Part shown: piece by piece, positions 1-64,000 of the stretch | How positions within the stretch are numbered: position 1 is the stretch's first letter | How the letters are laid out: the number at the start of each line of letters is the position of its first letter | Sequence record: OK570374 | Source of the DNA: Escherichia phage UoN_LG358_1 | DNA length: 64,000 nucleotides | Reading direction: 5' to 3' (one strand) | The notes under the pieces: model-generated | Databases searched by the model: none | What the model was told of the DNA's origin: nothing | The model's input: the letters and a program-made list of their open reading frames with translations, nothing else | Made by a program: the position numbers and the translations under genes

Positions 1-595
1 GTTGCTGTTTTAACAAATCTAAACCAAGATATTCGTTACCAGCGCGAGACAGAATTTTTACATCATCTAATTCATCACCACGAACTTCGGCAAACGCCCT
101 TGCGCCATCGGCCTTAAGCTGTGCAAATGCAGGGAATTTAATATTCTTAAGAATATCTTTTTCGTTATAAGACGAAGCAAGCATTTGTGGTTGTTCTGGA
201 ATTAATCCAGCCCAAACTTTATTTGCAATAGAACGGGATGCACCACAACGAAGGTCACGAAGAAGAACCTTTTTCAATACTTCGCGGTCAGATTCATTCA
301 TTCGTTGTAATGTAGAAGCTAATTTGTCTAAAGCTGCATTTCCAGTTATTTTACGAGTAGCGAACAAATTCTCTAAAACATCTAAAGCAGAATTCAAAGA
401 AAATTGAGTTGCATTAGGCAGATAGCAATCTGGATTATTCCACTTCTTGATGTAATATTGAAGTTTTCCGTCATAAGTCATTCGAAATACGCGCTTTAAA
501 ACTTCATTATCTTTATTGCGACGAATGATTGCTTCTTTTTCTTTGGTAGAACCTATGGCTGCAATTTCATTAATAATATCTAAAATCATATTCAT
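1..595 (-). CDS. 30: DNA ligase (gp30), N-terminal ~198 codons; gene continues past window start
   Basis: - strand translation from ATG at 595 (MNMILDIINEIAAIGSTKEKEAI...FPAFAQLKADGARAFAEVRGDELDD) matches the T4 DNA ligase N-terminus as recalled; position next to rIII/31 region. Confidence 0.85.
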   Translation of the reverse strand, partial: MNMILDIINEIAAIGSTKEKEAIIRRNKDNEVLKRVFRMTYDGKLQYYIKKWNNPDCYLPNATQFSLNSALDVLENLFATRKITGNAALDKLASTLQRMNESDREVLKKVLLRDLRCGASRSIANKVWAGLIPEQPQMLASSYNEKDILKNIKFPAFAQLKADGARAFAEVRGDELDDVKILSRAGNEYLGLDLLKQQ

Positions 596-646
596 CTTCT
601 CTGTTTATAAGGATACAACTATTTTATCATATCCAGATTAAAGCTT

Positions 647-1267
647 TTAAATATTCACGTCATGCCAGCTTTTGACGTAATTGCACTCTAATTTAGGTTC
701 ATGGTTCCTTTCACCGCGAGGCATGTAAAACACCTTCGCTCGAGAATTATACTGTTTGAACACCGCTGCTGCGGAATCAGTATGTTTGCCCAAGTCATCA
801 ACGTAACAAACGACACGCTCACCATATTTTTCCATTACCTGGGTTAATAGAGCATCCTTAGATGCATTATAATCACATACTAATATTTCTTTAAATGCTC
901 CCGGAAAAAGCGCATTTAAATTAAACTGGCGATTTAGATGAGCATCAACTGAGTTACCTAACGCAGTAACCGCAACGAAATCATAAGTTTTCTTTAATTC
1001 GTTAACAACTTTCAACGCATCTTCATAAACTGATAGATACCGTATAAAATCTGAGTTGTTATATTTTAACAAAAGTTTGGTTGCGAATTCTTCTGAACAA
1101 TTAAAAAGAACTCCAGGAGCAATAAATTTTTCATCAACCATCATTTCAAGAATGTGGTTTAATGGAAGATTATATTTCTGGGCAAAATATGGCAAACCGC
1201 TTTGCCACTTAACCAAAATTCCATCAACGTCAGTAACAATTACTGGCTTTTCTTGTTCCAAAATCAT
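647..1267 (-). CDS. HAD-superfamily hydrolase-like protein (possible nucleotidase)
   Basis: 206 aa ORF; N-terminal VTDVDGIL resembles HAD motif I (DxDG); function inferred only from motif. Confidence 0.5.
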   Translation of the reverse strand: MILEQEKPVIVTDVDGILVKWQSGLPYFAQKYNLPLNHILEMMVDEKFIAPGVLFNCSEEFATKLLLKYNNSDFIRYLSVYEDALKVVNELKKTYDFVAVTALGNSVDAHLNRQFNLNALFPGAFKEILVCDYNASKDALLTQVMEKYGERVVCYVDDLGKHTDSAAAVFKQYNSRAKVFYMPRGERNHEPKLECNYVKSWHDVNI

Positions 1268-1461
1268 ACAAGTTCTCTTAACATTGTAATAGGAGAAAGT
1301 TCTTGTTCCATGTGCACAGACCGATTTCCGTCAACCCAATCAATTTCATATGCAGCTAAAACACCGTACTTAGCAATAGGTTTAATCACATGGCAGATAG
1401 TTCCAGGAATGCCAGATGATTTAAGTTGTACTGTCTGAAGTTCTTTGTATTTTGCTTTCAT
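1264..1461 (-). CDS. hypothetical protein (65 aa)
   Basis: ORF in operon orientation with 4-nt overlaps to neighbours. Confidence 0.4.
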   Translation of the reverse strand: MKAKYKELQTVQLKSSGIPGTICHVIKPIAKYGVLAAYEIDWVDGNRSVHMEQELSPITMLRELV

Positions 1462-1703
1462 ACTTTTTCAACCTTAGCCAAAATAACATCACTCCATATG
1501 CCAAACGGAGGGAGAGCTTCCTTAACTTTGTGGAATTCTGTTGTTTTATCTTCCCAGAACCATAGTTTTATTTCTCTAGTTACTTGGAAAGAATCCAGCC
1601 CCCGACCTGATGGTGAAACATCAATTACATCAAATGTTAACTTGTAAGTTGGATAAAGACGCTTAATTAACTTAGTCAATAATTTCATAATACAACCACC
1701 CAT
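1458..1703 (-). CDS. hypothetical protein (81 aa)
   Basis: ORF in operon orientation. Confidence 0.4.
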   Translation of the reverse strand: MGGCIMKLLTKLIKRLYPTYKLTFDVIDVSPSGRGLDSFQVTREIKLWFWEDKTTEFHKVKEALPPFGIWSDVILAKVEKV

Positions 1704-1884
1704 GACGGAATTTCAAAGAAATCGGGAGCATCAATTTCATACTCAACCGAATGATTGCGCACACGTACTTCAATTACATCAATCATTGGGCAATTAATCA
1801 TACGTTCAAATTTGGCAGCTACAGATTTAGCAACAGATACAATCATTTTAAATTCCTCAAGTGTTGGGCCCGAAGGCCCTTTAA

Positions 1885-2244
1885 TTAAAATTCAATTTCG
1901 TTAGCAACAACATCCCAAAGTGCTTCAAGTTGTTCTTCAGTAGCTCTTTTACCAATAGCCCGCCGTAGATAAAGCTTGACCAAAAGAGCCCGATTAGTTT
2001 TCCAAGAAGGATGAGTACTTAAATCGCGCCTGAATATTTCATCATGAAAACCAACCTTTATTTCTGAACCATTGAACTGAACATCTAAAGTTGGACCATT
2101 TTCAAAACTGATGAAAACGTAATTATCTTCCCAGTACATATCAATCTGTGCTACTGTACCGTTGTTATGTTCCCACAATAAAGTGGTAGAAATATCCCAA
2201 TCGTTGTTTTGAACGTATTTACGTCTAAAGTTAGTGAAGTCCAT
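1885..2244 (-). CDS. hypothetical early protein (119 aa)
   Basis: ORF preceded by an early-promoter module. Confidence 0.5.
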   Translation of the reverse strand: MDFTNFRRKYVQNNDWDISTTLLWEHNNGTVAQIDMYWEDNYVFISFENGPTLDVQFNGSEIKVGFHDEIFRRDLSTHPSWKTNRALLVKLYLRRAIGKRATEEQLEALWDVVANEIEF

Positions 2245-2282
2245 GTTATTCTCCGTTATATCTGTTTGTTTATTGAGTTTAT

Positions 2283-2312
2283 ACTATAACACATACAACG
2301 GAGGATGTAAAC
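2283..2312 (-). promoter_or_regulatory. T4-type early promoter (-35 GTTTAC, 18-nt spacer, -10 TATAGT)
   Basis: - strand GTTTAC at 2312..2307 and TATAGT at 2288..2283; member of repeated promoter family. Confidence 0.6.
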
Positions 2313-2314
2313 GG

Positions 2315-2803
2315 TTAGACAAAACTTATTTTGACAGTTTTCTTAGCTTCTAGCTTAAGCTCTGTGATAAAAACACGATAATTATCACTTGGTGCCATAC
2401 GTAGTTCTTCTGCAATTTTCTTGGCTTTTTCTAAAGTAAAGAGGTTCTTTTCATTTTCTTTAAAAACGACTGCACTTCCACATTCAAGAGAGCGAACAAC
2501 CATGAATGTTTCAGGTCCTTCAGTCTCAGATTTAAACTCAATTTTTCCTTGATATACTTCATCAAAATCAAACAGGTTCCAGCCATTCCACTGCGAACCA
2601 CAATCTGCACCATCATAACGACCGCGAAATTGAGCGTCCAAAAATTCTACTTCAGTGATACACTTTCCACCAACGGATACTTTAGTGGCTTTAAGCCAAG
2701 CATTTCCGAACAAACATTTGATTTTGGCGTCAAATGAGTTCAAATCGACATCCCATTTATCAGTCATACGGAATACATCACCAACTTCAAAACATGTTTT
2801 CAT
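2315..2803 (-). CDS. hypothetical early protein (162 aa)
   Basis: ORF preceded by early-promoter module at 2853-2882. Confidence 0.5.
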   Translation of the reverse strand: MKTCFEVGDVFRMTDKWDVDLNSFDAKIKCLFGNAWLKATKVSVGGKCITEVEFLDAQFRGRYDGADCGSQWNGWNLFDFDEVYQGKIEFKSETEGPETFMVVRSLECGSAVVFKENEKNLFTLEKAKKIAEELRMAPSDNYRVFITELKLEAKKTVKISFV

Positions 2804-2852
2804 AATTTCCTCATTAAATTTAAACTAAGGCGGTATTGGTTATTGAGTTTAT

Positions 2853-2882
2853 ACTATAACACACTTTTATGCTGATGTAAAC
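2853..2882 (-). promoter_or_regulatory. T4-type early promoter (GTTTAC-N18-TATAGT)
   Basis: - strand GTTTAC at 2882..2877, TATAGT at 2858..2853. Confidence 0.6.
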
Positions 2883-2894
2883 GGCAGACTTTAG

Positions 2895-2924
2895 AAACAA
2901 AAAAGGGACTCCCGAAGGAGTCCC
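2895..2924 (-). terminator. intrinsic terminator (GGGACUCC-UUCG-GGAGUCCC + U-run on - strand)
   Basis: perfect 8-bp GC-rich stem with UUCG loop followed by U-tract in - strand sense, just downstream of small basic ORF. Confidence 0.6.
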
Positions 2925-2934
2925 TAACATTGCT

Positions 2935-3114
2935 TTATGCTTTCTTACGCGGATTACCAAAAGCAGCATCATGAGCAAGAACTTTACGAGCACGAGATGC
3001 TAGCTGGTCAGCCAATGGATTGATACGAGAGTTAGACCCACGCTTGTAGCCAGCGCGTTTAGAGGTACCAACAACTTCTTTTACTGCGGTTTTTGCTTTA
3101 GATTGCTTAGCCAT
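2935..3114 (-). CDS. small basic protein (59 aa, Lys/Arg-rich)
   Basis: ORF below the 60-aa cutoff of the track, found by reading the - strand: MAKQSKAKTAVKEVVGTSKRAGYKRGSNSRINPLADQLASRARKVLAHDAAFGNPRKKA; own terminator. Confidence 0.45.
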   Translation of the reverse strand: MAKQSKAKTAVKEVVGTSKRAGYKRGSNSRINPLADQLASRARKVLAHDAAFGNPRKKA

Positions 3115-3267
3115 TTTAATATTCCATATTCGGAGTAATACAACGAACTGGTCTTATTGACATTGCCAGTTCTCAAGCCCTCGAAGGGTACTTAGCACTT
3201 TGGTAGCTTACACCCAAGGTTTTGAATTGTTAACGTGGTGATAACCTTGAACGTCCACATCATACAG

Positions 3268-3516
3268 TTACTTCAAAGTAACCACAAAATGACGAACTGC
3301 CTTACGAGCTGAACTGCATAAGCCTTTAGCGAATTTTAATTCGTCTTTTAAAAGAAGAGCATCACGAAAATCAGCTTGCACTGGATTAAGGTGTTTAAAC
3401 CCTTTCAGTACTTCAAGAGCTTCGGCCAATACATCAATTGATGCGCCGTAGTTTTCATGACCTGCATTCCAGGCAGTGCGTTGCAGAGAAAGAGCGTGTT
3501 CAAGTTGTTTGTTCAT
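3268..3516 (-). CDS. rIII-like protein (82 aa), positional assignment
   Basis: 82 aa ORF next to gene 31 where T4 carries rIII; same length as I recall for rIII; sequence identity not verified. Confidence 0.4.
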   Translation of the reverse strand: MNKQLEHALSLQRTAWNAGHENYGASIDVLAEALEVLKGFKHLNPVQADFRDALLLKDELKFAKGLCSSARKAVRHFVVTLK

Positions 3517-3617
3517 TTAAAAAGCCTCAAATGAGGTGAATAAAAGGAAGGCGGTATAAGAAGTTTAATCCCTGCGCCTTCCACCATGTAATCAGAAAGA
3601 TTACAATAATATTTATA

Positions 3618-3941
3618 TCACTTATAAACGCACGCTAACGATTTATAATGACAAGTAACAAATTTTTGTTTAATTTCTTTAGGCTGCTTAATGCCTAACG
3701 CAACCAATGGATGAGTTACATTGCGAATATTACCAACTGGTAGCGGAGTTAAATCACCAACTTCTACGAAGCCAGCGGGTACATCAGCACCAATTGAATA
3801 TACTTCACACATTTCAGGAAGTTGGCCCTGAATTTCTTTACCCAAGAAAATACCCGAATCTGAAATTTTTTCATCACCAGATTGTGCTGGTTCTGATACC
3901 AAAATAACAAATTCGCCTAGAGCTTTAATAGGAAGTTCCAT
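3618..3941 (-). CDS. 31: co-chaperonin GroES homologue gp31
   Basis: 107 aa; ...[18 protein letters not shown]...[39 protein letters not shown] closely matches recalled T4 gp31. Confidence 0.85.
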
Positions 3942-4002
3942 TCTTACAGTTTACCTTGCTTGTTAACATGAATTAATAATAACACGAATTTCTTAAAGCA
4001 AA

Positions 4003-4314
4003 TTACTGAGTAACCAATTGGACCAAATGTTCAGCCTTTACGCCATTAACAGAAATTAGTTTATCAAAACTAAAGGCGCGCCAACCTTCACTTTCCGTGT
4101 CATAAACTGGAAGCATATCAACAGCTTCTTTTCGTTTAACTTGAGATTCTTTGACTAATTCAAAATCACTAGGAAGAATATCTCGGTCACGAGTGCAACG
4201 CATTGAACGAATGGTTCCGTCTGCTTTTTCAAAAACCACCTGAGATTCGCCATTACTCAACACGGCTTTCAGAGTTTCACGAAGTTGTACTTTTTGTTCA
4301 GTTGTAAGTTTCAT
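4003..4314 (-). CDS. hypothetical protein (103 aa)
   Basis: ORF in operon orientation. Confidence 0.45.
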   Translation of the reverse strand: MKLTTEQKVQLRETLKAVLSNGESQVVFEKADGTIRSMRCTRDRDILPSDFELVKESQVKRKEAVDMLPVYDTESEGWRAFSFDKLISVNGVKAEHLVQLVTQ

Positions 4315-4318
4315 TTTA

Positions 4319-4552
4319 TTAACCTATAACAGTTTTAATTTTATGTGCGCCACGAACCTTTAATGCTTCATGAAGTTCTTGACAACGTTTAAGCCGCTCT
4401 TCAATTTTGGCTTTATTATCGATAGATACATAATCAGTTTGATAAAGTACTTTCCATTTAGAAAAGAAGTTTTTCTTATATTCTACTGAGTATCCAATAT
4501 TAACTTTAGCATAAGAACTCAATCCAGTTATTTGTACTAATCGAGTTTTCAT
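4319..4552 (-). CDS. hypothetical protein (77 aa)
   Basis: ORF overlapping cd stop by 4 nt. Confidence 0.4.
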   Translation of the reverse strand: MKTRLVQITGLSSYAKVNIGYSVEYKKNFFSKWKVLYQTDYVSIDNKAKIEERLKRCQELHEALKVRGAHKIKTVIG

Positions 4553-5115
4553 TCTTCAATTCCGCAGTATTCATTAATATTATGCCAGTTCAATTTACCG
4601 AGGCTTTTCTTGGGAACATTGAACACCTCTATACCAGCTGACTTCAAGATATTATCCCAGCCGGGTTCATTTTTATCGTAAGTTTCGCAATAAACTAATG
4701 TTTTAATTCCAGATTGAGCGATAGCTTTTGCACAGTCTGGACATGGAGAAAGAGTTACGTACATTGTAGCTCCTTCAATTGATGAACCATTACGAGCAGC
4801 GAACAAAATAGCATTTAATTCTGCATGAATTTCATTCACTTTTGACCAAGCGCTATGAGCTGCTCTATGTTTGCTAGATAAACCAACTCTCGTAGGTTTC
4901 CATGCATCTTGACGCTGGCCTGACCATTTTTCTGTGATTAACCAACCTTGGTCATCTGCGTGGTCGCAACAGTTAACTCCTCCTGCCGGAGAACCATTAT
5001 ATCCGGTAGAAATAATGCGACCATTTTTCTCAATAACTGCTCCTACTTTCCAAGAGCAACATTTCGATTCCTGAGAAACTAAGTAAGCAATTTGGAGCAC
5101 TGTTGAAGCTTTCAT
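4549..5115 (-). CDS. cd: dCMP deaminase
   Basis: 188 aa; cytidine/dCMP deaminase zinc motifs (H-AE...PCPDCAKAI); synteny with T4 cd. Confidence 0.85.
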   Translation of the reverse strand: MKASTVLQIAYLVSQESKCCSWKVGAVIEKNGRIISTGYNGSPAGGVNCCDHADDQGWLITEKWSGQRQDAWKPTRVGLSSKHRAAHSAWSKVNEIHAELNAILFAARNGSSIEGATMYVTLSPCPDCAKAIAQSGIKTLVYCETYDKNEPGWDNILKSAGIEVFNVPKKSLGKLNWHNINEYCGIEE

Positions 5116-5459
5116 TATTTTATCACCAAATAAGTTGAACGATGTGTTTTGACAAGACTTATTTCACTAAACAGTTTTTCAACTGAAAGTACTGTCCCAA
5201 TAATTATATAACAGCCATCTTTAAAGCGTTCTTTCTTATCTAATAACACATCGCCTGCAAATCTTTTACCTACTTCAATTTCTTCAGTAACCCAAGGAAC
5301 ATCTCCGAGCAGCACAGCATCGTATGTTGACGGGTCTATTGAATTAAAGCACCGGTCAAAATGCAAAAGAGTTTTTATTTCTTGGACGCCGTCTTCAGAC
5401 AAGTAAGGGCGATATTCAGTTTCACGAATTCTTTTAATAGCTTCAACTAGTGTAATCAT
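5115..5459 (-). CDS. hypothetical protein (114 aa)
   Basis: ORF, start/stop overlap with neighbours. Confidence 0.45.
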   Translation of the reverse strand: MITLVEAIKRIRETEYRPYLSEDGVQEIKTLLHFDRCFNSIDPSTYDAVLLGDVPWVTEEIEVGKRFAGDVLLDKKERFKDGCYIIIGTVLSVEKLFSEISLVKTHRSTYLVIK

Positions 5460-5692
5460 AAATTTCCTAAAATATTTGTCATGGTAACTGAACCATCACG
5501 ATTTAACTTTAACCCGGTGTGTTGAGATTTAAATCCTTGCTCAACTGAAATAATAACACCATTAGTTAACGGGTCATTTCGCATAGTAACTGAACCTCCA
5601 GGAATTTTGTTAGCAACCTGCTGCGCAAATTTTTTAGCAAGTTCTGTAAATTCAGTTCGACTAAATGTTTTATCTGATGTCATTATTCCCAC
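5456..5692 (-). CDS. hypothetical protein (78 aa)
   Basis: ORF in operon orientation. Confidence 0.4.
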   Translation of the reverse strand: MGIMTSDKTFSRTEFTELAKKFAQQVANKIPGGSVTMRNDPLTNGVIISVEQGFKSQHTGLKLNRDGSVTMTNILGNL

Positions 5693-5979
5693 CCATACAC
5701 TATTTTGAAACTAATAAAATCTTCATTAGAACTATTAAAATCATCATTATCGCATGGATAAACAATGAAGTCAAACGTATAAGAATATGAGTCGTATGAA
5801 GTTATGATACTATACTTTATATCTTTCCATAGAACACCAAAAATCGACTTGATATCAGCATCCATACGTAAGTACAGTGCATTACTTGGGCCTTGGTTAA
5901 TATAATTATCCATCACGTAAGAAATAATTTCTTTAGCAATGCCAGTATATGACAGACTACTATTTGCTCTTACTTTCAT
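5683..5979 (-). CDS. hypothetical protein (98 aa)
   Basis: ORF in operon orientation. Confidence 0.4.
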   Translation of the reverse strand: MKVRANSSLSYTGIAKEIISYVMDNYINQGPSNALYLRMDADIKSIFGVLWKDIKYSIITSYDSYSYTFDFIVYPCDNDDFNSSNEDFISFKIVYGWE

Positions 5980-6194
5980 TAGTGCACCGTATGTACGTTG
6001 ACTTTAACTACGAATTGAGTTACAACTTCTCCAATAGGATTAAACTCAACATGATACTCGCCCTTATAGCGAGAATTTAAATCTGTTCGAATTTGGGCAA
6101 GCTTATTGATAAGCGCTGGTGTCATACTCATACCTACGCATTGCTGTAAAAGCTTGTATGCTTCTTCTTCAACTTCATGATGTTTGTTATACAT
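5979..6194 (-). CDS. hypothetical protein (71 aa)
   Basis: ORF in operon orientation. Confidence 0.4.
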   Translation of the reverse strand: MYNKHHEVEEEAYKLLQQCVGMSMTPALINKLAQIRTDLNSRYKGEYHVEFNPIGEVVTQFVVKVNVHTVH

Positions 6195-6402
6195 TATATT
6201 CTTCCAAATATTCTAGCACAATTTCAACGGATTTAAAAATCCCGCCACCAATGAGTTCTTCATTGTCATAGTCCATTATGTCTAAACCAATAGTTCCATC
6301 GTTTAAACAATATGCACAAAACAGATATTCTTGTTTCTTTTCAATTTCTGTAATTAAATCAAAAATCTCTTTAAGATTATTCATAAGTCGTAGGTTTTCC
6401 AT
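6187..6402 (-). CDS. hypothetical protein (71 aa)
   Basis: ORF in operon orientation. Confidence 0.4.
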   Translation of the reverse strand: MENLRLMNNLKEIFDLITEIEKKQEYLFCAYCLNDGTIGLDIMDYDNEELIGGGIFKSVEIVLEYLEEYNV

Positions 6403-6584
6403 GGTAGAGGGATTTTAGTTTTCTTAACAGTTAACTCAATACCGGGATTTAATTTTCTCAACCTAAGACATTCATCCCATGCTTTAATTTCACTGGAAAA
6501 TGAATAAAACATACCATCTACAGTAACAATACGTTTTTCATTATTCATATTAACAATAGCCCAGATTTCATGATGAGTTGCCAT
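6381..6584 (-). CDS. hypothetical protein (67 aa)
   Basis: ORF in operon orientation. Confidence 0.4.
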   Translation of the reverse strand: MATHHEIWAIVNMNNEKRIVTVDGMFYSFSSEIKAWDECLRLRKLNPGIELTVKKTKIPLPWKTYDL

Positions 6585-7474
6585 TAAAAATCTCCAAAGT
6601 TAACTTGCCAGCATTCGACGCCAATACGTCGCCACATTTCTACCACTTGAGACCTGTCATCAACGGCAAGAACTACATTATACTTATCAGCAATATGGGT
6701 CCAAAAGATTTCTTCTTTAACTACATCATCTTTGCGAGAATCACCTTGTGCCCGCTGAAAATGGTCTTCTGGAACACAGATATGATTATCCCATAACCAA
6801 TGAAGAGTATGAATACGATACTTTAACGGTTCATCTTTAGTTCCAGATTCTCTACCAGATACAGTTATGATTTTATATCCTTTATCTGAAAGCATTTTAA
6901 GAAAATTAACAACCATTTCCCTAGGAGTATCTTCCCTAAGTTTTTCTAAGTCGAAAGGAGAACGACGGCTGTTATCTGCAAGTGTTCCGTCAAGGTCAAA
7001 GATAACTGCCTTTGGTTTAGACAAATCCGGAACGTACATTTTCTCAACTTCCATCAACTGATAGAAATGACGCAGAATATCGATTGGAACAGCCTTTTCA
7101 CCACGATACTGGTTACGCTTAAGAAGCTCAGTCCATGGTACACTAAATTTCTTGAACTCAATTTTATATTGTTCTTTAAAACGAAGTTCCCACTTTTCTG
7201 TGGTTTTTGGGTTCAAGTTCGTGTCTGCAATAATGACACCTTTGGTATGCTCCAAATTAAGTAAAGACTCCGCCGACGACATCTGAGCTGTAGTCACAGC
7301 TTTTTCGCGCTGCTTGGAACATTTGTAATTATTCCGCGCATTTAGGCCAAACAATTTCTCACGGAAATCATCTCGGCTTAGAATATACCAACCCTGGTTC
7401 TTTGATACAAACTCATTCGCCCAAGTGCTTTTACCTGAACCGGGGCAACCAACAGTCATAATAATCTTTTTCAT
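6584..7474 (-). CDS. pseT: polynucleotide 5'-kinase/3'-phosphatase
   Basis: 296 aa; N-terminal P-loop GCPGSGKST, HAD-like DxDGT phosphatase motif (VIFDLDGTLA), C-terminal ...RIGVECWQV; matches recalled T4 Pnk. Confidence 0.9.
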   Translation of the reverse strand: MKKIIMTVGCPGSGKSTWANEFVSKNQGWYILSRDDFREKLFGLNARNNYKCSKQREKAVTTAQMSSAESLLNLEHTKGVIIADTNLNPKTTEKWELRFKEQYKIEFKKFSVPWTELLKRNQYRGEKAVPIDILRHFYQLMEVEKMYVPDLSKPKAVIFDLDGTLADNSRRSPFDLEKLREDTPREMVVNFLKMLSDKGYKIITVSGRESGTKDEPLKYRIHTLHWLWDNHICVPEDHFQRAQGDSRKDDVVKEEIFWTHIADKYNVVLAVDDRSQVVEMWRRIGVECWQVNFGDF

Positions 7475-7599
7475 TTTTCACCTAAGAATTATTCAAGAGC
7501 TTCGATTTTATTATCCAAAGGGCCGAAGCCCTTATTTTGTAAAAAGTTTTACTGTATAATACACGGTTACACAAATAATTAAAACAACTAATGGGTCCA

Positions 7600-7890
7600 T
7601 CATTTACACCGCTCTTCATTTAAGTCTTTACGATAATAACATATCGTAGCATTAGCATCTTTTACGTATCTGCTTACATCATTTAACCAAATCCTCATTT
7701 CTTGAGATTCGGCAAAAGGCATTCCAACCCAAGCTTCTCCGTCGATAACTTTAACTTCCCACTTCCCATTCCATGCTGTTATTGGTTCGGGCCATGATGG
7801 ATGGATTAATGGTTTAGGGACAGCCTCTGGCTTGCTAGCACACCCTATTAGTAAAGCCATAGATACTATCAGTAACATGTTCCGAATCAT
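7600..7890 (-). CDS. putative lipoprotein (96 aa)
   Basis: N-terminal signal peptide with lipobox-like LLIGC. Confidence 0.45.
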   Translation of the reverse strand: MIRNMLLIVSMALLIGCASKPEAVPKPLIHPSWPEPITAWNGKWEVKVIDGEAWVGMPFAESQEMRIWLNDVSRYVKDANATICYYRKDLNEERCK

Positions 7891-8234
7891 CTAGTTGATT
7901 CCTGTAAATCTCTGGCAAATGAATTAAAACTCTCGTTGATTTGTTTTTCGACGAGTCTTGGCTTTGCAGCCACCACGTTGCTTTTCTTCGCGTCTTTATG
8001 CATTTTCGCATTAGAAGTTTCCGTGATTAATCTATTTGAACTACGTTTCTCATCTAAAATTTTTATATTTTTAAAATCTTCTTTGAGTTGGTCAATAGAT
8101 TTGGCCTGCTCATCTGCAACTTCTTTTACTGCATGCAAATCTTCTTTTAACCCTTCTACCCGCTGTGAAAGGTAAAAAATAGAACCTGCAACAACAATTC
8201 CAGCTATTGCTAGCGTTTTTATACTTATTTGCAT
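7887..8234 (-). CDS. small membrane protein
   Basis: hydrophobic segment TLAIAGIVVAGSIFYL; start placed at the internal Met to limit overlap with alc; start uncertain. Confidence 0.4.
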   Translation of the reverse strand: MQISIKTLAIAGIVVAGSIFYLSQRVEGLKEDLHAVKEVADEQAKSIDQLKEDFKNIKILDEKRSSNRLITETSNAKMHKDAKKSNVVAAKPRLVEKQINESFNSFARDLQESTR

Positions 8235-8725
8235 AATTTGACAATTACCTCTACAATATCGTCTTGAGATAATCCATTCCATAAGACGTGATTTGGAGCA
8301 TCTGACTGGGACACTTTAAATCCTTGAATTTCATCTGCCATTTCTGACGAATCCATATACGGATTATGAATACCTAAGCGATGCTTACCATAAATTGGGT
8401 CAACCGTTATATAGCATTTACAATCATTAATAAGCACGTTAGGCTGAGTGATATTAATAATCACTTCTGCTCCATATTTTGTAAGCTGATTTTCAAGAAA
8501 ATTTTTCATTTCTTCAACAGCTTCAGGCATCGCTTCTTGGCGAGCCTCTGTAACTTTATTGTTGTACTCTTTTTGCTTTTTGCGCTTTTTCTGATCCGTG
8601 GCGAATGCCTTTCTGAGGTCAGTTAAGTATCCAACCCGCCGGGAACCTTTGAATACCGAGATACCGTCGTGATGAGTACCATACTTTTCTACTAAAGCTT
8701 CGTTAGTGATAAGTTGTAAGTTCAT
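8225..8725 (-). CDS. alc: Alc-like protein (host transcription shutoff), positional
   Basis: 166 aa ORF between pseT and rnlA as in T4; preceded by early promoter; sequence identity not verified. Confidence 0.5.
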   Translation of the reverse strand: MNLQLITNEALVEKYGTHHDGISVFKGSRRVGYLTDLRKAFATDQKKRKKQKEYNNKVTEARQEAMPEAVEEMKNFLENQLTKYGAEVIINITQPNVLINDCKCYITVDPIYGKHRLGIHNPYMDSSEMADEIQGFKVSQSDAPNHVLWNGLSQDDIVEVIVKLCK

Positions 8726-8755
8726 TGTTAATCTCCGTTTAGTTGGTGTAAGAAC

Positions 8756-8785
8756 ATAGTATCATAACAAAACGGAGATGTAAAC
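8756..8785 (-). promoter_or_regulatory. T4-type early promoter (GTTTAC-N18-TACTAT)
   Basis: - strand GTTTAC 8785..8780, TACTAT 8761..8756. Confidence 0.6.
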
Positions 8786-8789
8786 GGTC

Positions 8790-9920
8790 TTATTCGTATT
8801 CTTTTGGAATGAACGTTTTGTGGTTCTTCATGAACAGTTCATTGACCTTCTTGATAGTTGTATCATAGTCCATGTTGTCATTGAACATCAACATCAAAAT
8901 TGTAAACAAGAACGGTAAACGTTCAGCATCAGCCAGTCTCTTTGCCTCGCCTGCGTATGTTTTACGGTCTAAACCACGAAGTTTTTGATACGACGTAGAG
9001 ATAAACGACAATGAACGGCGCAGATAATCAAGATAAACTTCTTCGAACTTATTAATTTTCTTTAAAGAATAAGCATCGTTAGAAAAAAGTCCTTTGAGGT
9101 CATCAGAAGCGTTATTCACAATAACTTCAAATAGTCTATCATTTTTTGTGATAGAGTCCTTGGTGTGATGTAAAGCTGTGTACCAATCAGTCTTTAACTT
9201 AAATCGAAGACCATTGTCCATCACAAAAACATAACCTTCAATCCCTTCCATTGCTTTAATATCGGATACAAAATCTCCTTCCGGAATTTCATACGACTCT
9301 ACCAAATACTGACGAAGAACAGGGTCTTTAGCGATTTCGTTGTATGGAACATAAGCTCCAGTATCGTTTTCCCGGATATTCAAAAGAATAAGGTCTTTTT
9401 TCTGATAAGCGAGAACAATACGATTTTCAGGAGATACGTATTCAAAGTTAGCTGTAAAACCATCACGAGCTAGTTCAAGAAGTCTCCACAACAACGCTTC
9501 ATGAGTAATGCTAGTAAGCATAGCAGAAGACAAATAAGCTTGTTCAGATTTAAGCGAAGACTTTGATTTAAAGCGAAGAATATTGCCATCCAAATAGCTT
9601 GACACCAAAGAACCATCTTCTTTCTTCATCATATGAACCGCGTTAGAAAGATCGAGGTTCATTGTAAATGGAGTTTCATTTAAATTAAAGAATTTTTCCA
9701 TTGGTCTAGAAGCAATTCTTACTGGTACTCCGTCAATCATTTCAAACATAATGCCTCGACACTCTAAAGCATCTGGAAGCAACCAATCTGAATATGAAGC
9801 ATAGTTATAACTAAAAATTCTGTACTTTAGCCCAGACGGAGAAATATCATCACGATAAAAGAATCGTGATTCGTCCGTATCATTACATAAATTCATCAAA
9901 TTGTTGAATAGCTCTTTCAT
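8790..9920 (-). CDS. rnlA: RNA ligase 1
   Basis: 376 aa; MKELFNNLMNLC...YRIFSYNYASYSDWLLPDALECRGIMFEM...RPMEKFFNLNE matches recalled T4 Rnl1. Confidence 0.85.
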   Translation of the reverse strand: MKELFNNLMNLCNDTDESRFFYRDDISPSGLKYRIFSYNYASYSDWLLPDALECRGIMFEMIDGVPVRIASRPMEKFFNLNETPFTMNLDLSNAVHMMKKEDGSLVSSYLDGNILRFKSKSSLKSEQAYLSSAMLTSITHEALLWRLLELARDGFTANFEYVSPENRIVLAYQKKDLILLNIRENDTGAYVPYNEIAKDPVLRQYLVESYEIPEGDFVSDIKAMEGIEGYVFVMDNGLRFKLKTDWYTALHHTKDSITKNDRLFEVIVNNASDDLKGLFSNDAYSLKKINKFEEVYLDYLRRSLSFISTSYQKLRGLDRKTYAGEAKRLADAERLPFLFTILMLMFNDNMDYDTTIKKVNELFMKNHKTFIPKEYE

Positions 9921-10330
9921 GGTTTAGCCTTGTGTTGAGTGTTCCATGGAGGATTAAATCTTTTAATAAACATAGGTTCTTCAAGAGACATCGTCTCTAC
10001 CGACATTGTACCAAGCTCATTGGTCATGCTCAAGTTAAAGCATTGACGAGCCCAGAATTCAACTTTTTTACCTTCCATTAAAGCTTCTAAAATCTTTGCT
10101 GATTTTACGGAATCTGAAGTCTGGTCTTTTCTGTTTATAGCAGTACGATAATAATTTATACGCTTACGAAGATTTTTTGTTTTTCCAATATAAACAAGTT
10201 CATCATCAACAGCAATTGCATAAACTACATTCTTCTTATTGGGAACCTCTATAGTTTTAATAGAGGCATCTTCTAGTAATTCAAGCTCAGCGTATTTTAT
10301 AAATGAAAATTCATTAGCAATATCTTTCAT
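9917..10330 (-). CDS. denA: endonuclease II (GIY-YIG family)
   Basis: VYAIAVDDELVYIGKTKNLRKRINYYRTAINRKD...VEFWARQCFNLSMTNELGT matches recalled T4 EndoII; start moved to the internal Met because the track's N-terminal extension runs through the nrdB terminator hairpin. Confidence 0.8.
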   Translation of the reverse strand: MKDIANEFSFIKYAELELLEDASIKTIEVPNKKNVVYAIAVDDELVYIGKTKNLRKRINYYRTAINRKDQTSDSVKSAKILEALMEGKKVEFWARQCFNLSMTNELGTMSVETMSLEEPMFIKRFNPPWNTQHKAKP

Positions 10331-10333
10331 ATT

Positions 10334-10352
10334 AAAAAAGGGGCCGAAGCCC
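10334..10352 (-). terminator. intrinsic terminator-like hairpin (GGGC-UUCG-GCCC + U-run)
   Basis: hairpin with U-tract in - strand sense in the 28-nt nrdB-denA spacer. Confidence 0.5.
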
Positions 10353-10358
10353 TTTACC

Positions 10359-11537
10359 TTAGAAATATTTTTTGAAACCAATAATTACATTGTCGTCAAC
10401 GTCGCTGTCGATTTGAGCTACTAAGTAACTTGAAATTTCAACTTCCTGTGGAGCAGATTGTACCGCATCTGAGTTTAAGTATTCACGAATCCATGGAATT
10501 GGATGACGAGTAGGAGCATCGACTATTGGACATGGAAGACCACAACTACGCATACGAGAAACTGTCAAATAGTCAACAAAATCATGCAGAATTTTTACAT
10601 TCAGACCTGGCAACCCGCCATCTTTGAACAAGTGAATAGCCCATTCTTTTTCTTGACGGTTGATTTCCATAAAAATATCAACCGCTTCTTGTTCGCATTC
10701 ACGAGTAATCTGAACCCATTCGTCCCCATCTGCGCCTTGTTGAAGCTGACGAATAATATATTGAGTACCCTTAAGATGCAACTGTTCATCACGAGCGATG
10801 AACTTCATAATCTTGGAGTTGCCTTCCATTATTTCCATATTCTTATGGAAGTTAAAGGTACAAGCAAAACTCACATAAAAACGAATTGCTTCAAGACCAT
10901 TGATGACATGCAAACACAAATAAAGCGCTTTCATTAAGTCATGCTTGCATTGGTCTACGTAATCTTTAGCAGCTTGAACGAATTCTTCGTCATGGTCAGT
11001 GCCTTCATAAAACTCTAAATCAGCTTTAGAATTTTCCCAGTAACGAGTTTTACGAATAACATCATCATAGTAACGGCCAATTGATTCAGCTCGAGCCATA
11101 ATAGCATCATCTAAAACAATTTCATCAAAAATTTTGGCCGGGTCCGCAAACAGGTTACGCATAATATGCGTGTAAGAACGAGAGTGAATCGTTTCAGAGA
11201 AAGTCCAAGTCTGGTTCCAAGTATCTAATGACGGGTCAGAAATCAAAGCAGAAAGAACTGCAGCAGGTGCCCGTCCTTGAATACTGTCTAAAAGAGACTG
11301 ATATTTCAAGTTGTTAATAAAAATATTTTTTTGATGCTCTGGGAGTTTATCAAATTGAGCTCTGTCAGTCATCAAGTTAACTTCTTCTGGGCGCCAGAAA
11401 AATGAGAGCTGCTTTTCAATCAGTTCTTCAAATGTACGGTGACGCTGAATATCATACCGTGCTAAACCAAGACCGCTTCCGAAGAACATCGGTTCATTCA
11501 AAACATTAACTGGTTGTGTATTAAAAACTGTACTCAT
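10359..11537 (-). CDS. nrdB: ribonucleotide reductase small subunit, intronless
   Basis: 392 aa continuous ORF; R2 family features; synteny. Confidence 0.9.
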   Translation of the reverse strand: MSTVFNTQPVNVLNEPMFFGSGLGLARYDIQRHRTFEELIEKQLSFFWRPEEVNLMTDRAQFDKLPEHQKNIFINNLKYQSLLDSIQGRAPAAVLSALISDPSLDTWNQTWTFSETIHSRSYTHIMRNLFADPAKIFDEIVLDDAIMARAESIGRYYDDVIRKTRYWENSKADLEFYEGTDHDEEFVQAAKDYVDQCKHDLMKALYLCLHVINGLEAIRFYVSFACTFNFHKNMEIMEGNSKIMKFIARDEQLHLKGTQYIIRQLQQGADGDEWVQITRECEQEAVDIFMEINRQEKEWAIHLFKDGGLPGLNVKILHDFVDYLTVSRMRSCGLPCPIVDAPTRHPIPWIREYLNSDAVQSAPQEVEISSYLVAQIDSDVDDNVIIGFKKYF

Positions 11538-12262
11538 TTATTCACCTTTGCTCTTCCTCTTATCCATCCTTCAGGAATAGTTTCAGAGGATTCAATTAAT
11601 TTATTCTTAAACCCGTCGTTTATACAAATTTTACCACGGGCTCCTTTATAATTTCGTGGTTTTATTTTATCAAAATTAGGAGTAAGCGAATACGACCATC
11701 TGAATCCGTAAGCATACTGGAAATGGCCTTCAGCGCAATATTTGATATTAGAACCGTTCCCATTAACTGATTTAGCAGCTTCGGATATAGAAGGAAATGT
11801 CTCTATGAAATTACCGTCTAAATCAAATTTGTGTATAGTTACAGAAACTTCTTCTGCCCTTTTAATTAATGGTAATTTAATCTTTTCTAAAGAATCTTTA
11901 GAGTGCTTTTTGCCAAGCATTCCCTTGGGGTGTGGGTTATTAGCTAAATATTCTTTCATATATTTAGAGGATTCTTCGGAAAATCTCTCTCGGTGCCAAG
12001 CATATAATCTATTATTAATTCTATTTCCGGATTTATCGGTGCACATTAAAGTGATAGCACATAATAAACCGTATGTTTTATGAATTTTATAAAGCAACTG
12101 ATGCGCAATAAAGTGTTCTCTTGCGCTCAATGCCACTAAGTTATCTTTATCATCTGAACCACCCATGCATCGGGGAATGATGTGGTGATTTTCGGTATAG
12201 CCGATGAAAGGAGAGGCTTTTCGCCTCTCCATTAAGCTATCATATATTCTTTGATAGTTCAT
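11534..12262 (-). mobile_element. free-standing HNH homing endonuclease (mobE-like) between nrdA and nrdB
   Basis: 242 aa; HNH motif HHIIPRCMGGSDDKDNLVALSAREHFIAH; start overlaps nrdA stop (TAATG); paralogous to ORFs at 43627 and 55322. Confidence 0.8.
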
Positions 12263-14517
12263 TATAATTTACAAGCTGCACAGTCATCTGCTTTTGGTTG
12301 CTCAACTTCATAGTCATCTGTGCCAGAACCATCTCTAGTGTTATGATAATAGAGACTTTTTCCGCCAAAATACCAGAAGTAAAGTAGGTCATCAAGCATC
12401 ACGCTCATTGGTACTTTACCCTTTTCATAATTCTGAGGGTCATAGTAAGTATTAGCGGAAGCGCTTTGACACAAGAACTTGGTCATGATAGCAACTTGAG
12501 TTAGGTAAGGTTTGTTACCCTGTTTAGCCAATTTCCACGCATAATCATAAAGGTCTATGTTGTGCTCAATATTGGGCACGACTTGATTAAAGGAACCCTC
12601 TTTTGACTCTTTAACAGAGACTGGTCCACGCGGAGGTTCGATACCGTTTGTACTATTTGATACTTGGCTGCTTGACTCGCATGGCATGAGTGCAGATAAG
12701 GTGCTATTACGGATGCCGTAGTTAACCAAGTCTTTCCGCAGGCTCTCCCAGTCACACACATAATTGGGCGCTGCGATTTGGTCAATCTTTTTATTGTACC
12801 AGTCGATAGGTAATTCGCCTCTAGACCAACGAGTTTCTGAATAATATTCGCAAGGTCCTTTTTCTTTGGCGAGTTTAATTGAGGCTTTAATAAGTGCATA
12901 TTGTAATCTCTCAAATAATTCATGAGTTAAATCATTTGCGTCGGCATATGATGCAAAATTATCAGCCAACCAAGCAGCGTAGTTTGTAACACCTACACCT
13001 AATGCCCGCCGCTTCTTAGCTTTCAATGCTTCTTTTACAGGATAACCTTGATAGTCCAATAAATTATCTAAAGCACGAACTTGAACTTCTGCAAGTTCTT
13101 CAATCTTGTCTTGGTCCTGCCAGTCAAAATTACCCAACACAAATGCAGCTAATGTGCACAACGCAATTTCAGGGTCATCACTACCAACGTCTTTGGTCGG
13201 TAAAGCAATTTCTAAACAAAGATTACTCTGTTTAATTGGCGATGTTTCACGAATGAACGGAGTATAACGGTTCATATTATCAGTGAACGCTGGATACACT
13301 CGAGCCGTGCCAGAACGTTCTGTCATGAACAATTCAAACAATTCAAGAGCTTTGATGCGTTTCTTGCGAATAATTGGATTTTTTTCTAGTTCTTCATACA
13401 ATTCACGGAATTTATCTTCATCCCGGAAATAAGAATCGAACAATTCGCCATTAGCCACATCTGGACTGAACAGTGTGATGTACCCATTTTTACCGAGACG
13501 TTCCATCATCAAATCATTGATTTGCAGACCATAGTCTAGATGACGAATACGGTTTTCATCTACGCCTTTGTTGTTCTTTAATACCAACAGGTTTTCAACC
13601 TCAAGATGCCACATTGGATAATAAAGAGTAGCTGCACCACCACGTACACCGCCTTGAGAACAAGATTTTACTGCAGTCTGAAAATGTTTCCAGAAAGGAA
13701 TTACGCCAGTATGTTTTACTTCGCCATTACCAATTTTTGAGCCTTCAGCTCGAATCATACCGGCGTTGATGCCGATACCAGCTCGCTTGCTGATATACTT
13801 AATAATACTGTTACTTGCCGCATTAATAGAATTCAGTGAATCGCCAGCTTCAATAACTACACAAGAACTAAACTGACGAGTAGGAGTACGAGCCCCTGCC
13901 ATAATCGGTGTAGGCAATGAAATCTGTCGAGTAGATACAGCGTCATAAAAGCGAATAATATGAGCCAGACGATTTTCTGGTTCTTCTTGGTGTAGTGCCA
14001 TACCAATTAGCATGAATGCAAATTGAGGTGTCTCGTAAATTTTACCAGTTGAACGGTCTTTAACCAGATATTTTTCTTTGAGCTGCATCGCCCCAGCGTA
14101 AGTTAAATCAAAATCACGTTCGTGTTTGATTTTTGATTCCAAGAAAGTGATTTCTTCAGCTGAATACTTGGAGAGTAATTCTGAATCATATTTACCCTCA
14201 TTAACACAATAAGAAATGTGGTCAATAAAAGACGGCGGTTCGAATTGCCCGTACACTTCTTTGCGTAATGCGAACATAGCCAGGTTAGAAGCAACATATT
14301 GATAATCCGGTTCTTCTTTTGAAATGGAGTTTGCAGCTACTTTAATAGCAGCTTGTTGAATATCCTTAGTGCTGATTCCATCTTGGATATGGCTTTTAAT
14401 ACGCTCATATAATTCATATGGGTCAATTGAAGTACCTTCAGCGGCCCATACTAAAATCTTTTGAAGTTTGGATGGAATAAATTCCTGTTTAATTCCCGAT
14501 GATTTTACTACTTGCAT
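12262..14517 (-). CDS. nrdA: ribonucleotide reductase large subunit
   Basis: 751 aa; class Ia RNR alpha features including C-terminal CxxC tail; synteny. Confidence 0.95.
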   Translation of the reverse strand: MQVVKSSGIKQEFIPSKLQKILVWAAEGTSIDPYELYERIKSHIQDGISTKDIQQAAIKVAANSISKEEPDYQYVASNLAMFALRKEVYGQFEPPSFIDHISYCVNEGKYDSELLSKYSAEEITFLESKIKHERDFDLTYAGAMQLKEKYLVKDRSTGKIYETPQFAFMLIGMALHQEEPENRLAHIIRFYDAVSTRQISLPTPIMAGARTPTRQFSSCVVIEAGDSLNSINAASNSIIKYISKRAGIGINAGMIRAEGSKIGNGEVKHTGVIPFWKHFQTAVKSCSQGGVRGGAATLYYPMWHLEVENLLVLKNNKGVDENRIRHLDYGLQINDLMMERLGKNGYITLFSPDVANGELFDSYFRDEDKFRELYEELEKNPIIRKKRIKALELFELFMTERSGTARVYPAFTDNMNRYTPFIRETSPIKQSNLCLEIALPTKDVGSDDPEIALCTLAAFVLGNFDWQDQDKIEELAEVQVRALDNLLDYQGYPVKEALKAKKRRALGVGVTNYAAWLADNFASYADANDLTHELFERLQYALIKASIKLAKEKGPCEYYSETRWSRGELPIDWYNKKIDQIAAPNYVCDWESLRKDLVNYGIRNSTLSALMPCESSSQVSNSTNGIEPPRGPVSVKESKEGSFNQVVPNIEHNIDLYDYAWKLAKQGNKPYLTQVAIMTKFLCQSASANTYYDPQNYEKGKVPMSVMLDDLLYFWYFGGKSLYYHNTRDGSGTDDYEVEQPKADDCAACKL

Positions 14518-14585
14518 TTTATATCCTTAGTTATCAGATAATTTATTTTATCATCAAAGACTTTTAGCTTATCGTTTCCTCAAAG

Positions 14586-14611
14586 ACTAAAATGGCAGCC
14601 CGAAGGCTGCC
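14586..14611 (-). terminator. intrinsic terminator (GGCAGCC-UUCG-GGCUGCC + U-rich)
   Basis: hairpin followed by U-rich tract in - strand sense, upstream of nrdA. Confidence 0.5.
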
Positions 14612-14631
14612 TGTAGTGTTATATTTATTAT

Positions 14632-14820
14632 TTAAGCTTCTATTAATACAACAACTTTAACTGGACTTCTGTTCATATCAATACTCAGAAATATTGATTG
14701 GATAATATAAAAATATCCATTAATCATTATTTGACCGCCTTCTTTCAATTCGCGACCAATATCACTTTCAGTTTCGGCAAATACTTTATCACCATGCTCT
14801 GATGTAAATTTAATAAGCAT
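14632..14820 (-). CDS. hypothetical protein (62 aa)
   Basis: ORF between td exon 2 and nrdA. Confidence 0.35.
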   Translation of the reverse strand: MLIKFTSEHGDKVFAETESDIGRELKEGGQIMINGYFYIIQSIFLSIDMNRSPVKVVVLIEA

Positions 14821-14903
14821 AATATTCCTCTATAGAAACAGATTCAACGAAATAATTATAATAAGAAAAATGATAAGCGCAATAGTTAGTTTGTTCATAG
14901 CAG

Positions 14904-15215
14904 TCATACGGCCATTTTTCCTTTAATTACTGGGTGGCTTTCATAGTTTTTAAGAATAAAGTCGTTTATCTTCATATGAGTACAAACCCAATATAACTGC
15001 ATTTCAGTATCCCAATCTTCAAAACTATCTGGAAAATTAATTTCCAGTTCGCATAACTCTTTTGGCTCTCTGCAAAGAATTTCTTTACACTGTTCTGTAT
15101 GGTTCAAATATATGTGGGTATTGCCGCCAGTAAATACTAGATGCCCTGGTTTTAACCCAGTCATTTTAGCTATGATATGAATTAAAGCTCCGTAAGACGC
15201 GATATTAAATGGTAG
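14904..15215 (-). CDS. td: thymidylate synthase, exon 2
   Basis: exon begins CUACCAUUUAAUAUCGCG (LPFNIASYG) immediately after the intron-terminal G; C-terminal TS sequence. Confidence 0.85.
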   Translation of the reverse strand, partial: LPFNIASYGALIHIIAKMTGLKPGHLVFTGGNTHIYLNHTEQCKEILCREPKELCELEINFPDSFEDWDTEMQLYWVCTHMKINDFILKNYESHPVIKGKMAV

Positions 15216-16227
15216 CATTGTGTTCAGCTGAGGACGTTAATCTCAGCCCGGAATTTATCCAGCTGCATGTCACCATGCAGAGCAGACTATATCTTCATCT
15301 CAATGAGATGTCTATCGTTTCGAGCCACTTGGCCCTACTCCCTAAAGGGATAGTCGTTCGGCATTTAGCAATAAAACCAGTTCCATTTATCAGATTTTAC
15401 ACGGTATGTAACTAAGCCTGAAGAAATCTCAAAATGTCTAGCAGCATCTGCGGCGCATTCAAAAATAATACCATCACATGAAATTTTCTTAATATTAGAT
15501 GGCTTTCTGCCCTTTGCCTTGTTAGACAATATTTCTCGTGTTTCTTTTGAATGTTCTTTACCGAAGAACGGATTACTTTGTCCTGAACGGTCTCTACAAT
15601 TTGAACAAGTTTTAAATGCTGGGCTTATTCTTTTCCCGCACTTGCAAAACTTATGTTTTTCTGGGTTCCACCGTCCATTTAATTCACCTGGTTTACCATA
15701 AATTACTTTACGTCCATCAATACCAAGTTTTTCCATCTTAGCTTTAACAGTAGCAGCTCGCTTTTTTATAATTTCTTTCTTTAATGGATAATTAGTAAAA
15801 ACATCTCCAAAAGAAGCATCTGCGATGTTATAACCATTTTGTTTTGAATTTAGTGTTTTAATCCAGAAATTTTCTCGTTCAATAATTATATCTTTTTCGT
15901 ATGGAACTTCTTCCAATACAGAACATTCAAATACATTACCATGTTTATTATAAGACCGTTGGAGTTTTATAGAATGATGTGCATTATTAGATAAATCGGA
16001 AAAATGACGTTTCCATCTTTTATCAAAATCCTTTGCACTTCCAACATAAATCTTATTGTTTAAAACATTTTTAATTTGATAAATTCCACTTTTCATAAAC
16101 ACCTCTAAATTATAGAAGTATTTATTAAAGGGCGGTCCTACACATTTAGCACGGGATTGTCTACGAGAGAGGTTCCCCGTTTAGATAGATTACAAGTATA
16201 AGTCACCTTATACCCAGGCCTAAATTA
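15216..16227 (-). mobile_element. group I self-splicing intron in td
   Basis: interrupts TS coding sequence; intron 5' end reads UAAUUUAGGCCUGGGUAUAAGGUGACUUAUACUUGUAAUCUAUCUAAACGGGGAACCUCUC, near-identical to the T4 td intron start as recalled; exon 1 ends ...CUUGGGU. Confidence 0.85.
15365..16102 (-). CDS. intron-encoded GIY-YIG homing endonuclease I-TevI
   Basis: 245 aa; N-terminal GIY-YIG (SGIYQIKN...KIYVGSA), C-terminal ...KISCDGIIFECAADAARHFEISSGLVTYRVKSDKWNWFY as in I-TevI. Confidence 0.9.
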   Translation of the reverse strand: MFMKSGIYQIKNVLNNKIYVGSAKDFDKRWKRHFSDLSNNAHHSIKLQRSYNKHGNVFECSVLEEVPYEKDIIIERENFWIKTLNSKQNGYNIADASFGDVFTNYPLKKEIIKKRAATVKAKMEKLGIDGRKVIYGKPGELNGRWNPEKHKFCKCGKRISPAFKTCSNCRDRSGQSNPFFGKEHSKETREILSNKAKGRKPSNIKKISCDGIIFECAADAARHFEISSGLVTYRVKSDKWNWFYC

Positions 16228-16776
16228 ACCCAAGAAAACATCGACACTGCGTTGATACCACTGGAGGTCCAGAAACCCATTTCTTACGTTAAATTGATAT
16301 ACCATATGGCATGGTGGAAGCGCCATCTTAGAGAGCTCTAGAGGGTTCCAAGCTGTCACAATCTGCCTTCGGTCTGCCGGCATTTCTTTTATTCTATCAA
16401 TGACTAACTTCAATTGGTCCACGCCCATGAAATCACGCCATTGTTTACCATAAACCGGTCCTAGTTCACCGTCAGTATAACCCATCGAAACAGCTTGATT
16501 TTCATAATTATCATCCCAGACGGTTTTCCCTTCTGTTCGAGAACCATGTTGAATTTCGCGGAGGTCATCTACATTTGTTGAGCCAGATAAGAACCACAGC
16601 AATTCAGCAATGCACGATTTCCACGCGAGTTTCTTTGTTGTTACTGCGGGAAATCCTTCTTGTAAATCAAACCGAAGCTGAGTGCCAAATACAGCAATTG
16701 TTCCCGTGCCCGTACGATCATCAGTCTCATAGCCTTCGTCAAAAATGTGTTGAATTAGTTCTTGATATTGTTTCAT
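16228..16776 (-). CDS. td: thymidylate synthase, exon 1
   Basis: MKQYQELIQHIFDEGYETDDRTGTGT...LPPCHMVYQFNV (TS active-site region); in-frame UAA at intron start. Confidence 0.9.
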
Positions 16777-17123
16777 TGTTTTCCAACTTTAAAGAGAATT
16801 TCAGCGCCTTTCTTTTCAAAACGTCCTTGCATCCAAAGGAGACCATTTTCAACTTTCATATAACCAAGATTAATATAGTCCAACATTTGACGATTACTGA
16901 AAAACGCTTTAAATGTTCCATGGTTAGAACGTACATATATACCATTAGTGCACGCAGAGTGGATATTCTCCAACGGCGCCCTAACCTCATAAAACCCGTG
17001 AGGAATAGTAACATATTTCTCTGGATTTCGTTTAAACTGGTCAATCGTAGGGGCCATTCCATCGATAACCAAAGCCCAGTTCTTTTGCTTCTCTTCAACA
17101 ATTAAATCTAATTTAGCAGTCAT
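16773..17123 (-). CDS. hypothetical protein (116 aa)
   Basis: ORF between frd and td, 4-nt overlap with td start. Confidence 0.45.
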   Translation of the reverse strand: MTAKLDLIVEEKQKNWALVIDGMAPTIDQFKRNPEKYVTIPHGFYEVRAPLENIHSACTNGIYVRSNHGTFKAFFSNRQMLDYINLGYMKVENGLLWMQGRFEKKGAEILFKVGKQ

Positions 17124-17135
17124 ATTATTTCCAGT

Positions 17136-17729
17136 TTAAATTTTTACATAAACATCTTCTGAAATATTAGTAAGTTCGTCAATATTATACCAATGAGTCT
17201 CAACAAGTTCCATATCTTCACTGATATTCCATATAAAATCTGCTGAGAGTTTAATATCAGAATTTACACGGTGTTTTTTGCGAATAGTTGTGCATATAAT
17301 TTTATCTGCGTAAATTCTTGAATGCTCAATAATATGTGCGCCACCAATAACAGAATAATTGGCATCATCGCGTTGAATAAAACAATTATACCCAAAATCA
17401 TGCCCAGAAACTTGAACTTTATTACCTTCTAAAAATTGTTGAAACTGTGTTTCATTAATATAGAGCTCGGCAGTTTGTCCTGATTTAGTTTTTGCATAAG
17501 GACGAGAAAAATCTTGCACTACAATATGAGAACGTCCATGAAGTTTTCCTCTTAAGCTCATAAATGTTTTTGCACCCATAATAAGAACAGTATCTTTAGT
17601 TCTGGAAGCAAAATTTTGCATGTCTTGCTTGATATGTCCCCATGGAAGACCAGTGTTTAACCCAAACGCAAATTCATTTTTATTGTCGACAGTTTTAGTA
17701 GGGCAATACGCAAAAATTAACTGAATCAT
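17136..17729 (-). CDS. frd: dihydrofolate reductase
   Basis: 197 aa; DHFR-like N-terminus (IQLIFAYCPTK...GLPWGHIKQDMQNFASRTK); synteny. Confidence 0.8.
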   Translation of the reverse strand: MIQLIFAYCPTKTVDNKNEFAFGLNTGLPWGHIKQDMQNFASRTKDTVLIMGAKTFMSLRGKLHGRSHIVVQDFSRPYAKTKSGQTAELYINETQFQQFLEGNKVQVSGHDFGYNCFIQRDDANYSVIGGAHIIEHSRIYADKIICTTIRKKHRVNSDIKLSADFIWNISEDMELVETHWYNIDELTNISEDVYVKI

Positions 17730-17820
17730 TATCCTTGCCTCATTTTACAATTAGGACAAATTCCACCTGCGAACAAAAGTCCGCTGCCGCAATATTTACA
17801 CTCCCAGTCGGTTAAAATTT

Positions 17821-18030
17821 TCATCTTAAGTTCCTAATACGTTCACGGATGATATTCAAAAACTGCCGTGTCATTTCGATGTTAGCTTCTCGCCATAAGA
17901 AGTTACTATTCATATCATTATATTCCGCGGTCACATTGTCGTTAAGCTCACATAATGCACACAATTTGCCGTGTTTTACTGCATCAGAAATTGCTTTATC
18001 AAACTCTTCTTTTGACATTGTAATTTGCAT
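17821..18030 (-). CDS. hypothetical protein (69 aa)
   Basis: ORF in operon orientation. Confidence 0.4.
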   Translation of the reverse strand: MQITMSKEEFDKAISDAVKHGKLCALCELNDNVTAEYNDMNSNFLWREANIEMTRQFLNIIRERIRNLR

Positions 18031-18356
18031 TATTTGTTTGAACCCTTTTTAGAGGCTAAAACCATGGTACGAAGCATTCTAAGGCCTTTATCAACAGCTT
18101 CAGCAATTTCGCCCGCCACGTTCTCATTGAATAGACCGAGAGTTCCTGATTTGATATCTTCCATTAAAATGTAGTTTATGTCATTTTCAGTTAAAGAAAT
18201 TTCTGGACCATTTCCACACGAAAAATTAATCTTACAAAATACATTCTGTCCACGTTGTTCTTGGTAGCGAATATTAATGTGTGTCACACCAGGAACATGG
18301 TCAAACTGACAACGAACATTAACTTCAGGAGCAGCAGAACACCAGATATCAGCCAT
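18030..18356 (-). CDS. hypothetical protein (108 aa)
   Basis: ORF in operon orientation. Confidence 0.45.
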   Translation of the reverse strand: MADIWCSAAPEVNVRCQFDHVPGVTHINIRYQEQRGQNVFCKINFSCGNGPEISLTENDINYILMEDIKSGTLGLFNENVAGEIAEAVDKGLRMLRTMVLASKKGSNK

Positions 18357-18631
18357 TATAATTCTTCCTTAGCTTCTTTAAATGATTTTTTGAAATCTTC
18401 AACATATTCGATAGGAATCCAGAACCCAGAACCATAACCGTCTTCATAGCATGGGCACATATCGCAAAACTGTTGCCAATGAACAGTTTTACCTTCTACG
18501 GTGAAGGGAGCTTCCATTTCGCACAAAGACTCTTCAATAAGTTCAATCATCGCTGGATTTTTATCATAGATGCAGAAATTCCAAACACCTTTAACTGTGG
18601 AATCTTTAATGCTTTCACGCTGTAATTTCAT
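18356..18631 (-). CDS. hypothetical acidic Cys-rich early protein (91 aa)
   Basis: ORF with conserved promoter/leader cassette upstream. Confidence 0.5.
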   Translation of the reverse strand: MKLQRESIKDSTVKGVWNFCIYDKNPAMIELIEESLCEMEAPFTVEGKTVHWQQFCDMCPCYEDGYGSGFWIPIEYVEDFKKSFKEAKEEL

Positions 18632-18661
18632 TTTATTATCCTCATTTGTTTTGATAGGGTT

Positions 18662-18691
18662 ATAGTATCATAACCATAACCCGTTGTAAAC
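18662..18691 (-). promoter_or_regulatory. T4-type early promoter (GTTTAC-N18-TACTAT)
   Basis: - strand GTTTAC 18691..18686, TACTAT 18667..18662. Confidence 0.6.
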
Positions 18692-18693
18692 GG

Positions 18694-19074
18694 TCATTTG
18701 AAAATTTTTTGTAAAAGTTCAATGATTTCGTCTACGTTTTGTTTTGTAACAACACAATGAATTTTAGTTACACCGTCAGTATCTTTACATTCGTCGTCAA
18801 GAACTGGTTCTTCATATTCGCGAAAGCAATAGAACTCATTATCGTAAAGTTCAAAATAACAATCACCTAGACCATCGTCGCAAAAGCACTCACCATTAGC
18901 GCAGACAATTTCAGTTACAAAATATTGGTTGTCAAATAATTCTATAGATTTTACTTCAAACCAACCGCCATTTTCGTGGATAATATCTACCATCTCAGTA
19001 TTATTCAAAGGGCTTAAGCCAATAAAATCATTAATAAGCTCTGGGACTAGTTCGTATTTTTTGCCTATTTTCAT
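18694..19074 (-). CDS. hypothetical acidic Cys-rich protein (126 aa)
   Basis: ORF; CANGECFCDDGLGDCYFELYDNEFYCF. Confidence 0.45.
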   Translation of the reverse strand: MKIGKKYELVPELINDFIGLSPLNNTEMVDIIHENGGWFEVKSIELFDNQYFVTEIVCANGECFCDDGLGDCYFELYDNEFYCFREYEEPVLDDECKDTDGVTKIHCVVTKQNVDEIIELLQKIFK

Positions 19075-19088
19075 TTTGATTTCCTCAA

Positions 19089-19316
19089 TTATTCTTTAAT
19101 CAAACCCATGTAAAACATTTTATCTTCAGGTTCCATGCCATCGCAGTACTCAATTTCCATAAAACGATTAATAGCTTTTAAAGGACCATTAATGACAACG
19201 TTCATGTTCCATGATTTGGAATTCTGTGAATTAGCGATACGAAGTTCTGGGTATCGATTACGAATAACTTCTTCAATGTATTCAAAATCTACAACATCAA
19301 TATCAACACTAGCCAT
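19089..19316 (-). CDS. hypothetical acidic early protein (75 aa)
   Basis: ORF with promoter/leader cassette upstream. Confidence 0.45.
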
Positions 19317-19346
19317 TTTATTTTCCTCGTTTGTTTTGATAGGGTT

Positions 19347-19376
19347 ATAGTATCATAACCATAACCCATTGTAAAC
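19347..19376 (-). promoter_or_regulatory. T4-type early promoter (GTTTAC-N18-TACTAT)
   Basis: - strand GTTTAC 19376..19371, TACTAT 19352..19347. Confidence 0.6.
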
Positions 19377-19378
19377 AA

Positions 19379-19636
19379 TTAATTGATATCACTCATATAC
19401 ATTTCGATATCTTCATATTCGCAAATTTCCAAATACTCACGGATATCTTCAACTTCACCAATGATTTCAACTAAAGGCCATCCGCCAGCGGGTCCACGTT
19501 CTGCTATAACGTTAAACTCCAATTTACCAGGAAGAATTTCCATGAACCGAGTGCAATCATCAAATTCTAAATCAATAATCATTCCGCCTTCGTCTTTGAT
19601 AATTTCACATACTAAGTCAAGTTCTAAACGTGCCAT
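19379..19636 (-). CDS. hypothetical acidic early protein, paralogue A
   Basis: MARLELDLVCEI...GGWPLVEI; start set at the second ATG because the first ATG lies inside the conserved leader (AUGAAGGA = SD). Confidence 0.5.
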   Translation of the reverse strand: MARLELDLVCEIIKDEGGMIIDLEFDDCTRFMEILPGKLEFNVIAERGPAGGWPLVEIIGEVEDIREYLEICEYEDIEMYMSDIN

Positions 19637-19667
19637 GATATTTTCCTTCATTTGTTTTGATAAGGTA

Positions 19668-19697
19668 ATAGTAACACAGTTTAAAGCGGATGTAAAC
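19668..19697 (-). promoter_or_regulatory. T4-type early promoter (GTTTAC-N18-TACTAT)
   Basis: - strand GTTTAC 19697..19692, TACTAT 19673..19668. Confidence 0.6.
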
Positions 19698-19840
19698 AGT
19701 TAATTGCAAATTTCTGCATCAACTTTACTCTTTCACAACTTAATTCATTGCCTAGAAAAATCATATACAATAGTCATTTGAACTCAATAACATCGTATGA
19801 GGTTATACCATAACTATAACCTCATAATGTAGTATACGTA

Positions 19841-20101
19841 TTATTGTTCCATAAATTCATCTAGCAACCAATCAATGTCTTCCCATTGATTATCTTCAAG
19901 CCATTTGCGGATATTTTTTTCAGACCCGCGAAGATAAATCACTGGCCAGCCGCCGCCGGTGCCTTCTTCGATTATAAGGTCAAAATCAAGACCATGGTCA
20001 ACATCATAAAAACGGCTTCCATCCTCAAAAATTAAATCAGTTGCAATTCCACGCTCATTGCGGTGAACTTCAGCTACAATATCAAGTTCTAAACGTGCCA
20101 T
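19841..20101 (-). CDS. hypothetical acidic early protein, paralogue B
   Basis: MARLELDIVAEV...GGWPVIYL; tandem paralogue of 19379-19636. Confidence 0.5.
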   Translation of the reverse strand: MARLELDIVAEVHRNERGIATDLIFEDGSRFYDVDHGLDFDLIIEEGTGGGWPVIYLRGSEKNIRKWLEDNQWEDIDWLLDEFMEQ

Positions 20102-20132
20102 TTTCAATTTCCTCATTTGTTTTGATGAGATA

Positions 20133-20162
20133 ATAGTAACACAGTTTTTGGAGGATGTAAAC
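20133..20162 (-). promoter_or_regulatory. T4-type early promoter (GTTTAC-N18-TACTAT)
   Basis: - strand GTTTAC 20162..20157, TACTAT 20138..20133. Confidence 0.6.
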
Positions 20163-20170
20163 GGTTAGCT

Positions 20171-20204
20171 CCAGAAACAACAAAGGAGCCCGTAGGCTCC
20201 TTTT
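20171..20204 (-). terminator. terminator hairpin downstream of gene 32 (GGAGCC-CGUA-GGCUCC)
   Basis: 6-bp GC stem flanked by U/A-rich tracts on both strands. Confidence 0.5.
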
Positions 20205-20208
20205 ATTA

Positions 20209-21114
20209 TTAAAGACCGTTCAAAATGTCGTCCAGGTCATCATCGTCAGATGAACTAACATCTGAAGTAGAATTGTTAGTTGTAGAACCAGATGAGAAAG
20301 CTTCCATATCTTTATCAAAAGCGTCCAGGTCATCAGCTACTTTATCAGCCTGTCGTTCAGCTTTTGCTGCGGCACCGCCCATAGCAGCAGTTCCCATAAC
20401 TTTCTCAAATTTCTTTTGGTTGTCGTCAAAAGATTTAAATTTATCTTTAGAGGTCATTTCAGTTAAATCAACCATCTGGTCATTGAGAGATTTCTGAACA
20501 GATTCATCGTCAATATTTGGGATTTCAGATTGGCCCAAGAATTTCGATTCGTCGTAGTTACTAAAGCCTGATACTTTCTTAACTTTCAGTACAAAGTTTG
20601 CGCCTTCATAAGGACAAGTTACATCAACTGGAGTTTCACCCATATCAGTATCAACTGCAATCATTGCGTTGATTTTGTCCCAAATTTTCTTACCAAAACG
20701 ATATTTGAAAACTTTACCTTCATTTTCTGGAGCAGCCGGGTCTTTAATAACCAGGATATTCGCCCAGTAAGAAGTTTTGCGTTTCAGTAGTTTATATTCT
20801 TCTTGGTTTGTGTTATAGCTGTCGTTTTTAGACAGATGCTGGCATACCGGGCAAGAATCGTAATCACCGTGTGTAGATGTGCAATTTTCAATATACCACT
20901 GATTATTTTTCTTAAAGCCATGATTAATCAAAATTGCAAACGGAGCAGCTTCTTCATTTTTGGAAGGCAGAAAACGAATCACCGCTTGGCCATTACCTGC
21001 ATTATCGAGCTTAAGTTTCCATTCACCTTTATCTGAATCTTGGAAACCACCTTTGTTACCAGACAGAGCGGCCAGTTGAGCTTGAAGTTGAGCGGGATTT
21101 TTGCGTTTAAACAT
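20209..21114 (-). CDS. 32: single-stranded DNA-binding protein gp32
   Basis: 301 aa; zinc site (H...C...CPVCQH), acidic C-terminal tail ([11 protein letters not shown]); synteny. Confidence 0.95.
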
Positions 21115-21128
21115 GGGTATTTACCTTA

Positions 21129-21782
21129 TTAATATTTACAGTTTTTTACAGTTTTTATGAACAGTTGTTTTGCTTCTAATGCATCAACATCAAGAATTTT
21201 CTTGTATGCGTTGAGCTTAGTTGAATAATTTGACCAAACTAAATTATCTGTCGCCTGGTCATGATTATTTATAATATCCAAAAATGAATCAAGAATTATA
21301 AAAGTTTCGAAAGAAATAATACTACTTTGAAGTAGTTTAAACACATATGATGTGTTGATTTTGTTATTATATACAAATATTTCGTTTAGCGTTTTAACTT
21401 CAACTTTTTTGCTAAAGTAATAAATGTTTCTGACATCTTCTTCAAACGTGCTTTTAATCATTTTCAATTTGCCGATATATTCTCTATAGAATACCAAAGC
21501 ATCGGCGTCACTGATATCTCCAATCCAAGCATCTTGGTTAGCAACCAGATTGCTCACGAAGATTATTGCAAGCTCTTTAAGCTTATATTTTTCTGACAGT
21601 TTTTCAAAGAAATATTTATCGCGGCGCTTCTGATACGCCTTATCAGAAACCCGCATACGCCAGTTGTATTTTATTACATCATATCTGCCAGCGAAATGAT
21701 TTTTTAACATCAAATACAGCAAATAGACTGATTTTCCATTGATGTATCTATCACCATCAGGCGGCATGCGGATTTTAATCAT
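21129..21782 (-). CDS. 59: helicase loader gp59
   Basis: 217 aa ORF directly upstream of gene 32 as in T4. Confidence 0.8.
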   Translation of the reverse strand: MIKIRMPPDGDRYINGKSVYLLYLMLKNHFAGRYDVIKYNWRMRVSDKAYQKRRDKYFFEKLSEKYKLKELAIIFVSNLVANQDAWIGDISDADALVFYREYIGKLKMIKSTFEEDVRNIYYFSKKVEVKTLNEIFVYNNKINTSYVFKLLQSSIISFETFIILDSFLDIINNHDQATDNLVWSNYSTKLNAYKKILDVDALEAKQLFIKTVKNCKY

Positions 21783-22102
21783 AACAGAAATTCTAATGTA
21801 TTAGTTTTTTCACCACGAGAAACACTAGGCCTTAACATGTGTTCATCTATAGCTTCAGACCTAATTTTTTCAATAATACCAGATGGAACAAATTTAGAGT
21901 ACATTGTTTCTGGAATAGAATTTTCTTCCATCCACATAGTAGTGGCTTCTAAATATCCCAGTCCATTTTCTTCAACTAAAGTTTCAATAATAAATCCGTT
22001 TTGCTGCTTATCTAGCAGCTCATTTAGTTTATCATTTTTTTCTTTAGCGGATGAAATCGGAGTTGTTTCGTCATTTAGTGAAAATAGAGTCATAAATTTC
22101 AA
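21779..22102 (-). CDS. 33: late transcription accessory protein gp33
   Basis: 107 aa ORF in T4 position between 59 and dsbA. Confidence 0.7.
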   Translation of the reverse strand: MKFMTLFSLNDETTPISSAKEKNDKLNELLDKQQNGFIIETLVEENGLGYLEATTMWMEENSIPETMYSKFVPSGIIEKIRSEAIDEHMLRPSVSRGEKTNTLEFLL

Positions 22103-22358
22103 CTACCTTATCTTTTTCTTCTTCAAATTGTTCACGAGTGTCTTTATGATACATCGCCAGCAGTTGGTTAAAAGCTTTTGAATCAACACCGAGGTCGTCT
22201 TTGGCGGATGTTTTCAAATCAGCAATTAGTACTCGATAACCGGAAATTTTCAGAAGATGGTCAGAAGCTTCTTTAATTTTCTTACGGAGGTCTTCACCAT
22301 GAATAGCTTCATCAAATTCTACAGCAACTTTCTTTTCTTTGGCCATTTTAAAACTCAT
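22071..22358 (-). CDS. dsbA: dsDNA-binding protein DsbA
   Basis: 95 aa ORF in T4 position. Confidence 0.65.
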   Translation of the reverse strand: MSFKMAKEKKVAVEFDEAIHGEDLRKKIKEASDHLLKISGYRVLIADLKTSAKDDLGVDSKAFNQLLAMYHKDTREQFEEEKDKVVEIYDSIFTK

Positions 22359-23277
22359 TAATATGATTAGTTAATTTAGAAAGACCCGACTTCACAAAGT
22401 AAGAATAAATCTTACCGCGAGGAGGTGTTTTGTATAATTCATAATATTCTATAATCGGTTTAGCAATTTCTTCTGGAATATAACTAAAATCGATAAGAAC
22501 TCTATTTTCAAGATAACGATTATATTCGGCTTCTGTTAAAAGCGATTTCATTCCTTCTGGACCAGCATCTAAGCACTGCTCGAGAAGCTTAGTTGAAAAT
22601 GAAGGAGTTCGTTCACCATCAATTTTAGTGTACCAATAATCAGAACGCACTTTAACAGACGCGACGTTATCTTTGCGATCGCCTTTTAATACTTTAGTTA
22701 AACATTCAAGTTCAGCGTCCCCGGTTTTGCATACAACGAATTTCTTCTGCATCGGTGACCATTGTTTAACATTAGGATATCTGTGAAGCTGTTTAAAGTC
22801 GCCATCAGAAGAAACAATCATAATTTTGTGTCCCTTCAAAGAAAGATGAGGAACAAGAATACCGATATGGTCATCCGCTTCATATTTGTCAATATTCATA
22901 ATAGTGTAAGGCATATATTTTTGAAATTCATCGATAATTGTGCGAATTCCAGTAAAATATCCTTCCCAATCCCATAATGACTCTTCCCGGCCTTGTTTAC
23001 GGTTCTTTTTATAATAATACGCAATATCGCGTCGCCAATAACCAGACTTAGCGTTATCAGTACAAATTACAACTTTTTCATAACCTTGTTTGCGAAATTG
23101 TAAAACATTCTTTTTAAGAGTGCTTAGAACCAGATGCCGCATCATTGCGGGTTGAATTTTCTCTTTATCAGAGAATGTATTCAGCGCTGCAGCCAAAGCA
23201 ATTTGGGATAAATCCACTAACACAACACCTTCTTTCGTTTGGTCTTCTTCGCCAAACAGACAATCTAGATTTGACAT
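22348..23277 (-). CDS. rnh: RNase H (5'-3' flap exonuclease)
   Basis: 309 aa; FEN-family acidic clusters; divergent from gene 34 as in T4. Confidence 0.85.
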   Translation of the reverse strand: MSNLDCLFGEEDQTKEGVVLVDLSQIALAAALNTFSDKEKIQPAMMRHLVLSTLKKNVLQFRKQGYEKVVICTDNAKSGYWRRDIAYYYKKNRKQGREESLWDWEGYFTGIRTIIDEFQKYMPYTIMNIDKYEADDHIGILVPHLSLKGHKIMIVSSDGDFKQLHRYPNVKQWSPMQKKFVVCKTGDAELECLTKVLKGDRKDNVASVKVRSDYWYTKIDGERTPSFSTKLLEQCLDAGPEGMKSLLTEAEYNRYLENRVLIDFSYIPEEIAKPIIEYYELYKTPPRGKIYSYFVKSGLSKLTNHINEF

Positions 23278-23310
23278 TGAATAATCTCATTCAGTAGTTA
23301 ACAGAACTAT

Positions 23311-23318
23311 TATAAATA
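23311..23318 (+). promoter_or_regulatory. T4 late promoter TATAAATA for gene 34
   Basis: exact TATAAATA 29 nt upstream of gene 34 ATG. Confidence 0.65.
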
Positions 23319-23346
23319 CATTCTATAATAGCAAACAGGAGCAATC

Positions 23347-26300
23347 ATGGCCGAATTAAAACGTAAATTCAGAGCGCAAGAAGGTCTGGACGCTGCGGGT
23401 GAGAAAGTCATCAATGTTGCCAAGGCAGATCGGACGGTCATGTCTGACGGTGTTAACGTTGAATATCTCATCCAAGAAAACACATTACAACAATATGACA
23501 GCACTCGTGGTTATCCTGCGCAGTTTGCAGTCATTTATGATAACCGCATTTGGGTATCAAATCGTGAAATTCCTGAACCAGCTGGTGATTTCACCGAGCT
23601 TTACTGGAATTCCGTTCGTACTGATGCAAAATGGAAAACAGTATCGTCTGGAACCACAAATTTGAAATCAGGTGATTTTATTTCGGCTGACACTGCCGGA
23701 AGAACGGATATGAAATTTATTCTTCCAAGTAATCCGCAAGATGGTGATACAATTTTTATTAAAGATATCGGCGGTCAGCCAGGTTACGCTTCTCTTACCG
23801 TAGATGCTTCAGTTCAATCAATACTTTGGCTTGGAAAACAAGTTAGAACTGTACAGATGACGCATCCATATTCACAAATGGTTTTTGTTTTTAGCAATCG
23901 TTTGTGGCAGCTTTACATAAGTGATAATGAAAGAGTAGCAATTACTATTACTCCCGCATCTATTCATGAAGCACAAGCTAATGAATTCTTAGTTCGTCGC
24001 TATACTTCTGGCGCTCCGGTACGTGTTAAATTACCTAAGTATGCCAACAATGGTGACATGATTAATTTCACTGATTTAGATGCTATGAATCCGCAATTTC
24101 ATCTTTATGTTGATACTTATGATGAGAATACAAGCATTGGTTCAGTTGGAACTCACCAGTTAATTTCACGCACTTCAGGTGATGGATTTATAATATTCGA
24201 TGATTCTGAAAACTTGTGGCGCGTATGGGATGGTGATCTTCGTACTCGTCTTCGTATTATTCGTGAAGACACTATTGTTAGGCCTAATGACCATGTTATG
24301 GTATTTGGTGTAAATAACACTGAAGTAAAAACAGTGACTGTCACTTTACCACCAACTCCTGCAATTGGTGATACTGTAAAAATTTCTCTGAACTATATGA
24401 GAAAAGGTCAAACTGTTAATATAACTGCATCTGGCACAGATACAATTGCATCAAATGTTGCTTTACTTCAATTTCCTAAGCGTTCTGAATATCCGCCAGG
24501 AACAACTTGGGTACAAAACAAGACAATTTCATTTAATGGCGATACGTCTTATGTTCCAGTATTAGAACTATCTTACATTGAAGATAGTTCTTTAAAATAT
24601 TGGGTTATTGCTGAAAATAATCCTACAGTTGAACGAGTCGATTCAACAAGCGATTCAACCCGTAATCGTCTTGGTGTAATTGCTTTAGCTACTCAAGCTC
24701 AGGCAAACGTAGATTATGAAAATAATCCAGAAAAAGAAAGAGCTATAACTCCAGAAACTTTGGCTAATCGTATTTCTACTAAAATTCGCCGAGGTATTGC
24801 TCGTTTGGCTACTCAAGCTGAGCTTGAAGTTAAAACTGGTGGAACTCTACTTGATGACGTTATCGTTACTCCGAAAGTTTTGAATGACCGTATTGCTTTA
24901 GAAGACAGACAAGGACTTGCTGAATTAGCAACTCAGTCGGAAACTAATGATGGTGTAGACGATTCAAGAATTGTCACTCCTAAGAAACTTAATAATCGTA
25001 AAGCTTCTGAAATTTTAACTGGTATTATCGCTTTAGTAAAAACTGGTATAAGCACTTTAGCTGGTATAAATCGTGATACGAAAGGCACAAACGTATATGA
25101 CTATACTGATAATGAAAAAGCTGTAACTCCTGCTTCTTTGTTTGAAAATAAAGCTACATATACTTCGCAAGGCGGTTCTTATTTAGCTACAGAAACTGAA
25201 GTTATTCAAGGTACTCCTCATGACCCTAAAGTACCTACAGTTGTAACTCCGGTTGAATTACAAAAGAAAACTGCTACTGAAACTCGTATTGGTTTTACTG
25301 AAACTGCTACTCAAGTTGAAGTTGACGCAGGTACAGATGATTTCAGATATGTTACTCCTAAAAAATTAAATGGACGTAATGCTACTGAAACTTTAACTGG
25401 TATTTCACGAATTGCTACAGACTCTGAATTTTCAGCTGGCACATTAGATAATGTTATTTCAACTCCGTTGAAAATTAAAAATTACTTTTCTTCTGTTGCT
25501 CGTCATTCTGTTATTCCTGAATCTGGACTAGTTGAAACAGGGAACTTCTGGGACCATTATAACCTCGATATTCAAAAAGCATCTGAAACCCAACGAGGCA
25601 CACTCGCGTTGGCAACTCAGGTGTTGACTGATGCTGGTGTTGATGATACTACAGCTGTTACTCCTAAAAAGCTTCAAGCTAAAAAGACATCTGAAACTTC
25701 TGAGGGTATTATTCAAATAGCAACTCAGGCTGAGACTGTAGCTGGTATCGTTGGTAATAAAGCTGTTCCGCCAAAGCATTTGAAGTATGCTATACAGGTA
25801 CAAGCGGATTGGGAAGCAACACCTTTACGTAGAGGCCCAATTAAATTAACGGAAGGCGCATTAAGTTTTGTCGGTGATAAAGTATTTGGTTCGGGTGTTC
25901 AATTTAATGCTTTAACCGGTCTCTATGAAAACGATGATGCTAAATTAGCGTTAGGAAATTATTTCAAATCAGGTTATGCTGTATCTCCGTTTGAAATGAA
26001 CAAGACACTTCAAAACTTTTTGCCGATAAATGCAATTGCTGTTAATTCACACAAGTTAGATAATCTTGATTCAACCCAGTTCATTCGAAGAGATATCGAT
26101 CAGACAGTTGAAGGTTCTTTAACGTTAACCAAACAAACCAACACCAGTGCACCTCTAGTATCCTCTAGTACTGCGAAGTTTGTTAGTATGTTGGTTACCA
26201 CAGAAGCTACTATCGGTGACTCTACAAGTCACTCTGTGATTAATTTGGATGCGAAAACCAATAAATGGGTTATTGATGGCCAAGCTGATTCTTTATACTT

Positions 26301-27168
26301 GGATTTCACAGCAGGCGCTACTGATGTCCTTAAGCTGAAACGTGATGGTGATGTTAACGTAGCTCAAACACTTTATGCTGGAAATAAAGTAGATGCTTCT
26401 AAAGGCTTTAGCGTTGAAGGTGGTACAATGGTTATTAACCCTACCGCCACTAATATTCAAATTGGTTCTCAATCTAAAGCTACCAATATCCAAACAACGG
26501 ATGCTGGTAATTTACAAGTAACTGACCCGTCTGGCTCGTCTGTAGTTCTGACTACGAAAAACGCAATTACTATCGTCGGTAATAATTTCGTTAATAAAGC
26601 CGGAGACTCCATGTTTGGCCGATTGGATGTTTCTGCTGCTGTGAGCGCGGTTATTACTCAGGCTAAAGCTACTGGTCCTCTTACTAATGAAACGGTAGGT
26701 AGTTGGTCTTCTGAAATAATTGACCCGTTAATTTATAACACTTTGCCTGGATTTATGGTTCCGATTTATTCAGATGAAGACGGCGGGAAAGTTATAGTTG
26801 GATACGTTGATTATGACCCGGCAGATGCTTCTAAACGTGGTATAAGAGCTCCAGGTATACTGTCTCAGATTGGAACGAGTAAAAAGGAATTTACATATCA
26901 AATATGGAACCCTCGTCCAGCTACGGCTTATCCAGATGCTAAATCTTCTCTGTGGATTAGAACTTATGACCCAGTTAAAGGCGCATTTAACGAATGGGGA
27001 AGAGTTTATACTACGGAAGCACCAGTTACATCTGCTGAAATAGGAGCTGTTTCTACTGCTGGTTCTGCGTTTAATAACTTAACAATCAGAGATTGGTTAC
27101 AGATTGGTAATGTTCGTATTACTCCTAATCCTGCAACGCAATCTGTTGATTTTACTTGGGTGCCTTAA
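23347..27168 (+). CDS. 34: long tail fibre proximal subunit gp34
   Basis: 1273 aa; internal repeats (LATQAE...VTPKKL); SD AGGAG upstream; synteny. Confidence 0.95.
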   Translation: MAELKRKFRAQEGLDAAGEKVINVAKADRTVMSDGVNVEYLIQENTLQQYDSTRGYPAQFAVIYDNRIWVSNREIPEPAGDFTELYWNSVRTDAKWKTVSSGTTNLKSGDFISADTAGRTDMKFILPSNPQDGDTIFIKDIGGQPGYASLTVDASVQSILWLGKQVRTVQMTHPYSQMVFVFSNRLWQLYISDNERVAITITPASIHEAQANEFLVRRYTSGAPVRVKLPKYANNGDMINFTDLDAMNPQFHLYVDTYDENTSIGSVGTHQLISRTSGDGFIIFDDSENLWRVWDGDLRTRLRIIREDTIVRPNDHVMVFGVNNTEVKTVTVTLPPTPAIGDTVKISLNYMRKGQTVNITASGTDTIASNVALLQFPKRSEYPPGTTWVQNKTISFNGDTSYVPVLELSYIEDSSLKYWVIAENNPTVERVDSTSDSTRNRLGVIALATQAQANVDYENNPEKERAITPETLANRISTKIRRGIARLATQAELEVKTGGTLLDDVIVTPKVLNDRIALEDRQGLAELATQSETNDGVDDSRIVTPKKLNNRKASEILTGIIALVKTGISTLAGINRDTKGTNVYDYTDNEKAVTPASLFENKATYTSQGGSYLATETEVIQGTPHDPKVPTVVTPVELQKKTATETRIGFTETATQVEVDAGTDDFRYVTPKKLNGRNATETLTGISRIATDSEFSAGTLDNVISTPLKIKNYFSSVARHSVIPESGLVETGNFWDHYNLDIQKASETQRGTLALATQVLTDAGVDDTTAVTPKKLQAKKTSETSEGIIQIATQAETVAGIVGNKAVPPKHLKYAIQVQADWEATPLRRGPIKLTEGALSFVGDKVFGSGVQFNALTGLYENDDAKLALGNYFKSGYAVSPFEMNKTLQNFLPINAIAVNSHKLDNLDSTQFIRRDIDQTVEGSLTLTKQTNTSAPLVSSSTAKFVSMLVTTEATIGDSTSHSVINLDAKTNKWVIDGQADSLYLDFTAGATDVLKLKRDGDVNVAQTLYAGNKVDASKGFSVEGGTMVINPTATNIQIGSQSKATNIQTTDAGNLQVTDPSGSSVVLTTKNAITIVGNNFVNKAGDSMFGRLDVSAAVSAVITQAKATGPLTNETVGSWSSEIIDPLIYNTLPGFMVPIYSDEDGGKVIVGYVDYDPADASKRGIRAPGILSQIGTSKKEFTYQIWNPRPATAYPDAKSSLWIRTYDPVKGAFNEWGRVYTTEAPVTSAEIGAVSTAGSAFNNLTIRDWLQIGNVRITPNPATQSVDFTWVP

Positions 27169-28355
27169 TGGAAAAAATGATGGCGAGTTTTGGTAATGGA
27201 TATACCAAAACTCAAGTTATTTCTGAAAATAATTCCATCAAATACAAAATTTCATTTGCTGCGGGGTCGGTATTTTCGACCCCATCTTCTGCATATTTCA
27301 CCTTTCAGGATACTCCTATAGGTGACCAGCAAGATGGTGCTGGTATAAATGTTAGAATTTTTAACCCAGCATTGAATACTGTATCTACAAAGAAAACATT
27401 CTTATTAACGGCTAATGATGCTGATCCAGGAAATACCGCGTTTATTGATTATTTGGCATCGTTTACACAAGATAATACAAATTTGTTAATATTCACTACA
27501 TCAGGTGATATTAAAACTAGTACTTTAATAGAGAATAAATTTAAGTCAATTTATTCAACTATGTGGCCTAATAAATGGATAACTTCACGATATAGCTGTA
27601 CTTATTGCGGATTGTTTTCTATTAAAAATAACAAAATGATTGCTGAAAACGTAACTTATTCTGATGGGGTTCTTCGTGATGAAGATATAAGGCCTGCGTT
27701 AGAATTTGTTTACGATAAAGCAAATGATATAGGAGCTACCGGATTTTCTTATAGAGCGTTGGAAGATTTTAATGAATATACTAGTTCTTCTGCTACAATA
27801 AAAAGATATCCAATAGATTCAGTGTCAGGTGTAGACATTAGTACTATCGGAATAACACCAGGAGATATTCTTTTTTGGTCATTTGAATTTTTACACGGAG
27901 ACAATATGCCTCCAGAAGTACCCGGAACAAATGACAATAAAATAAGAATAGAAATAAGATGGTTGAATTCAGCTGGAAATTGGATTAAATCTGTTAACGT
28001 AGATTCTAATCATGCAAATGCTGGAAAATGGATAAAGCATGAGCAAACCGTTGAAGTTCCAGCTGACGCAGCTCGAATAGTTGTTCTTGCTTCTAAAACT
28101 ACTCCTAGCGATACTGTCGGAACAGGCGGGGTCCGCAACATGATATTAACTGAGACTTCGAGAGCAGTTGAACCAATGACTTCTCCGGCGGCAATATCGG
28201 TCAACGGAATTCGTTTGAATTCTATAGTATCCGGCACTTACCCAACATTGCTTATTTTACCAGCAAATGAATTTGATTCATCGGGTAAACCATTACCTGG
28301 CGAAGATATTTCTGGTATAATTTATAGCTCCGATTGGAGAGAGTTTGAAAAATAA
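27168..28355 (+). CDS. 35: long tail fibre hinge connector gp35
   Basis: ORF starting at ATG overlapping gene 34 stop (TAATG); track start is an upstream TTG. Confidence 0.8.
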   Translation: MEKMMASFGNGYTKTQVISENNSIKYKISFAAGSVFSTPSSAYFTFQDTPIGDQQDGAGINVRIFNPALNTVSTKKTFLLTANDADPGNTAFIDYLASFTQDNTNLLIFTTSGDIKTSTLIENKFKSIYSTMWPNKWITSRYSCTYCGLFSIKNNKMIAENVTYSDGVLRDEDIRPALEFVYDKANDIGATGFSYRALEDFNEYTSSSATIKRYPIDSVSGVDISTIGITPGDILFWSFEFLHGDNMPPEVPGTNDNKIRIEIRWLNSAGNWIKSVNVDSNHANAGKWIKHEQTVEVPADAARIVVLASKTTPSDTVGTGGVRNMILTETSRAVEPMTSPAAISVNGIRLNSIVSGTYPTLLILPANEFDSSGKPLPGEDISGIIYSSDWREFEK

Positions 28356-28357
28356 TT

Positions 28358-28380
28358 AAGGGCCGCAAGGCCCTTTTTTC
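28358..28380 (+). terminator. intrinsic terminator after gene 35 (AAGGGCC-GCAA-GGCCCUU + U6)
   Basis: GC-rich hairpin followed by TTTTTT on + strand. Confidence 0.6.
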
Positions 28381-28395
28381 TTTTATAAAATAGCA

Positions 28396-28403
28396 AATAA
28401 ATA
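28396..28403 (+). promoter_or_regulatory. candidate late promoter for gene 36 (AATAAATA, 7/8 match)
   Basis: near-consensus late motif 25 nt upstream of gene 36 ATG. Confidence 0.35.
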
Positions 28404-28427
28404 TGAATATACTCTAGAGGACTTCAT

Positions 28428-29093
28428 ATGGCCGATTTAAAATCAAATAGTACAGTAGGCGGAGCTCCTATATGGCATAAAGGAAATTTTCCTTTATCTC
28501 CAGTAGGTGACACTCTGCTTTATAAGACTTTTAAAGTCTACACAGAATTCGATAAACCTCAGGCAGTAGATAACGATTTTGTTTCTAAAGCTGCTGGAGG
28601 AGAATATTTAAAAAACGTTAATTTTAAAGAAGGTTTATCATTTAGTGATAAAGCTGGTGCTCCGATTTTTATTGGAGTTCCTAAAAATACCACGGCGGCA
28701 GCTACTTATACAGCATCGATAAAATTAACTGGGTCATTCGCTTTAGAAACTCCCGATAATAAGCCATTTATCATATTCAACCCAATAGAAACATTCGGTC
28801 CTGATATATACCGGTTGACTGTCATGGGTGATATGATTGCTCGTCAAATTTATGACGAATCAGGTAGAGTTTTTTCTCCAGGAAATACTCCATCTAAAGC
28901 GCAGGTCGGTTTAGGATTAGTTGATAACGCAAAACAAGTTCAACTTGAGCAATCAGCCGTACAAACAATGACAGGTGTTTTGGCTGCACCGAACTTTATA
29001 AGTACTAATCCGGCGACAGCTGATAACCACGTAGCTCGTTTTGACCAGATTGTAATAAAAGACTCAATTCAAGATTTTGGATATTATAGCTAA
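28428..29093 (+). CDS. 36: long tail fibre distal connector gp36
   Basis: 221 aa ORF; synteny. Confidence 0.85.
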   Translation: MADLKSNSTVGGAPIWHKGNFPLSPVGDTLLYKTFKVYTEFDKPQAVDNDFVSKAAGGEYLKNVNFKEGLSFSDKAGAPIFIGVPKNTTAAATYTASIKLTGSFALETPDNKPFIIFNPIETFGPDIYRLTVMGDMIARQIYDESGRVFSPGNTPSKAQVGLGLVDNAKQVQLEQSAVQTMTGVLAAPNFISTNPATADNHVARFDQIVIKDSIQDFGYYS

Positions 29094-29101
29094 GAGGACA
29101 T

Positions 29102-31321
29102 ATGGCTACTATAAAGCAAATTCAATTTAAAAGAACAAAAGTAGCAGGCTCTCGTCCTACTGCAGCTCAACTCGCTGAAGGCGAACTTGCTATTAACTTA
29201 AAAGACCGCACTATTTTTACAAAAGATGATTTGAACCAAATTATCGATTTAGGTTTTGCTAAAGGCGGCGAAGTATCAGGAGATATCACGCAGGTTGGTA
29301 ATTATACCCAAACCGGAAATTATAATCTAACTGGTGATGCTAATGTATCTGGTAAAATTACCACCAACGCATTAGATGTCAGTACTATTTCAGACCTAAG
29401 ACAAACTAACTTTAGACCTGTATTAAGCACAACAGCGGGTTCTAATTTTATTATATCAAACTCCGGCGGTTTAATCAAACCAATTACTTTGACAGTAGAA
29501 GGAACAGCAACAAGCTCAAACACTATTCTTCGTCATACTGTTGATACTACTGTGGCTGCTAGCGGATTTATTGATTCAATTAATGTTTCTCTTAATCCCA
29601 CTGACGGGGCTCTGGTTACAGCTCTTAATGGTACGGTGAATATCGGTAGTTCCCTTAAAACTCCTAAACTTTCTGTTTCCGGCGCCGAAACTATTTTAGG
29701 AGATTATAGCATTTCAATCGGTGATAATGATACCGGATTTAGATGGTCTTCTGATGGAATATTCAATACAGTAACTAATGGAACTTCGATTTACACTCAT
29801 TCTAATGGGATTACTTATTCTAACCGTCCAACACATTTCCGCTATACATCAGATAATGATGCTATGACGCCAACCGCCGTGTTTGATGGCGGTTATTTAG
29901 CTTTGGTAGATACTTCCACTGATGGCAATGCTTATGGCGACGCAATGAGCTATCTCGGTTATAAAGATGCTGCTGGTTATAGTTTTTATTTCCGTGGCGG
30001 TGGAACATTTAATGTAGCTTCTAAAGGCGGATTTAATGTAGATACAGCTGCTGCTTTTTCCAAAACGGTTGATGTATCTGATATTCTAACATGCAGCTCT
30101 ATTATTAAAGCTAAAGGCCCAGGTCAAGTTGACGTTACTAGTGCTGGTAATATTGCACTTGGCGGAACTATTCAATGGGTGCCTTCGTATATGAGCGGAA
30201 GCCCAAGTAAAGCACGAGATACTATAGCTATGGCGGCGTGGGGCGATGGGGCGCAACGAGTAAACGTACTTGAGACATCTGATTCATCTGGCTGGTGGTA
30301 TTATATTCAGCGAGCGTCTCCTAGTATTTCTCCTACCGGTGTAGAAGGTCGTATTAACGGGACGTGGCAAGCTTCAGATTTAATTTCTGATAATACTCTT
30401 AAAGTGGCAGGAGCTTTCACCTGCACTAGAAGAAACTCAGCGTCATGGGGTGATAACGCTGGATGGTATGCAGGAGCAACTCCTGTTGTAGTTAATCAAG
30501 GAAACATCCAAGAAATGGACCCGGGCGTAGGAGGTTTTTATCCTGGATTTGCCCAATATAACGTGAATGGAACCGGATGGAAACAAGCGTTTATGCTAGG
30601 TTTATTAGGTCAAGGTGTACAAAGATGGCGGCGAGGAGTATTAGCTCTTAGAGGTGATGGTCCCGTTGATGCTGGACAACAAATAGCACGTTGGTATTTT
30701 AGTCAAGAAGACGGAAGTTTAGAATCAGAAGGTCCACTGAAAGCTCCTAGCGTTCAGGCCGGTCAAATAACATCTTTTGGTGTGAACGTTACAAACGCGT
30801 TAGGTAGTGCGTCTATAGCCATTGGCGATAATGATAGCGGGTTGCGCTGGGTCAGTGACGGTATTATACAACTTATGGCGAATGGAGGACCTGTTGCAAC
30901 ATGGGATTCGGGTTCATTTTATACGGCAGAGGGAAAAGGGCTTTCATCTAACGGAGCAATGTGGTGCCGCGATAACTTAGACGTCAATGATGTTTATATT
31001 CGTTCTGACATTAGAGCTAAATCAAATATCAAACTGATTGAAAATGCTCAAGAAAAATCTAAGAAATTAGGCGGTTACACTTATCTGCTGAAAAACACTG
31101 AATCTGGTGAAATAAAACCTTCTGCTGGATTGATAGCTCAAGAAGTTCAAGATGTTTTACCTGAGTTGGTCACTAAAGACAAAGACACTGGGTATTTGCG
31201 TCTGAACTATAACGGTATTATTGGTTTAAATACTGCTACAATCAACGAACATACAGATGAAATTAATTCACTTAAATCTGAAATCGCTGAACTTAAAGCA
31301 CTTATTAAATCATTAATGTAA
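29102..31321 (+). CDS. 37: long tail fibre distal subunit gp37 with C-terminal intramolecular chaperone-like domain
   Basis: 739 aa; N-terminus MATIKQIQFKRTKVAGSRPTAAQLAEGELAINL; C-terminus contains DVYIRSDIRAKSNI and coiled-coil tail typical of auto-processing IMC (S74-like) domains. Confidence 0.85.
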   Translation: MATIKQIQFKRTKVAGSRPTAAQLAEGELAINLKDRTIFTKDDLNQIIDLGFAKGGEVSGDITQVGNYTQTGNYNLTGDANVSGKITTNALDVSTISDLRQTNFRPVLSTTAGSNFIISNSGGLIKPITLTVEGTATSSNTILRHTVDTTVAASGFIDSINVSLNPTDGALVTALNGTVNIGSSLKTPKLSVSGAETILGDYSISIGDNDTGFRWSSDGIFNTVTNGTSIYTHSNGITYSNRPTHFRYTSDNDAMTPTAVFDGGYLALVDTSTDGNAYGDAMSYLGYKDAAGYSFYFRGGGTFNVASKGGFNVDTAAAFSKTVDVSDILTCSSIIKAKGPGQVDVTSAGNIALGGTIQWVPSYMSGSPSKARDTIAMAAWGDGAQRVNVLETSDSSGWWYYIQRASPSISPTGVEGRINGTWQASDLISDNTLKVAGAFTCTRRNSASWGDNAGWYAGATPVVVNQGNIQEMDPGVGGFYPGFAQYNVNGTGWKQAFMLGLLGQGVQRWRRGVLALRGDGPVDAGQQIARWYFSQEDGSLESEGPLKAPSVQAGQITSFGVNVTNALGSASIAIGDNDSGLRWVSDGIIQLMANGGPVATWDSGSFYTAEGKGLSSNGAMWCRDNLDVNDVYIRSDIRAKSNIKLIENAQEKSKKLGGYTYLLKNTESGEIKPSAGLIAQEVQDVLPELVTKDKDTGYLRLNYNGIIGLNTATINEHTDEINSLKSEIAELKALIKSLM

Positions 31322-31325
31322 TAAA

Positions 31326-31339
31326 GGGCCTTCGGGCCC
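31326..31339 (+). promoter_or_regulatory. stable stem-loop (GGGCC-UUCG-GGCCC) in 37-38 intergenic leader
   Basis: perfect 5-bp GC stem with UUCG tetraloop, no U-tract, immediately before SD GGAGG of gene 38. Confidence 0.4.
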
Positions 31340-31350
31340 TGGAGGTTATT

Positions 31351-32130
31351 ATGGCAGTTGTAGGAATTCCAGGAAATATAGGGTCATCCGCCAAGGCAGA
31401 AACAGGACAAGCAAGCATGTCAGCTGCTGCGGTACAATTAAGACTACCTGCTACCGATGTATGGATGTCGCAATTTGCTGGTCTCTCTAAAGAAGAAATT
31501 TGGGAATGGACTGGTCCAAATCACAGTTTTAATAAAGATTGGTTAATAGGCGAACTTCGTAATAGAGGCGGTACTCCTGTGGTAATTAATATAAGAGCTG
31601 ACCAGGTTTCGCATACAGCAGGAGTTCCCTTGTTTGAATTTCCTGGAGACCTTCCAAACGCGTATGTTACACTCAACATTTATGCTACTATATACGGTAG
31701 AGGCGGTAATGGAGGAGGTCGCGGTAATGGAGATAAAGGCGGCGATTGTATTCATAACTGGATAGGGAATCGGTTAAGAATTAATAACCAAGGATGGATA
31801 TGCGGCGGTGGCGGCGGCGGCGGCGGGTCATATTGGGACCCAGGTTGGGGAAATCCGCAATACGGAGCCGGTGGTGGCGGCAGACCATTTGGTGTAGCTC
31901 CTTGGACTAATTTTAATACCCCAGCAACCAATGGTACACTCGAAGCGCCAGGCCATGGTTCAAGAGGAGGCAACTTTGGCGGTGGCGACGGTGGTCAGAC
32001 TGGCGCAAATGGCGGAGGTGCTTGGGGCCCGTCTGGAGAATTATATGGCGGTGGCGCATCTGGACACGCAGTAGTAGGAACCTCTCCTCAATGGATAAAC
32101 ACTGGTAATATTGCTGGTCCTTGGTTATAA
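31351..32130 (+). CDS. 38: receptor-binding adhesin gp38 (T2-type, glycine-rich motifs)
   Basis: 259 aa; several poly-Gly motifs (GGGGGGGGS, GGGG, GGGDGG) separated by variable segments. Confidence 0.8.
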   Translation: MAVVGIPGNIGSSAKAETGQASMSAAAVQLRLPATDVWMSQFAGLSKEEIWEWTGPNHSFNKDWLIGELRNRGGTPVVINIRADQVSHTAGVPLFEFPGDLPNAYVTLNIYATIYGRGGNGGGRGNGDKGGDCIHNWIGNRLRINNQGWICGGGGGGGGSYWDPGWGNPQYGAGGGGRPFGVAPWTNFNTPATNGTLEAPGHGSRGGNFGGGDGGQTGANGGGAWGPSGELYGGGASGHAVVGTSPQWINTGNIAGPWL

Positions 32131-32133
32131 ATA
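32126..32133 (+). promoter_or_regulatory. T4 late promoter TATAAATA for holin gene t
   Basis: exact TATAAATA overlapping gene 38 stop codon, 17 nt upstream of t ATG. Confidence 0.5.
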
Positions 32134-32149
32134 TCTCTAAGGAGATAAT

Positions 32150-32806
32150 ATGGCTTCAAAAATTTCGTTACCAATAACGGATATAATTTTTGGAGTATGG
32201 GACAGAGTTTTTAAAGATAATGCATCCGGGAGGGTTTTAGTCTCCCGGGTTGTTGTTGTAATTATTTTCTTTGTACTTGGATTAGTTTGGTCAAAAAGCG
32301 ATGCAATACTAACCACTTACAGAGATTCGTCTTACGATACGTACGCGAAAATTATACAACAAGAACGCGAATCACGCTTTGAAACAACTGCTCTGGAACA
32401 GCTTCAAATAGTTCACATATCCAGCGGAGCAGATTTCACTGCTGTGTATTCGTTTAGACCCAAAAATTTAAATTATTTTGTTGATTTAATAGCGTATGAG
32501 GGTAGATTACCTTCAACCGTTTCGGAAAAAAGTCTTGATGGTTTCCCGGTTGATAAAACTACTAATGAATATTCTACACATTTAGGAGGAAGAGTTTTTA
32601 AATCATCACAAGAATTTGCTTTTCTACCGTCAAAGAAAAAAACAACTGAATTAAAATACATGTTCAGTTGTCCTTACTTCAATTTAGATAATATATATGC
32701 CGGGACTGTTTCTATGTACTGGTACGATGGAGCTCCAAGTGTAAGCCCGGAACGACTTGAATCGATATGCGGTCAAGCCGCTCGTACATTAGGAAGGTCA
32801 CGTTAG
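32150..32806 (+). CDS. t: holin
   Basis: 218 aa; one N-terminal TM segment; ...LEQLQIVHISSGADFTAVYSFRPKNLNYFVDLIAYEG...CPYFNLDNIYAG matches recalled T4 holin T. Confidence 0.9.
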   Translation: MASKISLPITDIIFGVWDRVFKDNASGRVLVSRVVVVIIFFVLGLVWSKSDAILTTYRDSSYDTYAKIIQQERESRFETTALEQLQIVHISSGADFTAVYSFRPKNLNYFVDLIAYEGRLPSTVSEKSLDGFPVDKTTNEYSTHLGGRVFKSSQEFAFLPSKKKTTELKYMFSCPYFNLDNIYAGTVSMYWYDGAPSVSPERLESICGQAARTLGRSR

Positions 32807-33075
32807 TTGTTTGTGTGCATCGTCAGATGACGATAGATATCTTCAAACCCTTCATTAAATTCTTCAACGAGCATTCCTTTCTCTTCCGCAGTTAAATCAG
32901 AAATTATTTTTCTAAAGCTACTCTGATTTAACTGCTTCCAATTTTTATCATTACTCATTGTTTCATTAATAAAAGCAATAAAGTTATCTCGTTTATCAAC
33001 AATATCATCGCGACCAAATTTAATTAACAAAGACGCAATAGTAACAACTTCACGAGCAACTTCAAACTTAGTCAT
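32803..33075 (-). CDS. asiA: anti-sigma70 factor AsiA
   Basis: 90 aa; ...TIASLLIKFGRDDIVDKRDNFIAFINE...LNQSSFRKIISDLT...EEFNEGFE matches recalled T4 AsiA. Confidence 0.9.
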   Translation of the reverse strand: MTKFEVAREVVTIASLLIKFGRDDIVDKRDNFIAFINETMSNDKNWKQLNQSSFRKIISDLTAEEKGMLVEEFNEGFEDIYRHLTMHTNN

Positions 33076-33125
33076 CTTATATCCTTTAGTATTTAATTTT
33101 TAAATCAGTAAAACAGTATAGAAGT

Positions 33126-33155
33126 ATAGTATCAAAATTTTATGATGTTGTAAAC
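33126..33155 (-). promoter_or_regulatory. T4-type early promoter (GTTTAC-N18-TACTAT), asiA
   Basis: - strand GTTTAC 33155..33150, TACTAT 33131..33126. Confidence 0.6.
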
Positions 33156-33166
33156 GGTTAAGTGAA

Positions 33167-33427
33167 CTAATTTAAAACTTCCCAACGAACCATCAGATGC
33201 TCAGGTTGAGTTACGTACTCATTTCCAGAATTGTTCACTCGAATGGCGTAGCGACCATCAATCATCGAAGCTGATATATACCATTCGGCTCCTACCGGAC
33301 GAATCCTACGTCCCATCCAGTGACAGATTTCCATGGCCTCATGAAAAGAGTAATATTCTTTGTCCATTGCCAAATTAATCATCATAGTTTCAATATAACG
33401 CTGAATTTCTACAGTTTGGTTGCTCAT
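33167..33427 (-). CDS. hypothetical protein (86 aa), in the position of T4 arn
   Basis: ORF adjacent to asiA; identity not established. Confidence 0.4.
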   Translation of the reverse strand: MSNQTVEIQRYIETMMINLAMDKEYYSFHEAMEICHWMGRRIRPVGAEWYISASMIDGRYAIRVNNSGNEYVTQPEHLMVRWEVLN

Positions 33428-33786
33428 AATTTTCCATTCAATTCTTTAGATAAAATATTATCAAAATAAATCACGGCAGCTTCGAGAATGCTTGGATTTT
33501 GATAAGTAGAAAATTTGAAATTGCATCCAGAATAAGACCCTCCCATGTACTTCACCTGAACACCGTATTTTTTATAGACCTTTTCTTCTGCCCTCTCAAT
33601 TTCGTCAGGAAAATCACTTCCAAACTTTCCAAATTTAATTACTTCAGAATTGTGTAAATAACTGTGTTCTGTAACAATATTTTTATGCTTGAAAGTCATT
33701 TGGCTTTCCTTTATGTTTTTGTTTACGTCTGGAGTCATTAGTGGATTTCTTTTTATCTTTATGAAATCCACCTTTGTTAAAATCAT
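33424..33786 (-). CDS. hypothetical protein (120 aa)
   Basis: ORF in operon orientation. Confidence 0.45.
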   Translation of the reverse strand: MILTKVDFIKIKRNPLMTPDVNKNIKESQMTFKHKNIVTEHSYLHNSEVIKFGKFGSDFPDEIERAEEKVYKKYGVQVKYMGGSYSGCNFKFSTYQNPSILEAAVIYFDNILSKELNGKL

Positions 33787-33800
33787 TTTTTGCTACTAAG

Positions 33801-33998
33801 TTATTCAACTAATTTTCCTCTTGCGTTTTTAAGCTGTTTAACTTGGTGAGCCAAATGTTGCAGTGGAATATTTTCCTCTTGGTTAAGATTTCGTCTAATT
33901 AATTCAACAAACCACTCATATTTCGGTCTTTTTGATAATTCAGCTTTAAGCTTAGCATTTTCTTGTTCAGCTATAGTAGCTCTTTGTCTATAATCCAT
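33801..33998 (-). CDS. hypothetical protein (65 aa)
   Basis: ORF in operon orientation. Confidence 0.4.
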   Translation of the reverse strand: MDYRQRATIAEQENAKLKAELSKRPKYEWFVELIRRNLNQEENIPLQHLAHQVKQLKNARGKLVE

Positions 33999-34032
33999 TT
34001 AAAATGCCTTAAGTTTTTAATTTCTTTAATAA

Positions 34033-34404
34033 TTATTTGAACCACATTTTAATTCTCATCCATAGGGATTTCTGAACAGATTTGTTTACCCCATAAGAAC
34101 GAATTACTGGTTGAGATTCTTGTAGTTCCTTATAATCAGCTTTATACACTTCACATGCTGCAGGAATAAATGAACTAATTGCTGCCATAAAGTTTTTACG
34201 TTCGCATAAAAGATTCACTGAACTATCACGAATAATCAAATATTTTCCCGCTTTAACCTTCACAATAGTTCCAAGATACGCGCCATGATACCAAATATCC
34301 CAACCTTCTGAAGTAGGTTCTACACAACGCTGAAGTTCATTCATAATTGCAAAACGGTTCATATATTCCTCACAGTGTGTCAACGGAGTTAATGATAGTT
34401 TCAA
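34033..34404 (-). CDS. hypothetical protein (up to 123 aa; start uncertain)
   Basis: ORF overlapping motA 3' end; an internal Met start would remove most of the overlap. Confidence 0.4.
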   Translation of the reverse strand: MKLSLTPLTHCEEYMNRFAIMNELQRCVEPTSEGWDIWYHGAYLGTIVKVKAGKYLIIRDSSVNLLCERKNFMAAISSFIPAACEVYKADYKELQESQPVIRSYGVNKSVQKSLWMRIKMWFK

Positions 34405-35014
34405 TATTTTCTTGAGTGCGAGCGATATCTAAGTAAATATTTCCATTTTTTGAATGCTTGGCAGTCATACCAAGGTCTTCAAAGTGCTTAACTTGGTCGT
34501 CAGTCATTTTATAACCGGAAATACGGAAGTTACCTTTATTACTAACTTCAAAACTACGAATACCAAAAGTACGTTTTTCGAGAACCGCGATAAAGTTACT
34601 ACGATAAACATCAAGTTTTTTGATTTTGAAAAGTTCTTCTTTAGTTCCAAGAAGCTCCATCATAAAATCTTTATCTGCTTCCATGTCGCCAGTAATTGGG
34701 CGGGCTTTACGAGTATTACGTTTTTCTAAAAGTTCAGGAGCATTTTCCTGCGCATAAAGTACCGCCGCGTTTGAAATGATGTCCTGTGCTTCACCTGTGA
34801 TTACTAAACCATCACCAGATTTTTCAATTAATCCCTTCTTAATCAAAACACCAATATTACTGTTAACTGAAGATGATGTCATTTTATCTTCTAACTGCTC
34901 ACGAAGTTCAGCTGAAGTAACGAAATCTTGTTTAGCGACTTTAACTAAAATCGATGCAGTTTTTTCATTAAGAACATCATTAGAAGCTTTGATGATATAA
35001 GTTACTTTTGACAT
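34370..35014 (-). CDS. motA: middle transcription activator MotA
   Basis: MSKVTYIIKASNDVLNEKTA...NSNIGVLIKKGLIEKSGDGL...AQENAPELL matches recalled T4 MotA; start set at MSKVTY rather than the track's upstream Met. Confidence 0.9.
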   Translation of the reverse strand: MSKVTYIIKASNDVLNEKTASILVKVAKQDFVTSAELREQLEDKMTSSSVNSNIGVLIKKGLIEKSGDGLVITGEAQDIISNAAVLYAQENAPELLEKRNTRKARPITGDMEADKDFMMELLGTKEELFKIKKLDVYRSNFIAVLEKRTFGIRSFEVSNKGNFRISGYKMTDDQVKHFEDLGMTAKHSKNGNIYLDIARTQENIETIINSVDTL

Positions 35015-35052
35015 TTTATTTCTCCGATAATCTATTTGTTTGGTATGAAGTA

Positions 35053-35082
35053 ATAGTAACACAGTTTAAAGCAGATGTAAAC
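35053..35082 (-). promoter_or_regulatory. T4-type early promoter (GTTTAC-N18-TACTAT), motA
   Basis: - strand GTTTAC 35082..35077, TACTAT 35058..35053. Confidence 0.6.
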
Positions 35083-35084
35083 GG

Positions 35085-35363
35085 TTAGTTGTAAAATTTT
35101 ACGATAACTGCATTACCGTCTTTGAAGAGACCGTATTCAACACCATCAATTGTGATGATTTTACAAGGATACAAACAGTTGTTAATGAAAACTTTAGATT
35201 TGCCACGAACTGCTTTAATTTCAGTCCCGACACGGTTTGCATCAACTGTTTCTTTAAAGTTATTGTAGTAAAAACCATCTTCTTTAATTACAGAAACAGT
35301 CATTACACCACCGAAAGAACGATTGAAAGCGATAAGTTTAGTAGCCATAATTTTATTCTCCAA
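35085..35363 (-). CDS. hypothetical protein (92 aa)
   Basis: ORF with early promoter upstream. Confidence 0.45.
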   Translation of the reverse strand: MENKIMATKLIAFNRSFGGVMTVSVIKEDGFYYNNFKETVDANRVGTEIKAVRGKSKVFINNCLYPCKIITIDGVEYGLFKDGNAVIVKFYN

Positions 35364-35397
35364 GTTGTTTTGTTTACCATTTATTTGGTATGAAGTA

Positions 35398-35427
35398 ATA
35401 GTATCAAATCTTAAAGCAGAAGTAAAC
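35398..35427 (-). promoter_or_regulatory. T4-type early promoter (GTTTAC-N18-TACTAT)
   Basis: - strand GTTTAC 35427..35422, TACTAT 35403..35398. Confidence 0.6.
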
Positions 35428-35664
35428 GGCTGAAGTGAAATTTTTTAAAGTTAACCAGAACGGTTTAGAGGAACGCGGAAGAAAGGATGATTAATTATAT
35501 GGACCGGGCTCTAGAATTTACTAGAGCCGTATAGAGTTATAGCAAAATGAAGAGAAGTGCAAGAATAAGGGCTAAACCGCCTAAAACTACGACGATTGAC
35601 AACAACCCAGCCACCAAGACCGGACTCGCATACCAAAGAAAAACCGCTAATGAAATTATCAGAG

Positions 35665-37002
35665 CTATTCGCATAGCTCCTCCAAATCCTTCATAAACTC
35701 AACTTCCGGAGTGGTATCTTTCCAGTACTGATATTCTTTCTTAAGCTCTTTGGCAGCCTCTACGAGTTTTTTGGCTTCATCTGACGTGATGTGATAAATG
35801 TTCATACCAACCAATTTATCAATATGAGCCTTGAACAATTCAGTTTTCTCTAGTTCTGTTACAAGCTGCTTACGAGTTTTTCCTTGAATAACAATTTCGC
35901 CCGAAATCACTTGTTTGATGAATTGAGCTTTAGCTACTGCCAAGTTCAACTGAGTCAAAACGTCTTCACGCTTAAATTCAATTCGTTTTTCAACGAAAGT
36001 CTTACGGACTTCAACAAAATGTTTAATGAGTTCAGACGCTTTTTGAAACTTGTCGTTTAACTTGCCATTTTCGTCGATGACCACAATGAACTGTGAAAGT
36101 TTTTCAATTAATTTGAAATCTCGCATTACAGCATCATGTCGTTTATCTTCGTCTGCAGGTAACCCGTAATCTTTCTTGAATTTTACTTTAAAGCCAAAAC
36201 CGGATTTTGAACAGTCATCCGTATAAGTAATAAAACCTTTGTCTTCTAATGGGTCGAGTACTTTTTCAATGTAAGTATCGCGGTCAAATTTATATGGAAT
36301 TTCACTGATATACATCTGTGTAGCTGAAGTGAATTTATATACACCATGTAATTCAACCCCGCCGTCATCAGTTGGAACTATTTTGCCATTAAATTTTGGA
36401 AATTCAACTTCCGGCTCTTTATCAAGCTTTCCTTGCAAAGCGAGTTTAGTGCATTCTACAACTGACTTAAAACTGTGCGGAAGAATATTAGTTGCATATC
36501 CAGTAGCAATACCACGAACACCATTCAATAATACGGTAGGAATAACCGGAAGATAAAAAGCTGGTGGTGTATGTTCTTCGTCTTTGTGCTTTGGAGCAAT
36601 CTCTAAGTCTTTATAAACTTTACGGAAATTGTCAGAAATACGGCAAAAGATATAACGAGACGCGGCGGCTTTTTGTACTAAACGCGAACCAAAGTTACCT
36701 TGCCCGTCCAATAAAGGGAAATTGTTATTCCATGTATTAGCCATTAATGCCCCTGCGTCTTGAGCAGAGCCTTCACCATGATGATACCCTAAATCAGCTA
36801 CTCCGCCGGCGACTGATGCAAGCTTATGAAATTTTTCTTTATTACCTTTACTGAGGTCCAATGCTCGACGAATAACAAATCGCTGCACTGGTTTAAATCC
36901 GTCAATCATGTTAGGAATTGCACGATTTTCTACCGTGTAGATTGCGAATTCTTTAGCTTCAGTGTCAATAATACTTTGTAAACTTCTTTCATTTAATTGC
37001 AT
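35665..37002 (-). CDS. 52: DNA topoisomerase II medium subunit gp52 (GyrA-like)
   Basis: MQLNERSLQSIIDTEAKEFAIYTVENRAIPNMIDGFKPVQRFVI... matches recalled T4 gp52; start set at MQLN. Confidence 0.9.
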   Translation of the reverse strand: MQLNERSLQSIIDTEAKEFAIYTVENRAIPNMIDGFKPVQRFVIRRALDLSKGNKEKFHKLASVAGGVADLGYHHGEGSAQDAGALMANTWNNNFPLLDGQGNFGSRLVQKAAASRYIFCRISDNFRKVYKDLEIAPKHKDEEHTPPAFYLPVIPTVLLNGVRGIATGYATNILPHSFKSVVECTKLALQGKLDKEPEVEFPKFNGKIVPTDDGGVELHGVYKFTSATQMYISEIPYKFDRDTYIEKVLDPLEDKGFITYTDDCSKSGFGFKVKFKKDYGLPADEDKRHDAVMRDFKLIEKLSQFIVVIDENGKLNDKFQKASELIKHFVEVRKTFVEKRIEFKREDVLTQLNLAVAKAQFIKQVISGEIVIQGKTRKQLVTELEKTELFKAHIDKLVGMNIYHITSDEAKKLVEAAKELKKEYQYWKDTTPEVEFMKDLEELCE

Positions 37003-37144
37003 ATTATTTCCAATTACCAAATGTATGAACTGATGTCAATTATAACACGTGCGAAGAAAAGCGTCATCTGTAGTGCTATAAAATACGAACTTGCGAGAAT
37101 TATTCCAAATATCACTAAACAAATTGCGAGAATTGACAAAATTT

Positions 37145-37330
37145 TCATTTAATCATGCCAGTATAAAAGAACAGACGTTCAACCGCCAAAGCAGCTATTC
37201 CGAAACACACAGCTCCAAGAACTCTTGGCGGAGGGGCTAACCCCTCCCAAATAAACATCCCAGAAACTATAAATAACGGTATCATTATAATAAACATGGT
37301 CACCCATATAGTTTTAATTGCGTCATTCAT
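37145..37330 (-). CDS. small membrane protein (61 aa)
   Basis: two hydrophobic segments. Confidence 0.4.
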   Translation of the reverse strand: MNDAIKTIWVTMFIIMIPLFIVSGMFIWEGLAPPPRVLGAVCFGIAALAVERLFFYTGMIK

Positions 37331-37347
37331 AATGTTTCCTAGATAAT

Positions 37348-37491
37348 TTAAAATTGTTTAAGCGCGGAAACAACTAAAACTACGCCAAGAGTCAATTGAG
37401 CAACAAACTGAGCCACGAATGAAGACTCTCGTGTAACTGCAGTGTAAATTGCTAAACCAAACCACACCGACGCGATTAATAATGTCAACAT
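37348..37491 (-). CDS. small membrane protein (47 aa), possibly ac-like
   Basis: hydrophobic 47-aa ORF read from - strand (MLTLLIASVWFGLAIYTAV...); below track cutoff; position of T4 ac. Confidence 0.3.
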   Translation of the reverse strand: MLTLLIASVWFGLAIYTAVTRESSFVAQFVAQLTLGVVLVVSALKQF

Positions 37492-37502
37492 TTCAAATCC
37501 TC

Positions 37503-37949
37503 TTAATATTTCTGCAGAATAAATTTAAAATTATCATTTAACATGCGATTCATTTCTTCGAGGTTCTGAAATGCATCTTCGTGCTTACGAGTGAAAGCTA
37601 AAGACAATTGACCTTTACCATAGCCCGTTGTAAGAAGTTTCATTTTTTCAGCTGGAACGAATACCACACTATAAACTTGATGATTATTGCTCAAAGTGCG
37701 GCCAAGTTGAGAGCGTCCTTGACGAAATTGCGACAAAGTATTAGAAAACCCTGTTTTAGACCGTTGACGACCAACGTAACTACGAGATACTGCAAAACCG
37801 CCGTTATTCATAATAAAATAAAACCCTGGGCGAGATAGTTCTTCTTCCATAGGAACACCACACAGCCAGTTTGCGTTTTTAATCGTGCCAATTACAGTTG
37901 CGCCAGCTTTTGATAAAGTTTCGATAGACAAAAATGTACGACGGGTCAT
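37503..37949 (-). CDS. ndd: nucleoid disruption protein Ndd
   Basis: 148 aa; ...AGATVIGTIK...PGFYF...YVGRQRSKTGFS...RSQLGRT...KMKLLTTGYGKGQLSLAFTR...LEEMNRMLNDNFKF matches recalled T4 Ndd. Confidence 0.8.
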   Translation of the reverse strand: MTRRTFLSIETLSKAGATVIGTIKNANWLCGVPMEEELSRPGFYFIMNNGGFAVSRSYVGRQRSKTGFSNTLSQFRQGRSQLGRTLSNNHQVYSVVFVPAEKMKLLTTGYGKGQLSLAFTRKHEDAFQNLEEMNRMLNDNFKFILQKY

Positions 37950-38114
37950 ATTGATATCCTCAAGTTAAGTAATTTATTATCCTATAGTATCACATCTTTC
38001 AATTGTTGTAAACAGTTATGATAGTTTCCACAACAATAAGCTAAAACAAACGCAAATCAATGGGATAGATAATATCCAAATTAAACACCAAGCTTTACTG
38101 CTCATGATTATCTC

Positions 38115-38324
38115 TTAGTAATCTGCTAGCATGTCAACAATAGAATCGCGAAAATATTTAATGTTAATACGCTTAAAATCAATATCGCACTGTTTCGCCC
38201 CGGAAATAATCATTGAATTAAGTTCAGCTTCCAAAAATTGAAGTTCTTTCACGCATTCATTTTTATACTTAGCCATACCATGTTTTGCTTTGGCTTTCTT
38301 AAGATTAGATGAAGTGAATTCCAT
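38115..38324 (-). CDS. hypothetical early protein (69 aa)
   Basis: start set at MEFTSS; the track's MCYYYLIKTNE N-terminus is the translated promoter/leader cassette. Confidence 0.45.
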   Translation of the reverse strand: MEFTSSNLKKAKAKHGMAKYKNECVKELQFLEAELNSMIISGAKQCDIDFKRINIKYFRDSIVDMLADY

Positions 38325-38354
38325 TGGTTTATCCTCATTTGTTTTGATGAGATA

Positions 38355-38384
38355 ATAGTAACACATCCTTCCATGGATGTAAAC
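38355..38384 (-). promoter_or_regulatory. T4-type early promoter with palindromic spacer (GTTTAC-N18-TACTAT)
   Basis: - strand GTTTAC 38384..38379, TACTAT 38360..38355; spacer contains CATCC-AUGGAA-GGAUG inverted repeat. Confidence 0.6.
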
Positions 38385-38393
38385 GGCTGATAG

Positions 38394-38960
38394 TCAAATC
38401 ATTAAGTACCAACCTTGATACTTACTTCTTTTGACAATTTTCTTGGTGTCTTCTGGGTCTCCAACGAACACTGGGGTAAACTCGAAGCTTCCAGTTAAAT
38501 TCTCTACCACATCTAATATAATTATACAGTCCGCAACTTGATGGTTCAGGAACGGCCCTAGATTAACCCCATACCCATAGGGAAAGTCGCCAGAGTATCC
38601 CGTAGTAACTGAAATCCACTTAGACTCTGATTGATGTGTTTTTACTTCAATGCGGAGACCACAGTATCTTGGATGCGCAAGTACATCCCATGCGAAGGTG
38701 TAAGGGTCATCATGATTTTCTTGACCATGCATTACATAACCATCAACCCATTCTGCGACGGCCTTTTCAGCTAATTGCGCTATCATGCACCTTTTAACCG
38801 CGGCCTCTTTATCTTGGCCTGGGTCTTTTGACATCGTGTAATTTACGGTGTCTTTTATTTTAACTCTATCTTCTGGAGTTAAATCATTCTTCCCGCGGAT
38901 AAATGTCGGCAGTTTCTTCAGTCTCAACAACCCCGGATTGTTCTTGTTCATTTTGCTCAC
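38394..38960 (-). CDS. denB: endonuclease IV-like protein (denB), positional
   Basis: 188 aa ORF between ndd and rIIB as in T4; identity not verified. Confidence 0.55.
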   Translation of the reverse strand: MSKMNKNNPGLLRLKKLPTFIRGKNDLTPEDRVKIKDTVNYTMSKDPGQDKEAAVKRCMIAQLAEKAVAEWVDGYVMHGQENHDDPYTFAWDVLAHPRYCGLRIEVKTHQSESKWISVTTGYSGDFPYGYGVNLGPFLNHQVADCIIILDVVENLTGSFEFTPVFVGDPEDTKKIVKRSKYQGWYLMI

Positions 38961-39210
38961 CTGTATAAACGTCTTTTACCCGAAGAATACCACAATAAAT
39001 TCGGTCATCAAAATTTAAACTTTCTTTGTTTGAGAGAGCAAATTGTATGTGTTCTTTACCAATAAAAACATCATCGCAAGTCAGTACACCATCAACATTA
39101 GGGTCAATCACCAAATCCAAAGCATATACATTTTGAGCTTTGTGATTGCCGTGCAATCGTGATTCATTAATTTTCGAATCAGAAACGTTAATCCAATTAA
39201 TCATAATCAT
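38884..39210 (-). CDS. hypothetical protein (108 aa)
   Basis: ORF downstream of rIIB terminator; overlaps denB start by 77 nt so one of the two starts is probably internal. Confidence 0.35.
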   Translation of the reverse strand: MIMINWINVSDSKINESRLHGNHKAQNVYALDLVIDPNVDGVLTCDDVFIGKEHIQFALSNKESLNFDDRIYCGILRVKDVYTGEQNEQEQSGVVETEETADIYPREE

Positions 39211-39214
39211 CTCT

Positions 39215-39239
39215 TAAAGAAAAAGGGACCGAAGTCCCT
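39215..39239 (-). terminator. intrinsic terminator after rIIB (GGGAC-UUCG-GUCCC + U5)
   Basis: hairpin with UUCG loop and U-tract in - strand sense. Confidence 0.6.
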
Positions 39240-39266
39240 TAGAATTAAATTAGCGATGCGACGGTA

Positions 39267-40175
39267 TTAGAACGTGCACCATTTGCTAGTTACATCTTCA
39301 ATTACTTGGTATTTACATGTACGCATTTTAGCATCGCCGTAATCAACCGGGATAGATACTACATCTCGCGGATGAACTTTAACTGAAACGATACGGTCAC
39401 TAGAACCACGGAAATAGCTAATATAACTCTTAGAGCAAACATGCAATCCAGCTGAACATGTACGTTCGTCATCTTCATCAACCTGGTTACGAGCCATTTC
39501 TACAGTAACCCCAGGGGAGTTATCAAAAGTGCGGCTATGGCAATCTTTGTAGTTTTCAGTAACAACTTTCCAAGCGATAAAATGGCCGTCATCAGTGATT
39601 TCAATATCGTTCGCAACCAAGAAATCAAACAGACGAGCTACAGCTTTGCGACTTGGGTTTTCCATCAAATTTTCAAGGAAAGGCATATAGAATTCGAAGT
39701 TCTCGCCCTGTTCCATGGATTTCAGGATACGCTCTGTGAGACCTGATTTAATTTCGATGTCTTTATAGAACAGACGGCCTTCGTCAATTTTAACATTACC
39801 TTTAACGTAAGAGGTCAAACCTTTTTCAGCGTTAACGATTTCCAATGCGCCTTCAATATCACCATCAATCAGGCGCTGCAGAGCAATTTTAAAACCGGGT
39901 AGTTTATCATCTGCCGGATAAGTTTTGTGAGTGCTCAAATCGGTAATTGAGATAAATTTATTAGAAGCGTTCCAGATATATTCTGGCGCAGCAACCGGAG
40001 TTTCAACTGCTTCAATTTCTTCTACTTTAGTTTCTTGAGCCATTTCTTTAACTACGCGGCGGATAGTATCTACTGAACAGTTGAAGTGCTTAGCAATCCA
40101 GTCTCGTTTGTAGCCTGAATCAACATAATCAACGATAGACAATTTCTGAGAACGAGTAAACATTTGTACGGCCAT
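39267..40175 (-). CDS. rIIB: rIIB protein
   Basis: 302 aa; ...IWNASNKFISIT...GENFEFYMPFLENLMENPSRKAVARLFDFLVANDIEIT...CSAGLHVCSKSYI...KVHPRDVVSIPVDYGDAKMRTC matches recalled T4 rIIB. Confidence 0.9.
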   Translation of the reverse strand: MAVQMFTRSQKLSIVDYVDSGYKRDWIAKHFNCSVDTIRRVVKEMAQETKVEEIEAVETPVAAPEYIWNASNKFISITDLSTHKTYPADDKLPGFKIALQRLIDGDIEGALEIVNAEKGLTSYVKGNVKIDEGRLFYKDIEIKSGLTERILKSMEQGENFEFYMPFLENLMENPSRKAVARLFDFLVANDIEITDDGHFIAWKVVTENYKDCHSRTFDNSPGVTVEMARNQVDEDDERTCSAGLHVCSKSYISYFRGSSDRIVSVKVHPRDVVSIPVDYGDAKMRTCKYQVIEDVTSKWCTF

Positions 40176-40184
40176 AATTACCTC

Positions 40185-42377
40185 TTAGATGGCGCCCTGG
40201 AGCGCCGCAATTTTCATGATGTCAGTGTAGTATTCTTCTCGAGAAATGTAGTATTCTTCAAGCATATACCAAATCACTGGGTATTTTTTAGCAAATTCGT
40301 CAGAAGCTTTATTAAAATCAGACTTTGACGATAAGATGAGTTTATTATAAATCTTATAACATAAAGCAATTTTTTTAGCAGCTTTTGACTGTTTCACTAC
40401 TGTGTTAATAGAGCGGCAATTTAATGCTTCAGCCATCTGGTTGAGAACTAAAGACTTTTCCCAGTTATCACCGGAGATAAAATTCTTCAGCAACGGATTA
40501 AGTGCCTTTATATTAATCATAGCATTGAAGCGTCTGATATTAAACAAATGCGGATGAATTAAATCATCAAGTACGTCGTCAATCAAATCTGCATAACTAT
40601 CAGCTAAAATATTAAAAACTGAAGTTAGAGAATTATTGTCTTTGACATATTTCATTGCGCTAGGACGAATAGTATAAAATTCTTTTATATCTGCCGCTTT
40701 ACATGCTTGTCTAATATTTTCAATGCTGTAACTCGTAGAGCATTCTGTTCTTAATTCAACAATGTCTTCTCGATTAATTCCAACTGCTAAACCTTCCAAT
40801 TCACGAACTTCATTTGCAGTTAAAAACAAATTAGTCGATTCCCAATGAAGTTCTGAATCCAATTTCCATAGATGAACATTCGGAGATTTTGGACGTTTAA
40901 CCGCATCTGAATTATCTGGCTTATTGATTTCAGCATCTTTGGCACGGGCTTGTTCCATATCAGAAGCTTTAAAAATAACTACTTCATCGCCTTCAAACAA
41001 CTTCTTGGCAAGTTCTACAACTTCTAAATGGTCTTCATTATTCGGGTCAATTAAAATAACTTGACAGCCTTTATGAATATTAAGGTAACTCATCCCACGA
41101 ATAGTGCTTGCTCTGCGGTTTGGCTTATCGTCAATCATAAAAACAATCTTTTTCTGATTAACATGAATTAAGCCAGATGCCGAATATCGATTACGCGTGC
41201 TCCATGAATTACTAATTTTGCGGCGTTCAGCCATATCGCCGACAAAGTAAGTATACATATTAGATGAATACATTTTATTTTCGAGAGCACGTTGGTCGAA
41301 ATAATCAAGCCATTCGCGGCAAGTTTTGCCTTGAATTTTTGATTGGCTATTACCAATAATAGCAAGAGACCTGCTGGAAAATTTCTTTAACTCACGGACC
41401 AGTTCTCGCTTATTGGTTATACTTTCAAGATGTTTGATATCGTCTCTTAGATTTGTTTCTTCGATTTTATTAATTTTATTGCGAATAGCTTCGATAGTTT
41501 CTTCATTGTAAGAAAGCTCTTCACGGCTAGGAGTAATATCAAGTTCACCTAATTCAAAATTAACATAAACTGTGTTATACTTATTATTCAACCATTCGCA
41601 TTTGATACCAGGAACTTCTTGAACCTTAATCGGATAAACAATTCGTCCATAAATCGCATATAAATTCGAATCAGTATCAAAATAAGAGCGTTGTTTATCA
41701 AACCACTGCTTTTCTGGAGTAAACTCTTCGAAATAATCAATATTGATATTAGCACCTTGAATTTCTGGTTCAACACCAGCAAATGTGCGCAAAGTACGAC
41801 GGACTTCATGATGCCACTTATCAATATCGTCAGTTTTTACCGGGACAGTAATTTCAATACCGGTGTATTCATCTTCTTCCATTGCTGTGTCAAACAGCGG
41901 AATAATTTCTGGGCCAGTATTTTTCATTATAGCGGTGTAACCGCGCTTACGGCCCTTATGACAAGAAACGACTGTAAAAGTTTTTGTATAGCTAAATGGA
42001 GATTTTGAGCCAAGACCCATTGCCCCGATGAAATCATTTGAGTCGGCTTTAGTTGAAGCAAAATAAGTATTATACAAGCCTGGAGCATCATCAGTTCCAC
42101 GAATTTGTTCATCGCTCATACCTGGGCCAAAATCGCGAATTACGAAGCGCGGGTCTATACGAGTAGGAACTTTAATAGTGAACGGACGAGTTTGACCATT
42201 CAGTTTATGAGCATCGAGACAGTTAGTAGATAATTCACGAACGATAGCGTAAATTTTATTGGTGTACAACTTGTCTGAAAGAACCATGAACGCTTTCATG
42301 TTGTTCTCAATGCCAAACTTACTTGCCTTTTGATTGGCTGAACCAAAAATCTGCTCTTCTTCTTGTTTAATAATCAT
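40185..42377 (-). CDS. rIIA: rIIA protein
   Basis: 730 aa; N-terminal GHKL-like ATPase region; adjacent to rIIB. Confidence 0.9.
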   Translation of the reverse strand: MIIKQEEEQIFGSANQKASKFGIENNMKAFMVLSDKLYTNKIYAIVRELSTNCLDAHKLNGQTRPFTIKVPTRIDPRFVIRDFGPGMSDEQIRGTDDAPGLYNTYFASTKADSNDFIGAMGLGSKSPFSYTKTFTVVSCHKGRKRGYTAIMKNTGPEIIPLFDTAMEEDEYTGIEITVPVKTDDIDKWHHEVRRTLRTFAGVEPEIQGANINIDYFEEFTPEKQWFDKQRSYFDTDSNLYAIYGRIVYPIKVQEVPGIKCEWLNNKYNTVYVNFELGELDITPSREELSYNEETIEAIRNKINKIEETNLRDDIKHLESITNKRELVRELKKFSSRSLAIIGNSQSKIQGKTCREWLDYFDQRALENKMYSSNMYTYFVGDMAERRKISNSWSTRNRYSASGLIHVNQKKIVFMIDDKPNRRASTIRGMSYLNIHKGCQVILIDPNNEDHLEVVELAKKLFEGDEVVIFKASDMEQARAKDAEINKPDNSDAVKRPKSPNVHLWKLDSELHWESTNLFLTANEVRELEGLAVGINREDIVELRTECSTSYSIENIRQACKAADIKEFYTIRPSAMKYVKDNNSLTSVFNILADSYADLIDDVLDDLIHPHLFNIRRFNAMINIKALNPLLKNFISGDNWEKSLVLNQMAEALNCRSINTVVKQSKAAKKIALCYKIYNKLILSSKSDFNKASDEFAKKYPVIWYMLEEYYISREEYYTDIMKIAALQGAI

Positions 42378-42399
42378 CTTTTTCTCTCATTCACTTAAA

Positions 42400-42603
42400 T
42401 TAATCTTGGTTACGCTTAATCAATTCTGCAACTTCTAGAAGTTCTTCTGCCGTTGCGGTGTTGTTTTGTATTTTAAACCGTATTTCCTTAAAGCGTTCTT
42501 TAAAATCTTCAGCTTCACTCATGTCAAAAAATCTTTGAATGATGCGGTACTCTTTATATACAGCGTCATCAAATAATACCATACAAACGTTAAAGCTTTT
42601 CAT
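42400..42603 (-). CDS. hypothetical protein (67 aa)
   Basis: ORF upstream of rIIA. Confidence 0.4.
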   Translation of the reverse strand: MKSFNVCMVLFDDAVYKEYRIIQRFFDMSEAEDFKERFKEIRFKIQNNTATAEELLEVAELIKRNQD

Positions 42604-42889
42604 TTCCTACCTCTCTGAGGATGGCTGCAAACTGGCTCATAGTGTGTTTTTCACGTACAGAGTAAACCAGCCTCAAAGCGGTTTGTTGTAGGTTCACCGG
42701 AATGATCTGGTTGTTTTCAACTAATACAGCAATATGTTCTATCATATTAGAGAATTTATTTAACCAGATTTCATCTGGTGTATTCTCTGTTTTATTCAGA
42801 AACATATCTTTACTATCTCTAATTGTTGCTGCTACGTTGTATAAATTAACATAACTTCCGTTAAGCATTTTCATAGCTGTAATCACCAT
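42590..42889 (-). CDS. hypothetical protein (99 aa)
   Basis: ORF. Confidence 0.4.
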   Translation of the reverse strand: MVITAMKMLNGSYVNLYNVAATIRDSKDMFLNKTENTPDEIWLNKFSNMIEHIAVLVENNQIIPVNLQQTALRLVYSVREKHTMSQFAAILREVGNEKL

Positions 42890-42890
42890 A

Positions 42891-42917
42891 CTAAAAAGGG
42901 ACTCCCGAAGGAGTCCC
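42891..42917 (-). terminator. intrinsic terminator (GGGACUCC-UUCG-GGAGUCCC + U-run)
   Basis: same hairpin sequence as at 2905-2924; U-tract in - strand sense. Confidence 0.55.
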
Positions 42918-43112
42918 TGTTATTACCATGTGGCTTTTGACACCATACCTGTAACTTTCTTCAAAGAGTTGTCCGGCTGACGAACACGAATAGTAGCTAT
43001 ATCGCCAGGGAGAGGAAGAGCATCTCCCCACATATAACCGAAACTTCCATCTACAAGCGTTACCCAGATTTGTGACATATACTCTCCTATACGGGCGGAA
43101 TGCCCGTATTAT

Positions 43113-43460
43113 TTATTCACTCATCCAGACCTTGCGAGGAGCCGCATCATTACCCATAACCATTTCAAAAAGTTCTTTCCAATTTGGCGGCAATGACACT
43201 ACGTCATAAACCGGTTGCTGAATAACTCGTTCATATTCATCTTCTTCCAAAGAACCAAGTCCTTTGATGTAACGAAGTTTCCATCCAGCAAGTTTATCTT
43301 TTTCAGCTTCATATTCGGCGGCATTGTAATACCATTTTTGTTCAGAGCCCTTTGACATAATAATCACTGGGGTTTTAACAAACCGAATACGTCCTTCTTC
43401 GAACAATTTCGGCCAATTAGCAAAGAACGCTAGCAGGCTTGGATAAATTGACCCTGTGCC
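43113..43460 (-). CDS. 60: gp60 (topoisomerase II subunit) distal coding segment, starting at landing codon GGC 43460..43458
   Basis: ...TGSIYPSLLAFFANWPKLFEEGRIRFVKTPVII...RYIKGLGSLEEDEYERVIQQPVYDVV...ELFEMVMGNDAAPRKVWMSE matches recalled T4 gp60 after the bypass; has no ATG, the track uses an in-gap TTG. Confidence 0.7.
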   Translation of the reverse strand, partial: GTGSIYPSLLAFFANWPKLFEEGRIRFVKTPVIIMSKGSEQKWYYNAAEYEAEKDKLAGWKLRYIKGLGSLEEDEYERVIQQPVYDVVSLPPNWKELFEMVMGNDAAPRKVWMSE

Positions 43461-43505
43461 AAATATCTCTATTGTGAGGTATATCAATGATTAGCCCGAA
43501 GGCTA
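43461..43505 (-). other. 60: untranslated coding gap of gene 60 (translational bypass), begins with UAG inside a UUCG-capped hairpin
   Basis: mRNA GAU GGU UAG CCUUCGGGCUAAUCAUUGAUAUACCUCACAAUAGAGAUAUUU GGC ACA GGG UCA; near-identical in layout to the T4 gene 60 gap as recalled. Confidence 0.6.
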
Positions 43506-43640
43506 ACCATCAACATCAGCATCAGTCATGATGGCAATGTTTTTATAATTCAAAGAAGAAGTTGATGTACGACGTACAATTGTCTGGGCTTTATATGATT
43601 TCATATCAATTTCAGTTTCTTTAACTTTAGCAAATTTCAT
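43506..43640 (-). CDS. 60: gp60 proximal coding segment (45 codons, ends at take-off codon GGU)
   Basis: MKFAKVKETEIDMKSYKAQTIVRRTSTSSLNYKNIAIMTDADVDG then UAG; resembles recalled T4 gp60 N-terminus including the basic nascent-peptide signal. Confidence 0.65.
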
Positions 43641-44425
43641 TTAAAACCTCATAAAATTTTTCATCAGGAGTCCAACCGTTTTTAAACTGATTGAACGCGA
43701 TTTTGAACAGTTTCGTTTTGATAGTTATATTATTAACCGTTTTCCATTTAGCAATTCCGGTTTTCTTATAACTAACTGGGTCATAAACGTTAGCATACCA
43801 ATCATAAAGGGACGGAATCAACTTAACTGCGTCTGGATTGGTTTTAGATTTGTTATACCAAGGTTTAGATTTTTCAAGGGCGGCTGCTACTTTTGTAGCG
43901 TTTAACGTGTTACCAACTCCGCATAAACCAAGGTCCTTTATTAAAGGGTCGTCCGTTCTTAGTCTATAGGTTGTGTTATCTTTATCCTTGTAAACTCCGT
44001 ATCCTTTCACACCTTCAAATTTTCTTCCGTAATTTACGCCAACCCAATCTTCTTCAGTGTATTCGCCTTTCGTCAGTAATCGACATTCTCCAGTTTCTTT
44101 ATTTCTAAGTAAAATTTTGTCACGCATGAACTCAGCAGACCAATCTGAAATCATATTAACATAATTTTTCCTGGCTATTTCATAAAGTTTAGAACGAAAT
44201 ATTGTTCCAGAATTCATTATCCGGTTCAAAGCATAAGACATTTCTTTGTTTTTATGAATTTTAAACAATAACCAGTGCGCAATAAAATGTTCGCGATATG
44301 TCAATTTTACCAAATTATCTGAAGTATCTAATCCACCCATGCTTCTTGGAAGTATATGATGAATTTCTCCTTTAACCGGCGGAACCCTGGTTTTACCCCG
44401 GGAAATTAGTTTTTCTATAATTCAT
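43627..44425 (-). pseudogene. mobA-like HNH homing endonuclease, frameshifted
   Basis: ATG at 44425 (MNYRKTNFPG, stop) is +1 out of frame with the HNH body (…KTRVPPVKGEIHHILPRSMGGLDTSDNLV…); frames cross at a CCCGGGG run; the in-frame ORF of the track starts after the first His of the HNH motif. Confidence 0.55.
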
Positions 44426-45975
44426 ACTAAGTCTTTTACTTTTTTCCAGACGCCATCAATAAAAATTTCGTCATTGATATTAACTACAATATCTTCACCG
44501 GCAACATTTACAGTATACCATTGTTCGCCGGCTTCAACTTCCGTGAATGGGTCTTCACCAATGACTAACCCAGTAATTGCACAAATATCAAAGATTTCTT
44601 TGTTTTTCAAAGCATCACCTGCAGACATTCCCCAGGTGTTCATCACTTTACCACGTAATGGATAACCGCCATGAAGGGCACGGTCACGAGTATTAATTAG
44701 ATAACCAATAGCAGAATCACCTTCTGTTAAAAACAAAGTTGTTTCTACTTTATCATTACCATATTCGCCAGCTTTGATGTGTTTATGAACTTTAGCTTTG
44801 GCCGCCTTTTTCGCTGCTTTGGTTTCTGCTGCTTTCTCTGCCGCTAGTTTACGTGCTAATGCAGCTTCAATAATCGGCATTAAAATAGCATCAGATTTCA
44901 TAATCTGATTAGAAATTTTCTTTGCATCGAGATTTAAGTGAGATTTAATTTCGCCCCATGGACTTGTAAGACGCTCTTTGGTTTGCGAGTCAAAGCGCAA
45001 GTTACTCATATCTCGAATAAACATCAACACAGTAAAACACTCTTTAATACGAGCTTTGTTTACTTCAATTTTGTGTTTACGTTTAATAGCCGGAATTAAT
45101 TCATTAGCAATTTCGTCAATAACATAATCAATATGCGAACCGCCATTCTTTGTATGAATGTTGTTAACATAAGTCATTTGACGAAAACCATCTGGAGAAT
45201 TACCTATAGCCAAAGAATAATTTTCTTCATCAATAATGATAGCATTTTTATCATACTGCTTAGAATATTTTTTGAAATTACTATCAACTTTTTTATTGTT
45301 AAATTTAAATTCAATTTTTGGATAAACGACTGCCAATGTCTGTAAACGGTCCAACATAATATCAAAATAAACATCATCAAAATTGTTCATTTCGAAATGG
45401 CTAAAATCTGGAATAAATTCTACCTTAGTTCCTTTATAAGAGGATTTTTTGGATTTCCAAGAAACATTGTCAGAATTATTGCTACAAGAAACTGTTAATT
45501 CATTTTCTCCATCAGATGTTGTACCTTTAAACATAACAGAGAAAATATTAGTCAATGAAGAACCAACACCGTTTTGCCCGCCAGTTTTACGCTCTTCATC
45601 AGCTCCAAAGTTTCCGCCTGCCTTAGTTTTCGTCCATGCTGCTACTGGACCAGGAATTTCTTCACCTTCAGGAGTAGTAACCATAGCCTGTGGAATTCCA
45701 CGGCCATTATCTTCTACGGTCACTTTGCTTGTGGAAGAATCGATATTGACTGAAATTTTATTAGCAAATTTAAAACTTGTACGGATAGCTTCATCAACAG
45801 AGTTATCGATAATTTCATCAATAAGTTTGAGAACGCCAGCTACGTATTGTACCCGCTTAAATTCGCCAAAAACAAAACGCTCATGAAATTCGTTAGATAC
45901 ACTTCCGATGTACATTCCAGGACGCTTAAGAACGTGTTCCTTGTCAGAGAGCATTTGAATTTTATTTTCAATCAT
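44422..45975 (-). CDS. 39: DNA topoisomerase II large subunit gp39 (GyrB ATPase-like)
   Basis: 517 aa; GHKL ATPase motifs (EDNGRGIP, GGQNGVGSS); stop overlaps HNH ATG (ATGA). Confidence 0.9.
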   Translation of the reverse strand: MIENKIQMLSDKEHVLKRPGMYIGSVSNEFHERFVFGEFKRVQYVAGVLKLIDEIIDNSVDEAIRTSFKFANKISVNIDSSTSKVTVEDNGRGIPQAMVTTPEGEEIPGPVAAWTKTKAGGNFGADEERKTGGQNGVGSSLTNIFSVMFKGTTSDGENELTVSCSNNSDNVSWKSKKSSYKGTKVEFIPDFSHFEMNNFDDVYFDIMLDRLQTLAVVYPKIEFKFNNKKVDSNFKKYSKQYDKNAIIIDEENYSLAIGNSPDGFRQMTYVNNIHTKNGGSHIDYVIDEIANELIPAIKRKHKIEVNKARIKECFTVLMFIRDMSNLRFDSQTKERLTSPWGEIKSHLNLDAKKISNQIMKSDAILMPIIEAALARKLAAEKAAETKAAKKAAKAKVHKHIKAGEYGNDKVETTLFLTEGDSAIGYLINTRDRALHGGYPLRGKVMNTWGMSAGDALKNKEIFDICAITGLVIGEDPFTEVEAGEQWYTVNVAGEDIVVNINDEIFIDGVWKKVKDLV

Positions 45976-46014
45976 GTTATTATCCCAGTTTGAATTTGTC
46001 TGATAATTATATCA

Positions 46015-46380
46015 TCAATTTAATTTAGCAATTAATTCATCACGATATTTCATGAGATGATGAAGCGCCGGAGCCCCATATATAGGAGAACACAAACTTG
46101 AATTAGGTTTTTTACAAAATATGGTGTGAATAGCTTGCTCTTCACTTTCGTATGAAAACGTCAAAGTTTGGCTATACCGGTCATCATAATAGGCAGCATA
46201 ATTATTTTCTTCAATTACGATAAATTCTTGAACAACTTTATAATATTTTTGTAACCAGATGCACCGTCCGTTATCCAATTTAGTCGGGAACAATGCGAAT
46301 TTATATTTTCCAATCGCTCGTTCAACTAATCTAAGCTTGCTGGCGGCATTCTTTTGAATTGAAGATTTTCCAAATATCAT
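46015..46380 (-). CDS. hypothetical protein (121 aa)
   Basis: ORF. Confidence 0.4.
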   Translation of the reverse strand: MIFGKSSIQKNAASKLRLVERAIGKYKFALFPTKLDNGRCIWLQKYYKVVQEFIVIEENNYAAYYDDRYSQTLTFSYESEEQAIHTIFCKKPNSSLCSPIYGAPALHHLMKYRDELIAKLN

Positions 46381-46401
46381 AATATTTTTCTCACTTAGCT
46401 G

Positions 46402-46581
46402 TTAAGAATAATCGCGATTTTTGTATCCGTTGTAATGAACAGCGGGCGCAGCGGTTTCTCGGAACATTTTTCCTTCACAATTCAGAAATGAACATTCAAT
46501 TGGTTCATCACGTTCTGAGACCTTGCGCATCTTTTCTACCTTTTCACCGCAGGCTTCGCACGTGTAATCATAAATTGGCAT
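46402..46581 (-). CDS. small zinc-ribbon protein (about 59 aa)
   Basis: read from - strand: MPIYDYTCEACGEKVEKM...ECSFLNCEGKMF; CxxC...CxxC; below track cutoff. Confidence 0.35.
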   Translation of the reverse strand: MPIYDYTCEACGEKVEKMRKVSERDEPIECSFLNCEGKMFRETAAPAVHYNGYKNRDYS

Positions 46582-47036
46582 TATAGTAATCCTTTTAACA
46601 TTTCAATAGCCGCTTTGACTTGATTTTTATTAGTAATTGCTAAAGTGATATGAGGAATTTCATTTTCTTCTGAAGCTTCATATTCGTCATCGTTTGCTGC
46701 TAAATTAGGTGTTTCAAACTTAAAATATTTAGCTTCTTCACGCAGGATAAGGAAATATTCATCGCTGACTTTAGCATTCAAGTATCCAGGCAATCCATTG
46801 ACTGTATCTTGGTCACCAACCAGTACGCCATTACACATTATAGCTGCTTCGGCATTACCGGTCTCGGGATTGACATAAATTACTCTAAAAAATCCGCCGT
46901 TTTTCTCAATAAAGTCAATAATTTCCTCATTGTACTTATGAGCTTTAGCAAATCCAACGTAATCGCGGATTGAATACCATTTATCTTCTACAAATTCTTC
47001 TAAATTCTGTGTAGTCATTAGATAGTTTCCTTCCAA
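46581..47036 (-). CDS. hypothetical protein (151 aa)
   Basis: ORF. Confidence 0.45.
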   Translation of the reverse strand: MEGNYLMTTQNLEEFVEDKWYSIRDYVGFAKAHKYNEEIIDFIEKNGGFFRVIYVNPETGNAEAAIMCNGVLVGDQDTVNGLPGYLNAKVSDEYFLILREEAKYFKFETPNLAANDDEYEASEENEIPHITLAITNKNQVKAAIEMLKGLL

Positions 47037-47212
47037 TAAGAAGTTCCGTTTTCATTGATGTAACGAACTACCGCATAGATTGCACGGCTGTTTTCGTAAA
47101 CGTAGGCGTATGTGTGATGTTCTAGATGTCCTTGAACTTCTTTTTGCACAATAGTCAACTCTGGATTGAACAAGATATCTTCAAACTGCTCTTGTGTTAA
47201 AATGCGGTTCAT
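47018..47212 (-). CDS. hypothetical early protein (about 64 aa)
   Basis: start set at second ATG; first ATG is part of the conserved leader. Confidence 0.4.
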   Translation of the reverse strand: MNRILTQEQFEDILFNPELTIVQKEVQGHLEHHTYAYVYENSRAIYAVVRYINENGTSYWKETI

Positions 47213-47243
47213 TTTATTTTTCCTCATTTATTTTGATAGGGTT

Positions 47244-47273
47244 ATAGTATCATAACCCTCAAGGAAAGTAAAC
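47244..47273 (-). promoter_or_regulatory. T4-type early promoter (GTTTAC-N18-TACTAT)
   Basis: - strand GTTTAC 47273..47268, TACTAT 47249..47244. Confidence 0.6.
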
Positions 47274-47275
47274 GG

Positions 47276-47728
47276 TTAAACTTTTACGCTCAGAAAACGG
47301 GTTGAACGGATTACTGCTGGGATAACTAAATCCAAATCTTTAGTAGCCATTAAAGCGTATTCACCCTGATAAACCACGTTCGCAACTTCTTCGCCGTCAA
47401 TATCATAAACCAAGGTAACTAATCCACACTTACGGTCACAAATGTGACAGTCTCCCTGACCGCCGGAATGCTCGATTGCTGCATCTGCGTTTCGAATTCG
47501 TACAATATCGCCAATTTCAATAACACAACGCTGAGAAGCTTCTTTCGTATAAGTGTTGTTTTCAGACACATAGTAGTCTTTTACATAAATTGTGTTATTA
47601 GTTTTAACATCGCGCAGACGATATCCATCACGCTTTGAATGACCTAGAACAATACCAACACGACCAGCATTTTTACCACTAATTACACGAAGTTCAGTAC
47701 CTTTAACAAACATATTATCACCTTTCAA
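47276..47728 (-). CDS. hypothetical protein (150 aa)
   Basis: ORF. Confidence 0.45.
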   Translation of the reverse strand: MKGDNMFVKGTELRVISGKNAGRVGIVLGHSKRDGYRLRDVKTNNTIYVKDYYVSENNTYTKEASQRCVIEIGDIVRIRNADAAIEHSGGQGDCHICDRKCGLVTLVYDIDGEEVANVVYQGEYALMATKDLDLVIPAVIRSTRFLSVKV

Positions 47729-47779
47729 TTTTCAGTATCAGATTTGAGAAATTATTTTATATCAAAATATTTAAAGTTG

Positions 47780-48475
47780 TTATCCACGACCTTTTGGAAG
47801 TGAAAGAGGGTCAACTTCATCACCGACCGGAGCTTCTTCTAATCCAAGCGCATATCGTTGAGCATATTTCAGCATCAGAATATCTTTAGCACAATCATGA
47901 ATACTATCATGAGCGATGAACCCGTCGAGTACACCATTACGCAATGGAGTTGTTGTTAAATTTCTAGTCATCAAAAGAGCTTCTATTGCTGTACGAATGT
48001 CTCGTTGATTCCAGAATTTACACGGTTCCAAATTAAATGTGTCAATATCTTTATCTTCAATTCCTTTCCGGAGTTCACCTTCACGTAGGATATCAACAAG
48101 AATAGGAAAGTCAAATGACTGTCCGCGGCACCATCCGAATGAGTTCCATGCATCTACTCCGTTATCTTTCAGGAATTTAAGAAGTTTATAAAGTCCTTCG
48201 ACGTGGTCAATGTCATCATCAGACGGTGCAAGGTTAGCTCTAGCTTCAGCTGACTGCTTTTTCCACCAAGCTAAAGTACTTGCACCGAATAACCGAAATG
48301 GACGCTGAGACCGGAGGTCAAACTTTAGTTTCATTCCCCTGGAAACTAGTTCGTCGAACGTTTCGATAACTTCCGGATTAGGGTCAAAAACTACCACCGC
48401 ACAGTCAATAACTGCTGATCGAGAAACGTTACCGAATGTCTCCCAATCAATAATAAAATCTTTTACGCCCGGCAT
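47780..48475 (-). CDS. dexA: exonuclease A (DnaQ-like 3'-5' exonuclease)
   Basis: 231 aa; N-terminal FIIDWETFG (Exo I motif DxE); position next to dda as in T4. Confidence 0.75.
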   Translation of the reverse strand: MPGVKDFIIDWETFGNVSRSAVIDCAVVVFDPNPEVIETFDELVSRGMKLKFDLRSQRPFRLFGASTLAWWKKQSAEARANLAPSDDDIDHVEGLYKLLKFLKDNGVDAWNSFGWCRGQSFDFPILVDILREGELRKGIEDKDIDTFNLEPCKFWNQRDIRTAIEALLMTRNLTTTPLRNGVLDGFIAHDSIHDCAKDILMLKYAQRYALGLEEAPVGDEVDPLSLPKGRG

Positions 48476-48696
48476 AGATATTCCTTAAATTCATTAATCT
48501 GTTTAGATATTTTATCATTAATTGATATAAGCGGTACTTGTCCTTGGAACCAAGCGATACTCATAGCTTCGTCGCGAATCTCGTTTAGTTGAAGCAATAA
48601 CGTAGATTGATGACCGCGCCACCAAGCATCTTCGGGTTTGTTAATTTCAATAGCATTAATCAACTTATCAAAATCATCAATATCAAGAGTAAACAT
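48463..48696 (-). CDS. hypothetical protein (77 aa)
   Basis: ORF. Confidence 0.4.
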   Translation of the reverse strand: MFTLDIDDFDKLINAIEINKPEDAWWRGHQSTLLLQLNEIRDEAMSIAWFQGQVPLISINDKISKQINEFKEYLCRA

Positions 48697-48705
48697 ATTT
48701 GTTCC

Positions 48706-50031
48706 TTATACAAAGAAAACATCATGGCGGCCACGAGTTGCACCCACATAAAGAAGTTCTAGCTTAAACTTATTATCGCTGCTTACGTGAATACACGGAG
48801 TATAAATGAAACTACTATCTACAGAAATACCCTGAGCTTTATGGAACGTTGAACAAGGTAAAGCTTTAACCTTATGAAATTTTCGTTTAGCATCCCAGAA
48901 TTCTGACCAAGGAGCTTTACCGCCTTTATTCCAGTTTTTATAAGTATCTGCCGTCTTTGCCAAGAAAAACTGAAATTTGTTCATTTCTTGTTCGTCAGAT
49001 ATTACATTAATTTTCTCACGAGCATATTCTTCATCGTCATAAGTTTCTACATCTAAAACCCAGTGACGAATTAGATGTTCACCAGATACTCCCTTTGCTC
49101 CCAAGAATGAAGATGTGTAATCTGCACTTAGAATACGAACATATTGACCATTAGTAAATAATGTTTCATGGAATTTTTTTCCCTCAAATACAAGTTCCCT
49201 CATTAAAGGTTCTTGCATAACAATAACTTCTCCTACTACGAACGCTTCTTCCGTTTGATATAAACGTCTACGAATGATAGAGTTTAATTTATCAACCGAC
49301 TTATTTGTGAATGCGAGCATTCGGTTTTCAAACAAATCTTCCGGTGATTTGACGATACTAAAATATTGCATCATAAAATCTTTAAGTGCCGTTGTACTTG
49401 TAAATCCATGCACACCATGACCATCAACAGTTTTTTCGTAAATCCATGAACCGTTTCTTATATCAGTAGCAACATCAATAATCGGAGCGTTACTGCGCAT
49501 TACTTCAGTAAGATTTAATTGTTTAAAATCTTTATGAATAAAGAAAGGAGATATATGAGCTTCTGTTTCTCCAGGGTCAACCGGACGAATTTGAGCGACA
49601 TCTCCAATAGCGACTATAGTACACCATTTAGGAATTGAAGCCATTAGTATTTTAAATAATTTGCGGTCCCACATTGAAGCTTCGTCACATATTAGCACTC
49701 GGCATGATGCTAAATCTGGCACTTCTTTTTGTTCAAACAACATACTTTCTTCATATGTTGTGGGGTTAATTTTTAAAATTTTATGAATAGTATTAGCTTC
49801 CATGCCGGACAATTTGGTTAATACTTTTTTGGCTGCATGTGTAGGAGCCGTCAAAATAATACCAGTTTCGCCAGTAGAAACTAAATGCTCCATGATAAAT
49901 TTTGTTAACGTAGTTTTACCAGTACCCGCTGGACCGTTGATAGTAACATGGTTTTTCTTTTCTTTTATAGCTCTAATAGTTTCATCAAATGCTAGTTTCT
50001 GGCCAGAAGTCAGCTGCTCAAATGTAATCAT
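48706..50031 (-). CDS. dda: Dda DNA helicase (SF1B)
   Basis: 441 aa; Walker A GPAGTGKTT; ...VLICDEASM...NKSVDKLNSIIRR...FHKAQGISVD...LLYVGATRGRHDVFFV matches recalled T4 Dda. Confidence 0.9.
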   Translation of the reverse strand: MITFEQLTSGQKLAFDETIRAIKEKKNHVTINGPAGTGKTTLTKFIMEHLVSTGETGIILTAPTHAAKKVLTKLSGMEANTIHKILKINPTTYEESMLFEQKEVPDLASCRVLICDEASMWDRKLFKILMASIPKWCTIVAIGDVAQIRPVDPGETEAHISPFFIHKDFKQLNLTEVMRSNAPIIDVATDIRNGSWIYEKTVDGHGVHGFTSTTALKDFMMQYFSIVKSPEDLFENRMLAFTNKSVDKLNSIIRRRLYQTEEAFVVGEVIVMQEPLMRELVFEGKKFHETLFTNGQYVRILSADYTSSFLGAKGVSGEHLIRHWVLDVETYDDEEYAREKINVISDEQEMNKFQFFLAKTADTYKNWNKGGKAPWSEFWDAKRKFHKVKALPCSTFHKAQGISVDSSFIYTPCIHVSSDNKFKLELLYVGATRGRHDVFFV

Positions 50032-50327
50032 ACCACTGATACCCTTTTAACACTTAATGTGTTCATAATTTGTCTGTTCATTCTACTTTCAATTTCAGAA
50101 AGCTTTTTAAACTTCATTTCAACTTTATCGAACCAGAAACGACGTTTCTTAATTGTAGTTTCTACTTTACCGACATTCAATATATGAGTAAGATAAGTTT
50201 TTAGCTGCTCATAATGCTTCACAGCATCATCAAATTTTTCATAGATTGTAGCCTTTCCAGATTCGAAGTACGGGAGTTCAAACCCGTCTTTATCTTTGTA
50301 GACTAACATGTATCCATAGTGCATCAC
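50028..50327 (-). CDS. hypothetical protein (99 aa)
   Basis: ORF upstream of dda. Confidence 0.4.
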   Translation of the reverse strand: MMHYGYMLVYKDKDGFELPYFESGKATIYEKFDDAVKHYEQLKTYLTHILNVGKVETTIKKRRFWFDKVEMKFKKLSEIESRMNRQIMNTLSVKRVSVV

Positions 50328-51106
50328 ATTTTGCCTCGGATAAGTTGTAACAATGTTGCAGAAAGTGGAAGACCTTTTTTCAGCTTCGCTTTATCCAAAC
50401 GAGATAAATTTTGGAAACGAGTAAGACCTTGAATAATAATATCATAATCTTTCACGGTGATTTCTGCTTTGCTATTCTTTTTGGATGCAGCGCCTGAAGT
50501 TACAGCTTCAGAAGACGGGTATTTTTCAAATATTCTCTTTAATGTTTTAATTCCGCCTTTGATGCGAGTTTCTAGAGAATCGCGAGTGTCTTTCTGTATT
50601 CCGGCTTGCTTAAGATGACTGCGGCGGGCCTGCACGTTTGCCCAAATGCGTTTAGCTTCTTCACGGCGGACACCGGAAATTTTAGACCAATCAGGCTCTT
50701 TGTTCCAATCATGAGTTTCTAATACAAAGTCAGAATGATTGAGGTCAACAGCAGGTTCTACAACTTTGTTTTTAGAGTCAACGGCGGAAACGATGCGCGC
50801 AGCTAGTTCTTCTTGCTTTTTAATGAGGTCATCAATTTCGAAGTTGGCGCGCAGTTTATTGTACTTCATTTTAACAGGAATAACGTTGCCTTCTACATAT
50901 CCTTTGTTGTTATCAAACCGCTCGAGAGTCATTTGGTCAGGTCCAAGTTCCTTCTTGAACTTTTCTCCTGAATATGCACAAGTATCTTGCTCCATGATGT
51001 TCATCAAGTACTTCAAAGAAAGATTAAATTCTTTACTTCTAGAAGAAGCACTTTTGTATGTATGAACCAAACGTTGAGCGATAACAATTTCACGAGGCAT
51101 GGCCAT
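50324..51106 (-). CDS. hypothetical protein (260 aa), in the position of T4 srd
   Basis: ORF with early promoter upstream; identity not verified. Confidence 0.4.
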   Translation of the reverse strand: MAMPREIVIAQRLVHTYKSASSRSKEFNLSLKYLMNIMEQDTCAYSGEKFKKELGPDQMTLERFDNNKGYVEGNVIPVKMKYNKLRANFEIDDLIKKQEELAARIVSAVDSKNKVVEPAVDLNHSDFVLETHDWNKEPDWSKISGVRREEAKRIWANVQARRSHLKQAGIQKDTRDSLETRIKGGIKTLKRIFEKYPSSEAVTSGAASKKNSKAEITVKDYDIIIQGLTRFQNLSRLDKAKLKKGLPLSATLLQLIRGKM

Positions 51107-51161
51107 AACGATATTCCTTATTTGCTTTTTATGCGAAGATGGTATAATGGTTTCAAGGATT

Positions 51162-51191
51162 ATTCTAATACACTCTATCCGGAAAGTAAAC
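51162..51191 (-). promoter_or_regulatory. early promoter-like element (GTTTAC-N18-TAGAAT)
   Basis: - strand GTTTAC 51191..51186 with weaker -10. Confidence 0.4.
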
Positions 51192-51193
51192 GG

Positions 51194-51826
51194 TTAGAAT
51201 GAATAAAAATCCAAATGATATACAGTATATGACGGAGATAAAGGGTCATACTGTAACTCTTCAATCTCCACTATCTCAAATTGTGTTCCAATAGGGAACA
51301 TCCATTCATCTTCTCCATTGACCATTTCAAGTTTATCCAGTCTTTCATCAAAAATAAAATCTGGGTCTATGCTGTGCATAAATTCTGTGTCTGGCGCAGC
51401 CAGAAGCATATTCAGTGCGTGCTCTTGATAGTTAAAAGCAAATGGGCAATTACGTAATGACAAAATAGTATGAGTACCATACACACTCCCTCCAGCGAAT
51501 TGTCTTGCTGTGGAAAAATCTGATGTAAATGACGTAACTCGGTCATCAGCAATAATTCTTCCTACAGCCATATTTTTCAACCAAGCTTCGGTACGTTTTG
51601 ACACTCCTCTGTAGAGTTCAACTGGAACGTCAGAACTAATATGCTTACGTATAATTTTGTCCAGTTCTACATGCAAAGTTTTGTCAATTTTATCATTCAT
51701 ACACTGCCAAAGTATGCTCTGTTCAAAATCACTGAACATCTTAATTTTTTCTTCATACAATCCATAGAGATTGTTATCAACTATGTTACAAACGATTTCA
51801 TTAAGCTGAGAATTTGTGTATAACAT
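51194..51826 (-). CDS. ADP-ribosyltransferase (ModA/ModB-like)
   Basis: 210 aa; R-S-E triad candidates: LYRGVS, FTSDFSTA, FEIVEIEE; position of T4 modA/modB. Confidence 0.55.
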   Translation of the reverse strand: MLYTNSQLNEIVCNIVDNNLYGLYEEKIKMFSDFEQSILWQCMNDKIDKTLHVELDKIIRKHISSDVPVELYRGVSKRTEAWLKNMAVGRIIADDRVTSFTSDFSTARQFAGGSVYGTHTILSLRNCPFAFNYQEHALNMLLAAPDTEFMHSIDPDFIFDERLDKLEMVNGEDEWMFPIGTQFEIVEIEELQYDPLSPSYTVYHLDFYSF

Positions 51827-51852
51827 AATAGCCTCCGTAGTTTACAGAAGCT

Positions 51853-51882
51853 ATCATAACACATTTTGACTGGGATGTAAAC
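51853..51882 (-). promoter_or_regulatory. T4-type early promoter (GTTTAC-N18-TATGAT)
   Basis: - strand GTTTAC 51882..51877, TATGAT 51858..51853. Confidence 0.55.
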
Positions 51883-51884
51883 GG

Positions 51885-52079
51885 TTATTCTGTCCACGGA
51901 GCCCAAGGAGGAGGGTCTAACCAGATAGAAGAGAGTTCTTCTACGAAAGTGTCGTTGAGTTTTACACCGTGCCGTAAGGCAAGAACAAAAAGCTCTTGTT
52001 TGATTTCAGCACGTCGGTTGCCAAATGCTTCTGAATTTTTTGACTGGTCTTCTTCAAATAAATCAAATAAATCCGACAT
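51885..52079 (-). CDS. hypothetical protein (64 aa)
   Basis: ORF. Confidence 0.4.
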   Translation of the reverse strand: MSDLFDLFEEDQSKNSEAFGNRRAEIKQELFVLALRHGVKLNDTFVEELSSIWLDPPPWAPWTE

Positions 52080-52564
52080 TACATACCTCTGATGTATTTG
52101 ACAGCAGTTACGGACATAGTTTTTTCTTCAAATCCATTACGACGAATTCCAGTATCATTAAAATGATGCCAAATGAATTTTTCCAATTCAACGATGTGTT
52201 CAGGAGTATTTACAATAAATTTTTTGAAGATTTTTGTGCCATATCCATCTGTATGACACAAAGCTTCGCTAAAATTGAATTCTGGAAAAATGTATTTCTG
52301 ACTGAGCAAAGTTTCTACCATACCAAACGGTGAATTTTCGCATTTGTCGATATTACAATCATGAATGATTTCTAACAATGCATTTTCGGGAATTCGCATT
52401 TTCATAAACTGCTTTTCTAGATTATTATAATGCTCGTTTGAAAAAGGTGCAGGTTCACCATACTGAGTTAGAACAACTTCAAACTTTTCTCGAGTTTCTT
52501 CTACTCGTCGATTAGTTCTTTTATAGAATTTCACTACAAATGACTTTGTTTTCATATTTTTCAT
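52079..52564 (-). CDS. hypothetical protein (161 aa)
   Basis: ORF. Confidence 0.45.
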   Translation of the reverse strand: MKNMKTKSFVVKFYKRTNRRVEETREKFEVVLTQYGEPAPFSNEHYNNLEKQFMKMRIPENALLEIIHDCNIDKCENSPFGMVETLLSQKYIFPEFNFSEALCHTDGYGTKIFKKFIVNTPEHIVELEKFIWHHFNDTGIRRNGFEEKTMSVTAVKYIRGM

Positions 52565-52578
52565 GATATTCTCTTATT

Positions 52579-52782
52579 TTATGACTTATCGCCGTAAATG
52601 TTAGTTAAAAGCTTTTTAGCTTCTATTGAAATACGTTTAGCTTCTTGTTCATTGCGCCAATTTCTAGCGTATTCTTCCGCTTCATGTTGAAGTTCTTGCT
52701 CAACTTTAGCAACCCATTCATCATCTAAATGAGTAGGTGTTTCAAACCAATTTTTGAATTCTTCGTACCATCGTTTAATCAT
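52579..52782 (-). CDS. hypothetical protein (67 aa)
   Basis: ORF. Confidence 0.4.
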   Translation of the reverse strand: MIKRWYEEFKNWFETPTHLDDEWVAKVEQELQHEAEEYARNWRNEQEAKRISIEAKKLLTNIYGDKS

Positions 52783-53018
52783 AACCAGGATGTCCCAAAG
52801 CGAATAACAGATTTTTCACCTACAAAGTGAAAGTGAGCCTCATATACGACACGTAAAGCAGTACCTTCCTCACGGTAGCAATGAATAAAGATGTCTACTA
52901 AATCATACAGATTTGGGCTATTTGTGATAAACAAATGTTCATGAATTAAGCGATTTGCAATAAGACTATTGATACCACCAACTTCTTCAACTGGCTTCAT
53001 CCAGTTAGATGTTTTCAT
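52779..53018 (-). CDS. hypothetical protein (about 79 aa)
   Basis: start moved to the internal Met; the track's N-terminus runs through the soc terminator hairpin. Confidence 0.4.
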   Translation of the reverse strand: MKTSNWMKPVEEVGGINSLIANRLIHEHLFITNSPNLYDLVDIFIHCYREEGTALRVVYEAHFHFVGEKSVIRFGTSWL

Positions 53019-53054
53019 AATATTATCCTCATTTGATAAAAGAATTATATCATA

Positions 53055-53082
53055 TCGTTTAAAAGCAAAAAAGGGACTCCCG
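53055..53082 (-). terminator. intrinsic terminator after soc (GGGACUCC-UUCG-GGAGCCCC + U-run)
   Basis: hairpin and U-tract in - strand sense 16 nt after soc stop. Confidence 0.6.
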
Positions 53083-53097
53083 AAGGAGCCCCTGCAA

Positions 53098-53343
53098 TCA
53101 ACCACCTGGTACTACTGGCGGTACGCCTTTAAACATATCAGCGTTTTTGGCAATCCAAGCGTCTCTTTGAGCTTCTTCAAAAACGGTAGAATACGCCGCT
53201 TTTTCGGAAGGGAAGAGTTGATAATGAGAACCAGCAATTTGATGCACGTCGGAGTAAAGCTTAAAAGCTACAGAAACTTCCATACCTTTTACTTCACCGT
53301 CGGCATTTGTATGGTCAAACGTTTTTACGTTAACATAACTCAT
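53098..53343 (-). CDS. soc: small outer capsid protein Soc
   Basis: 81 aa; ...YVNVKTF...EVSVAFKLYSDVHQIAGSHYQLFPSEKAAYSTVFEE matches recalled T4 Soc. Confidence 0.8.
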   Translation of the reverse strand: MSYVNVKTFDHTNADGEVKGMEVSVAFKLYSDVHQIAGSHYQLFPSEKAAYSTVFEEAQRDAWIAKNADMFKGVPPVVPGG

Positions 53344-53370
53344 GTAATTCTCCTTTGTTGATTACATGAG

Positions 53371-53378
53371 TATTTATT
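53371..53378 (-). promoter_or_regulatory. candidate late promoter for soc (AATAAATA, 7/8)
   Basis: near-consensus late motif 28 nt upstream of soc ATG. Confidence 0.3.
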
Positions 53379-53529
53379 AATAGTTATTTAAAGCCTCTAC
53401 TATATCTGCTATGATATCTTCAGAATCGCCAATAAGTTCTCGAAGAGATTTGTACTTATCTTCTGGACTTAGAGGATTTAAGCCCCAATATTTTATTAAA
53501 GCATTTTCAATATCAGAATATGAAATCAT
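53377..53529 (-). CDS. hypothetical small protein (about 50 aa)
   Basis: read from - strand (MISYSDIENALIKYWGL...); ATG overlaps gene 56 stop. Confidence 0.3.
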   Translation of the reverse strand: MISYSDIENALIKYWGLNPLSPEDKYKSLRELIGDSEDIIADIVEALNNY

Positions 53530-54047
53530 TAGTATCCTCGGTTTTGCCGCTCAAAGTTTTCAGCATTTTTCAGATAGTAAAGTTTAAAGATTTCTTCAGC
53601 CGACATGCCTAATCCTTGGAACATATTCAACACAAAGTGAAGAATATCAATCATTTCAAATTTAATTTCTAATTGGTCTTTTGAAGACATTTCAGAAATA
53701 AGACGATTGCGTAATTCTGCATGTTGTGCTTTCCATGGTTTCCAGACAGAAGAAGCAGCCTTCTCGCCATTAGACATACCGCCCAGAGAAGTCAACAGCT
53801 CACGGAATTCGTCATCGATATAATCTTTCTGATTACGTAGCCAATCAACAACTTCACCAGCTTTAGCTAAGTCATCTGGATTGCGGTTATAGTCAGGTTT
53901 ATCATTTGCTAGACGCACTTGCAATGATTTTTGCATGTCAAGCATCACTTGAAGCGGGTCAATACCAGCATTCACAGCATCATAATACGCATTTTCTGCT
54001 TTTTCATTGCCAGAGATGAGTTGAGAACATTCATTAAAATGGGCCAT
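53529..54047 (-). CDS. 56: dCTP pyrophosphatase gp56
   Basis: MAHFNEC...DPLQVMLDMQ...IDDEFRELLTSLG...DQLEIKFE...ILHFVLNMF.GLGM.AEEIFKLYYLKN.ENF.RQ.RGY matches recalled T4 gp56; start set at MAHFNE. Confidence 0.85.
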   Translation of the reverse strand: MAHFNECSQLISGNEKAENAYYDAVNAGIDPLQVMLDMQKSLQVRLANDKPDYNRNPDDLAKAGEVVDWLRNQKDYIDDEFRELLTSLGGMSNGEKAASSVWKPWKAQHAELRNRLISEMSSKDQLEIKFEMIDILHFVLNMFQGLGMSAEEIFKLYYLKNAENFERQNRGY

Positions 54048-54087
54048 TATATTTCCTGTCAAAGTATTAAATAGTTTAGGAGGATTT

Positions 54088-54297
54088 ATGTCTGAAAAAA
54101 TTAAAACCCCAGAAAATAAAAATCTGAAGTCTCAATTCGTTGAGAACAAAGGTAAATTAATCTTAGTTGGAGTTATTACAGCTGTAATAACAGCATGGAA
54201 CTATATTATCATCCCTTTCGCATTAGCATATGGGTTTACTTTACCTCCAATTCCATTGGATAAAGTTATTCATTTCATTATGCTCGGAGGATTTTAA
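54088..54297 (+). CDS. small membrane protein (69 aa) on the + strand
   Basis: strong SD AGGAGG 6 nt before ATG; two hydrophobic segments; no - strand ORF exists in this 230-nt interval. Confidence 0.35.
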   Translation: MSEKIKTPENKNLKSQFVENKGKLILVGVITAVITAWNYIIIPFALAYGFTLPPIPLDKVIHFIMLGGF

Positions 54298-55322
54298 ACT
54301 CCAATCTTTGAGTAATTCTTAAGGCGAAGTTGAGCCATCAAACCCGAAGATATATTTTCGGAAATATATTTTTCGATGTCTTCAACTTTCGCCCCTTCAT
54401 TTTTTATCATATCATTAATGTCTTTTTCTTTCCATTGAGATTTATCCCAAAACACAACTCTTTCGCCAGCGTCTATCAAACGCTTCATTCGCTTGATTGT
54501 GTCTTCTTTTCTTGGTTCATGGTCCATAATCCATACTCTATCTTCTTTAAATGGAACCAAATCCAAATCAATAGCGCCACCGGTGATGGCAATAGCATTG
54601 CCCAAGAACAATGAGTCTATCGGGCCTTCTAATACAAAAATATTTTGACCGGTCTTTGCTGTGTCTAATCCGTATATTTTTGTTGCATGTTCGTTTCGTT
54701 TAATTGTTATGTATTTTTGAGGGGCGTCTTTACGCAATGCTCTTCCTTGAAAACTTTCAATAATACCTTTCTCATTAAAGATTGGAATTACTAAACGAGG
54801 CTCATTACGTTCTGTTTTATAAGTTCCGGGATTAACGGAATTCACCAAAGCTGGCCATTCCATCGTAAAATACAAACGGTTCCAACGAGATTTTGGAATA
54901 CAACGATGTTTAACGTATTTTATAATAGGATGCTCTTCTGACAAACTATCTAAGCGGCTGCAATGAACTAATTTAATTCCTTCTGGTTCTTTAATTTCAA
55001 CTTTTTTCACCTCTGGTTTTGTATCAGGCTTAAAAGTCATTTTGTCCTTTCTGAGTTCTAAAATAAACTCACGGTATAAATCAGGTTCATATTCCTTTAA
55101 ATACACCCCAATTGGTTTTCCATAATCACAGTTATAACACTTCAAAAATACATCATCGCCCGTGCCATAAGCCCAAAAACGAGCTTTTAATGCGTCTTTC
55201 TGTGAGTCGCCACAGACTGGGCAGCGGCAGTTTAACTTGAATTGGGATACGTTGTTTACTTGACGAAAGCGAGGTAAGTGAGATAATGCACGAAATGCAT
55301 ACTCGTTATGGACCCATGACAT
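54294..55322 (-). CDS. 61: DNA primase gp61
   Basis: 342 aa; zinc ribbon CRCPVCGDS...CYNCDY; ...YLKEYEPDLYREFI matches recalled T4 gp61. Confidence 0.9.
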   Translation of the reverse strand: MSWVHNEYAFRALSHLPRFRQVNNVSQFKLNCRCPVCGDSQKDALKARFWAYGTGDDVFLKCYNCDYGKPIGVYLKEYEPDLYREFILELRKDKMTFKPDTKPEVKKVEIKEPEGIKLVHCSRLDSLSEEHPIIKYVKHRCIPKSRWNRLYFTMEWPALVNSVNPGTYKTERNEPRLVIPIFNEKGIIESFQGRALRKDAPQKYITIKRNEHATKIYGLDTAKTGQNIFVLEGPIDSLFLGNAIAITGGAIDLDLVPFKEDRVWIMDHEPRKEDTIKRMKRLIDAGERVVFWDKSQWKEKDINDMIKNEGAKVEDIEKYISENISSGLMAQLRLKNYSKIGV

Positions 55323-55954
55323 TATACTCTCCTAAAATCGTCTATAATTTTTTGATAACTAATATCCGGATATCCCAATTTAATTGCTAATTTTCTAAAT
55401 TTAACATATCCTATATTACCATTAGAGTTCCAAAGCTCTTTTAATTCATCGTAGTATTTCCATTGAGGGCCTCTTTTCATTTCTGAAATTATTTTAGAAA
55501 CATGTGGTCTACGTTTGCCATATGTTGCGCTTCCACTACCCTTTCTTTTTTCTGACCACATCTTTTTGGTTTCAATGGAATGTGTTTTTCCATAAAATGG
55601 GTTTCCTTTACCGGAGTAAAGACTAGATTGAGTTTTTGATAATTGAGTTCTAATCCAACTATATTCCTTATTGTTTCTGCTAGTATATTTTCCATTTATA
55701 GTTAATTGCTTAGCAGCGCATAATAACGAATAATATTGCTTTGTGTTCAATTTTTTATATATTTTTGATAACAATTGATGAACTACGAAATGTTCTGATG
55801 CTGTAAGCAAAACCAAATTATCATCACTATCTAGTCCTCCAATAGATTTTGGAATTATATGATGTTTTTCTGAATAAAAATTTAATTTAGATTTATCCAG
55901 TCCTCGTAATTTAGCTTTGTTGATAATAGAATCATGTATCTTTTGATAATTCAA
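55322..55954 (-). mobile_element. free-standing HNH homing endonuclease between genes 41 and 61
   Basis: 210 aa; HNH motif HHIIPKSIGGLDSDDNLVLLTASEHFVVH; start codon is TTG (AGGAGA-N5-TTG AAT TAT) where paralogues have ATG AAT TAT. Confidence 0.75.
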
Positions 55955-55966
55955 TGCATTCTCCTA

Positions 55967-55990
55967 AGTGGCCTTATTTCTAAGGCCACT
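55967..55990 (-). promoter_or_regulatory. perfect 10-bp hairpin (AGUGGCCUUA-GAAA-UAAGGCCACU) abutting the HNH SD
   Basis: inverted repeat read directly; 3' arm ends 1 nt before AGGAGA. Confidence 0.4.
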
Positions 55991-55993
55991 ATA

Positions 55994-56464
55994 TTACAAT
56001 TTCTTAAGATTAACTTTAATGCGCTTACGTTTTGAGGGGATTTGTTCTGGACCCTTGTTGGTTATTGCTCCGGTTGTGGTACCAGAGGCGATATTCTGGA
56101 CACTTCCACCGGAATCACCGGCTACCATGTCCTCGAACATAGGGAGAGCATCAAATATCTCTTTCTGTTCGGATTCGGTTATATTGTATCTAGAAGCGAT
56201 TGAAGACCAAGCCGACATCATAGAAGCTATTCCATTTAAACCGGGAACAGTTGACATCATTCGCTTCATTGAACGAACCGCAGCATGAAACGGAGTATAC
56301 GCTGCCTTTTCTTCAGGGGTTGATGGTCGTTTAAGCACGCTGCCTTTTTCGTCAATGATTTTTGCTTCATATGCGTTCCATTCGGTGAATGGTTTTTGCA
56401 TTAGACGAATAAACTTATATGCATAAACGGCATCTATACCGTTTTTAATAGTGCTCATAAACAC
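55994..56464 (-). CDS. hypothetical protein (156 aa)
   Basis: ORF. Confidence 0.45.
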   Translation of the reverse strand: MFMSTIKNGIDAVYAYKFIRLMQKPFTEWNAYEAKIIDEKGSVLKRPSTPEEKAAYTPFHAAVRSMKRMMSTVPGLNGIASMMSAWSSIASRYNITESEQKEIFDALPMFEDMVAGDSGGSVQNIASGTTTGAITNKGPEQIPSKRKRIKVNLKKL

Positions 56465-56476
56465 CTCCTACGATAT

Positions 56477-56674
56477 TTAATCAATAACAAAAACGGCTTT
56501 ATTTCCGTTTGCGTCTGTTACTTCATAAGTATCTTCGTCATAGAGAGGTATAAACCATTCTACATCAGTATCTGACATAACAGAAATAATATTTTCTGAA
56601 ATTTTTGTCATTTCGTATTCTTCAAATAAACGAAACACTTCGATATTTGTACTTGTGCAAGTTGCAGTAGACAT
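56477..56674 (-). CDS. hypothetical acidic protein (65 aa)
   Basis: ORF. Confidence 0.4.
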   Translation of the reverse strand: MSTATCTSTNIEVFRLFEEYEMTKISENIISVMSDTDVEWFIPLYDEDTYEVTDANGNKAVFVID

Positions 56675-56686
56675 TTAGCCTCTCAT

Positions 56687-56977
56687 TTAAAGTCCAATCC
56701 ATTCCAGCACTTCAGGAACTGATTTATTTTCACAATAAAGATTAGTGCCAGCAACTACCAAATCATTCTGGTCGACATCTTCAATGAGCATCTTTTGATT
56801 CGCATTAGCTCCAGCAAGAAGGTCTTTAATTAGCTTAGGTTTTACCGTATCCCAATCACCTTCGACAAATTTAAGGCATTGAATAGAATTATAATCAGCT
56901 ACTCCCGGAGTTGCATGGGCTGGAACTGCTGAACATGATGCTACTACCAATACGAGACTTGCAATTAACTTTTTCAT
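56687..56977 (-). CDS. secreted/periplasmic protein with signal peptide (about 96 aa)
   Basis: MKKLIASLVLVVASCSAVPAHA signal peptide; start set after promoter at 57006-57035. Confidence 0.45.
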   Translation of the reverse strand: MKKLIASLVLVVASCSAVPAHATPGVADYNSIQCLKFVEGDWDTVKPKLIKDLLAGANANQKMLIEDVDQNDLVVAGTNLYCENKSVPEVLEWIGL

Positions 56978-57005
56978 TATTACTCTCCAGTTTGTTGATA
57001 AAGTA

Positions 57006-57035
57006 ATAGTATCACATCCTTCCATGGATGTAAAC
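57006..57035 (-). promoter_or_regulatory. T4-type early promoter with palindromic spacer
   Basis: - strand GTTTAC 57035..57030, TACTAT 57011..57006. Confidence 0.6.
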
Positions 57036-57037
57036 GG

Positions 57038-57262
57038 TCAACTCAAACTTTTCATTGCTTCTTCAAACGTTAATTTTTTAACTGAAAGATACCGCGCCGA
57101 GCTAATTTTCTTACCATTGCTAAGGACGACCAGTGTCCCGTAGTCCCATCCTGATAAATCTATTGAGTTCCATATATCAACACATACTTGTAGTGACTCA
57201 TCCGCTACTATGAACTTCTCGTGACCATCTCGGTCACGATTGGCAATTAAAACATAAATCAA
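57038..57262 (-). CDS. hypothetical protein (74 aa)
   Basis: ORF overlapping gene 41 stop. Confidence 0.4.
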   Translation of the reverse strand: MIYVLIANRDRDGHEKFIVADESLQVCVDIWNSIDLSGWDYGTLVVLSNGKKISSARYLSVKKLTFEEAMKSLS

Positions 57263-58698
57263 AATTTAAGTTCCTCTGCAAGTGCGTCCAGCTTAGCTCG
57301 GGCTGATGTCTGGTCCGCGCGTTGTTGTCTATTAGCCTCGGCTTTTCGTTGCTGAGCTCCGGATGTTTCAGTAACTGGAGTTGGCTGAGTTCCACCTTCC
57401 TGTGCAATTTCAACCCAGCGTTGATTTCCTTTCTTAACGCCTACCGCAAACTTATTCCAAATATTTTTATCGCCATAACGAGATTTAATCTGCTTGATGA
57501 GTTGTTGTCCCATCTGAGCAAGTTCTTCTGTCTCAATCACAGCAAGCATGAAGTCCGCCGTTGCCGGTAAGCCAGCTGATTCTGCAATGTCGGACATATT
57601 CATATCAGAAGCATCCCATGCACCACGACCAACCTGAGCCGCAGACCAGACGACAGTTTCTGATTCTACCGCCAGCGCACGGAGTTCTTCGGCAATTGCT
57701 TTCACTAAAGTGTAACTGTTTTCAGTATAAACACGAATACGGCAAGAACCACATATTCCTAGATAGTCAATCATAATGATATCAGGAACAAAATTCTTTT
57801 TAAGTTTTAACTCATTTAGTAAAGCTCTAAATGTGTTCGCATTAGCTCCGCCGGTAGGATATTGTTTAATGATTAAACGGCCAAGAGTATTTTTATCTCG
57901 CCATTTTTCCATCTTACCTTTGTATTCTGCATATGACACATTGCCGTCATCAATATCATCCAAAGATACATCAAGTAAGTTAGCATCAATACGTTTAGCG
58001 CAGACCTCCTCGGCCATCTCCATGGAGATATAAAGAACATTCTTACCAGTTTGAAGATAATCAGCTGCTAAAGAACACAATCCAAGAGACTTACCAACGT
58101 TAACACCAGCCATGAGAATGTTGAGAGTGCCAGTTTCTGCCCCGCCCTTAGTGATACGGTTCAAAATATTCATCAAGAATGGAACTTTACGAGCCTTGTT
58201 CTGATACGCTAACCAACGAGCTTCATAATCTTCCATCCAATCATGACCGACATAAGAGTCAAAACTAATAGAAAGAGCTTGACGCATAATGTCTGGAATT
58301 GCTCCAACATCCGGTAATTTTTTGTTTCTTTTTTCTGGCGGTAGTTCAGCGTTCGTTTGAATTTCAATGATTTTTGATGTTGCATTATACATCGCATGAG
58401 ACTGTACATATTTCTCAGTCTCTTTTACCAACCATGCTTGGTCTTCTGGCGTATCTGCTAATTTATCAATTAATTTTTTGGCTTGTTCAGCTTCAGATTC
58501 ACCTAGAGTTGAATTGTCTAACGCAATATTCAAAGCATTGATTGAAGGGACAGATTGATATTCGTTGATATGTTTTTGTAATAAGTTAAACACATTTTTA
58601 GCCGGGCCATGTTCAAAATATTCTGAATCCATATATGGCCAAACTTTTGCGAAATATCCTTGATTAAAAATAAGATGCGATAATATTGTTTCTACCAC
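57259..58698 (-). CDS. 41: replicative DNA helicase gp41 (DnaB-like)
   Basis: 479 aa; Walker A GVNVGKS; RecA-like core. Confidence 0.9.
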   Translation of the reverse strand: MVETILSHLIFNQGYFAKVWPYMDSEYFEHGPAKNVFNLLQKHINEYQSVPSINALNIALDNSTLGESEAEQAKKLIDKLADTPEDQAWLVKETEKYVQSHAMYNATSKIIEIQTNAELPPEKRNKKLPDVGAIPDIMRQALSISFDSYVGHDWMEDYEARWLAYQNKARKVPFLMNILNRITKGGAETGTLNILMAGVNVGKSLGLCSLAADYLQTGKNVLYISMEMAEEVCAKRIDANLLDVSLDDIDDGNVSYAEYKGKMEKWRDKNTLGRLIIKQYPTGGANANTFRALLNELKLKKNFVPDIIMIDYLGICGSCRIRVYTENSYTLVKAIAEELRALAVESETVVWSAAQVGRGAWDASDMNMSDIAESAGLPATADFMLAVIETEELAQMGQQLIKQIKSRYGDKNIWNKFAVGVKKGNQRWVEIAQEGGTQPTPVTETSGAQQRKAEANRQQRADQTSARAKLDALAEELKF

Positions 58699-58708
58699 GG
58701 TAACCTCA

Positions 58709-59068
58709 TTAAAATAATTTGAAACGTTTTTTATTACGCTCAGCTAACGCTTGCTCAATTTGAATTTTAACACATTTTTCAACATGCGGAGCTAGTTCTG
58801 CTTTTCTATCTTCGGATAATGTAGAAAAATCTACAGAAATTTCGTTTCCATTGTGATTTATTGATGTGACATAAACTATATGCGAAGACCCATCTTCTAA
58901 TGTTAGCAAAATTTCTTGTACTATATTAGCCATTGCCTTTTTGACAATATCTAATGATTTTTGGTAAACTCTTTCTGTCCTCTCAAATTCCCCCTCCTGA
59001 GAGGGGGCTTCTTCGACGACTTCAAGATTTAAATCTAATTCGCTTAAATCATAATCGTCTTGTTTCAT
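58709..59068 (-). CDS. 40: gp40-like protein (head vertex assembly), positional
   Basis: 119 aa ORF between uvsX and 41 as in T4. Confidence 0.5.
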   Translation of the reverse strand: MKQDDYDLSELDLNLEVVEEAPSQEGEFERTERVYQKSLDIVKKAMANIVQEILLTLEDGSSHIVYVTSINHNGNEISVDFSTLSEDRKAELAPHVEKCVKIQIEQALAERNKKRFKLF

Positions 59069-60231
59069 TATTCGTCCATCATAGAGTCAAGGTCATCTTC
59101 AATTGCTGCCGGAGACGGAGCATGAGAACCTTCGGGAGCTTTGAAAACCTCAGTTTTTGAATTAATCAATGCATCAACTTCAGCATCAACAACCGCATTA
59201 CTATCAATTGCGCCCAGTTGATATTTACGTTTAATTGCATCACGGAATGGTTGATGCTTGAACATCGGTCCCCAGAAATCTACGCATGATGTAGCTGCGG
59301 CGCGCCATGATTTTTCTTCACGAACCATTTCACCGGTTTCAATGTCCAAATATTCGCGAGCATACCAACCATTTTTTGGTTTAACTACAAACCCAAGCTC
59401 CAATGCCATTTCAAGCAAACCGGAATACGGGTCAATACCACCATCAAATTTAACATCAATAAAGAACTTAGATTTCTCTTTAACTGTACGAGATTTTTCT
59501 GCGTTTAAAACAAACTGATAACCTTGCAAATCAGTACCGTCTTTAATCTGACGTTTGCCGATAATGAACACGGTATCTGCAGAATACATCGGGCCAGTAC
59601 CACCGGTCATTACCGTTTTACTGAACATTTCAATAGTTTCAATTGTATGGTTAACTGCAACACATGGAATGTTCTTAATACTGAAATATGGAGTAACGAT
59701 ACGGAACAGAGATTTCAATGCTTTCGCACGTGTCATATCTGCAACCGATTTTTCATTCAACGCGTCTTCAGTTTCTTTCTTGGAAGCGAGGTTACCAATT
59801 GAGTCGATGAATACAATAACCTTTTCACCACGCTCAATTTCTTCCAGCTGATTTACCATATCAATCTTAAGTTGTTCAACAGACTGAACAGGAGTATGAA
59901 CAACACGGTCAGGGTCAACGCCCATAGATTTCAGATAAGCCGGAGTAATACCGAATTCACTATCATAGAACAGACAAATTGCATCTGGATGTTTTGTCAT
60001 ATAAGCACTGACCATTGTCAGAGACATATTCGATTTAAAGTGCTTTGACGGACCAGCAAAGATTGTTAAACCAGACTGCATACCACCATCTAATGCCCCA
60101 CTGATTGCAATGTTCAGCATCGGAATTTTAGTACGGATAACGTCTTTTTCGTTGAAGAATTTTGACTTAGTTAGTTCCGCGGTCATTTTAGAAGTGGATG
60201 CTTTAATCAGACGAGATTTTAAATCAGACAT
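59068..60231 (-). CDS. uvsX: UvsX recombinase (RecA-like)
   Basis: 387 aa; Walker A GPSKHFKS; acidic C-terminus. Confidence 0.9.
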   Translation of the reverse strand: MSDLKSRLIKASTSKMTAELTKSKFFNEKDVIRTKIPMLNIAISGALDGGMQSGLTIFAGPSKHFKSNMSLTMVSAYMTKHPDAICLFYDSEFGITPAYLKSMGVDPDRVVHTPVQSVEQLKIDMVNQLEEIERGEKVIVFIDSIGNLASKKETEDALNEKSVADMTRAKALKSLFRIVTPYFSIKNIPCVAVNHTIETIEMFSKTVMTGGTGPMYSADTVFIIGKRQIKDGTDLQGYQFVLNAEKSRTVKEKSKFFIDVKFDGGIDPYSGLLEMALELGFVVKPKNGWYAREYLDIETGEMVREEKSWRAAATSCVDFWGPMFKHQPFRDAIKRKYQLGAIDSNAVVDAEVDALINSKTEVFKAPEGSHAPSPAAIEDDLDSMMDE

Positions 60232-60512
60232 TCATTTTTTCCATAAGTCTCCATTATATTTTTCTCATAGGTTTAAAGGATAGAGTAATTATATCAAAAC
60301 AAATTTAAAGCGATTTAACTTTTATTACGCACTTAATTGGTGAGTTGACCATAGATTTTCGGGGTTTAGCCATTTTAACCTCAGGTACATCCTCAGTTCT
60401 TTTAATCCAACTTTTGTATGGACAGTATTTTTCTTTCTTGGTCATGATATTTCCGGTTTAAATTTTTGAAAGAAGGTACACTAGAAGTATACCTTCGCGA
60501 AAATTTTTAAAC

Positions 60513-61589
60513 TTACAGGTCAATAGCCTTGCGGAACTCTTCTTGCCAAATTGGTTTTTCATCAAGATATTTTTGAAGAATTTTGTGCTGATATTTCAAA
60601 GTTTCAACACGGAACTCTTCATCTTCTTTAATCTTGTTGATTTTATCTACTAATTCTTGACGATTACTCACATAAAAGAAATCATTACCTTCCATGATAT
60701 TCATGTCAGGGTCAAACGTGCTATCGAAGAATGCCACTGCAGTAGATGCTAGAGCTTCCCATACACGAGGAGTGATTTGGTTGTTATCGTAGGTTTTATC
60801 ACCTAATACAATAGTAGCATACGCGGTTGAGTTGCGTTGAACCATTTCACGAGAGTCTACTTTACCGGGGAATACCGGCGGAGTCGTCCAAGGAAATTCT
60901 GGGTTCTTGAACTGTTCTGCTTTCACTGAACCAAAGAATTCAACATCCAATCCAGTATCAAATAGGTATTCAACCATTTTAGCTTCACGGTTACCAGAAC
61001 GGAAAGTGCCGCCATAAATCAGGTCTCGCATTTTGATGCCATCTGCGGCAATCTTAAAGACACTATGATACATTTTATGACGGTCCAAAGCAAAATGAAC
61101 GAATTCTAGTTTATCGGATAAACATCCAACTAAACGATCAGAATGAATTTTCTTGCATTGCTCTAGATTTCTTCCTTGAGATACAATACGCATTGGAGAT
61201 GTTACAATGAATTGTTCTTCTTTATATTTACTGGACCATTTCTTTTTAGACATCCTTCGCCAAGCTTGCTCAAACGGAAGACGAATATCGGTGAACAAAT
61301 AATAAATTTTTGATTTATACTTATTCATGAACATATAAGCTTCTTTGTTCATCTTATTTTCTTCGCCGCCATAGAAGTTCAGAGCAGCATTAACGACCAA
61401 TAAGCGGTCATACACATTCGGGTCTTTTACTGAATCGAAAGAAATTCCATACTGTGTATTTTTCATTGAAATAAGGTCAACATCAAGACCCATATCTTTT
61501 AAACATTCGGACAAATAAATTGTTTCTGAAGCAGGGGTTGTTTTAAACCCCTGGATGTTATTGCCCATATTAATAATAGCAATTTTCAT
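60513..61589 (-). CDS. bgt: DNA beta-glucosyltransferase
   Basis: 358 aa; MKIAIINMGNN...ETIYL...KYKSKIYYLFTDIRLPF...IYGG.FRSG.RE.KMVE.LFDTGL...KAIDL matches recalled T4 BGT. Confidence 0.85.
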   Translation of the reverse strand: MKIAIINMGNNIQGFKTTPASETIYLSECLKDMGLDVDLISMKNTQYGISFDSVKDPNVYDRLLVVNAALNFYGGEENKMNKEAYMFMNKYKSKIYYLFTDIRLPFEQAWRRMSKKKWSSKYKEEQFIVTSPMRIVSQGRNLEQCKKIHSDRLVGCLSDKLEFVHFALDRHKMYHSVFKIAADGIKMRDLIYGGTFRSGNREAKMVEYLFDTGLDVEFFGSVKAEQFKNPEFPWTTPPVFPGKVDSREMVQRNSTAYATIVLGDKTYDNNQITPRVWEALASTAVAFFDSTFDPDMNIMEGNDFFYVSNRQELVDKINKIKEDEEFRVETLKYQHKILQKYLDEKPIWQEEFRKAIDL

Positions 61590-62422
61590 AGTGTCGGTTC
61601 AATCTCGCTAAATTTATGAAAAGCATCTGACTTCTGCTTTTTAGCAACACACATACGAAGTACTTTCAAAGGTTCATCAGTACCAAACATAGTTTTGGTT
61701 GGGTCACCTTCTGATTTCCACCGAGCTTGAGTTGGGAAGTCAGCATGAATTTTTTCCAGCGCTCTGTTCTGTTTAGCAGCATTACGCATAGATGATACAC
61801 CGCCTGGAGCTTGTCCTTTACCTGATTTAACGAGATATTTAAAAATCGCCAAATGAGGATAACCCATATTAATGAGTTTAAGAAACGCGTATGTATCTTC
61901 GGATAGGTCTACTATACCATATCCAATGTCATCGGCAGAAAGTTTGCTTAAATCATAAAAAGTATTTGTAAACCCGTAAGAGTTCTCACGGAAATGACCC
62001 CATTTAGAGTCAATCTTGAATATTGGCAAGCGAGCGTGACCATGATAAAAGCCGCAGTCCATCGCTGTTTCAACATAAAGACAAAGATTATTAAATTCAT
62101 CCCAGGTCATTCCAACATCATGGAGAATGCGCCGGTCATCTTTTTCGCGAATTTCCGTTGTATGAATAGTAGTATCATCATCCAACATCCAAATTCGTTG
62201 TCCTTGATACATTTCGGTGATTAAACGACGAGTACCAGCAATCCCATTTACATCATCCGGGATAGTTACTATTTTAGCAATTGTGCTATATCGAGTTTCG
62301 TATTCTTCTTTTTGAGACTCGCGAACTACAAGATGAGCGACATAACCTTCAGGGAACATGTCTAGGGCAGTAACTGCCCCGGCACGATTATAACTTGGAA
62401 TTACAAATTGAATCATTTCCAA
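61586..62422 (-). CDS. GT-A fold glycosyltransferase (second DNA glycosyltransferase candidate)
   Basis: 278 aa; FVIPSYNRAG start and DxD-type motif IWMLDDDTT. Confidence 0.5.
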   Translation of the reverse strand: MEMIQFVIPSYNRAGAVTALDMFPEGYVAHLVVRESQKEEYETRYSTIAKIVTIPDDVNGIAGTRRLITEMYQGQRIWMLDDDTTIHTTEIREKDDRRILHDVGMTWDEFNNLCLYVETAMDCGFYHGHARLPIFKIDSKWGHFRENSYGFTNTFYDLSKLSADDIGYGIVDLSEDTYAFLKLINMGYPHLAIFKYLVKSGKGQAPGGVSSMRNAAKQNRALEKIHADFPTQARWKSEGDPTKTMFGTDEPLKVLRMCVAKKQKSDAFHKFSEIEPTL

Positions 62423-63150
62423 TAACCTTTGTAATCTTTCTTTGGTATATGAGTTTCACCAGTGTGATAAAAATGGTCAACTAGATAAAATTGATTTTCA
62501 TATACATGGAGGCTTCCGGCGTTCCAAATAATGTCACCAACTACATATTTTTTATCGCGACCGCAGTTAAGTGTCTGTACTAATAATTCTAATACATGTT
62601 TTTGCCAAGCATAGTCATTACGATAACCTGCCCAGCAATCGTTGCTTCTCATACTCACAACAGCATGAACTTGCTCATCGCGAATTAAGTATTGAACCGT
62701 GTTTGTACACATGAAATCACTCATACCGTCACGGTTATAATCAGTCTGCATACTTGGACGAGTATAAATCATAATTCCACGGCGAGAATCTGGATTGACA
62801 CTCAGTTCAGCCGCACAACTTGCAAATTGGCTATAATTATCTTTATTCCAAATCGCCCATCCGTAGTTTGAGTTAATCTCGCCGTTTTTGGATGAAATCT
62901 GGTCCCAAATTGCTGGAGTTTTTCCTGGAATGTCTTTAACGAATAAACTTTGAGACTTATACCATTCTAATTCGCGGGCTACATACTCATCATTAACTGA
63001 ACCAAAAATAAGTTCTTCATCTGCAACAAAAGACGCGCCGATAATTTCAATAGTTTTTACGCCAGTTTTGTCAATAACAAACTCTTCATTTTCGAGAGCT
63101 ACAGCAAATTCCTGACGAATGTCTTGTACTGTCAAAGGTGTGATAATCAT
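62413..63150 (-). CDS. 42: dCMP hydroxymethylase gp42
   Basis: 245 aa; ...DKTGVKTIEIIGASFVADE...RELEWYKSQSLFVKDIPG...PDSRRGIMIYTRPSMQ.DYN.DGMSDFMCTNTVQYLIRD matches recalled T4 gp42. Confidence 0.9.
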   Translation of the reverse strand: MIITPLTVQDIRQEFAVALENEEFVIDKTGVKTIEIIGASFVADEELIFGSVNDEYVARELEWYKSQSLFVKDIPGKTPAIWDQISSKNGEINSNYGWAIWNKDNYSQFASCAAELSVNPDSRRGIMIYTRPSMQTDYNRDGMSDFMCTNTVQYLIRDEQVHAVVSMRSNDCWAGYRNDYAWQKHVLELLVQTLNCGRDKKYVVGDIIWNAGSLHVYENQFYLVDHFYHTGETHIPKKDYKGYWK

Positions 63151-63434
63151 TTTGCCTCTTTAATTACGATAATTTGTTGAGGTTGGTTATTTTTTCGCTC
63201 GGCGACGAATGCCCAAATTAAAGCAACCAACCATCCAATGAAAGTCCAACCAAAAATAAGATTTAAAAAGAAAATTCCAACATTAGATTTTGTCCCACGA
63301 AGAAGAGCAATAATCCACGGAAGAAAATACGCTAAAAACGCTAAGAACAATGAACCAAAACCAAGTGCCGCTGTACCCAATACGATAGTTTCCATTATAA
63401 TTTCCTCTATTTTATCAAATGATTTATTTAGCAT
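63147..63434 (-). CDS. small two-TM membrane protein, Imm-like by position
   Basis: two hydrophobic helices; directly upstream of gene 42. Confidence 0.45.
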   Translation of the reverse strand: MLNKSFDKIEEIIMETIVLGTAALGFGSLFLAFLAYFLPWIIALLRGTKSNVGIFFLNLIFGWTFIGWLVALIWAFVAERKNNQPQQIIVIKEAK

Positions 63435-63870
63435 TTTTAGCCATACATTTATTAAAAGCTTTCACTTTTCCGCCTGAACGATAATGAATAACTGCCAGAC
63501 GAGTTTTATTATTTGGATTTTTGAAGTATTGTTCACGAAGAACTTCTTCATGAGCTTCTACCACAAATTCACACATTCTGATAGCTTTTTCCTTTTTATC
63601 GAGTGCAGCTTGACGTTCATCACCTTCAGCTACTGATTTTTTAATTGCAGCTTCAAGCGGACTATTCGCGCGCCGTTCTTCAATTTCTTTAATAGCGTTA
63701 AGAGTTTCCTGCGAGACTTGAGAAGTTGCACGAGTATAAACCATCCCAGAAGCTGGTTTGTAAACCAAATTACCTTCACTTCCATAATGTGGTTGCGAAT
63801 AAGGTTGAATAGAACAACCTGCTAAAGTAGTTGCTGCTAGAACAATCAGTGATTTCAAATTAAATTTCAT
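63424..63870 (-). CDS. putative lipoprotein
   Basis: MKFNLKSLIVLAATTLAGCS signal/lipobox; start set at MKFNL. Confidence 0.45.
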   Translation of the reverse strand: MKFNLKSLIVLAATTLAGCSIQPYSQPHYGSEGNLVYKPASGMVYTRATSQVSQETLNAIKEIEERRANSPLEAAIKKSVAEGDERQAALDKKEKAIRMCEFVVEAHEEVLREQYFKNPNNKTRLAVIHYRSGGKVKAFNKCMAKNAK

Positions 63871-63900
63871 TTTATTTTCCTCATTTGTTTTGATGAGATA

Positions 63901-63930
63901 ATAGTAACACATCCTTCCATGGATGTAAAC
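63901..63930 (-). promoter_or_regulatory. T4-type early promoter with palindromic spacer
   Basis: - strand GTTTAC 63930..63925, TACTAT 63906..63901. Confidence 0.6.
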
Positions 63931-63945
63931 GGTTAGAAGTCAAAC

Positions 63946-64000
63946 ATATCTTCTAACGATGCTTTCTCTTCGTAGTCCATACCAGCAGCCTCACACATGC
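63946..64000 (-). CDS. 43: DNA polymerase gp43, C-terminal fragment (gene starts beyond window end)
   Basis: - strand reads ...MDYEEKASLEDMFDF-stop, resembling the clamp-binding C-terminal tail of T4 gp43 as recalled. Confidence 0.55.

Follow-up and report, generated by a model that had tools for sequence, protein, structure and literature searches.

The intron of the thymidylate synthase gene (td) of bacteriophage T4, together with the homing endonuclease I-TevI that it encodes, is the founding example of self-splicing mobile introns in bacteria and phages, and its splicing is established. It belongs to subgroup IA2 of the group I introns (the T4 td/nrdB/nrdD type), which is distinguished by the extra helices P7.1 and P7.2 and by peripheral P9.1 and P9.2. 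According to its annotation, the T4 td intron (NC_000866) spans 1017 nt. I-TevI (245 aa, C-terminus ...WFYINA; PDB 1MK0, 1LN0, 1I3J) combines a GIY-YIG nuclease, a four-Cys zinc-finger linker and a C-terminal minor-groove/HTH DNA-binding domain, and cleaves at a CNNNG motif located at a characteristic distance from the intron insertion site (PMC2988022, PMC5009752). In Bacillus mojavensis, the homologous position of thymidylate synthase (TS) is occupied by the group I intron of thyA, whose GIY-YIG enzyme, I-BmoI, is described as an isoschizomer of I-TevI, and the presence of td introns in related enteric T4-like phages is already in the literature (PMC5009752).

The window, that is, the whole stretch of 64,000 nt analysed from Escherichia phage UoN_LG358_1 (OK570374), contains an element of this ordinary and already known kind, which is annotated in the GenBank records of phages Melville and CGG4-1. 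We consider it, with a probability of about 0.93, to be an orthologue of the T4 td intron, i.e., a self-splicing group IA2 intron whose P6a loop houses the gene of an I-TevI-type endonuclease. This reading draws on the anatomy of the locus, its homology to T4, the conservation and covariation of the RNA structure, purifying selection on the open reading frame (ORF), and a population pattern explicable only by lateral transfer. The intron (1012 nt, 16227-15216) starts with TAATTTAGGCCTGGGTATAAGGTGACTTATACTTG and ends with ...GAACACAATG. The earlier note had reported an interruption of td of this length at these coordinates, every item of which was found in the sequence, while omitting the strand; both td and the intron lie on the minus strand, as do all the features described below.

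Exon 1 of td (16776-16228, 549 nt, 183 codons) ends with ...GTTTTCTTGGGT, and exon 2 (15215-14904, 312 nt including the stop, 103 codons plus stop) starts with CTACCATTTAATATC. Once joined, as had been proposed, both exons give 286 codons without any internal stop. The joined product matches the Pfam family Thymidylat_synt (PF00303) over positions 1-266 of 266 with 325 bits, and residues 1-286 align with the structure of the T4 enzyme (1TIS, E 3e-144) without gaps across the junction, a full-length uninterrupted match that is obtained with both resources only when 15216-16227 is removed. The active-site motif PPCH is found in exon 1, while the conserved DVFLG|LPFNIASY segment straddles the junction. 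The insertion point is the codon boundary Gly183|Leu184 (GGT|TAA), and the first intron codon (16227-16225) is UAA in the frame of exon 1, again as anticipated from the letters. The T4 td gene exhibits the same insertion after the GGT codon of Gly183, the same exon lengths (549 + 312 nt) and the same opening UAA. Likewise, the T4-like character of the splice junctions was confirmed, since ...CUUGGGU|CUACC... is the T4 junction and the insertion site is identical.

The td region of the window is colinear with that of T4 over its whole 1873 nt. The 5' and 3' halves of the ribozyme core are 92.5% and 81.9% identical, respectively, and the exons flanking the intron 66-72%. Judged by sequence comparison, the similarity to T4 td is beyond chance, because the whole 1873 nt aligns with it and the 5' core does so at the identity given above.

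The 5' half of the ribozyme core occupies 16128-16227. The last six nucleotides of exon 1 (UUGGGU, 16233-16228) constitute the 5' strand of P1 and form six out of six pairs with the internal guide sequence GCCUGG (16219-16214), including the U(-1)-G wobble at the 5' splice site. The guide is followed by P2 (16213-16196), the 5' strands of P3 (16189-16184) and P4 (16180-16175), P5 (16170-16160), the 3' strand of P4 (16156-16151), and the 5' strands of P6 (16150-16149) and P6a (16142-16134). The 3' half (15216-15378) opens with the 3' strand of P6a (15378-15370), which is supplied by the last codons of the endonuclease ORF; both the location of the ORF in P6a and the use of its 3' end as a P6a strand are shared with T4. 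It continues with the 3' strand of P6 (15362-15361), the 5' strand of P7 (15355-15350), P7.1 (15349-15340), P7.2 (15335-15322, GGGCC/GGCUC), the 3' strand of P3 (15316-15311), P8 (15310-15296), J8/7 with the 3' strand of P7 (15295-15285), P9 (15280-15263), P9.1 (15262-15248) and P9.2 (15247-15227, GCUGAG/CUCAGC), and terminates in ...ACAAUG with omega-G at 15216 as the final intron nucleotide. The intron strand of P10 (UAG, 16222-16220) is complementary to CUA, the first three nucleotides of exon 2. The td IA2 model has 71 scorable P1-P10 pairs, every one of which forms in the window. P3, P4, P5, P6, P7 and P8 are fully paired, the P3/P7 pseudoknot and J8/7 are present, and the J8/7-P7 sequence AAGAUAUAGUC equals the Rfam consensus. 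The occurrence of P7.1 and P7.2 between P7 and the 3' strand of P3, together with peripheral P9.1 and P9.2, places the intron in subgroup IA2.

The helices P1-P9.2, including P7.1/P7.2, are those of T4, with differences between both introns in some details. The guide is GCCUGG in the window and GCCUGA in T4, and P10 has 3 bp (UAG/CUA) rather than the 2 bp of T4. P8 is another, shorter hairpin (CAUCUC-AUU-GAGAUG, whereas T4 has CAACUUG-CUUUAA-CAAGUUG), P7.2 carries a compensatory change from U-A to C-G, and P9.2 (GCUGAG/CUCAGC versus GGUAAG/CUUAUC in T4) is likewise compensatory. When 72 pairs were scored over 16 distinct td-intron cores, 99.7% of the cells were paired, as against 30-44% in slid controls. 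Two-sided changes occur at six pairs (one in P10, one in P7.2, two in P8 and two in P9.2) and at none in the slid controls, and this support from covariation amounts to those six pairs in a panel of related sequences where most core pairs are invariant. The covariation score was reached by none of 500 shuffles, a control that should not be taken as a probability. Omega-G at the 3' splice site is invariant (16/16 cores), and the exon variant UUAGGU is accompanied by the guide GCCUAG in BEU50 and in a newly retrieved core (L021). P6a was scored by folding the duplex of each sequence separately, and column-based counting was dropped, as the lineages differ there by indels; folded in this way, P6a is a 9-bp duplex that bridges the ORF.

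A covariance-model search, which had been suggested as a check, gave a divided answer: the Rfam family Intron_gpI (RF00028) matched with an E value of 5e-9 for the region (1.6e-7 when the window was scanned in full), with only the 3' half correctly aligned, while the score of 42.6 bits fell below the gathering threshold of 50 bits. A scan of the whole window at gathering threshold returned no match, and a permissive scan picks up the 3' half. The score is low because the 732-nt ORF splits the Rfam model, and the gathering-level miss is a limitation arising from this insertion and not counterevidence to the intron. Natural ORF-less homologues with near-identical cores score 73.8 (PD112), 69.6 (SEA1) and 66.9 bits (MLP2). 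At gathering threshold, Rfam misses group I introns that bear an ORF, so that a permissive or ORF-aware pass should be part of genome scans. The assignment of the td interruption to group I introns, made earlier from the letters, is therefore backed by the whole-length homology to T4, the complete set of IA2 helices, the compensatory changes and the match to Intron_gpI.

The endonuclease ORF (243 aa plus stop) extends in the P6a loop from the ATG at 16096 to the stop at 15367-15365 (16096-15365). The ORF listing runs the same frame up to an upstream GTG at 16102. The gene is intact and its product, which ends in ...WFYC, is 75% identical to I-TevI at the amino acid level. The earlier description of a full-length I-TevI-like GIY-YIG ORF is thus right as to type, with 243 aa instead of the 245 aa of T4, and the protein is a homologue of I-TevI rather than I-TevI itself. 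The three domains of I-TevI were recovered by Pfam and PDB comparison: the GIY-YIG domain (PF01541, 61 bits; residues 1-97 on 1mk0/1ln0, E 5e-52), the zinc finger (I-TevI_ZnF, PF22635, 44 bits) and the DNA-binding domain (I-TevI_DNA-bd, PF20987, 104 bits; 1i3j, E 4e-54); NUMOD3 was also matched by Pfam. The residues G4-I5-Y6, Y17-V18-G19, the catalytic R27, E75 and N90 are retained, as are the four zinc Cys residues (C151, C153, C164, C167). Moreover, the ORF is under purifying selection, with dN/dS values of 0.15-0.18 against other lineages. By description, I-BmoI, with its different cleavage motif NNNNG, is a distant sequence relative.

Upstream of the gene, the region 16119-16142 is homologous to the I-TevI operator and late promoter, whose function in T4 has been described (PMC2988022), and contains the late-promoter-like box TAATAAATA (16127-16119); both assignments follow from homology to T4, where this block is conserved. 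An RNA hairpin predicted by folding (16125-16095) covers the Shine-Dalgarno sequence of the endonuclease gene (GAGG, 16105-16102) together with its AUG. Its folding energy is -13.4 kcal/mol (z -6.7) and it is kept in T4 and Melville, such that the combination of a hairpin sequestering the ribosome binding site with the TAATAAATA box is a further likeness to T4. No CNNNG was found at the equivalent cleavage distance from the operator-like region. The resemblance between operator and homing site, tried as a separate test of autorepression, is not significant alone, since the best ungapped match (13/20) was reached by 58 of 300 shuffles. A scan for sigma-70 promoters and terminators, whose coverage excludes T4-type late promoters, gave counts equal to the shuffle expectation and was uninformative.

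The phage from which the window derives is a T4-like Salmonella phage and a close relative of STP4-a (Gelderlandvirus). The td introns of Gelderlandvirus and Karamvirus phages (Melville, CF-SP2, ABTNLPp2, EnC07; CGG4-1; SEA1) share the site and the architecture found here, and in 194 phage records coverage of the 1921-nt td region (exons plus intron) reaches 80% or more. Within Gelderlandvirus, td is found as intron-less alleles (STML-198, with exons 96.9% identical to those of the window, and S16), with an ORF-less intron, and with two 75%-diverged intron lineages. The second lineage, represented by Melville, CF-SP2 and ABTNLPp2, has a 245-aa ORF that is 76.7% identical, and nucleotide 6 of its guide is an A that pairs with U at exon position +3. 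The ORF-less intron of SEA1 measures 250 nt and has P6a capped by GAAA. Similarity in the intron and in the exons is discordant. Between the window and CGG4-1, the intron is 99.5-100% identical (cores 100%, ORF 99.5%) and the exons 84%, with dS values of 0.014 for the ORF versus 0.83 for the exons; this requires that the intron in particular was transferred laterally in recent times. Conversely, the exons of the window and CF-SP2 are 97.8% identical and yet enclose introns of different lineages. On the evidence of these alignments, such discordance is a signature of homing. Gelderlandvirus offers a compact natural series for the life cycle of homing endonucleases, with recombination breakpoints at the intron. 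A literature search combining Gelderlandvirus and intron found no paper, and the intron goes unmentioned in the STP4-a paper.

The predicted homing site of the window enzyme is the td exon junction, as for I-TevI, with CAACG at -27..-23 from the insertion site (16250-16254) as the predicted I-TevI-type nick site in the form of the 5'-CNNNG-3' motif. As the allele is already occupied, this copy is not expected to be cut. The same CAACG is found at -27..-23 in the intron-less S16, and CAGAG in STML-198. In the comparison with STML-198, 8 of the 25 differences in exon 1 fall within its last 28 nt, all of them synonymous (Fisher p 1e-5). The identity tract stops within about 15-19 nt from the splice sites. 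Moreover, the exon sequence -18..-1 is common to intron-containing alleles and different in intron-less ones, as predicted for co-conversion that starts at a -23/-25 break.

By analogy with T4, from which we infer catalysis, timing of expression, autorepression, cleavage position and present-day mobility, the element would most likely operate as follows. Transcription of td would run through the intron, whose RNA would fold into the P1-P9.2 core, and exogenous guanosine would attack at the U-G pair closing P1, after its U. P10 (CUA/UAG) would then position exon 2 for ligation after omega-G, and the spliced mRNA would be translated into the 286-aa enzyme, whereas in unspliced RNA translation would stop at the opening UAA and yield only the 183-aa N-terminal fragment. 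The hairpin over the ribosome binding site would silence the endonuclease on read-through transcripts. Late expression of the enzyme would probably be driven by the promoter-like box TAATAAATA, with transcription starting within the 5' arm of the hairpin, and the enzyme would probably be autorepressed at the overlapping operator. When a relative lacking the intron is present in a mixed infection, the endonuclease would bind the exon junction and cut at CAACG, 23/25 nt upstream, and double-strand-break repair would copy the intron into the recipient along with a short stretch of flanking exon.

There is a competing explanation as regards the mobility of the element. The intron might still splice and have lost mobility, with the endonuclease persisting only in the role of passenger or autorepressor; its patchy occurrence in the genus would then reflect vertical descent, repeated loss and ordinary homologous recombination between phages. 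The ORF-less or ORF-decayed td introns of SEA1, PD112, MLP2 and F1 show that loss of the endonuclease gene is common, and the replacement of one lineage by the other between the near-identical exons of the window and CF-SP2 is impossible by cutting an occupied site, requiring instead flanking recombination or a cycle of loss and regain. However, an immobile element is difficult to reconcile with an intact ORF that retains its catalytic residues and zinc ligands under the selection quantified above, and the contrast in dS with CGG4-1 requires a recent transfer of the intron alone. The abrupt end of the identity tract next to the splice sites and the -18..-1 tract, which fits co-conversion, also argue against it, and we therefore regard loss of mobility as improbable. 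Even less credible is that td is truly split, with polypeptides of 183 and 104 aa translated separately and an intervening RNA that no longer splices. This would agree with the records of STP4-a, CF-SP2, ABTNLPp2, SEA1 and EnC07, which list two 'thymidylate synthase' CDS, and with the ATG at 15218-15216, which opens a 104-aa ORF in the frame of exon 2. However, this ATG is made up of the final three intron nucleotides (..AAUG, the omega-G end), which are present in every td intron including the T4 one, and the sequence upstream (CAGCUGAACACAAUG) has no Shine-Dalgarno-like element. Moreover, all ribozyme helices are intact and kept by compensatory changes, the break falls in the middle of the DVFLG|LPFNIASY core, and the joined product alone matches TS from end to end; the join is in fact annotated in the records of Melville, CGG4-1 and Paracelsus. 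An orthologous, splicing td intron thus remains the preferred reading, and the two-CDS annotation of td in STP4-a and several relatives should become a single joined CDS with an intron feature.

The endonuclease differs from I-TevI by, among others, the substitutions T95S, Q158S, C39A and I86Q, and changes at positions 95, 158, 39 and 86 altered I-TevI's preference in cleavage in directed evolution (PMC5009752). Since Ser95, Ser158, Ala39 and Gln86 thus occupy positions that influence the CNNNG preference, it is conceivable, though rather doubtful, that the enzyme of the window and CGG4-1 lineage has a shifted or relaxed cleavage preference, and that the dense synonymous recoding seen over the last 28 nt of exon 1 in intron-less relatives (e.g., CAGAG for CAACG in STML-198) reflects a contest between target and endonuclease in Gelderlandvirus. 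If this were true, the two divergent intron lineages would cycle through near-identical td genes together with an ORF-less intron and empty sites. The natural I-TevI variants found here may also be of interest for Tev-based genome editors.

Scans with a conserved P3-P5 pattern for diverse td introns yielded three loci in viral contigs and five in metagenome contigs, and enlarged the panel by only three usable cores (L020/L023, L021 and L024). One locus (L022) was rejected as a natural td-type intron: it is a T4 td cassette of engineered origin, in which a TCTAGA scar replaces the ORF, and it lies in a non-td context. The apparent non-td exon 1 of L024 begins with an Illumina adapter and is a chimera, and another locus (L019) has a deletion of the 3' half of the intron and most of exon 2; these three loci give no evidence of td-type introns in other genes. 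Finally, the 61% identity initially obtained for the 3' core of EnC07 was an artefact, as the EnC07 ORF reads further into the core, and the aligned cores are very similar.

The thymidylate synthase (TS) gene td lies on the minus strand of the window, and its reading frame is interrupted by a 1012-nt segment at 15216–16227, as the earlier note had proposed without mention of the strand. Exon 1 (16776–16228, 549 nt, with its start at 16776) ends in ...GTTTTCTTGGGT, the intron (16227–15216) begins with TAATTTAGGCCTGGGTATAAGGTGACTTATACTTG and ends in ...GAACACAATG, and exon 2 (15215–14904, 312 nt including the stop codon) begins with CTACCATTTAATATC. The joining of 16228–16776 to 14904–15215 into a TS of 286 codons is upheld, since the joined frame contains no internal stops, its product covers the whole Pfam model Thymidylat_synt (325 bits), and residues 1–286 align end to end with the T4 TS structure 1TIS (E 3e-144), the junction DVFLG/LPFNIASY being ungapped. 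The in-frame UAA noted as the first intron codon is also present in the sequence (TAA) and, thus, a 183-aa fragment is expected from unspliced RNA. The resemblance of the intron and its exon junctions to T4 td (NC_000866) was likewise confirmed by a global alignment that is colinear from the start codon through the stop codon. Exons of 549 and 312 nt in both phages place the intron at the same insertion point. Identity to T4 amounts to 71.7% in exon 1, 92.5% in the 5' intron core, 74.8% in the open reading frame (ORF) within the intron, 81.9% in the 3' core, and 66.3% in exon 2.

A td-type IA2 model comprising P1–P6, P7, P7.1, P7.2, P8, P9, P9.1, P9.2, P10, and the P3/P7 pseudoknot was mapped onto an alignment panel of cores without their ORFs, 16 distinct sequences taken from three phage genera and metagenomes. 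All 71 lettered pairs of the window are standard pairs and, across the panel, pairing holds in 99.7% of 1145 cells, compared with 30–44% in controls with the 3' partners slid by 1–3 columns. Both partners are altered in six pairs (one each in P10 and P7.2, two each in P8 and P9.2), and in no pair of any slid control. The observed covariation score was reached by none of 500 shuffles, a result that is not a probability because the panel sequences are related, and most core pairs are uninformative because they are invariant across the panel. Several of the compensatory changes relative to T4 are supplied by the window, namely in P7.2 (GGGCC/GGCUC versus GGGUC/GACUC in T4), P8 (CAUCUC/GAGAUG versus CAACUUG/CAAGUUG), and P9.2 (GCUGAG/CUCAGC versus GGUAAG/CUUAUC). 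The ORF-bearing loop is closed by P6a, a 9-bp duplex of 16142–16134 with 15378–15370, whose 3' strand lies within the final ORF codons in the window and T4 alike.

The covariance-model check suggested earlier was made with Rfam. At the gathering threshold there was no match anywhere in the window, and in E-value mode RF00028 (Intron_gpI) matched 15263–15440 on the minus strand (E 5e-9 for the region, 1.6e-7 for the whole window) with 42.6 bits, below the cut-off of 50. This alignment is correct in its 3' half only, the 5' half of the model being forced onto the ORF, and the shortfall is explained by the 732 nt of ORF within P6a. The cut-off is passed by naturally ORF-less td introns whose cores are nearly identical (PD112, 73.8 bits; SEA1, of the same genus as the window, 69.6 bits; MLP2, 66.9 bits). 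This threshold is the one formal failure of the element, explained in this way and lifted in ORF-less homologues. That gathering-mode Rfam misses ORF-bearing introns is of residual interest; the scan of the 64-kb window gave no other group I signals.

The claim of a GIY-YIG ORF resembling I-TevI also holds, with the added detail that the protein encoded on the minus strand at 16096–15365 has 243 aa, not 245, counted from the ATG at 16096. It contains four Pfam domains (GIY-YIG, 61 bits; I-TevI_ZnF, 44; NUMOD3, 22; I-TevI_DNA-bd, 104), aligns with the I-TevI catalytic domain 1MK0/1LN0 (E 5e-52) and DNA-binding domain 1I3J (E 4e-54), and is 75% identical to I-TevI, retaining GIY, YVG, R27, E75, N90, and all four zinc-binding cysteines. 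Comparison of three deep lineages yields a dN/dS of 0.15–0.18 at a dS of ~1.0–1.3, which indicates long-lasting purifying selection on the protein. Relative to I-TevI, it carries T95S, Q158S, C39A, and I86Q. Roy et al. (PMC5009752) found I-TevI substitutions at positions 95, 158, 39, and 86 that change its CNNNG preference, and noted T95S in I-TevI homologues that related T4-like enteric phages carry in their td introns, with CAACG as the predicted cleavage site. This remark is one reason why the element is regarded as already known, being annotated in GenBank relatives and having such homologues in the literature, although no paper specifically on introns in Gelderlandvirus was found in our search. 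Natural I-TevI variants at specificity-modulating positions retain some interest.

The block CCCTTTAATAAATACTTCTATA, which precedes the ORF, is conserved between the window and T4 and includes a late-promoter-like box, TAATAAATA (16127–16119, minus strand). The RNA at 16125–16095 folds into a 13-bp hairpin occluding the GAGG Shine–Dalgarno sequence and the AUG of the endonuclease (−13.4 kcal/mol, z −6.7, equalled by 0 of 200 shuffles), and an equivalent hairpin is present in T4 and Melville. In T4, this hairpin stops translation from read-through transcripts, while a late transcript begun inside it exposes the ribosome-binding site; moreover, I-TevI represses its own late promoter via a homing-site-like operator without a properly spaced CNNNG (PMC2988022). 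The operator homologue in the window keeps the T4 register and reads AGACA at the position corresponding to the cleavage site; its similarity to the homing site (13/20) is not significant by itself. By analogy, translation block, late expression, and autorepression may operate here as in T4.

Four states of td are represented in the genus: no intron (STML-198, S16, UTK0003, AKM_NP4), a 250-nt ORF-less intron (SEA1), a lineage A intron with a 243-aa ORF (window/STP4-a, CGG4-1), and a lineage B intron with a 245-aa ORF (Melville, CF-SP2, and ABTNLPp2; EnC07, a Karamvirus, is 87% identical). The ORFs of lineage A, lineage B, and T4 are each ~75% identical to one another. That a single genus harbours all stages of the homing-endonuclease cycle together is a further point of interest. 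The SEA1 intron (2550–2799 of its locus) is lineage A-like at its 5' end and lineage B-like in P9.2, and its P6a consists of a minimal hairpin, GUUC-GAAA-GAAC, without any trace of an ORF, unlike the short T4-type introns of MLP2, PD112, and F1, visible deletion derivatives that keep ORF fragments.

Intron and exon histories are discordant. The window and CGG4-1 share introns that are 99.5–100% identical (ORF dS 0.014), but their exons are just 84% identical (dS 0.83), whereas the window and CF-SP2 have exons 97.8% identical and introns of different lineages. Exon 1 of Melville and ABTNLPp2 is 97.3% and 97% identical to that of the window, respectively, and exon 2 only 59–76%, while exon 2 of CF-SP2 is 97–100% identical to 15215–14904; since Melville and CF-SP2 share the intron ORF (100%; 3' core 98.6%), a recombination breakpoint is placed at the intron. 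The ~55 C-terminal td codons are hypervariable across all these phages. Against intron-less STML-198, 8 of the 25 exon 1 differences, all synonymous, fall within the final 28 nt (Fisher p 1e-5). The sequence at −18 to −1 from the insertion site is common to all intron-containing alleles except BEU50 and L021, two td-intron cores in which an exon change at −4 is matched by a guide-sequence change; the window and CGG4-1 are identical over this stretch and first differ at −19. Such a pattern would be expected if a break at −23/−25 were repaired, with co-conversion, on an intron-bearing template, and it would also fit the P1 requirement, as UUGGGU pairs with the guide and the CCUUGGU of empty alleles would not. 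Exon position +3 and intron nucleotide 6 vary together, as U-A in lineage A and A-U in lineage B, which is a P10 covariation, and S16 retains CAACG at −27 to −23, where STML-198 has CAGAG, still CNNNG.

An intron that splices but is immobile is an unlikely alternative; neither the purifying selection acting on its ORF nor the ~60-fold gap in dS between intron and exons of the window and CGG4-1 sits well with it. Another reading, in which td is truly split into two polypeptides, is implied by the annotation of Salmonella phage STP4-a (Gelderlandvirus, Tevenvirinae), whose td region is 99.9% identical to that of the window, with a lone mismatch at 15790, and whose record lists two separate 'thymidylate synthase' CDS and a homing endonuclease, which the GenBank copy KJ000058 names 'I-TevI homing endonuclease', without a join or an intron feature. 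A split gene is, however, very unlikely, since its second 'start codon' is the AUG formed by the last three intron nucleotides, with no Shine–Dalgarno sequence before it, the ribozyme is intact and kept up by compensatory changes, and only the joined product yields a complete enzyme. Judged by its sequence, in which all the testable defining features were found apart from the Rfam cut-off, the element belongs to the T4 td intron/I-TevI system and would work likewise. In the records behind the compared loci L001, L005, L006 (ABTNLPp2), L007 (SEA1), L008, L011, and L016, td appears as a pair of independent 'thymidylate synthase' CDS, of which the second starts at the intron-terminal AUG (15218–15216 in the window), while a joined CDS is annotated for Melville and CGG4-1. 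The two-CDS form is a recurrent annotation error of some residual interest, the correct form being a joined CDS with an intron.

Three scanned contigs are anomalous. L022 (Ga0180732_1015345, 2296–2688) carries a T4-identical td intron with a TCTAGA (XbaI) scar instead of the ORF, between non-td exons (...CTCTTGGGT / CCATATGAATCC...), which suggests vector DNA with an engineered td-intron cassette in a metagenome assembly. L024 (OGVK01004061.1, 1–700) starts in an Illumina adapter, and non-td sequence is fused 5' of its EnC07-type td intron, which marks it as an assembly chimera. L019 (IMGVR_UViG_3300030021_000013, ~3050–3110), a T4-like contig with a deletion that extends from about intron nucleotide 150 to a point 60 nt ahead of the td stop, is either a td-defective variant or a misassembly.

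The genes around td include a free-standing MobE/MobB-like homing endonuclease gene with HNH and NUMOD1 domains (11534–12262, minus strand, 242 aa, 0.7 kb) between nrdA (12262–14517) and nrdB (10359–11537), where the STP4-a record has only ~52 nt. It is 99% identical in S16, STML-198, ABTNLPp2, and Melville and 97.8% in CGG4-1; its absence from the STP4-a record indicates that the source is an STP4-a-like phage differing by an insertion, not STP4-a itself. In the space separating nrdB from the RNA ligase gene (8790–9920), a 154-aa ORF with a TTG start (9917–10381, minus strand) has a partial GIY-YIG match (E 1e-5) and is possibly a homing endonuclease, either truncated or of the seg type, in which case three endonuclease genes would lie within ~6 kb. 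A 116-aa ORF without a Pfam match (16773–17123, minus strand), hypothetical in the annotation of Gelderlandvirus and Karamvirus relatives, overlaps the td start codon (ATGA) and separates td from frd (17136–17729), whereas frd directly adjoins td in T4. Finally, a 62-aa ORF (14632–14820) that comes after td is followed, shortly before nrdA, by a strong terminator-like hairpin, GGCAGCC-TTCG-GGCTGCC (14594–14611, minus strand), with a T-rich tail.

Follow-up and report, generated by a model that had tools for sequence, protein, structure and literature searches.

Eight small genes in four predicted promoter-led units: a probable hyperplastic region between gene 32 and frd in a T4-like Salmonella phage

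INTRODUCTION

What are the small genes that lie between gene 32 and frd in a T4-like phage, and how are they expressed, gained and lost? T4 itself has frd.1, frd.2 and frd.3 alone in this interval. An earlier note on the locus described here had counted seven small ORFs, mostly very acidic and in part Cys-rich, and proposed that they are host-takeover or anti-defence factors, each with its own promoter. The window, that is, the whole 64,000-nt stretch of DNA that was analysed, is by its sequence that of a T4-like Salmonella phage of the genus Gelderlandvirus: 4.1 kb of the locus is 99.1% identical to Salmonella phage STP4-a and 97.3% identical to S16, and its gp32 is 98.7% identical to that of STP4-a, as against 81% for T4 gp32. 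The region is of the textbook type for T4-like phages, and its sequence and annotation are already public in STP4-a and S16. We consider it very probable that the interval is a frd–32 ‘hyperplastic region’ in which eight early genes are organized into four units, with repeated cassettes serving both the expression of the modules and their gain and loss.

RESULTS

An ancestral gene set with additions

The genes of the interval and its borders, from upstream to downstream, are:

20209..21114, minus strand: gene 32, encoding the single-strand DNA-binding protein; upstream border, conserved
19841..20101, minus strand: ORF A, 86 aa counted from MARLELD (the longest reading frame reaches 20116); GPGGGWP family, phrog_5922; pI 4.4
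19379..19636, minus strand: ORF B, 85 aa; paralogue of A; pI 4.05, the lowest of the set; net charge -17
19089..19316, minus strand: ORF C, the Frd.3 orthologue, 75 aa; Pfam PF05798 (Phage_FRD3), 132.8 bits against a cut-off of 28.1
18694..19074, minus strand: ORF D, the Frd.2 orthologue, 126 aa; pI 4.16; 7 Cys; Pfam PF03197, 114.9 bits against a cut-off of 29
18356..18631, minus strand: ORF E, the Frd.1 orthologue, 91 aa; DUF5417, Pfam PF17438, 136.5 bits against 23.9
18030..18356, minus strand: ORF F, 108 aa; DUF7247, Pfam PF23905, 142.9 bits against 27; pI 5.6; its start overlaps the stop of E (TAATG)
17821..18030, minus strand: ORF G, 69 aa; phrog_8520; pI 5.75; its start overlaps the stop of F
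17729..17824, minus strand: ORF H, 31 aa; zinc-ribbon-like (CxxC-x14-CxxC); phrog_17317, E 1.9e-24; overlaps G (ATGA) and frd (TAATG)
17136..17729, minus strand: frd (dihydrofolate reductase), the conserved downstream border, which closes the coupled run frd.1-F-G-H-frd

All eight small genes between gene 32 and frd are thus on the minus strand. The seven ORFs counted earlier (69, 108, 91, 126, 75, 90 and 91 aa) are present, the peptides quoted for them are exact, and the eighth, the 31-aa zinc-ribbon ORF H, had been overlooked. A and B truly begin at their MARLELD ATGs, at 20101 and 19636 respectively (86 and 85 aa); the upstream ATG sits within the conserved AAATGAGGA Shine-Dalgarno block. 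There are more genes here than the frd.x set of T4; the description of the interval as expanded holds for A, B, F, G and H, but three of the seven ORFs are the conserved T4 genes frd.1, frd.2 and frd.3, with order and orientation kept between gene 32 and frd. Identity to the T4 proteins is 65% for ORF C (Frd.3), 64% over the full length for ORF D (Frd.2) and 42% for ORF E (Frd.1; tblastn), and the annotators of S16 had already named gp160, gp159/159.1 and gp158 as Frd.3, Frd.2 and Frd.1; S16 has a second Frd.2 paralogue. The gene content is therefore the ancestral T4 set together with lineage-variable additions, which, unlike anything in the T4 interval, place A and B upstream of frd.3 and F, G and H downstream of frd.1.

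All eight ORFs are real genes under purifying selection, with dN/dS values of 0.04-0.40, a range that includes comparisons near synonymous saturation (A, 0.08-0.32; B, 0.04-0.22; H, 0.15). Frd.2 is found in 890 phage records, F in 414 and G in 39. ORF F is missing in Melville, CF-SP2 and SEA1, and ORF H is kept in all eight relatives examined, being annotated in S16, Melville, CF-SP2, SEA1 and NM4.3 and left unannotated in STP4-a. No RNA family was found when the whole window was scanned with Rfam at its gathering thresholds.

Four predicted promoters and four units

Four promoters of the form GTTTAC-N18-TACTAT lie in the interval, not the five, or one for each gene, of the earlier count, and no fifth was found there with up to two mismatches. 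All four have a TG-extended -10. Across the window, GTTTAC-N18-TAYTAT occurs at 13 exact sites against 0.18 expected, all on the minus (coding) strand. The four promoters, the cassettes that contain them and the nearby hairpins are:

20182..20203, minus strand: terminator-like hairpin after gene 32; 9-bp stem with 5 GC pairs, then a T-rich tail
20100..20172, minus strand: promoter cassette A; promoter 20133-20162 (-35 GTTTAC 20157-20162, -10 TACTAT 20133-20138), conserved 5'UTR and Shine-Dalgarno; a member of repeat family D1
19796..19826, minus strand: hairpin downstream of A; 12-bp stem without a T-run
19635..19707, minus strand: promoter cassette B; promoter 19668-19697
19314..19386, minus strand: PeSL-type cassette before frd.3; promoter 19347-19376; 10-bp stem GGGTTATGGT/ACTATAACCC spanning the -10
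18629..18701, minus strand: PeSL-type cassette before frd.1; promoter 18662-18691; stem-loop as in the frd.3 cassette; repeat partner of 19314-19386

These predicted promoters would define four units: A, B, frd.3-frd.2 and frd.1-F-G-H-frd. A gap of 14 nt separates frd.3 from frd.2, which has no promoter proper to itself, and TAATG or ATGA overlaps join frd.1, F, G, H and frd, so that these genes are translationally coupled. We infer early timing, promoter activity and terminator function from the promoter consensus and by analogy with T4, RB49 and phi1; given that consensus and the behaviour of T4, the cassettes would provide each module with immediate-early expression by the host RNA polymerase. 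The descriptive part of the earlier profile, small and mostly acidic proteins behind early sigma-70-type promoters, is borne out.

In phage AKM_NP4 the terminator-like hairpin behind gene 32 is annotated as a terminator; here 19 nt lie between it and the -35 of the downstream promoter A, a proximity which suggests a putative composite terminator/promoter. The hairpin downstream of A is possibly the stem of a decayed promoter cassette; its counterpart in phage CGG4-1 carries two compensatory pair changes and an inverted loop.

Promoter cassettes and the turnover of modules

The four cassettes are copies of a 73-nt direct repeat (family D1), each with promoter, 5'UTR and Shine-Dalgarno, and they end in AAATGAGGA-N7/8-ATG. 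The cassettes at 38355 and 63901 repeat the 5'UTR of cassette A, TATCTCATCAAAACAAATGAGGA, letter for letter, and the two cassettes that flank frd.3-frd.2 (19314-19386 and 18629-18701) are 90% identical to each other. They fit the published description of the promoter-early stem loop (PeSL) of T4-type phages (Arbiol et al. 2010, PMC2839356; Comeau et al. 2014, PMC4122927), as known from RB49/phi1, T4/PST and KVP40/nt-1 (PMC2839356, PMC4122927). As in PeSLs, a sigma-70-type early promoter, here four exact sites within the 17-18 nt hexamer spacing of that class, is combined with a Shine-Dalgarno and start codon at the 3' end of some 70-100 nt of conserved sequence, and many copies are clustered among small ORFs between core genes. 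The commonest positions for the PeSL stem are over the -10 or between the -35 and -10 (Arbiol et al., PMC2839356). Both occur in the window: in the cassettes before frd.3 and frd.1, the 10-bp stem that covers the -10 has a predicted stability of -14.3 kcal/mol, and a second stem type, CATCC...GGATG, lies between the -35 and -10 of other cassettes. The internal stem-loop is confined to two of the four cassettes of the interval; the A and B promoters have predicted folding energies of only -0.4 and -1.5 kcal/mol and are therefore PeSL-like only by virtue of their neighbouring hairpins (20182-20203 and 19796-19826). The cassettes also differ from the published PeSLs in that their stems are AT-rich (GGGTTATGGT) rather than polyG/polyC. 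A literature search found no paper naming PeSLs together with Gelderlandvirus, S16 or STP4-a.

Eight Gelderlandvirus genomes have six different gene sets in this interval, so the genes behave as accessory genes. AKM_NP4, CF-SP2, CGG4-1 and SEA1 have neither frd.3 nor frd.2 at the locus, and the arrangement PeSL-frd.3-frd.2-PeSL is replaced in these four relatives by a single PeSL between B and frd.1. This single PeSL is chimeric in AKM_NP4 and CF-SP2, with a left flank from the copy between B and frd.3 and a right flank from the copy between frd.2 and frd.1, as is seen when indels between close relatives break inside PeSLs; the left flanks in CGG4-1 and SEA1 are diverged. Such a chimeric junction points to recombination at PeSL-type cassettes. 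CGG4-1 also has an extra ORF bracketed by two copies of the gene-32-proximal cassette. As direct repeats, the cassettes would be substrates for homologous recombination, by which the modules between them may be deleted, inserted or duplicated, and it is the comparison with relatives that shows them to be probable sites of such exchange. Some indels have no cassette at their junctions, namely the loss of F in the three phages named above and the insertion of gp156.1 in S16. The products of the interval are thus selected accessory early proteins, dispensable in some relatives.

ORFs A and B as probable relatives of Frd.3

A and B, which had been noted as a tandem MARLELD...GGWP pair, are indeed paralogues (40-42% identity). 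Neither matches the Pfam PF05798 model. A profile of their family, which is uncurated and comprises 66 clusters at 50% identity with the GPGGGWP signature, nevertheless aligns with the Frd.3 profile over the full length in hhalign (probability 92.7%, E 4.4e-7), as against control probabilities of 0.06% for Frd.1 and 0.7% for Frd.2; a shallow A/B alignment alone gave a probability for Frd.3 of just 31%. The AlphaFold model of A (pLDDT 82) has five strands followed by two C-terminal helices, and the alignment behind it was shallow because a word-indexed protein search retrieved few relatives of A (5, then 11). The Frd.3 model (pLDDT 93) has the topology beta-alpha-beta-beta-alpha-alpha. When the A model was used in a viral fold search, Frd.3 models ranked 16 and 18, with a TM-score of about 0.5; the predicted middle part differs, being a helix in Frd.3 and a beta-hairpin in A. 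This one profile-profile comparison and the weak fold signal suggest that A and B belong, in diverged form, to one superfamily with Frd.3, and the expansion beside gene 32 would then consist of further members of that superfamily. The GPGGGWP domain also occurs within longer proteins (170-770 aa), in which no Pfam or PHROG domain other than the family itself was found.

DISCUSSION

What might these proteins do? The earlier note held that homology to known non-defence functions would tell against its anti-defence proposal; homology assigns names to these proteins, not functions. Searches of all eight against NCBIfam and PADLOC gave no match, apart from one chance-level methyltransferase hit in PADLOC (E 0.005). 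A stretch of Frd.2 (residues 93-123) marginally matched a single designed ankyrin repeat, no stretch passing alone. Foldseek comparison of the A model with the PDB gave a best E of 0.6. The Frd.3 model resembled the PduA/CcmK microcompartment shell proteins (Foldseek, PDB; E 0.015, TM 0.55, 9-14% identity), a likeness that we rejected as homology and read as that of a generic beta-alpha-beta-beta-alpha sandwich. We tentatively favour for these products a role as small modulators that bind host or defence proteins, rather than as enzymes or DNA mimics.

The proposal of the earlier note, that small acidic proteins of this kind serve in host takeover or against defence, with some perhaps titrating restriction or other DNA-binding defence proteins by mimicking DNA, seems to us unlikely, although the acidity from which it set out is confirmed by calculation. 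Five of the seven ORFs have pI values of 4.42, 4.05, 4.52, 4.16 and 4.55 (the other two, 5.62 and 5.75), so that 5/7 fall below 4.6; among the other small CDS annotated over 40 kb of this genome, the proportion is 4 of 32 (Fisher p = 0.004). The same background gives 1.2 Cys per 100 aa, against 3.4 in the interval; the Cys richness noted earlier is thus real, but most of the Cys are not conserved, and we gave up reading the Cys-rich stretches as zinc-binding, Frd.1 having nothing but a CxxC invariant and Frd.2 no invariant Cys. With net charges of -11, -17 and -18 and pI values of 4.05-4.42, A, B and D share with the DNA mimics T7 Ocr, ArdA and T4 Arn a small size, a strong negative charge and a predicted early expression. 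The ORFs lie behind predicted early promoters, their presence and absence varies in close relatives as that of arms-race genes would, and other small T4 proteins with no assigned function have newly been found to counter defence, for example Y16O/Sequestin (bioRxiv 10.1101/2025.07.12.664507). However, the six ORFs compared with the PDB by sequence (A, C, D, E, F and G) gave nothing significant, and the models of A and Frd.3 had no fold match in the PDB at E <= 0.001, whether to an Ocr-, ArdA- or Arn-type mimic or to any anti-defence protein; both models show a compact alpha/beta domain (75-86 residues) rather than an elongated helical rod resembling DNA. Furthermore, frd.1, frd.2 and frd.3 are kept in hundreds of phages across many host genera, and frd.x goes unmentioned in the main texts of three defence-related surveys or screens (a conditional-essentiality screen of T4 on hosts that carry defences, the EVADES catalogue paper and an immune-signalling survey). 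Knock-down of T4 frd.2 reduced fitness in a CRISPRi-ART screen, where it was the sole ‘Fit’ gene of unknown function (PMC11879866), a result which a general role in infection would explain no less well than a strain-specific counter-defence role.

That ‘Fit’ status could equally be cited for a role at the level of RNA, in which Frd.2, and perhaps its neighbours, would be RNA binders or chaperones that tune the stability or translation of early phage or host mRNAs, as GoF may do. T4 Frd.2 is grouped with GoF and MotB.1 in a single family, its N-terminal domain being predicted to form an LSm-like/SH3-like barrel, and GoF(D25Y) stabilizes gene 41 mRNA (Kim et al. 2025, PMC12152347). ORF D, matching the FRD2 family and homologous to T4 Frd.2 throughout its length, would inherit the five-stranded LSm-like barrel from the T4 protein (64% identity, PMC12152347); S16 has two such paralogues. 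RNA binding by the wild-type members of this family is putative, however; wild-type GoF and MotB.1 had no effect in a reporter assay and a T4 frd.2 amber mutant plated normally (PMC12152347). The charge of ORF D (-18, pI 4.16) is unfavourable for direct RNA binding, four close relatives lack frd.2 at the locus, and the other seven ORFs would be left unexplained. We therefore regard this role as quite unlikely.

Still more doubtful is the idea that the ORFs assist or modulate, as accessory subunits for instance, the machinery with which the phage makes nucleotides and replicates its DNA. The surroundings are suggestive: the neighbouring genes are gene 32, frd, td and nrdA/B, the ORFs from E to H form one coupled run with frd, and H is in every relative examined, but coupling of this kind is common in T4-like early operons and not specific. 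Melville, CF-SP2 and SEA1 do without F, the T4 interval has no F, G or H and yet T4 has the same enzymes, and Pfam and family searches found no homology to an enzyme subunit. It is highly improbable, because of the selection on all eight ORFs (dN/dS 0.04-0.40), that they are for the most part passengers without function, carried along by selfish, mobile promoter cassettes, even though modules appear and vanish between near-identical genomes and PeSL-flanked ORFs are excised as mini-circles in RB49 and phi1 (PMC2839356); the families, moreover, persist across 39 to 890 phage records.

Protein-binding modulation of host or defence proteins remains our tentative preference. A more specific version, speculative and on balance improbable, is that A, B and Frd.3 belong to one widespread immediate-early superfamily of small alpha/beta domains, with a conserved Trp loop (GPGGGWP in most) between two strands, whose triplication beside gene 32 in the Gelderlandviruses reflects arms-race diversification of an inhibitor of a host defence or of a host enzyme, frd.3-frd.2 being a mobile counter-defence cassette. 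If that were true, the presence or absence of frd.3-frd.2 would shape host range among the S16-like Salmonella phages.

The close relatives that lack frd.2 at the locus are of interest in view of the ‘Fit’ status of the T4 gene: provided that there is no copy elsewhere in their genomes, they look like ready-made natural deletion mutants for comparison of phenotypes. The grouping of the orphan pair A and B with Frd.3 would create one larger domain family, so that a single structure or interaction screen could inform many phage proteins. Finally, mobile promoter cassettes of the PeSL type now appear in a further genus, that of Salmonella phages used in therapy and biocontrol.

The frd-32 interval and its genes

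The account of the frd-32 interval with the best support concerns the locus as a whole: the interval appears to be a T4-type hyperplastic region, whose early-promoter cassettes would drive expression of small accessory genes and also shuffle them, and which would have expanded partly through additional members of the Frd.3 superfamily. Across the 4.1 kb surrounding the interval, sequence identity is 99.1% with Salmonella phage STP4-a and 97.3% with S16, both T4-like members of the genus Gelderlandvirus, and every gene in the interval lies on the minus strand.

Features of the interval and its borders
20209-21114, minus: gene 32, border of the interval
20182-20203, minus: terminator-like hairpin after gene 32
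19841-20116, minus: ORF A, 91 aa (86 from the most likely start); phrog_5922, no Pfam family
19796-19826, minus: 12-bp hairpin without a T-run, after ORF A
19379-19651, minus: ORF B, 90 aa (85 from the most likely start); phrog_5922, no Pfam family
19089-19316, minus: ORF C, 75 aa; Phage_FRD3 (T4 frd.3 family)
18694-19074, minus: ORF D, 126 aa; FRD2 (T4 frd.2 family)
18356-18631, minus: ORF E, 91 aa; DUF5417 (T4 frd.1 family)
18030-18356, minus: ORF F, 108 aa; DUF7247
17821-18030, minus: ORF G, 69 aa; phrog_8520
17729-17824, minus: ORF H, 31 aa; phrog_17317, CxxC-x14-CxxC, zinc-ribbon-like
17136-17729, minus: frd, border of the interval

The Pfam assignments of C, D and E agree with the Frd.1-3 similarities already recorded by the S16 annotators. 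An earlier note on this DNA, whose observations largely hold, had placed seven ORFs, 69-126 aa in length, between frd and gene 32; all seven are present and contain every peptide it quoted, but it overlooked the eighth, H. This ORF overlaps both G and frd. Each of the eight relatives examined has it, with an annotation in S16, Melville, CF-SP2, SEA1 and Moonvirus NM4.3 but none in STP4-a, and its dN/dS of 0.15 indicates purifying selection. Across all eight ORFs, pairwise dN/dS values against relatives range from 0.04 to 0.40, so these are genuine, selected genes. The true starts of A and B are most likely the methionines of the conserved MARLELD, at 20101 and 19636, since the upstream ATG lies inside a conserved Shine-Dalgarno block, AAATGAGGA, and homologues begin at MARLELD.

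Differences from STP4-a cluster in core gene 32 and not in the 'variable' interval: gp32 (20209-21114) is 98.7% identical to its STP4-a counterpart, versus 100% for frd and all eight small ORFs (17136-20116). Beyond frd, the annotation splits thymidylate synthase (14904-16776, minus) into two parts separated by a homing endonuclease ORF (15365-16096), an arrangement that resembles the T4 td intron with I-TevI; Rfam, scanned at gathering thresholds, gave no group I intron hit at 14904-16776.

Promoters and promoter cassettes

The early promoter motif GTTTAC-N18-TAYTAT occurs 13 times in the window (0.18 expected), always on the coding strand. Four of these sites, all GTTTAC-N18-TACTAT, fall within the interval, with -10 hexamers at 20133, 19668, 19347 and 18662 ahead of A, B, C and E respectively, and allowing two mismatches adds none. 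The earlier count of five promoters, and the idea that each ORF has its own, thus give way to a different arrangement. D starts only 14 nt after C, TAATG overlaps join E to F, F to G and H to frd, and an ATGA overlap joins G to H. Together with the four promoters, this spacing indicates that the predicted architecture is one of four units (A; B; frd.3-frd.2; frd.1-F-G-H-frd) rather than a promoter for every gene.

All four promoters are members of one 73-nt direct-repeat family, whose copies begin just 5' of the -35 and end at the start codon. The frd.3 and frd.1 cassettes are 90% identical to each other and contain a 10-bp stem, GGGTTATGGT/ACTATAACCC, that spans the -10 and has a predicted energy of -14.3 kcal/mol; in other cassettes of the window a second type of stem, CATCC...GGATG, lies between the -35 and -10. 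Promoter-early stem loops (PeSLs) of T4-type phages have a Shine-Dalgarno sequence and start codon at their 3' terminus, show conservation across ~100 bp, and are concentrated in hyperplastic regions, where they lie among ORFs without known function (PMC2839356; PMC4122927). The cassettes of the window fit these elements, though only partially, because those of A and B, unlike the defined PeSL, have no internal stem.

The same 23-nt leader, TATCTCATCAAAACAAATGAGGA, follows the -10 in the cassettes at 20133, 38355 and 63901, which are separated by as much as 44 kb; it would be long enough to serve as a dispersed recombination target across the genome. The hairpin at 19796-19826 may be a vestige of a cassette since lost, as its stem resembles the PeSL stem. 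The same hairpin in CGG4-1 (locus L006, ~1970-2000 of its own coordinates) has two compensatory pair changes (T-A to C-G and A-T to G-C), and the 7 nt of its loop are exactly reverse-complemented (GTTATGG versus CCATAAC), as though through inversion of the palindrome.

Shuffling of genes among relatives

The gene content of the interval varies among close relatives.

Small genes of the frd-32 interval in Gelderlandvirus genomes
Window and STP4-a: A, B, frd.3, frd.2, frd.1, F, G, H
S16: A, B, frd.3, frd.2, frd.1, F, G, H; extras, a second Frd.2 paralogue and also gp156.1
Melville: A, B, frd.3, frd.2, frd.1, G, H (no F); extra, gp156.1
AKM_NP4: A, B, frd.1, F, G, H (no frd.3, frd.2); extra, gp156.1
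CGG4-1: A, B, frd.1, F, G, H (no frd.3, frd.2); extra ORF ahead of A
CF-SP2: A, B, frd.1, G, H (no frd.3, frd.2, F)
SEA1: B, frd.1, G, H (no A, frd.3, frd.2, F)

In all four phages without frd.3-frd.2, one PeSL separates B from frd.1. The PeSLs of AKM_NP4 and CF-SP2 combine the left flank of the B/frd.3 copy with the right flank of the frd.2/frd.1 copy, which argues for a crossover inside the ~50-bp shared core; in CGG4-1 and SEA1 the left flanks depart from the B/frd.3 copy. The absence is most simply read as a deletion, since frd.3 and frd.2 occupy the same place in T4 and a Moonvirus. The extra ORF of CGG4-1 is flanked by two copies of the gene-32-proximal cassette. Not all indels are cassette-bounded: no cassettes were found at the junctions of the F loss and the gp156.1 insertion.

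The B-type paralogue of CGG4-1 (L006, 2184-2447) has an A-type C-terminus, DIDWMLDEFMEQ, which suggests recombination between the two paralogues. In SEA1 (locus L008, 1330-1415 of its own coordinates), which lacks ORF A, the post-gene-32 promoter leads into another 5'UTR, TACTTCATACCAAATAAATGGTAAACAAA..., with a match to the cassette at window 35398-35427. Promoters and leaders appear, from this comparison, to be exchanged as modules independently of each other.

A/B and Frd.3 as a probable superfamily

The A/B family was found by tblastn in 206 phage records, mainly from Klebsiella, Enterobacter, Salmonella, Citrobacter and Serratia phages, with no Escherichia phage among the listed organisms and two copies only in Gelderlandviruses among the listed records; the frd-32 interval of T4 gave no match. 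The family profile recovers 66 clusters among 1.84 billion representatives. Members are stand-alone proteins of 65-110 aa or one domain within proteins of 170-770 aa that carry no other recognisable domain, and have in common a signature of strand, GPGGGWP, strand, G, helix and acidic helix. A, B and Frd.3 probably represent a single superfamily, with three members in tandem: the broad A/B profile matches the Frd.3 profile (19 sequences) over its full length with 92.7% probability (E 4.4e-7), against 0.06% and 0.7% for the Frd.1 and Frd.2 controls, and 31% when the shallow A/B alignment alone is used.

The model of A (pLDDT 82) has five strands followed by two helices. It has no PDB match (best E 0.6); its matches in a viral model set are all uncharacterised phage proteins, among which Frd.3 ranks 16th and 18th (TM ~0.5). 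The Frd.3 model (pLDDT 93) is beta-alpha-beta-beta-alpha-alpha; its best PDB matches, microcompartment shell proteins (E 0.015, TM 0.55), were taken as a generic sandwich resemblance and rejected as relatives.

Residues 29-42 of Frd.2 (18694-19074, minus) include IIHENGGWFEV, which resembles the A/B signature VIxExGPGGGWPxV; given the 0.7% profile comparison, this likeness may be due to chance. The C-terminal residues 93-123 of Frd.2, DTDGVTKIHCVVTKQNVDEIIELLQKIFK, give marginal matches (E ~1e-3) to single designed-ankyrin repeats.

Acidity and possible function

The description of the seven ORFs as mostly very acidic and Cys-rich is borne out by calculation. The pI values are 4.42 (A), 4.05 (B), 4.52 (C), 4.16 (D), 4.55 (E), 5.62 (F), 5.75 (G) and 8.47 (H); five of the seven fall below 4.6, whereas among the 32 other annotated CDS no longer than 130 aa within 40 kb of this genome 4 do so (Fisher p = 0.004), and Cys residues per 100 aa number 3.4 versus 1.2. 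Both properties are therefore real and not mere phage background. Cys conservation is poor: only a CxxC is invariant in Frd.1, and the alignment of Frd.2 homologues contains no invariant Cys.

The predicted fold of the N-terminal half of T4 Frd.2 is an LSm-like/SH3-like barrel with a relationship to GoF and MotB.1, and T4 carrying an amber mutation in frd.2 shows normal plating (PMC12152347). In a dCas13d knock-down screen of T4, frd.2 was the sole 'Fit' gene without known function (PMC11879866), and the abundant NAD-capped transcripts of T4 include frd.3 mRNA (bioRxiv 10.1101/2024.04.04.588121). The frd.x genes go unmentioned in the main texts of three papers: a T4 conditional-essentiality screen on hosts with defence systems, the EVADES anti-defence catalogue and a survey of how viral proteins manipulate immune signalling. 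The suggestion that these are anti-defence proteins or DNA mimics is a reasonable prior rather than a finding, with no tie to either role.

The locus is thus a further example of an already known type of region. That A/B and Frd.3 are probably one family is a useful lead, and the relatives without frd.3 and frd.2 at the frd-32 locus are potential natural deletion mutants.

Follow-up and report, generated by a model that had tools for sequence, protein, structure and literature searches.

T4-type late transcription signals in the tail-fibre and holin gene block of a Gelderlandvirus phage

The tail-fibre and holin genes of this phage appear to follow the late transcription layout of the T4 family, with late promoters ahead of genes 34, 36 and t and an intrinsic terminator between genes 35 and 36. 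We infer the transcripts, their starts and ends and the efficiency of termination from the anatomy of the signals and from their conservation in related phages, and put the probability of this reading at roughly 80%. The window, meaning the whole 64-kb stretch of DNA that was analysed, belongs to a T-even phage resembling S16 and STP4-a, a member of the genus Gelderlandvirus in the subfamily Tevenvirinae. Its region 27000–33000 shows 89.6% identity to Salmonella phage STP4-a, and coverage of the same region by other S16-like phages of the genus is 83–96%.

The late gene block and its proposed transcription

Six genes in the order 34, 35, 36, 37, 38 and t form a 9.5-kb block at 23347–32806 (Table 1). 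All long plus-strand ORFs of the window lie within this block, unless nested in a minus-strand gene, and all sizeable window genes outside it are on the minus strand. Among these, rnh, dsbA and genes 33, 59 and 32 are located left of the block, and asiA right of it. Gene identities were assigned from the ORF list, Pfam matches (genes 34, 37, 38 and t) and annotated orthologues; genes 35 and 36 were without a match in the Pfam search, and their identity is based on synteny and the annotation of relatives. The gene 35 ATG overlaps the gene 34 stop codon (TAATG), hence the two genes are probably translationally coupled. Genes 36 and 37 are 8 nt apart with a late box absent from the gap, and the stop codon of gene t overlaps that of the convergent asiA.

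Table 1. Genes, late promoter boxes and RNA structures of the tail-fibre and holin block, in window coordinates.
Feature	Position	Strand	Details
P34, exact T4-type late box TATAAATA	23311..23318	+	Predicted start ~23324, leader ~23 nt with SD CAGGAG
Gene 34, long tail fibre proximal subunit, 1273 aa	23347..27168	+	Pfam Gp34_2nd, E 3.8e-18; STP4-a orthologue annotated
Gene 35, proximal hinge connector	27168..28355	+	Start as in STP4-a and SEA1 annotation; stop 28353–28355
Structured region, first 25 codons of gene 35	27178..27240	+	Core hairpin 27185–27213
Putative intrinsic terminator after gene 35	28358..28384	+	Stem AAGGGCC/GGCCCTT, GNRA loop GCAA, then U-rich tract
TATAAAATA, probable degenerate relic	28384..28392	+	Position of exact TATAAATA in most lineages, directly past U tract
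P36, AATAAATA, likely box, A(-13) variant	28396..28403	+	Predicted start ~28409, leader ~19 nt with SD AGAGGA
Gene 36, distal hinge connector, 221 aa	28428..29093	+	Orthologues 36–99% identity
Gene 37, distal tail fibre subunit, 739 aa	29102..31321	+	C-terminal intramolecular chaperone domain (Pfam)
Hairpin AGGGCC-TTCG-GGCCCT, genes 37/38	31325..31340	+	No U tract; SD GGAGG directly after
Gene 38, T2/S16-type tail-fibre adhesin, 259 aa	31351..32130	+	Pfam GP38, E 1.7e-68; Gp38_N
Pt, exact TATAAATA	32126..32133	+	Predicted start ~32139, leader ~11 nt beginning at SD AGGAG
Gene t, T holin, 218 aa	32150..32806	+	Pfam Phage_holin_T
Conserved hairpin inside t, codons 25–34	32224..32250	+	Just before transmembrane codons, then U-rich stretch

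During late infection, host RNA polymerase with the late sigma factor gp55, gp33 and the sliding clamp gp45 would start at P34 and produce transcripts covering genes 34 and 35. A fraction of these polymerases, possibly most, would be released at the hairpin and U-rich tract after gene 35, giving 3′ ends at about 28378–28385, and the hairpin retained at the 3′ end should shield the 34–35 mRNA from 3′ exonucleases. Transcription would restart at P36 and extend through genes 36, 37 and 38, with Pt, placed within the gene 38 stop codon, adding further transcripts of t. With a promoter ahead of each of genes 34, 36 and t, the prediction is of three or more overlapping late units, in place of the two transcription units proposed in an earlier note on this DNA.

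The late coactivator gp33 (Pfam Trans_coact, E 1.2e-26) is encoded in the 64-kb window, as is DsbA, and genes 55 and 45 lie outside it. The location of the gp55 and gp45 genes was counted against the layout, together with the interrupted U tract behind the 35/36 hairpin, the departure of P36 from the exact consensus and the anchoring of the hairpin alignment on loops. A literature search for maps of T4 late 5′ and 3′ ends, or for a transcript map of the present phage, returned nothing usable.

Hairpins between and within the genes

The hairpin after gene 35 (28358–28375) starts 2 nt past the stop codon and has a 7-bp stem with five G:C pairs. Its energy alone is −12.5 kcal/mol, and its 61-nt context folds with −15.1 kcal/mol (z −2.5). 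The T run that follows consists of T6 (28374–28379), a C and T4 (28381–28384), the first two Ts being paired in the stem, and the element is readable either as a 7-bp stem with U4CU4 or as a 5-bp G:C stem with U6CU4. The earlier note had called a terminator here; the hairpin, the U run and the conserved, covarying stems bear this out, whereas its description as a 7-bp stem plus U6 counts two Ts twice. All elements of intrinsic-terminator anatomy are present, with a stable GC-rich stem-loop and an adjoining U-rich tract on the same strand, past the stop codon. Under strict terminator criteria (a perfect stem of ≥6 bp, at least five of them G:C, and a T-rich tail behind it) the window contained three sites, compared with 0.12 ± 0.37 per shuffle in 60 dinucleotide shuffles, and the site at 28358 is the sole one inside the late block. 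A bidirectional terminator at this junction was also considered and rejected: the minus-strand version passes a simple scan, but its tail is provided by the Lys and stop codons at the end of gene 35, and T4 lacks this tail.

The 35/36 junction was compared across T4, STP4-a, 20 IMG/VR loci (gp36 41–99% identical) and five further Gelderlandviruses. A GC-rich tetraloop hairpin follows gene 35 in 23 T4-like loci including T4 (gp36 36–99% identical), with a T run behind it in nearly every lineage. The stem sequences vary between lineages (GGGCC/GGCCC, GGAACC/GGTTCC, GGGACC/GGTCCC, GGACC/GGTCC, GGGAGAC/GTCTCCC and GGGAGCC/GGTTCCC) and pairing is kept through compensatory changes. Among 12 distinct hairpins, pairing holds in 88% of cells, and both sides have changed in six of nine pairs; the covariation score is 0.49, against 0.26 ± 0.04 after shuffling, a value that 0 of 500 shuffles reached. 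Shifting the partners by one to three columns lowers all covariation measures. Anchoring the alignment on loops favours pairing, yet the pattern is still plain in the raw sequences. Anatomy and conservation support the assignment of 28358–28384 as a putative intrinsic terminator. The split described in the earlier note presumes efficient termination, but read-through may be substantial since the U tract is interrupted after the full stem.

The interrupting C is likewise an argument for a different role of this hairpin, as mainly an RNA-stability or processing element and a weak terminator, with a continuous transcript from gene 34 to t to which P36 and Pt would merely add. A very similar stem (GGGCC/GGCCC) with a UUCG loop occurs between genes 37 and 38 without any U tract, which indicates that stable tetraloop hairpins in this cluster also serve purposes other than termination. 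Further structured elements are located within gene 35 and within t, and no terminator was found 3′ of gene t. However, unlike the 37/38 hairpin, the 35/36 hairpin has a T run behind it in nearly every lineage. A fresh late promoter always follows it and would be mostly superfluous if polymerases generally read through, and the RB69 and RB49 versions reach a TransTerm score of 100. We regard such a stability element as possible, although unlikely, and retain termination after gene 35 as the preferred reading.

The 37/38 and 35/36 hairpins share the same stem core, and many T4-like loci have a tetraloop hairpin whose stem covaries at the 37/38 junction. In T4, a hairpin between the Shine–Dalgarno sequence (SD) and the AUG of gene 38 shortens a 22-nt spacing to 5 nt. 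The window resembles this split-SD arrangement in having a stable GC-rich UUCG hairpin at 37/38, but its gene 38 SD (GGAGG) is 3′ of the hairpin, 5 nt from the ATG. With the SD downstream of the hairpin and at normal spacing, the T4 mechanism is not applicable and the role of the hairpin in the window must differ.

The structured region at the start of gene 35 has a folding energy of −21.2 kcal/mol, compared with −8.2 ± 2.5 kcal/mol for synonymous recodings (z −5.2), and occurs likewise in STP4-a and Merlin, where the Merlin GenBank record annotates it as a "terminator". T4 gene 35 has an equivalent 5′ hairpin with another stem sequence (z −2.0). This structure may lower translation of gp35 relative to the coupled gp34. 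The T4 fibre has a stoichiometry of 3:1, which lowered gp35 translation would fit.

The hairpin inside t (ATCCGGGAGG-GTTTTAG-TCTCCCGGGT, 10 bp) is made of the rarest Gly, Arg and Ser codons (GGG, CGG/AGG and TCC). Compared with synonymous recodings it has a z of −3.6 in the window; values of −2 to −4.6 were obtained for 13 of 16 lineages, and in 12 of the 16 it is the most stable 45-nt stretch of the gene. The sense strand is more stable than the antisense strand in most lineages, and in holins of 42–68% identity the hairpin is rebuilt from other sequences. Here too the Merlin GenBank record carries a "terminator" label. The predicted, abundant 36–38 tail-fibre transcripts have no terminator of their own, and one speculative role for the t hairpin would be that of a sense-RNA intragenic attenuator or 3′-end former, which would end or stabilise these transcripts and limit the share of polymerases or ribosomes that finish t, and with it holin dose and lysis timing. 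We consider this role doubtful at present. It is nonetheless the most interesting lead among the conserved RNA hairpins, and since holin dosage sets lysis timing, the hairpins at the gene 35 start, at 37/38 and in t could matter more than the other signals if confirmed.

Two further observations concern the region around the start of t. In one locus (IMG/VR contig 2974770551, L034) the hairpin inside t is missing (z 0.1), and a terminator-like hairpin (GAGAGCT-CTAGT-AGCTCTC followed by TTATTTTTAT; 1141–1200 of that locus) separates the TATAAATA box from the SD of t and could be a positional substitute for the one inside the gene. In T4 (L001:10708–10790) and several other lineages, the SD, AUG and codons 2–8 of t pair with the conserved D-I-L-F-G-V codons, with −25 kcal/mol and z −2.75 in T4 and z −4.7 in locus L033, and the N-terminal codons covary with the third base of the Gly codon. 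The corresponding structure in the window (32139–32215) was not significant (z −0.7).

Rfam detected no families at gathering score in the window and none in 23000–33300 at E ≤ 1. Literature searches on RNA structure in gene t, and more broadly on the conserved hairpins in gene t, gene 35 and at 37/38, found nothing usable.

Late promoter boxes before genes 34, 36 and t

Of the signals described in the earlier note, the exact late promoter 29 nt upstream of gene 34, counted from the last base of the box to the ATG, and the second exact TATAAATA over the gene 38 stop were both located as claimed. The leader of t is predicted to be short, as the note expected, at ~11 nt. The Pt box overlaps the TAA of gene 38 (32128–32130), and the ATG of t lies 16 nt past the box. 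Measured from their starts, the boxes are 36 nt (gene 34), 32 nt (gene 36) and 24 nt (t) upstream of the ATG. The T4 late box, a −10-like element of 8 bp, is register-specific and occupies −13 to −6, and by this rule late starts are predicted near 23324, 28409 and 32139. A T4-type late promoter has an A/T-rich segment just past the box and does not need a −35 element; such segments follow each of the boxes, with CATTCTATAATA at P34, TGAATATA at P36 and TCTCTAAG at Pt. All three are either the box itself or a documented single deviation from it, on the coding strand, upstream of a late-gene orthologue and kept in relatives.

The context of the P34 box is the same in most of 12 other loci compared, T4 among them. 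A Pt-type box is present ~24–50 nt before the t start in nearly all lineages, whatever gene, or type of gene 38, lies upstream. Before gene 36, a box of the form [T/A/C]ATAAATA starts 31–33 nt from the ATG in most of 23 loci, and the RB69-like group has CATAAATA at 41–42 nt. Every lineage compared has a late box behind the 35/36 hairpin, in most cases an exact TATAAATA fused to the U tract. No [A/C/G/T]ATAAATA was detected on the plus strand between 28404 and 32125, i.e. there is no further box before gene 37 or inside gene 36, and genes 36, 37 and 38 therefore probably form one unit.

The earlier note had listed two near-consensus motifs before gene 36. Both are present, and AATAAATA is the credible one, whereas TATAAAATA is a 9-mer and is not conserved. 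In the window and the eight other Gelderlandviruses compared, AATAAATA is invariant and keeps the ancestral register, 32 nt ahead of the gene 36 start codon. Nine of 50 listed T4 late promoters have an A at −13, which makes it the most frequent of the accepted deviations, and relatives of T4 often have T or A at this position (Nolan 2006); AATAAATA is on these grounds likely to be the gene 36 promoter box of the genus.

The case for TATAAAATA as the working gene 36 promoter instead is that it sits right past the U tract, where T4, Moon-like phages and others have an exact TATAAATA, and that one inserted A is its sole difference from the consensus. However, it aligns to the 8-bp box only with this insertion, and the site read as an 8-mer has two to three mismatches to a box that is register-specific. 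Among the nine Gelderlandviruses, TATAAAATA is restricted to the window and CGG4-1; the other seven, i.e. seven of the eight relatives compared, have GTAAAATA in its place. It is AATAAATA that keeps the conserved distance of 31–33 nt to the gene 36 ATG. We rejected TATAAAATA as the main candidate on account of its length and its lack of conservation in the genus, consider a promoter role for it improbable, and view it as probably a non-conserved relic.

Both strands of the window contain five copies of TATAAATA, compared with 7.7 expected from shuffles, so it is the placement of P34, P36 and Pt, and not the bare count, that goes beyond chance. That the motifs and the hairpin are chance matches in AT-rich spacers without a regulatory role could be argued from this low total, but is ruled out for practical purposes, since three of the four plus-strand copies of [A/T]ATAAATA in the 64 kb are directly before genes 34, 36 and t, strict terminator sites far exceed the shuffled number, and conservation with covariation extends across lineages down to 36% protein identity.

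The fourth plus-strand box, a TATAAATA at 37268–37275, lies within the minus-strand early region, in the spacer that separates a gene 52-like ORF from the next ORF, with no late gene downstream, just a 16-codon ORF. On the minus strand, the gene 59 homologue contains a TATAAATA at 21266–21273. This copy is upstream of gene 32 (301 aa, Pfam gp32), and its position suggests a late promoter serving gene 32. Just 3′ of gene 32, a bidirectional-looking hairpin (AAAGGAGCC-CGTA-GGCTCCTTT, 20182–20203) matches the conserved terminator described at that site by Nolan 2006.

Comparison with T4 and its relatives

The layout described here is the T4 arrangement and is already known, both from publication (Nolan 2006) and from annotation in the phages Melville, Merlin and SEA1. 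Nolan 2006 (Virol J 3:30) predicted a Rho-independent terminator between the rightward genes 35 and 36 in T4, RB69, RB49, RB43, 44RR and Aeh1 (6/6 genomes), and the supplement of that study lists the RB69 and RB49 sites with their TransTerm scores. In GenBank, Salmonella phage Melville has a terminator at 147708–147730, between the gp35 and gp36 genes, Citrobacter phage Merlin has a 35/36 terminator at 158535–158548, and in Salmonella phage SEA1 the gene 38 stop, immediately ahead of t, is covered by a "T4virus/Tequatrovirus late gene promoter". The 35/36 terminator and late boxes of the window are ordinary in this respect and belong to the standard late-gene signals already described for the T4 family. 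The AATAAATA box before gene 36 is annotated in none of the Melville, Merlin and SEA1 records, and this A(-13) box of the genus is the sole local detail without annotation elsewhere.

The main value of the analysis is one of correct annotation, in that this Gelderlandvirus keeps the T4 late layout for its host-range (tail fibre) and lysis genes. For the engineering of S16-like tail fibres, this means that swaps should retain the 35/36 terminator-promoter cassette and the promoter in the gene 38 stop.

Published boundaries of the T4 late units are not fully consistent with each other. A review of the T4 tail describes co-transcription of genes 34 and 35 and a separate late promoter for gene 36; the same review assigns 34–35 to a middle-mode promoter and 37–38 to a further promoter. 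The middle-mode assignment does not fit the exact late box before gene 34. T4 has a AATAAATA inside gene 36 (L001:6857–6864), 186 nt before gene 37, which is absent from the window and may be the other promoter for 37–38 named in the review. The GenBank and RefSeq records of T4 contain no promoter or terminator features.

Direct comparison with T4 shows an identical order of genes 34–38 and t, a TATAAATA ~35 nt upstream of gene 34, a GC-rich tetraloop hairpin and U run past the gene 35 stop (after two bases in the window and six in T4), a late box that precedes gene 36 by ~31 nt, and a TATAAATA over the gene 38 stop with a t leader of ~12 nt in T4. The two differ in the loop of the 35/36 hairpin, which is UUCG in T4 and GCAA in the window, and in the box behind it. 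In T4 an exact TATAAATA is fused to the U tract (T5CTT), whereas the window has AATAAATA with 11 further bases in between. Gene 38 is of the chaperone type in T4 and of the T2/S16 adhesin type in the window. Relative to the terminators predicted by Nolan 2006, the window thus shares the 35/36 junction, but differs in its lineage, Gelderlandvirus, and in the sequence of both stem and loop.
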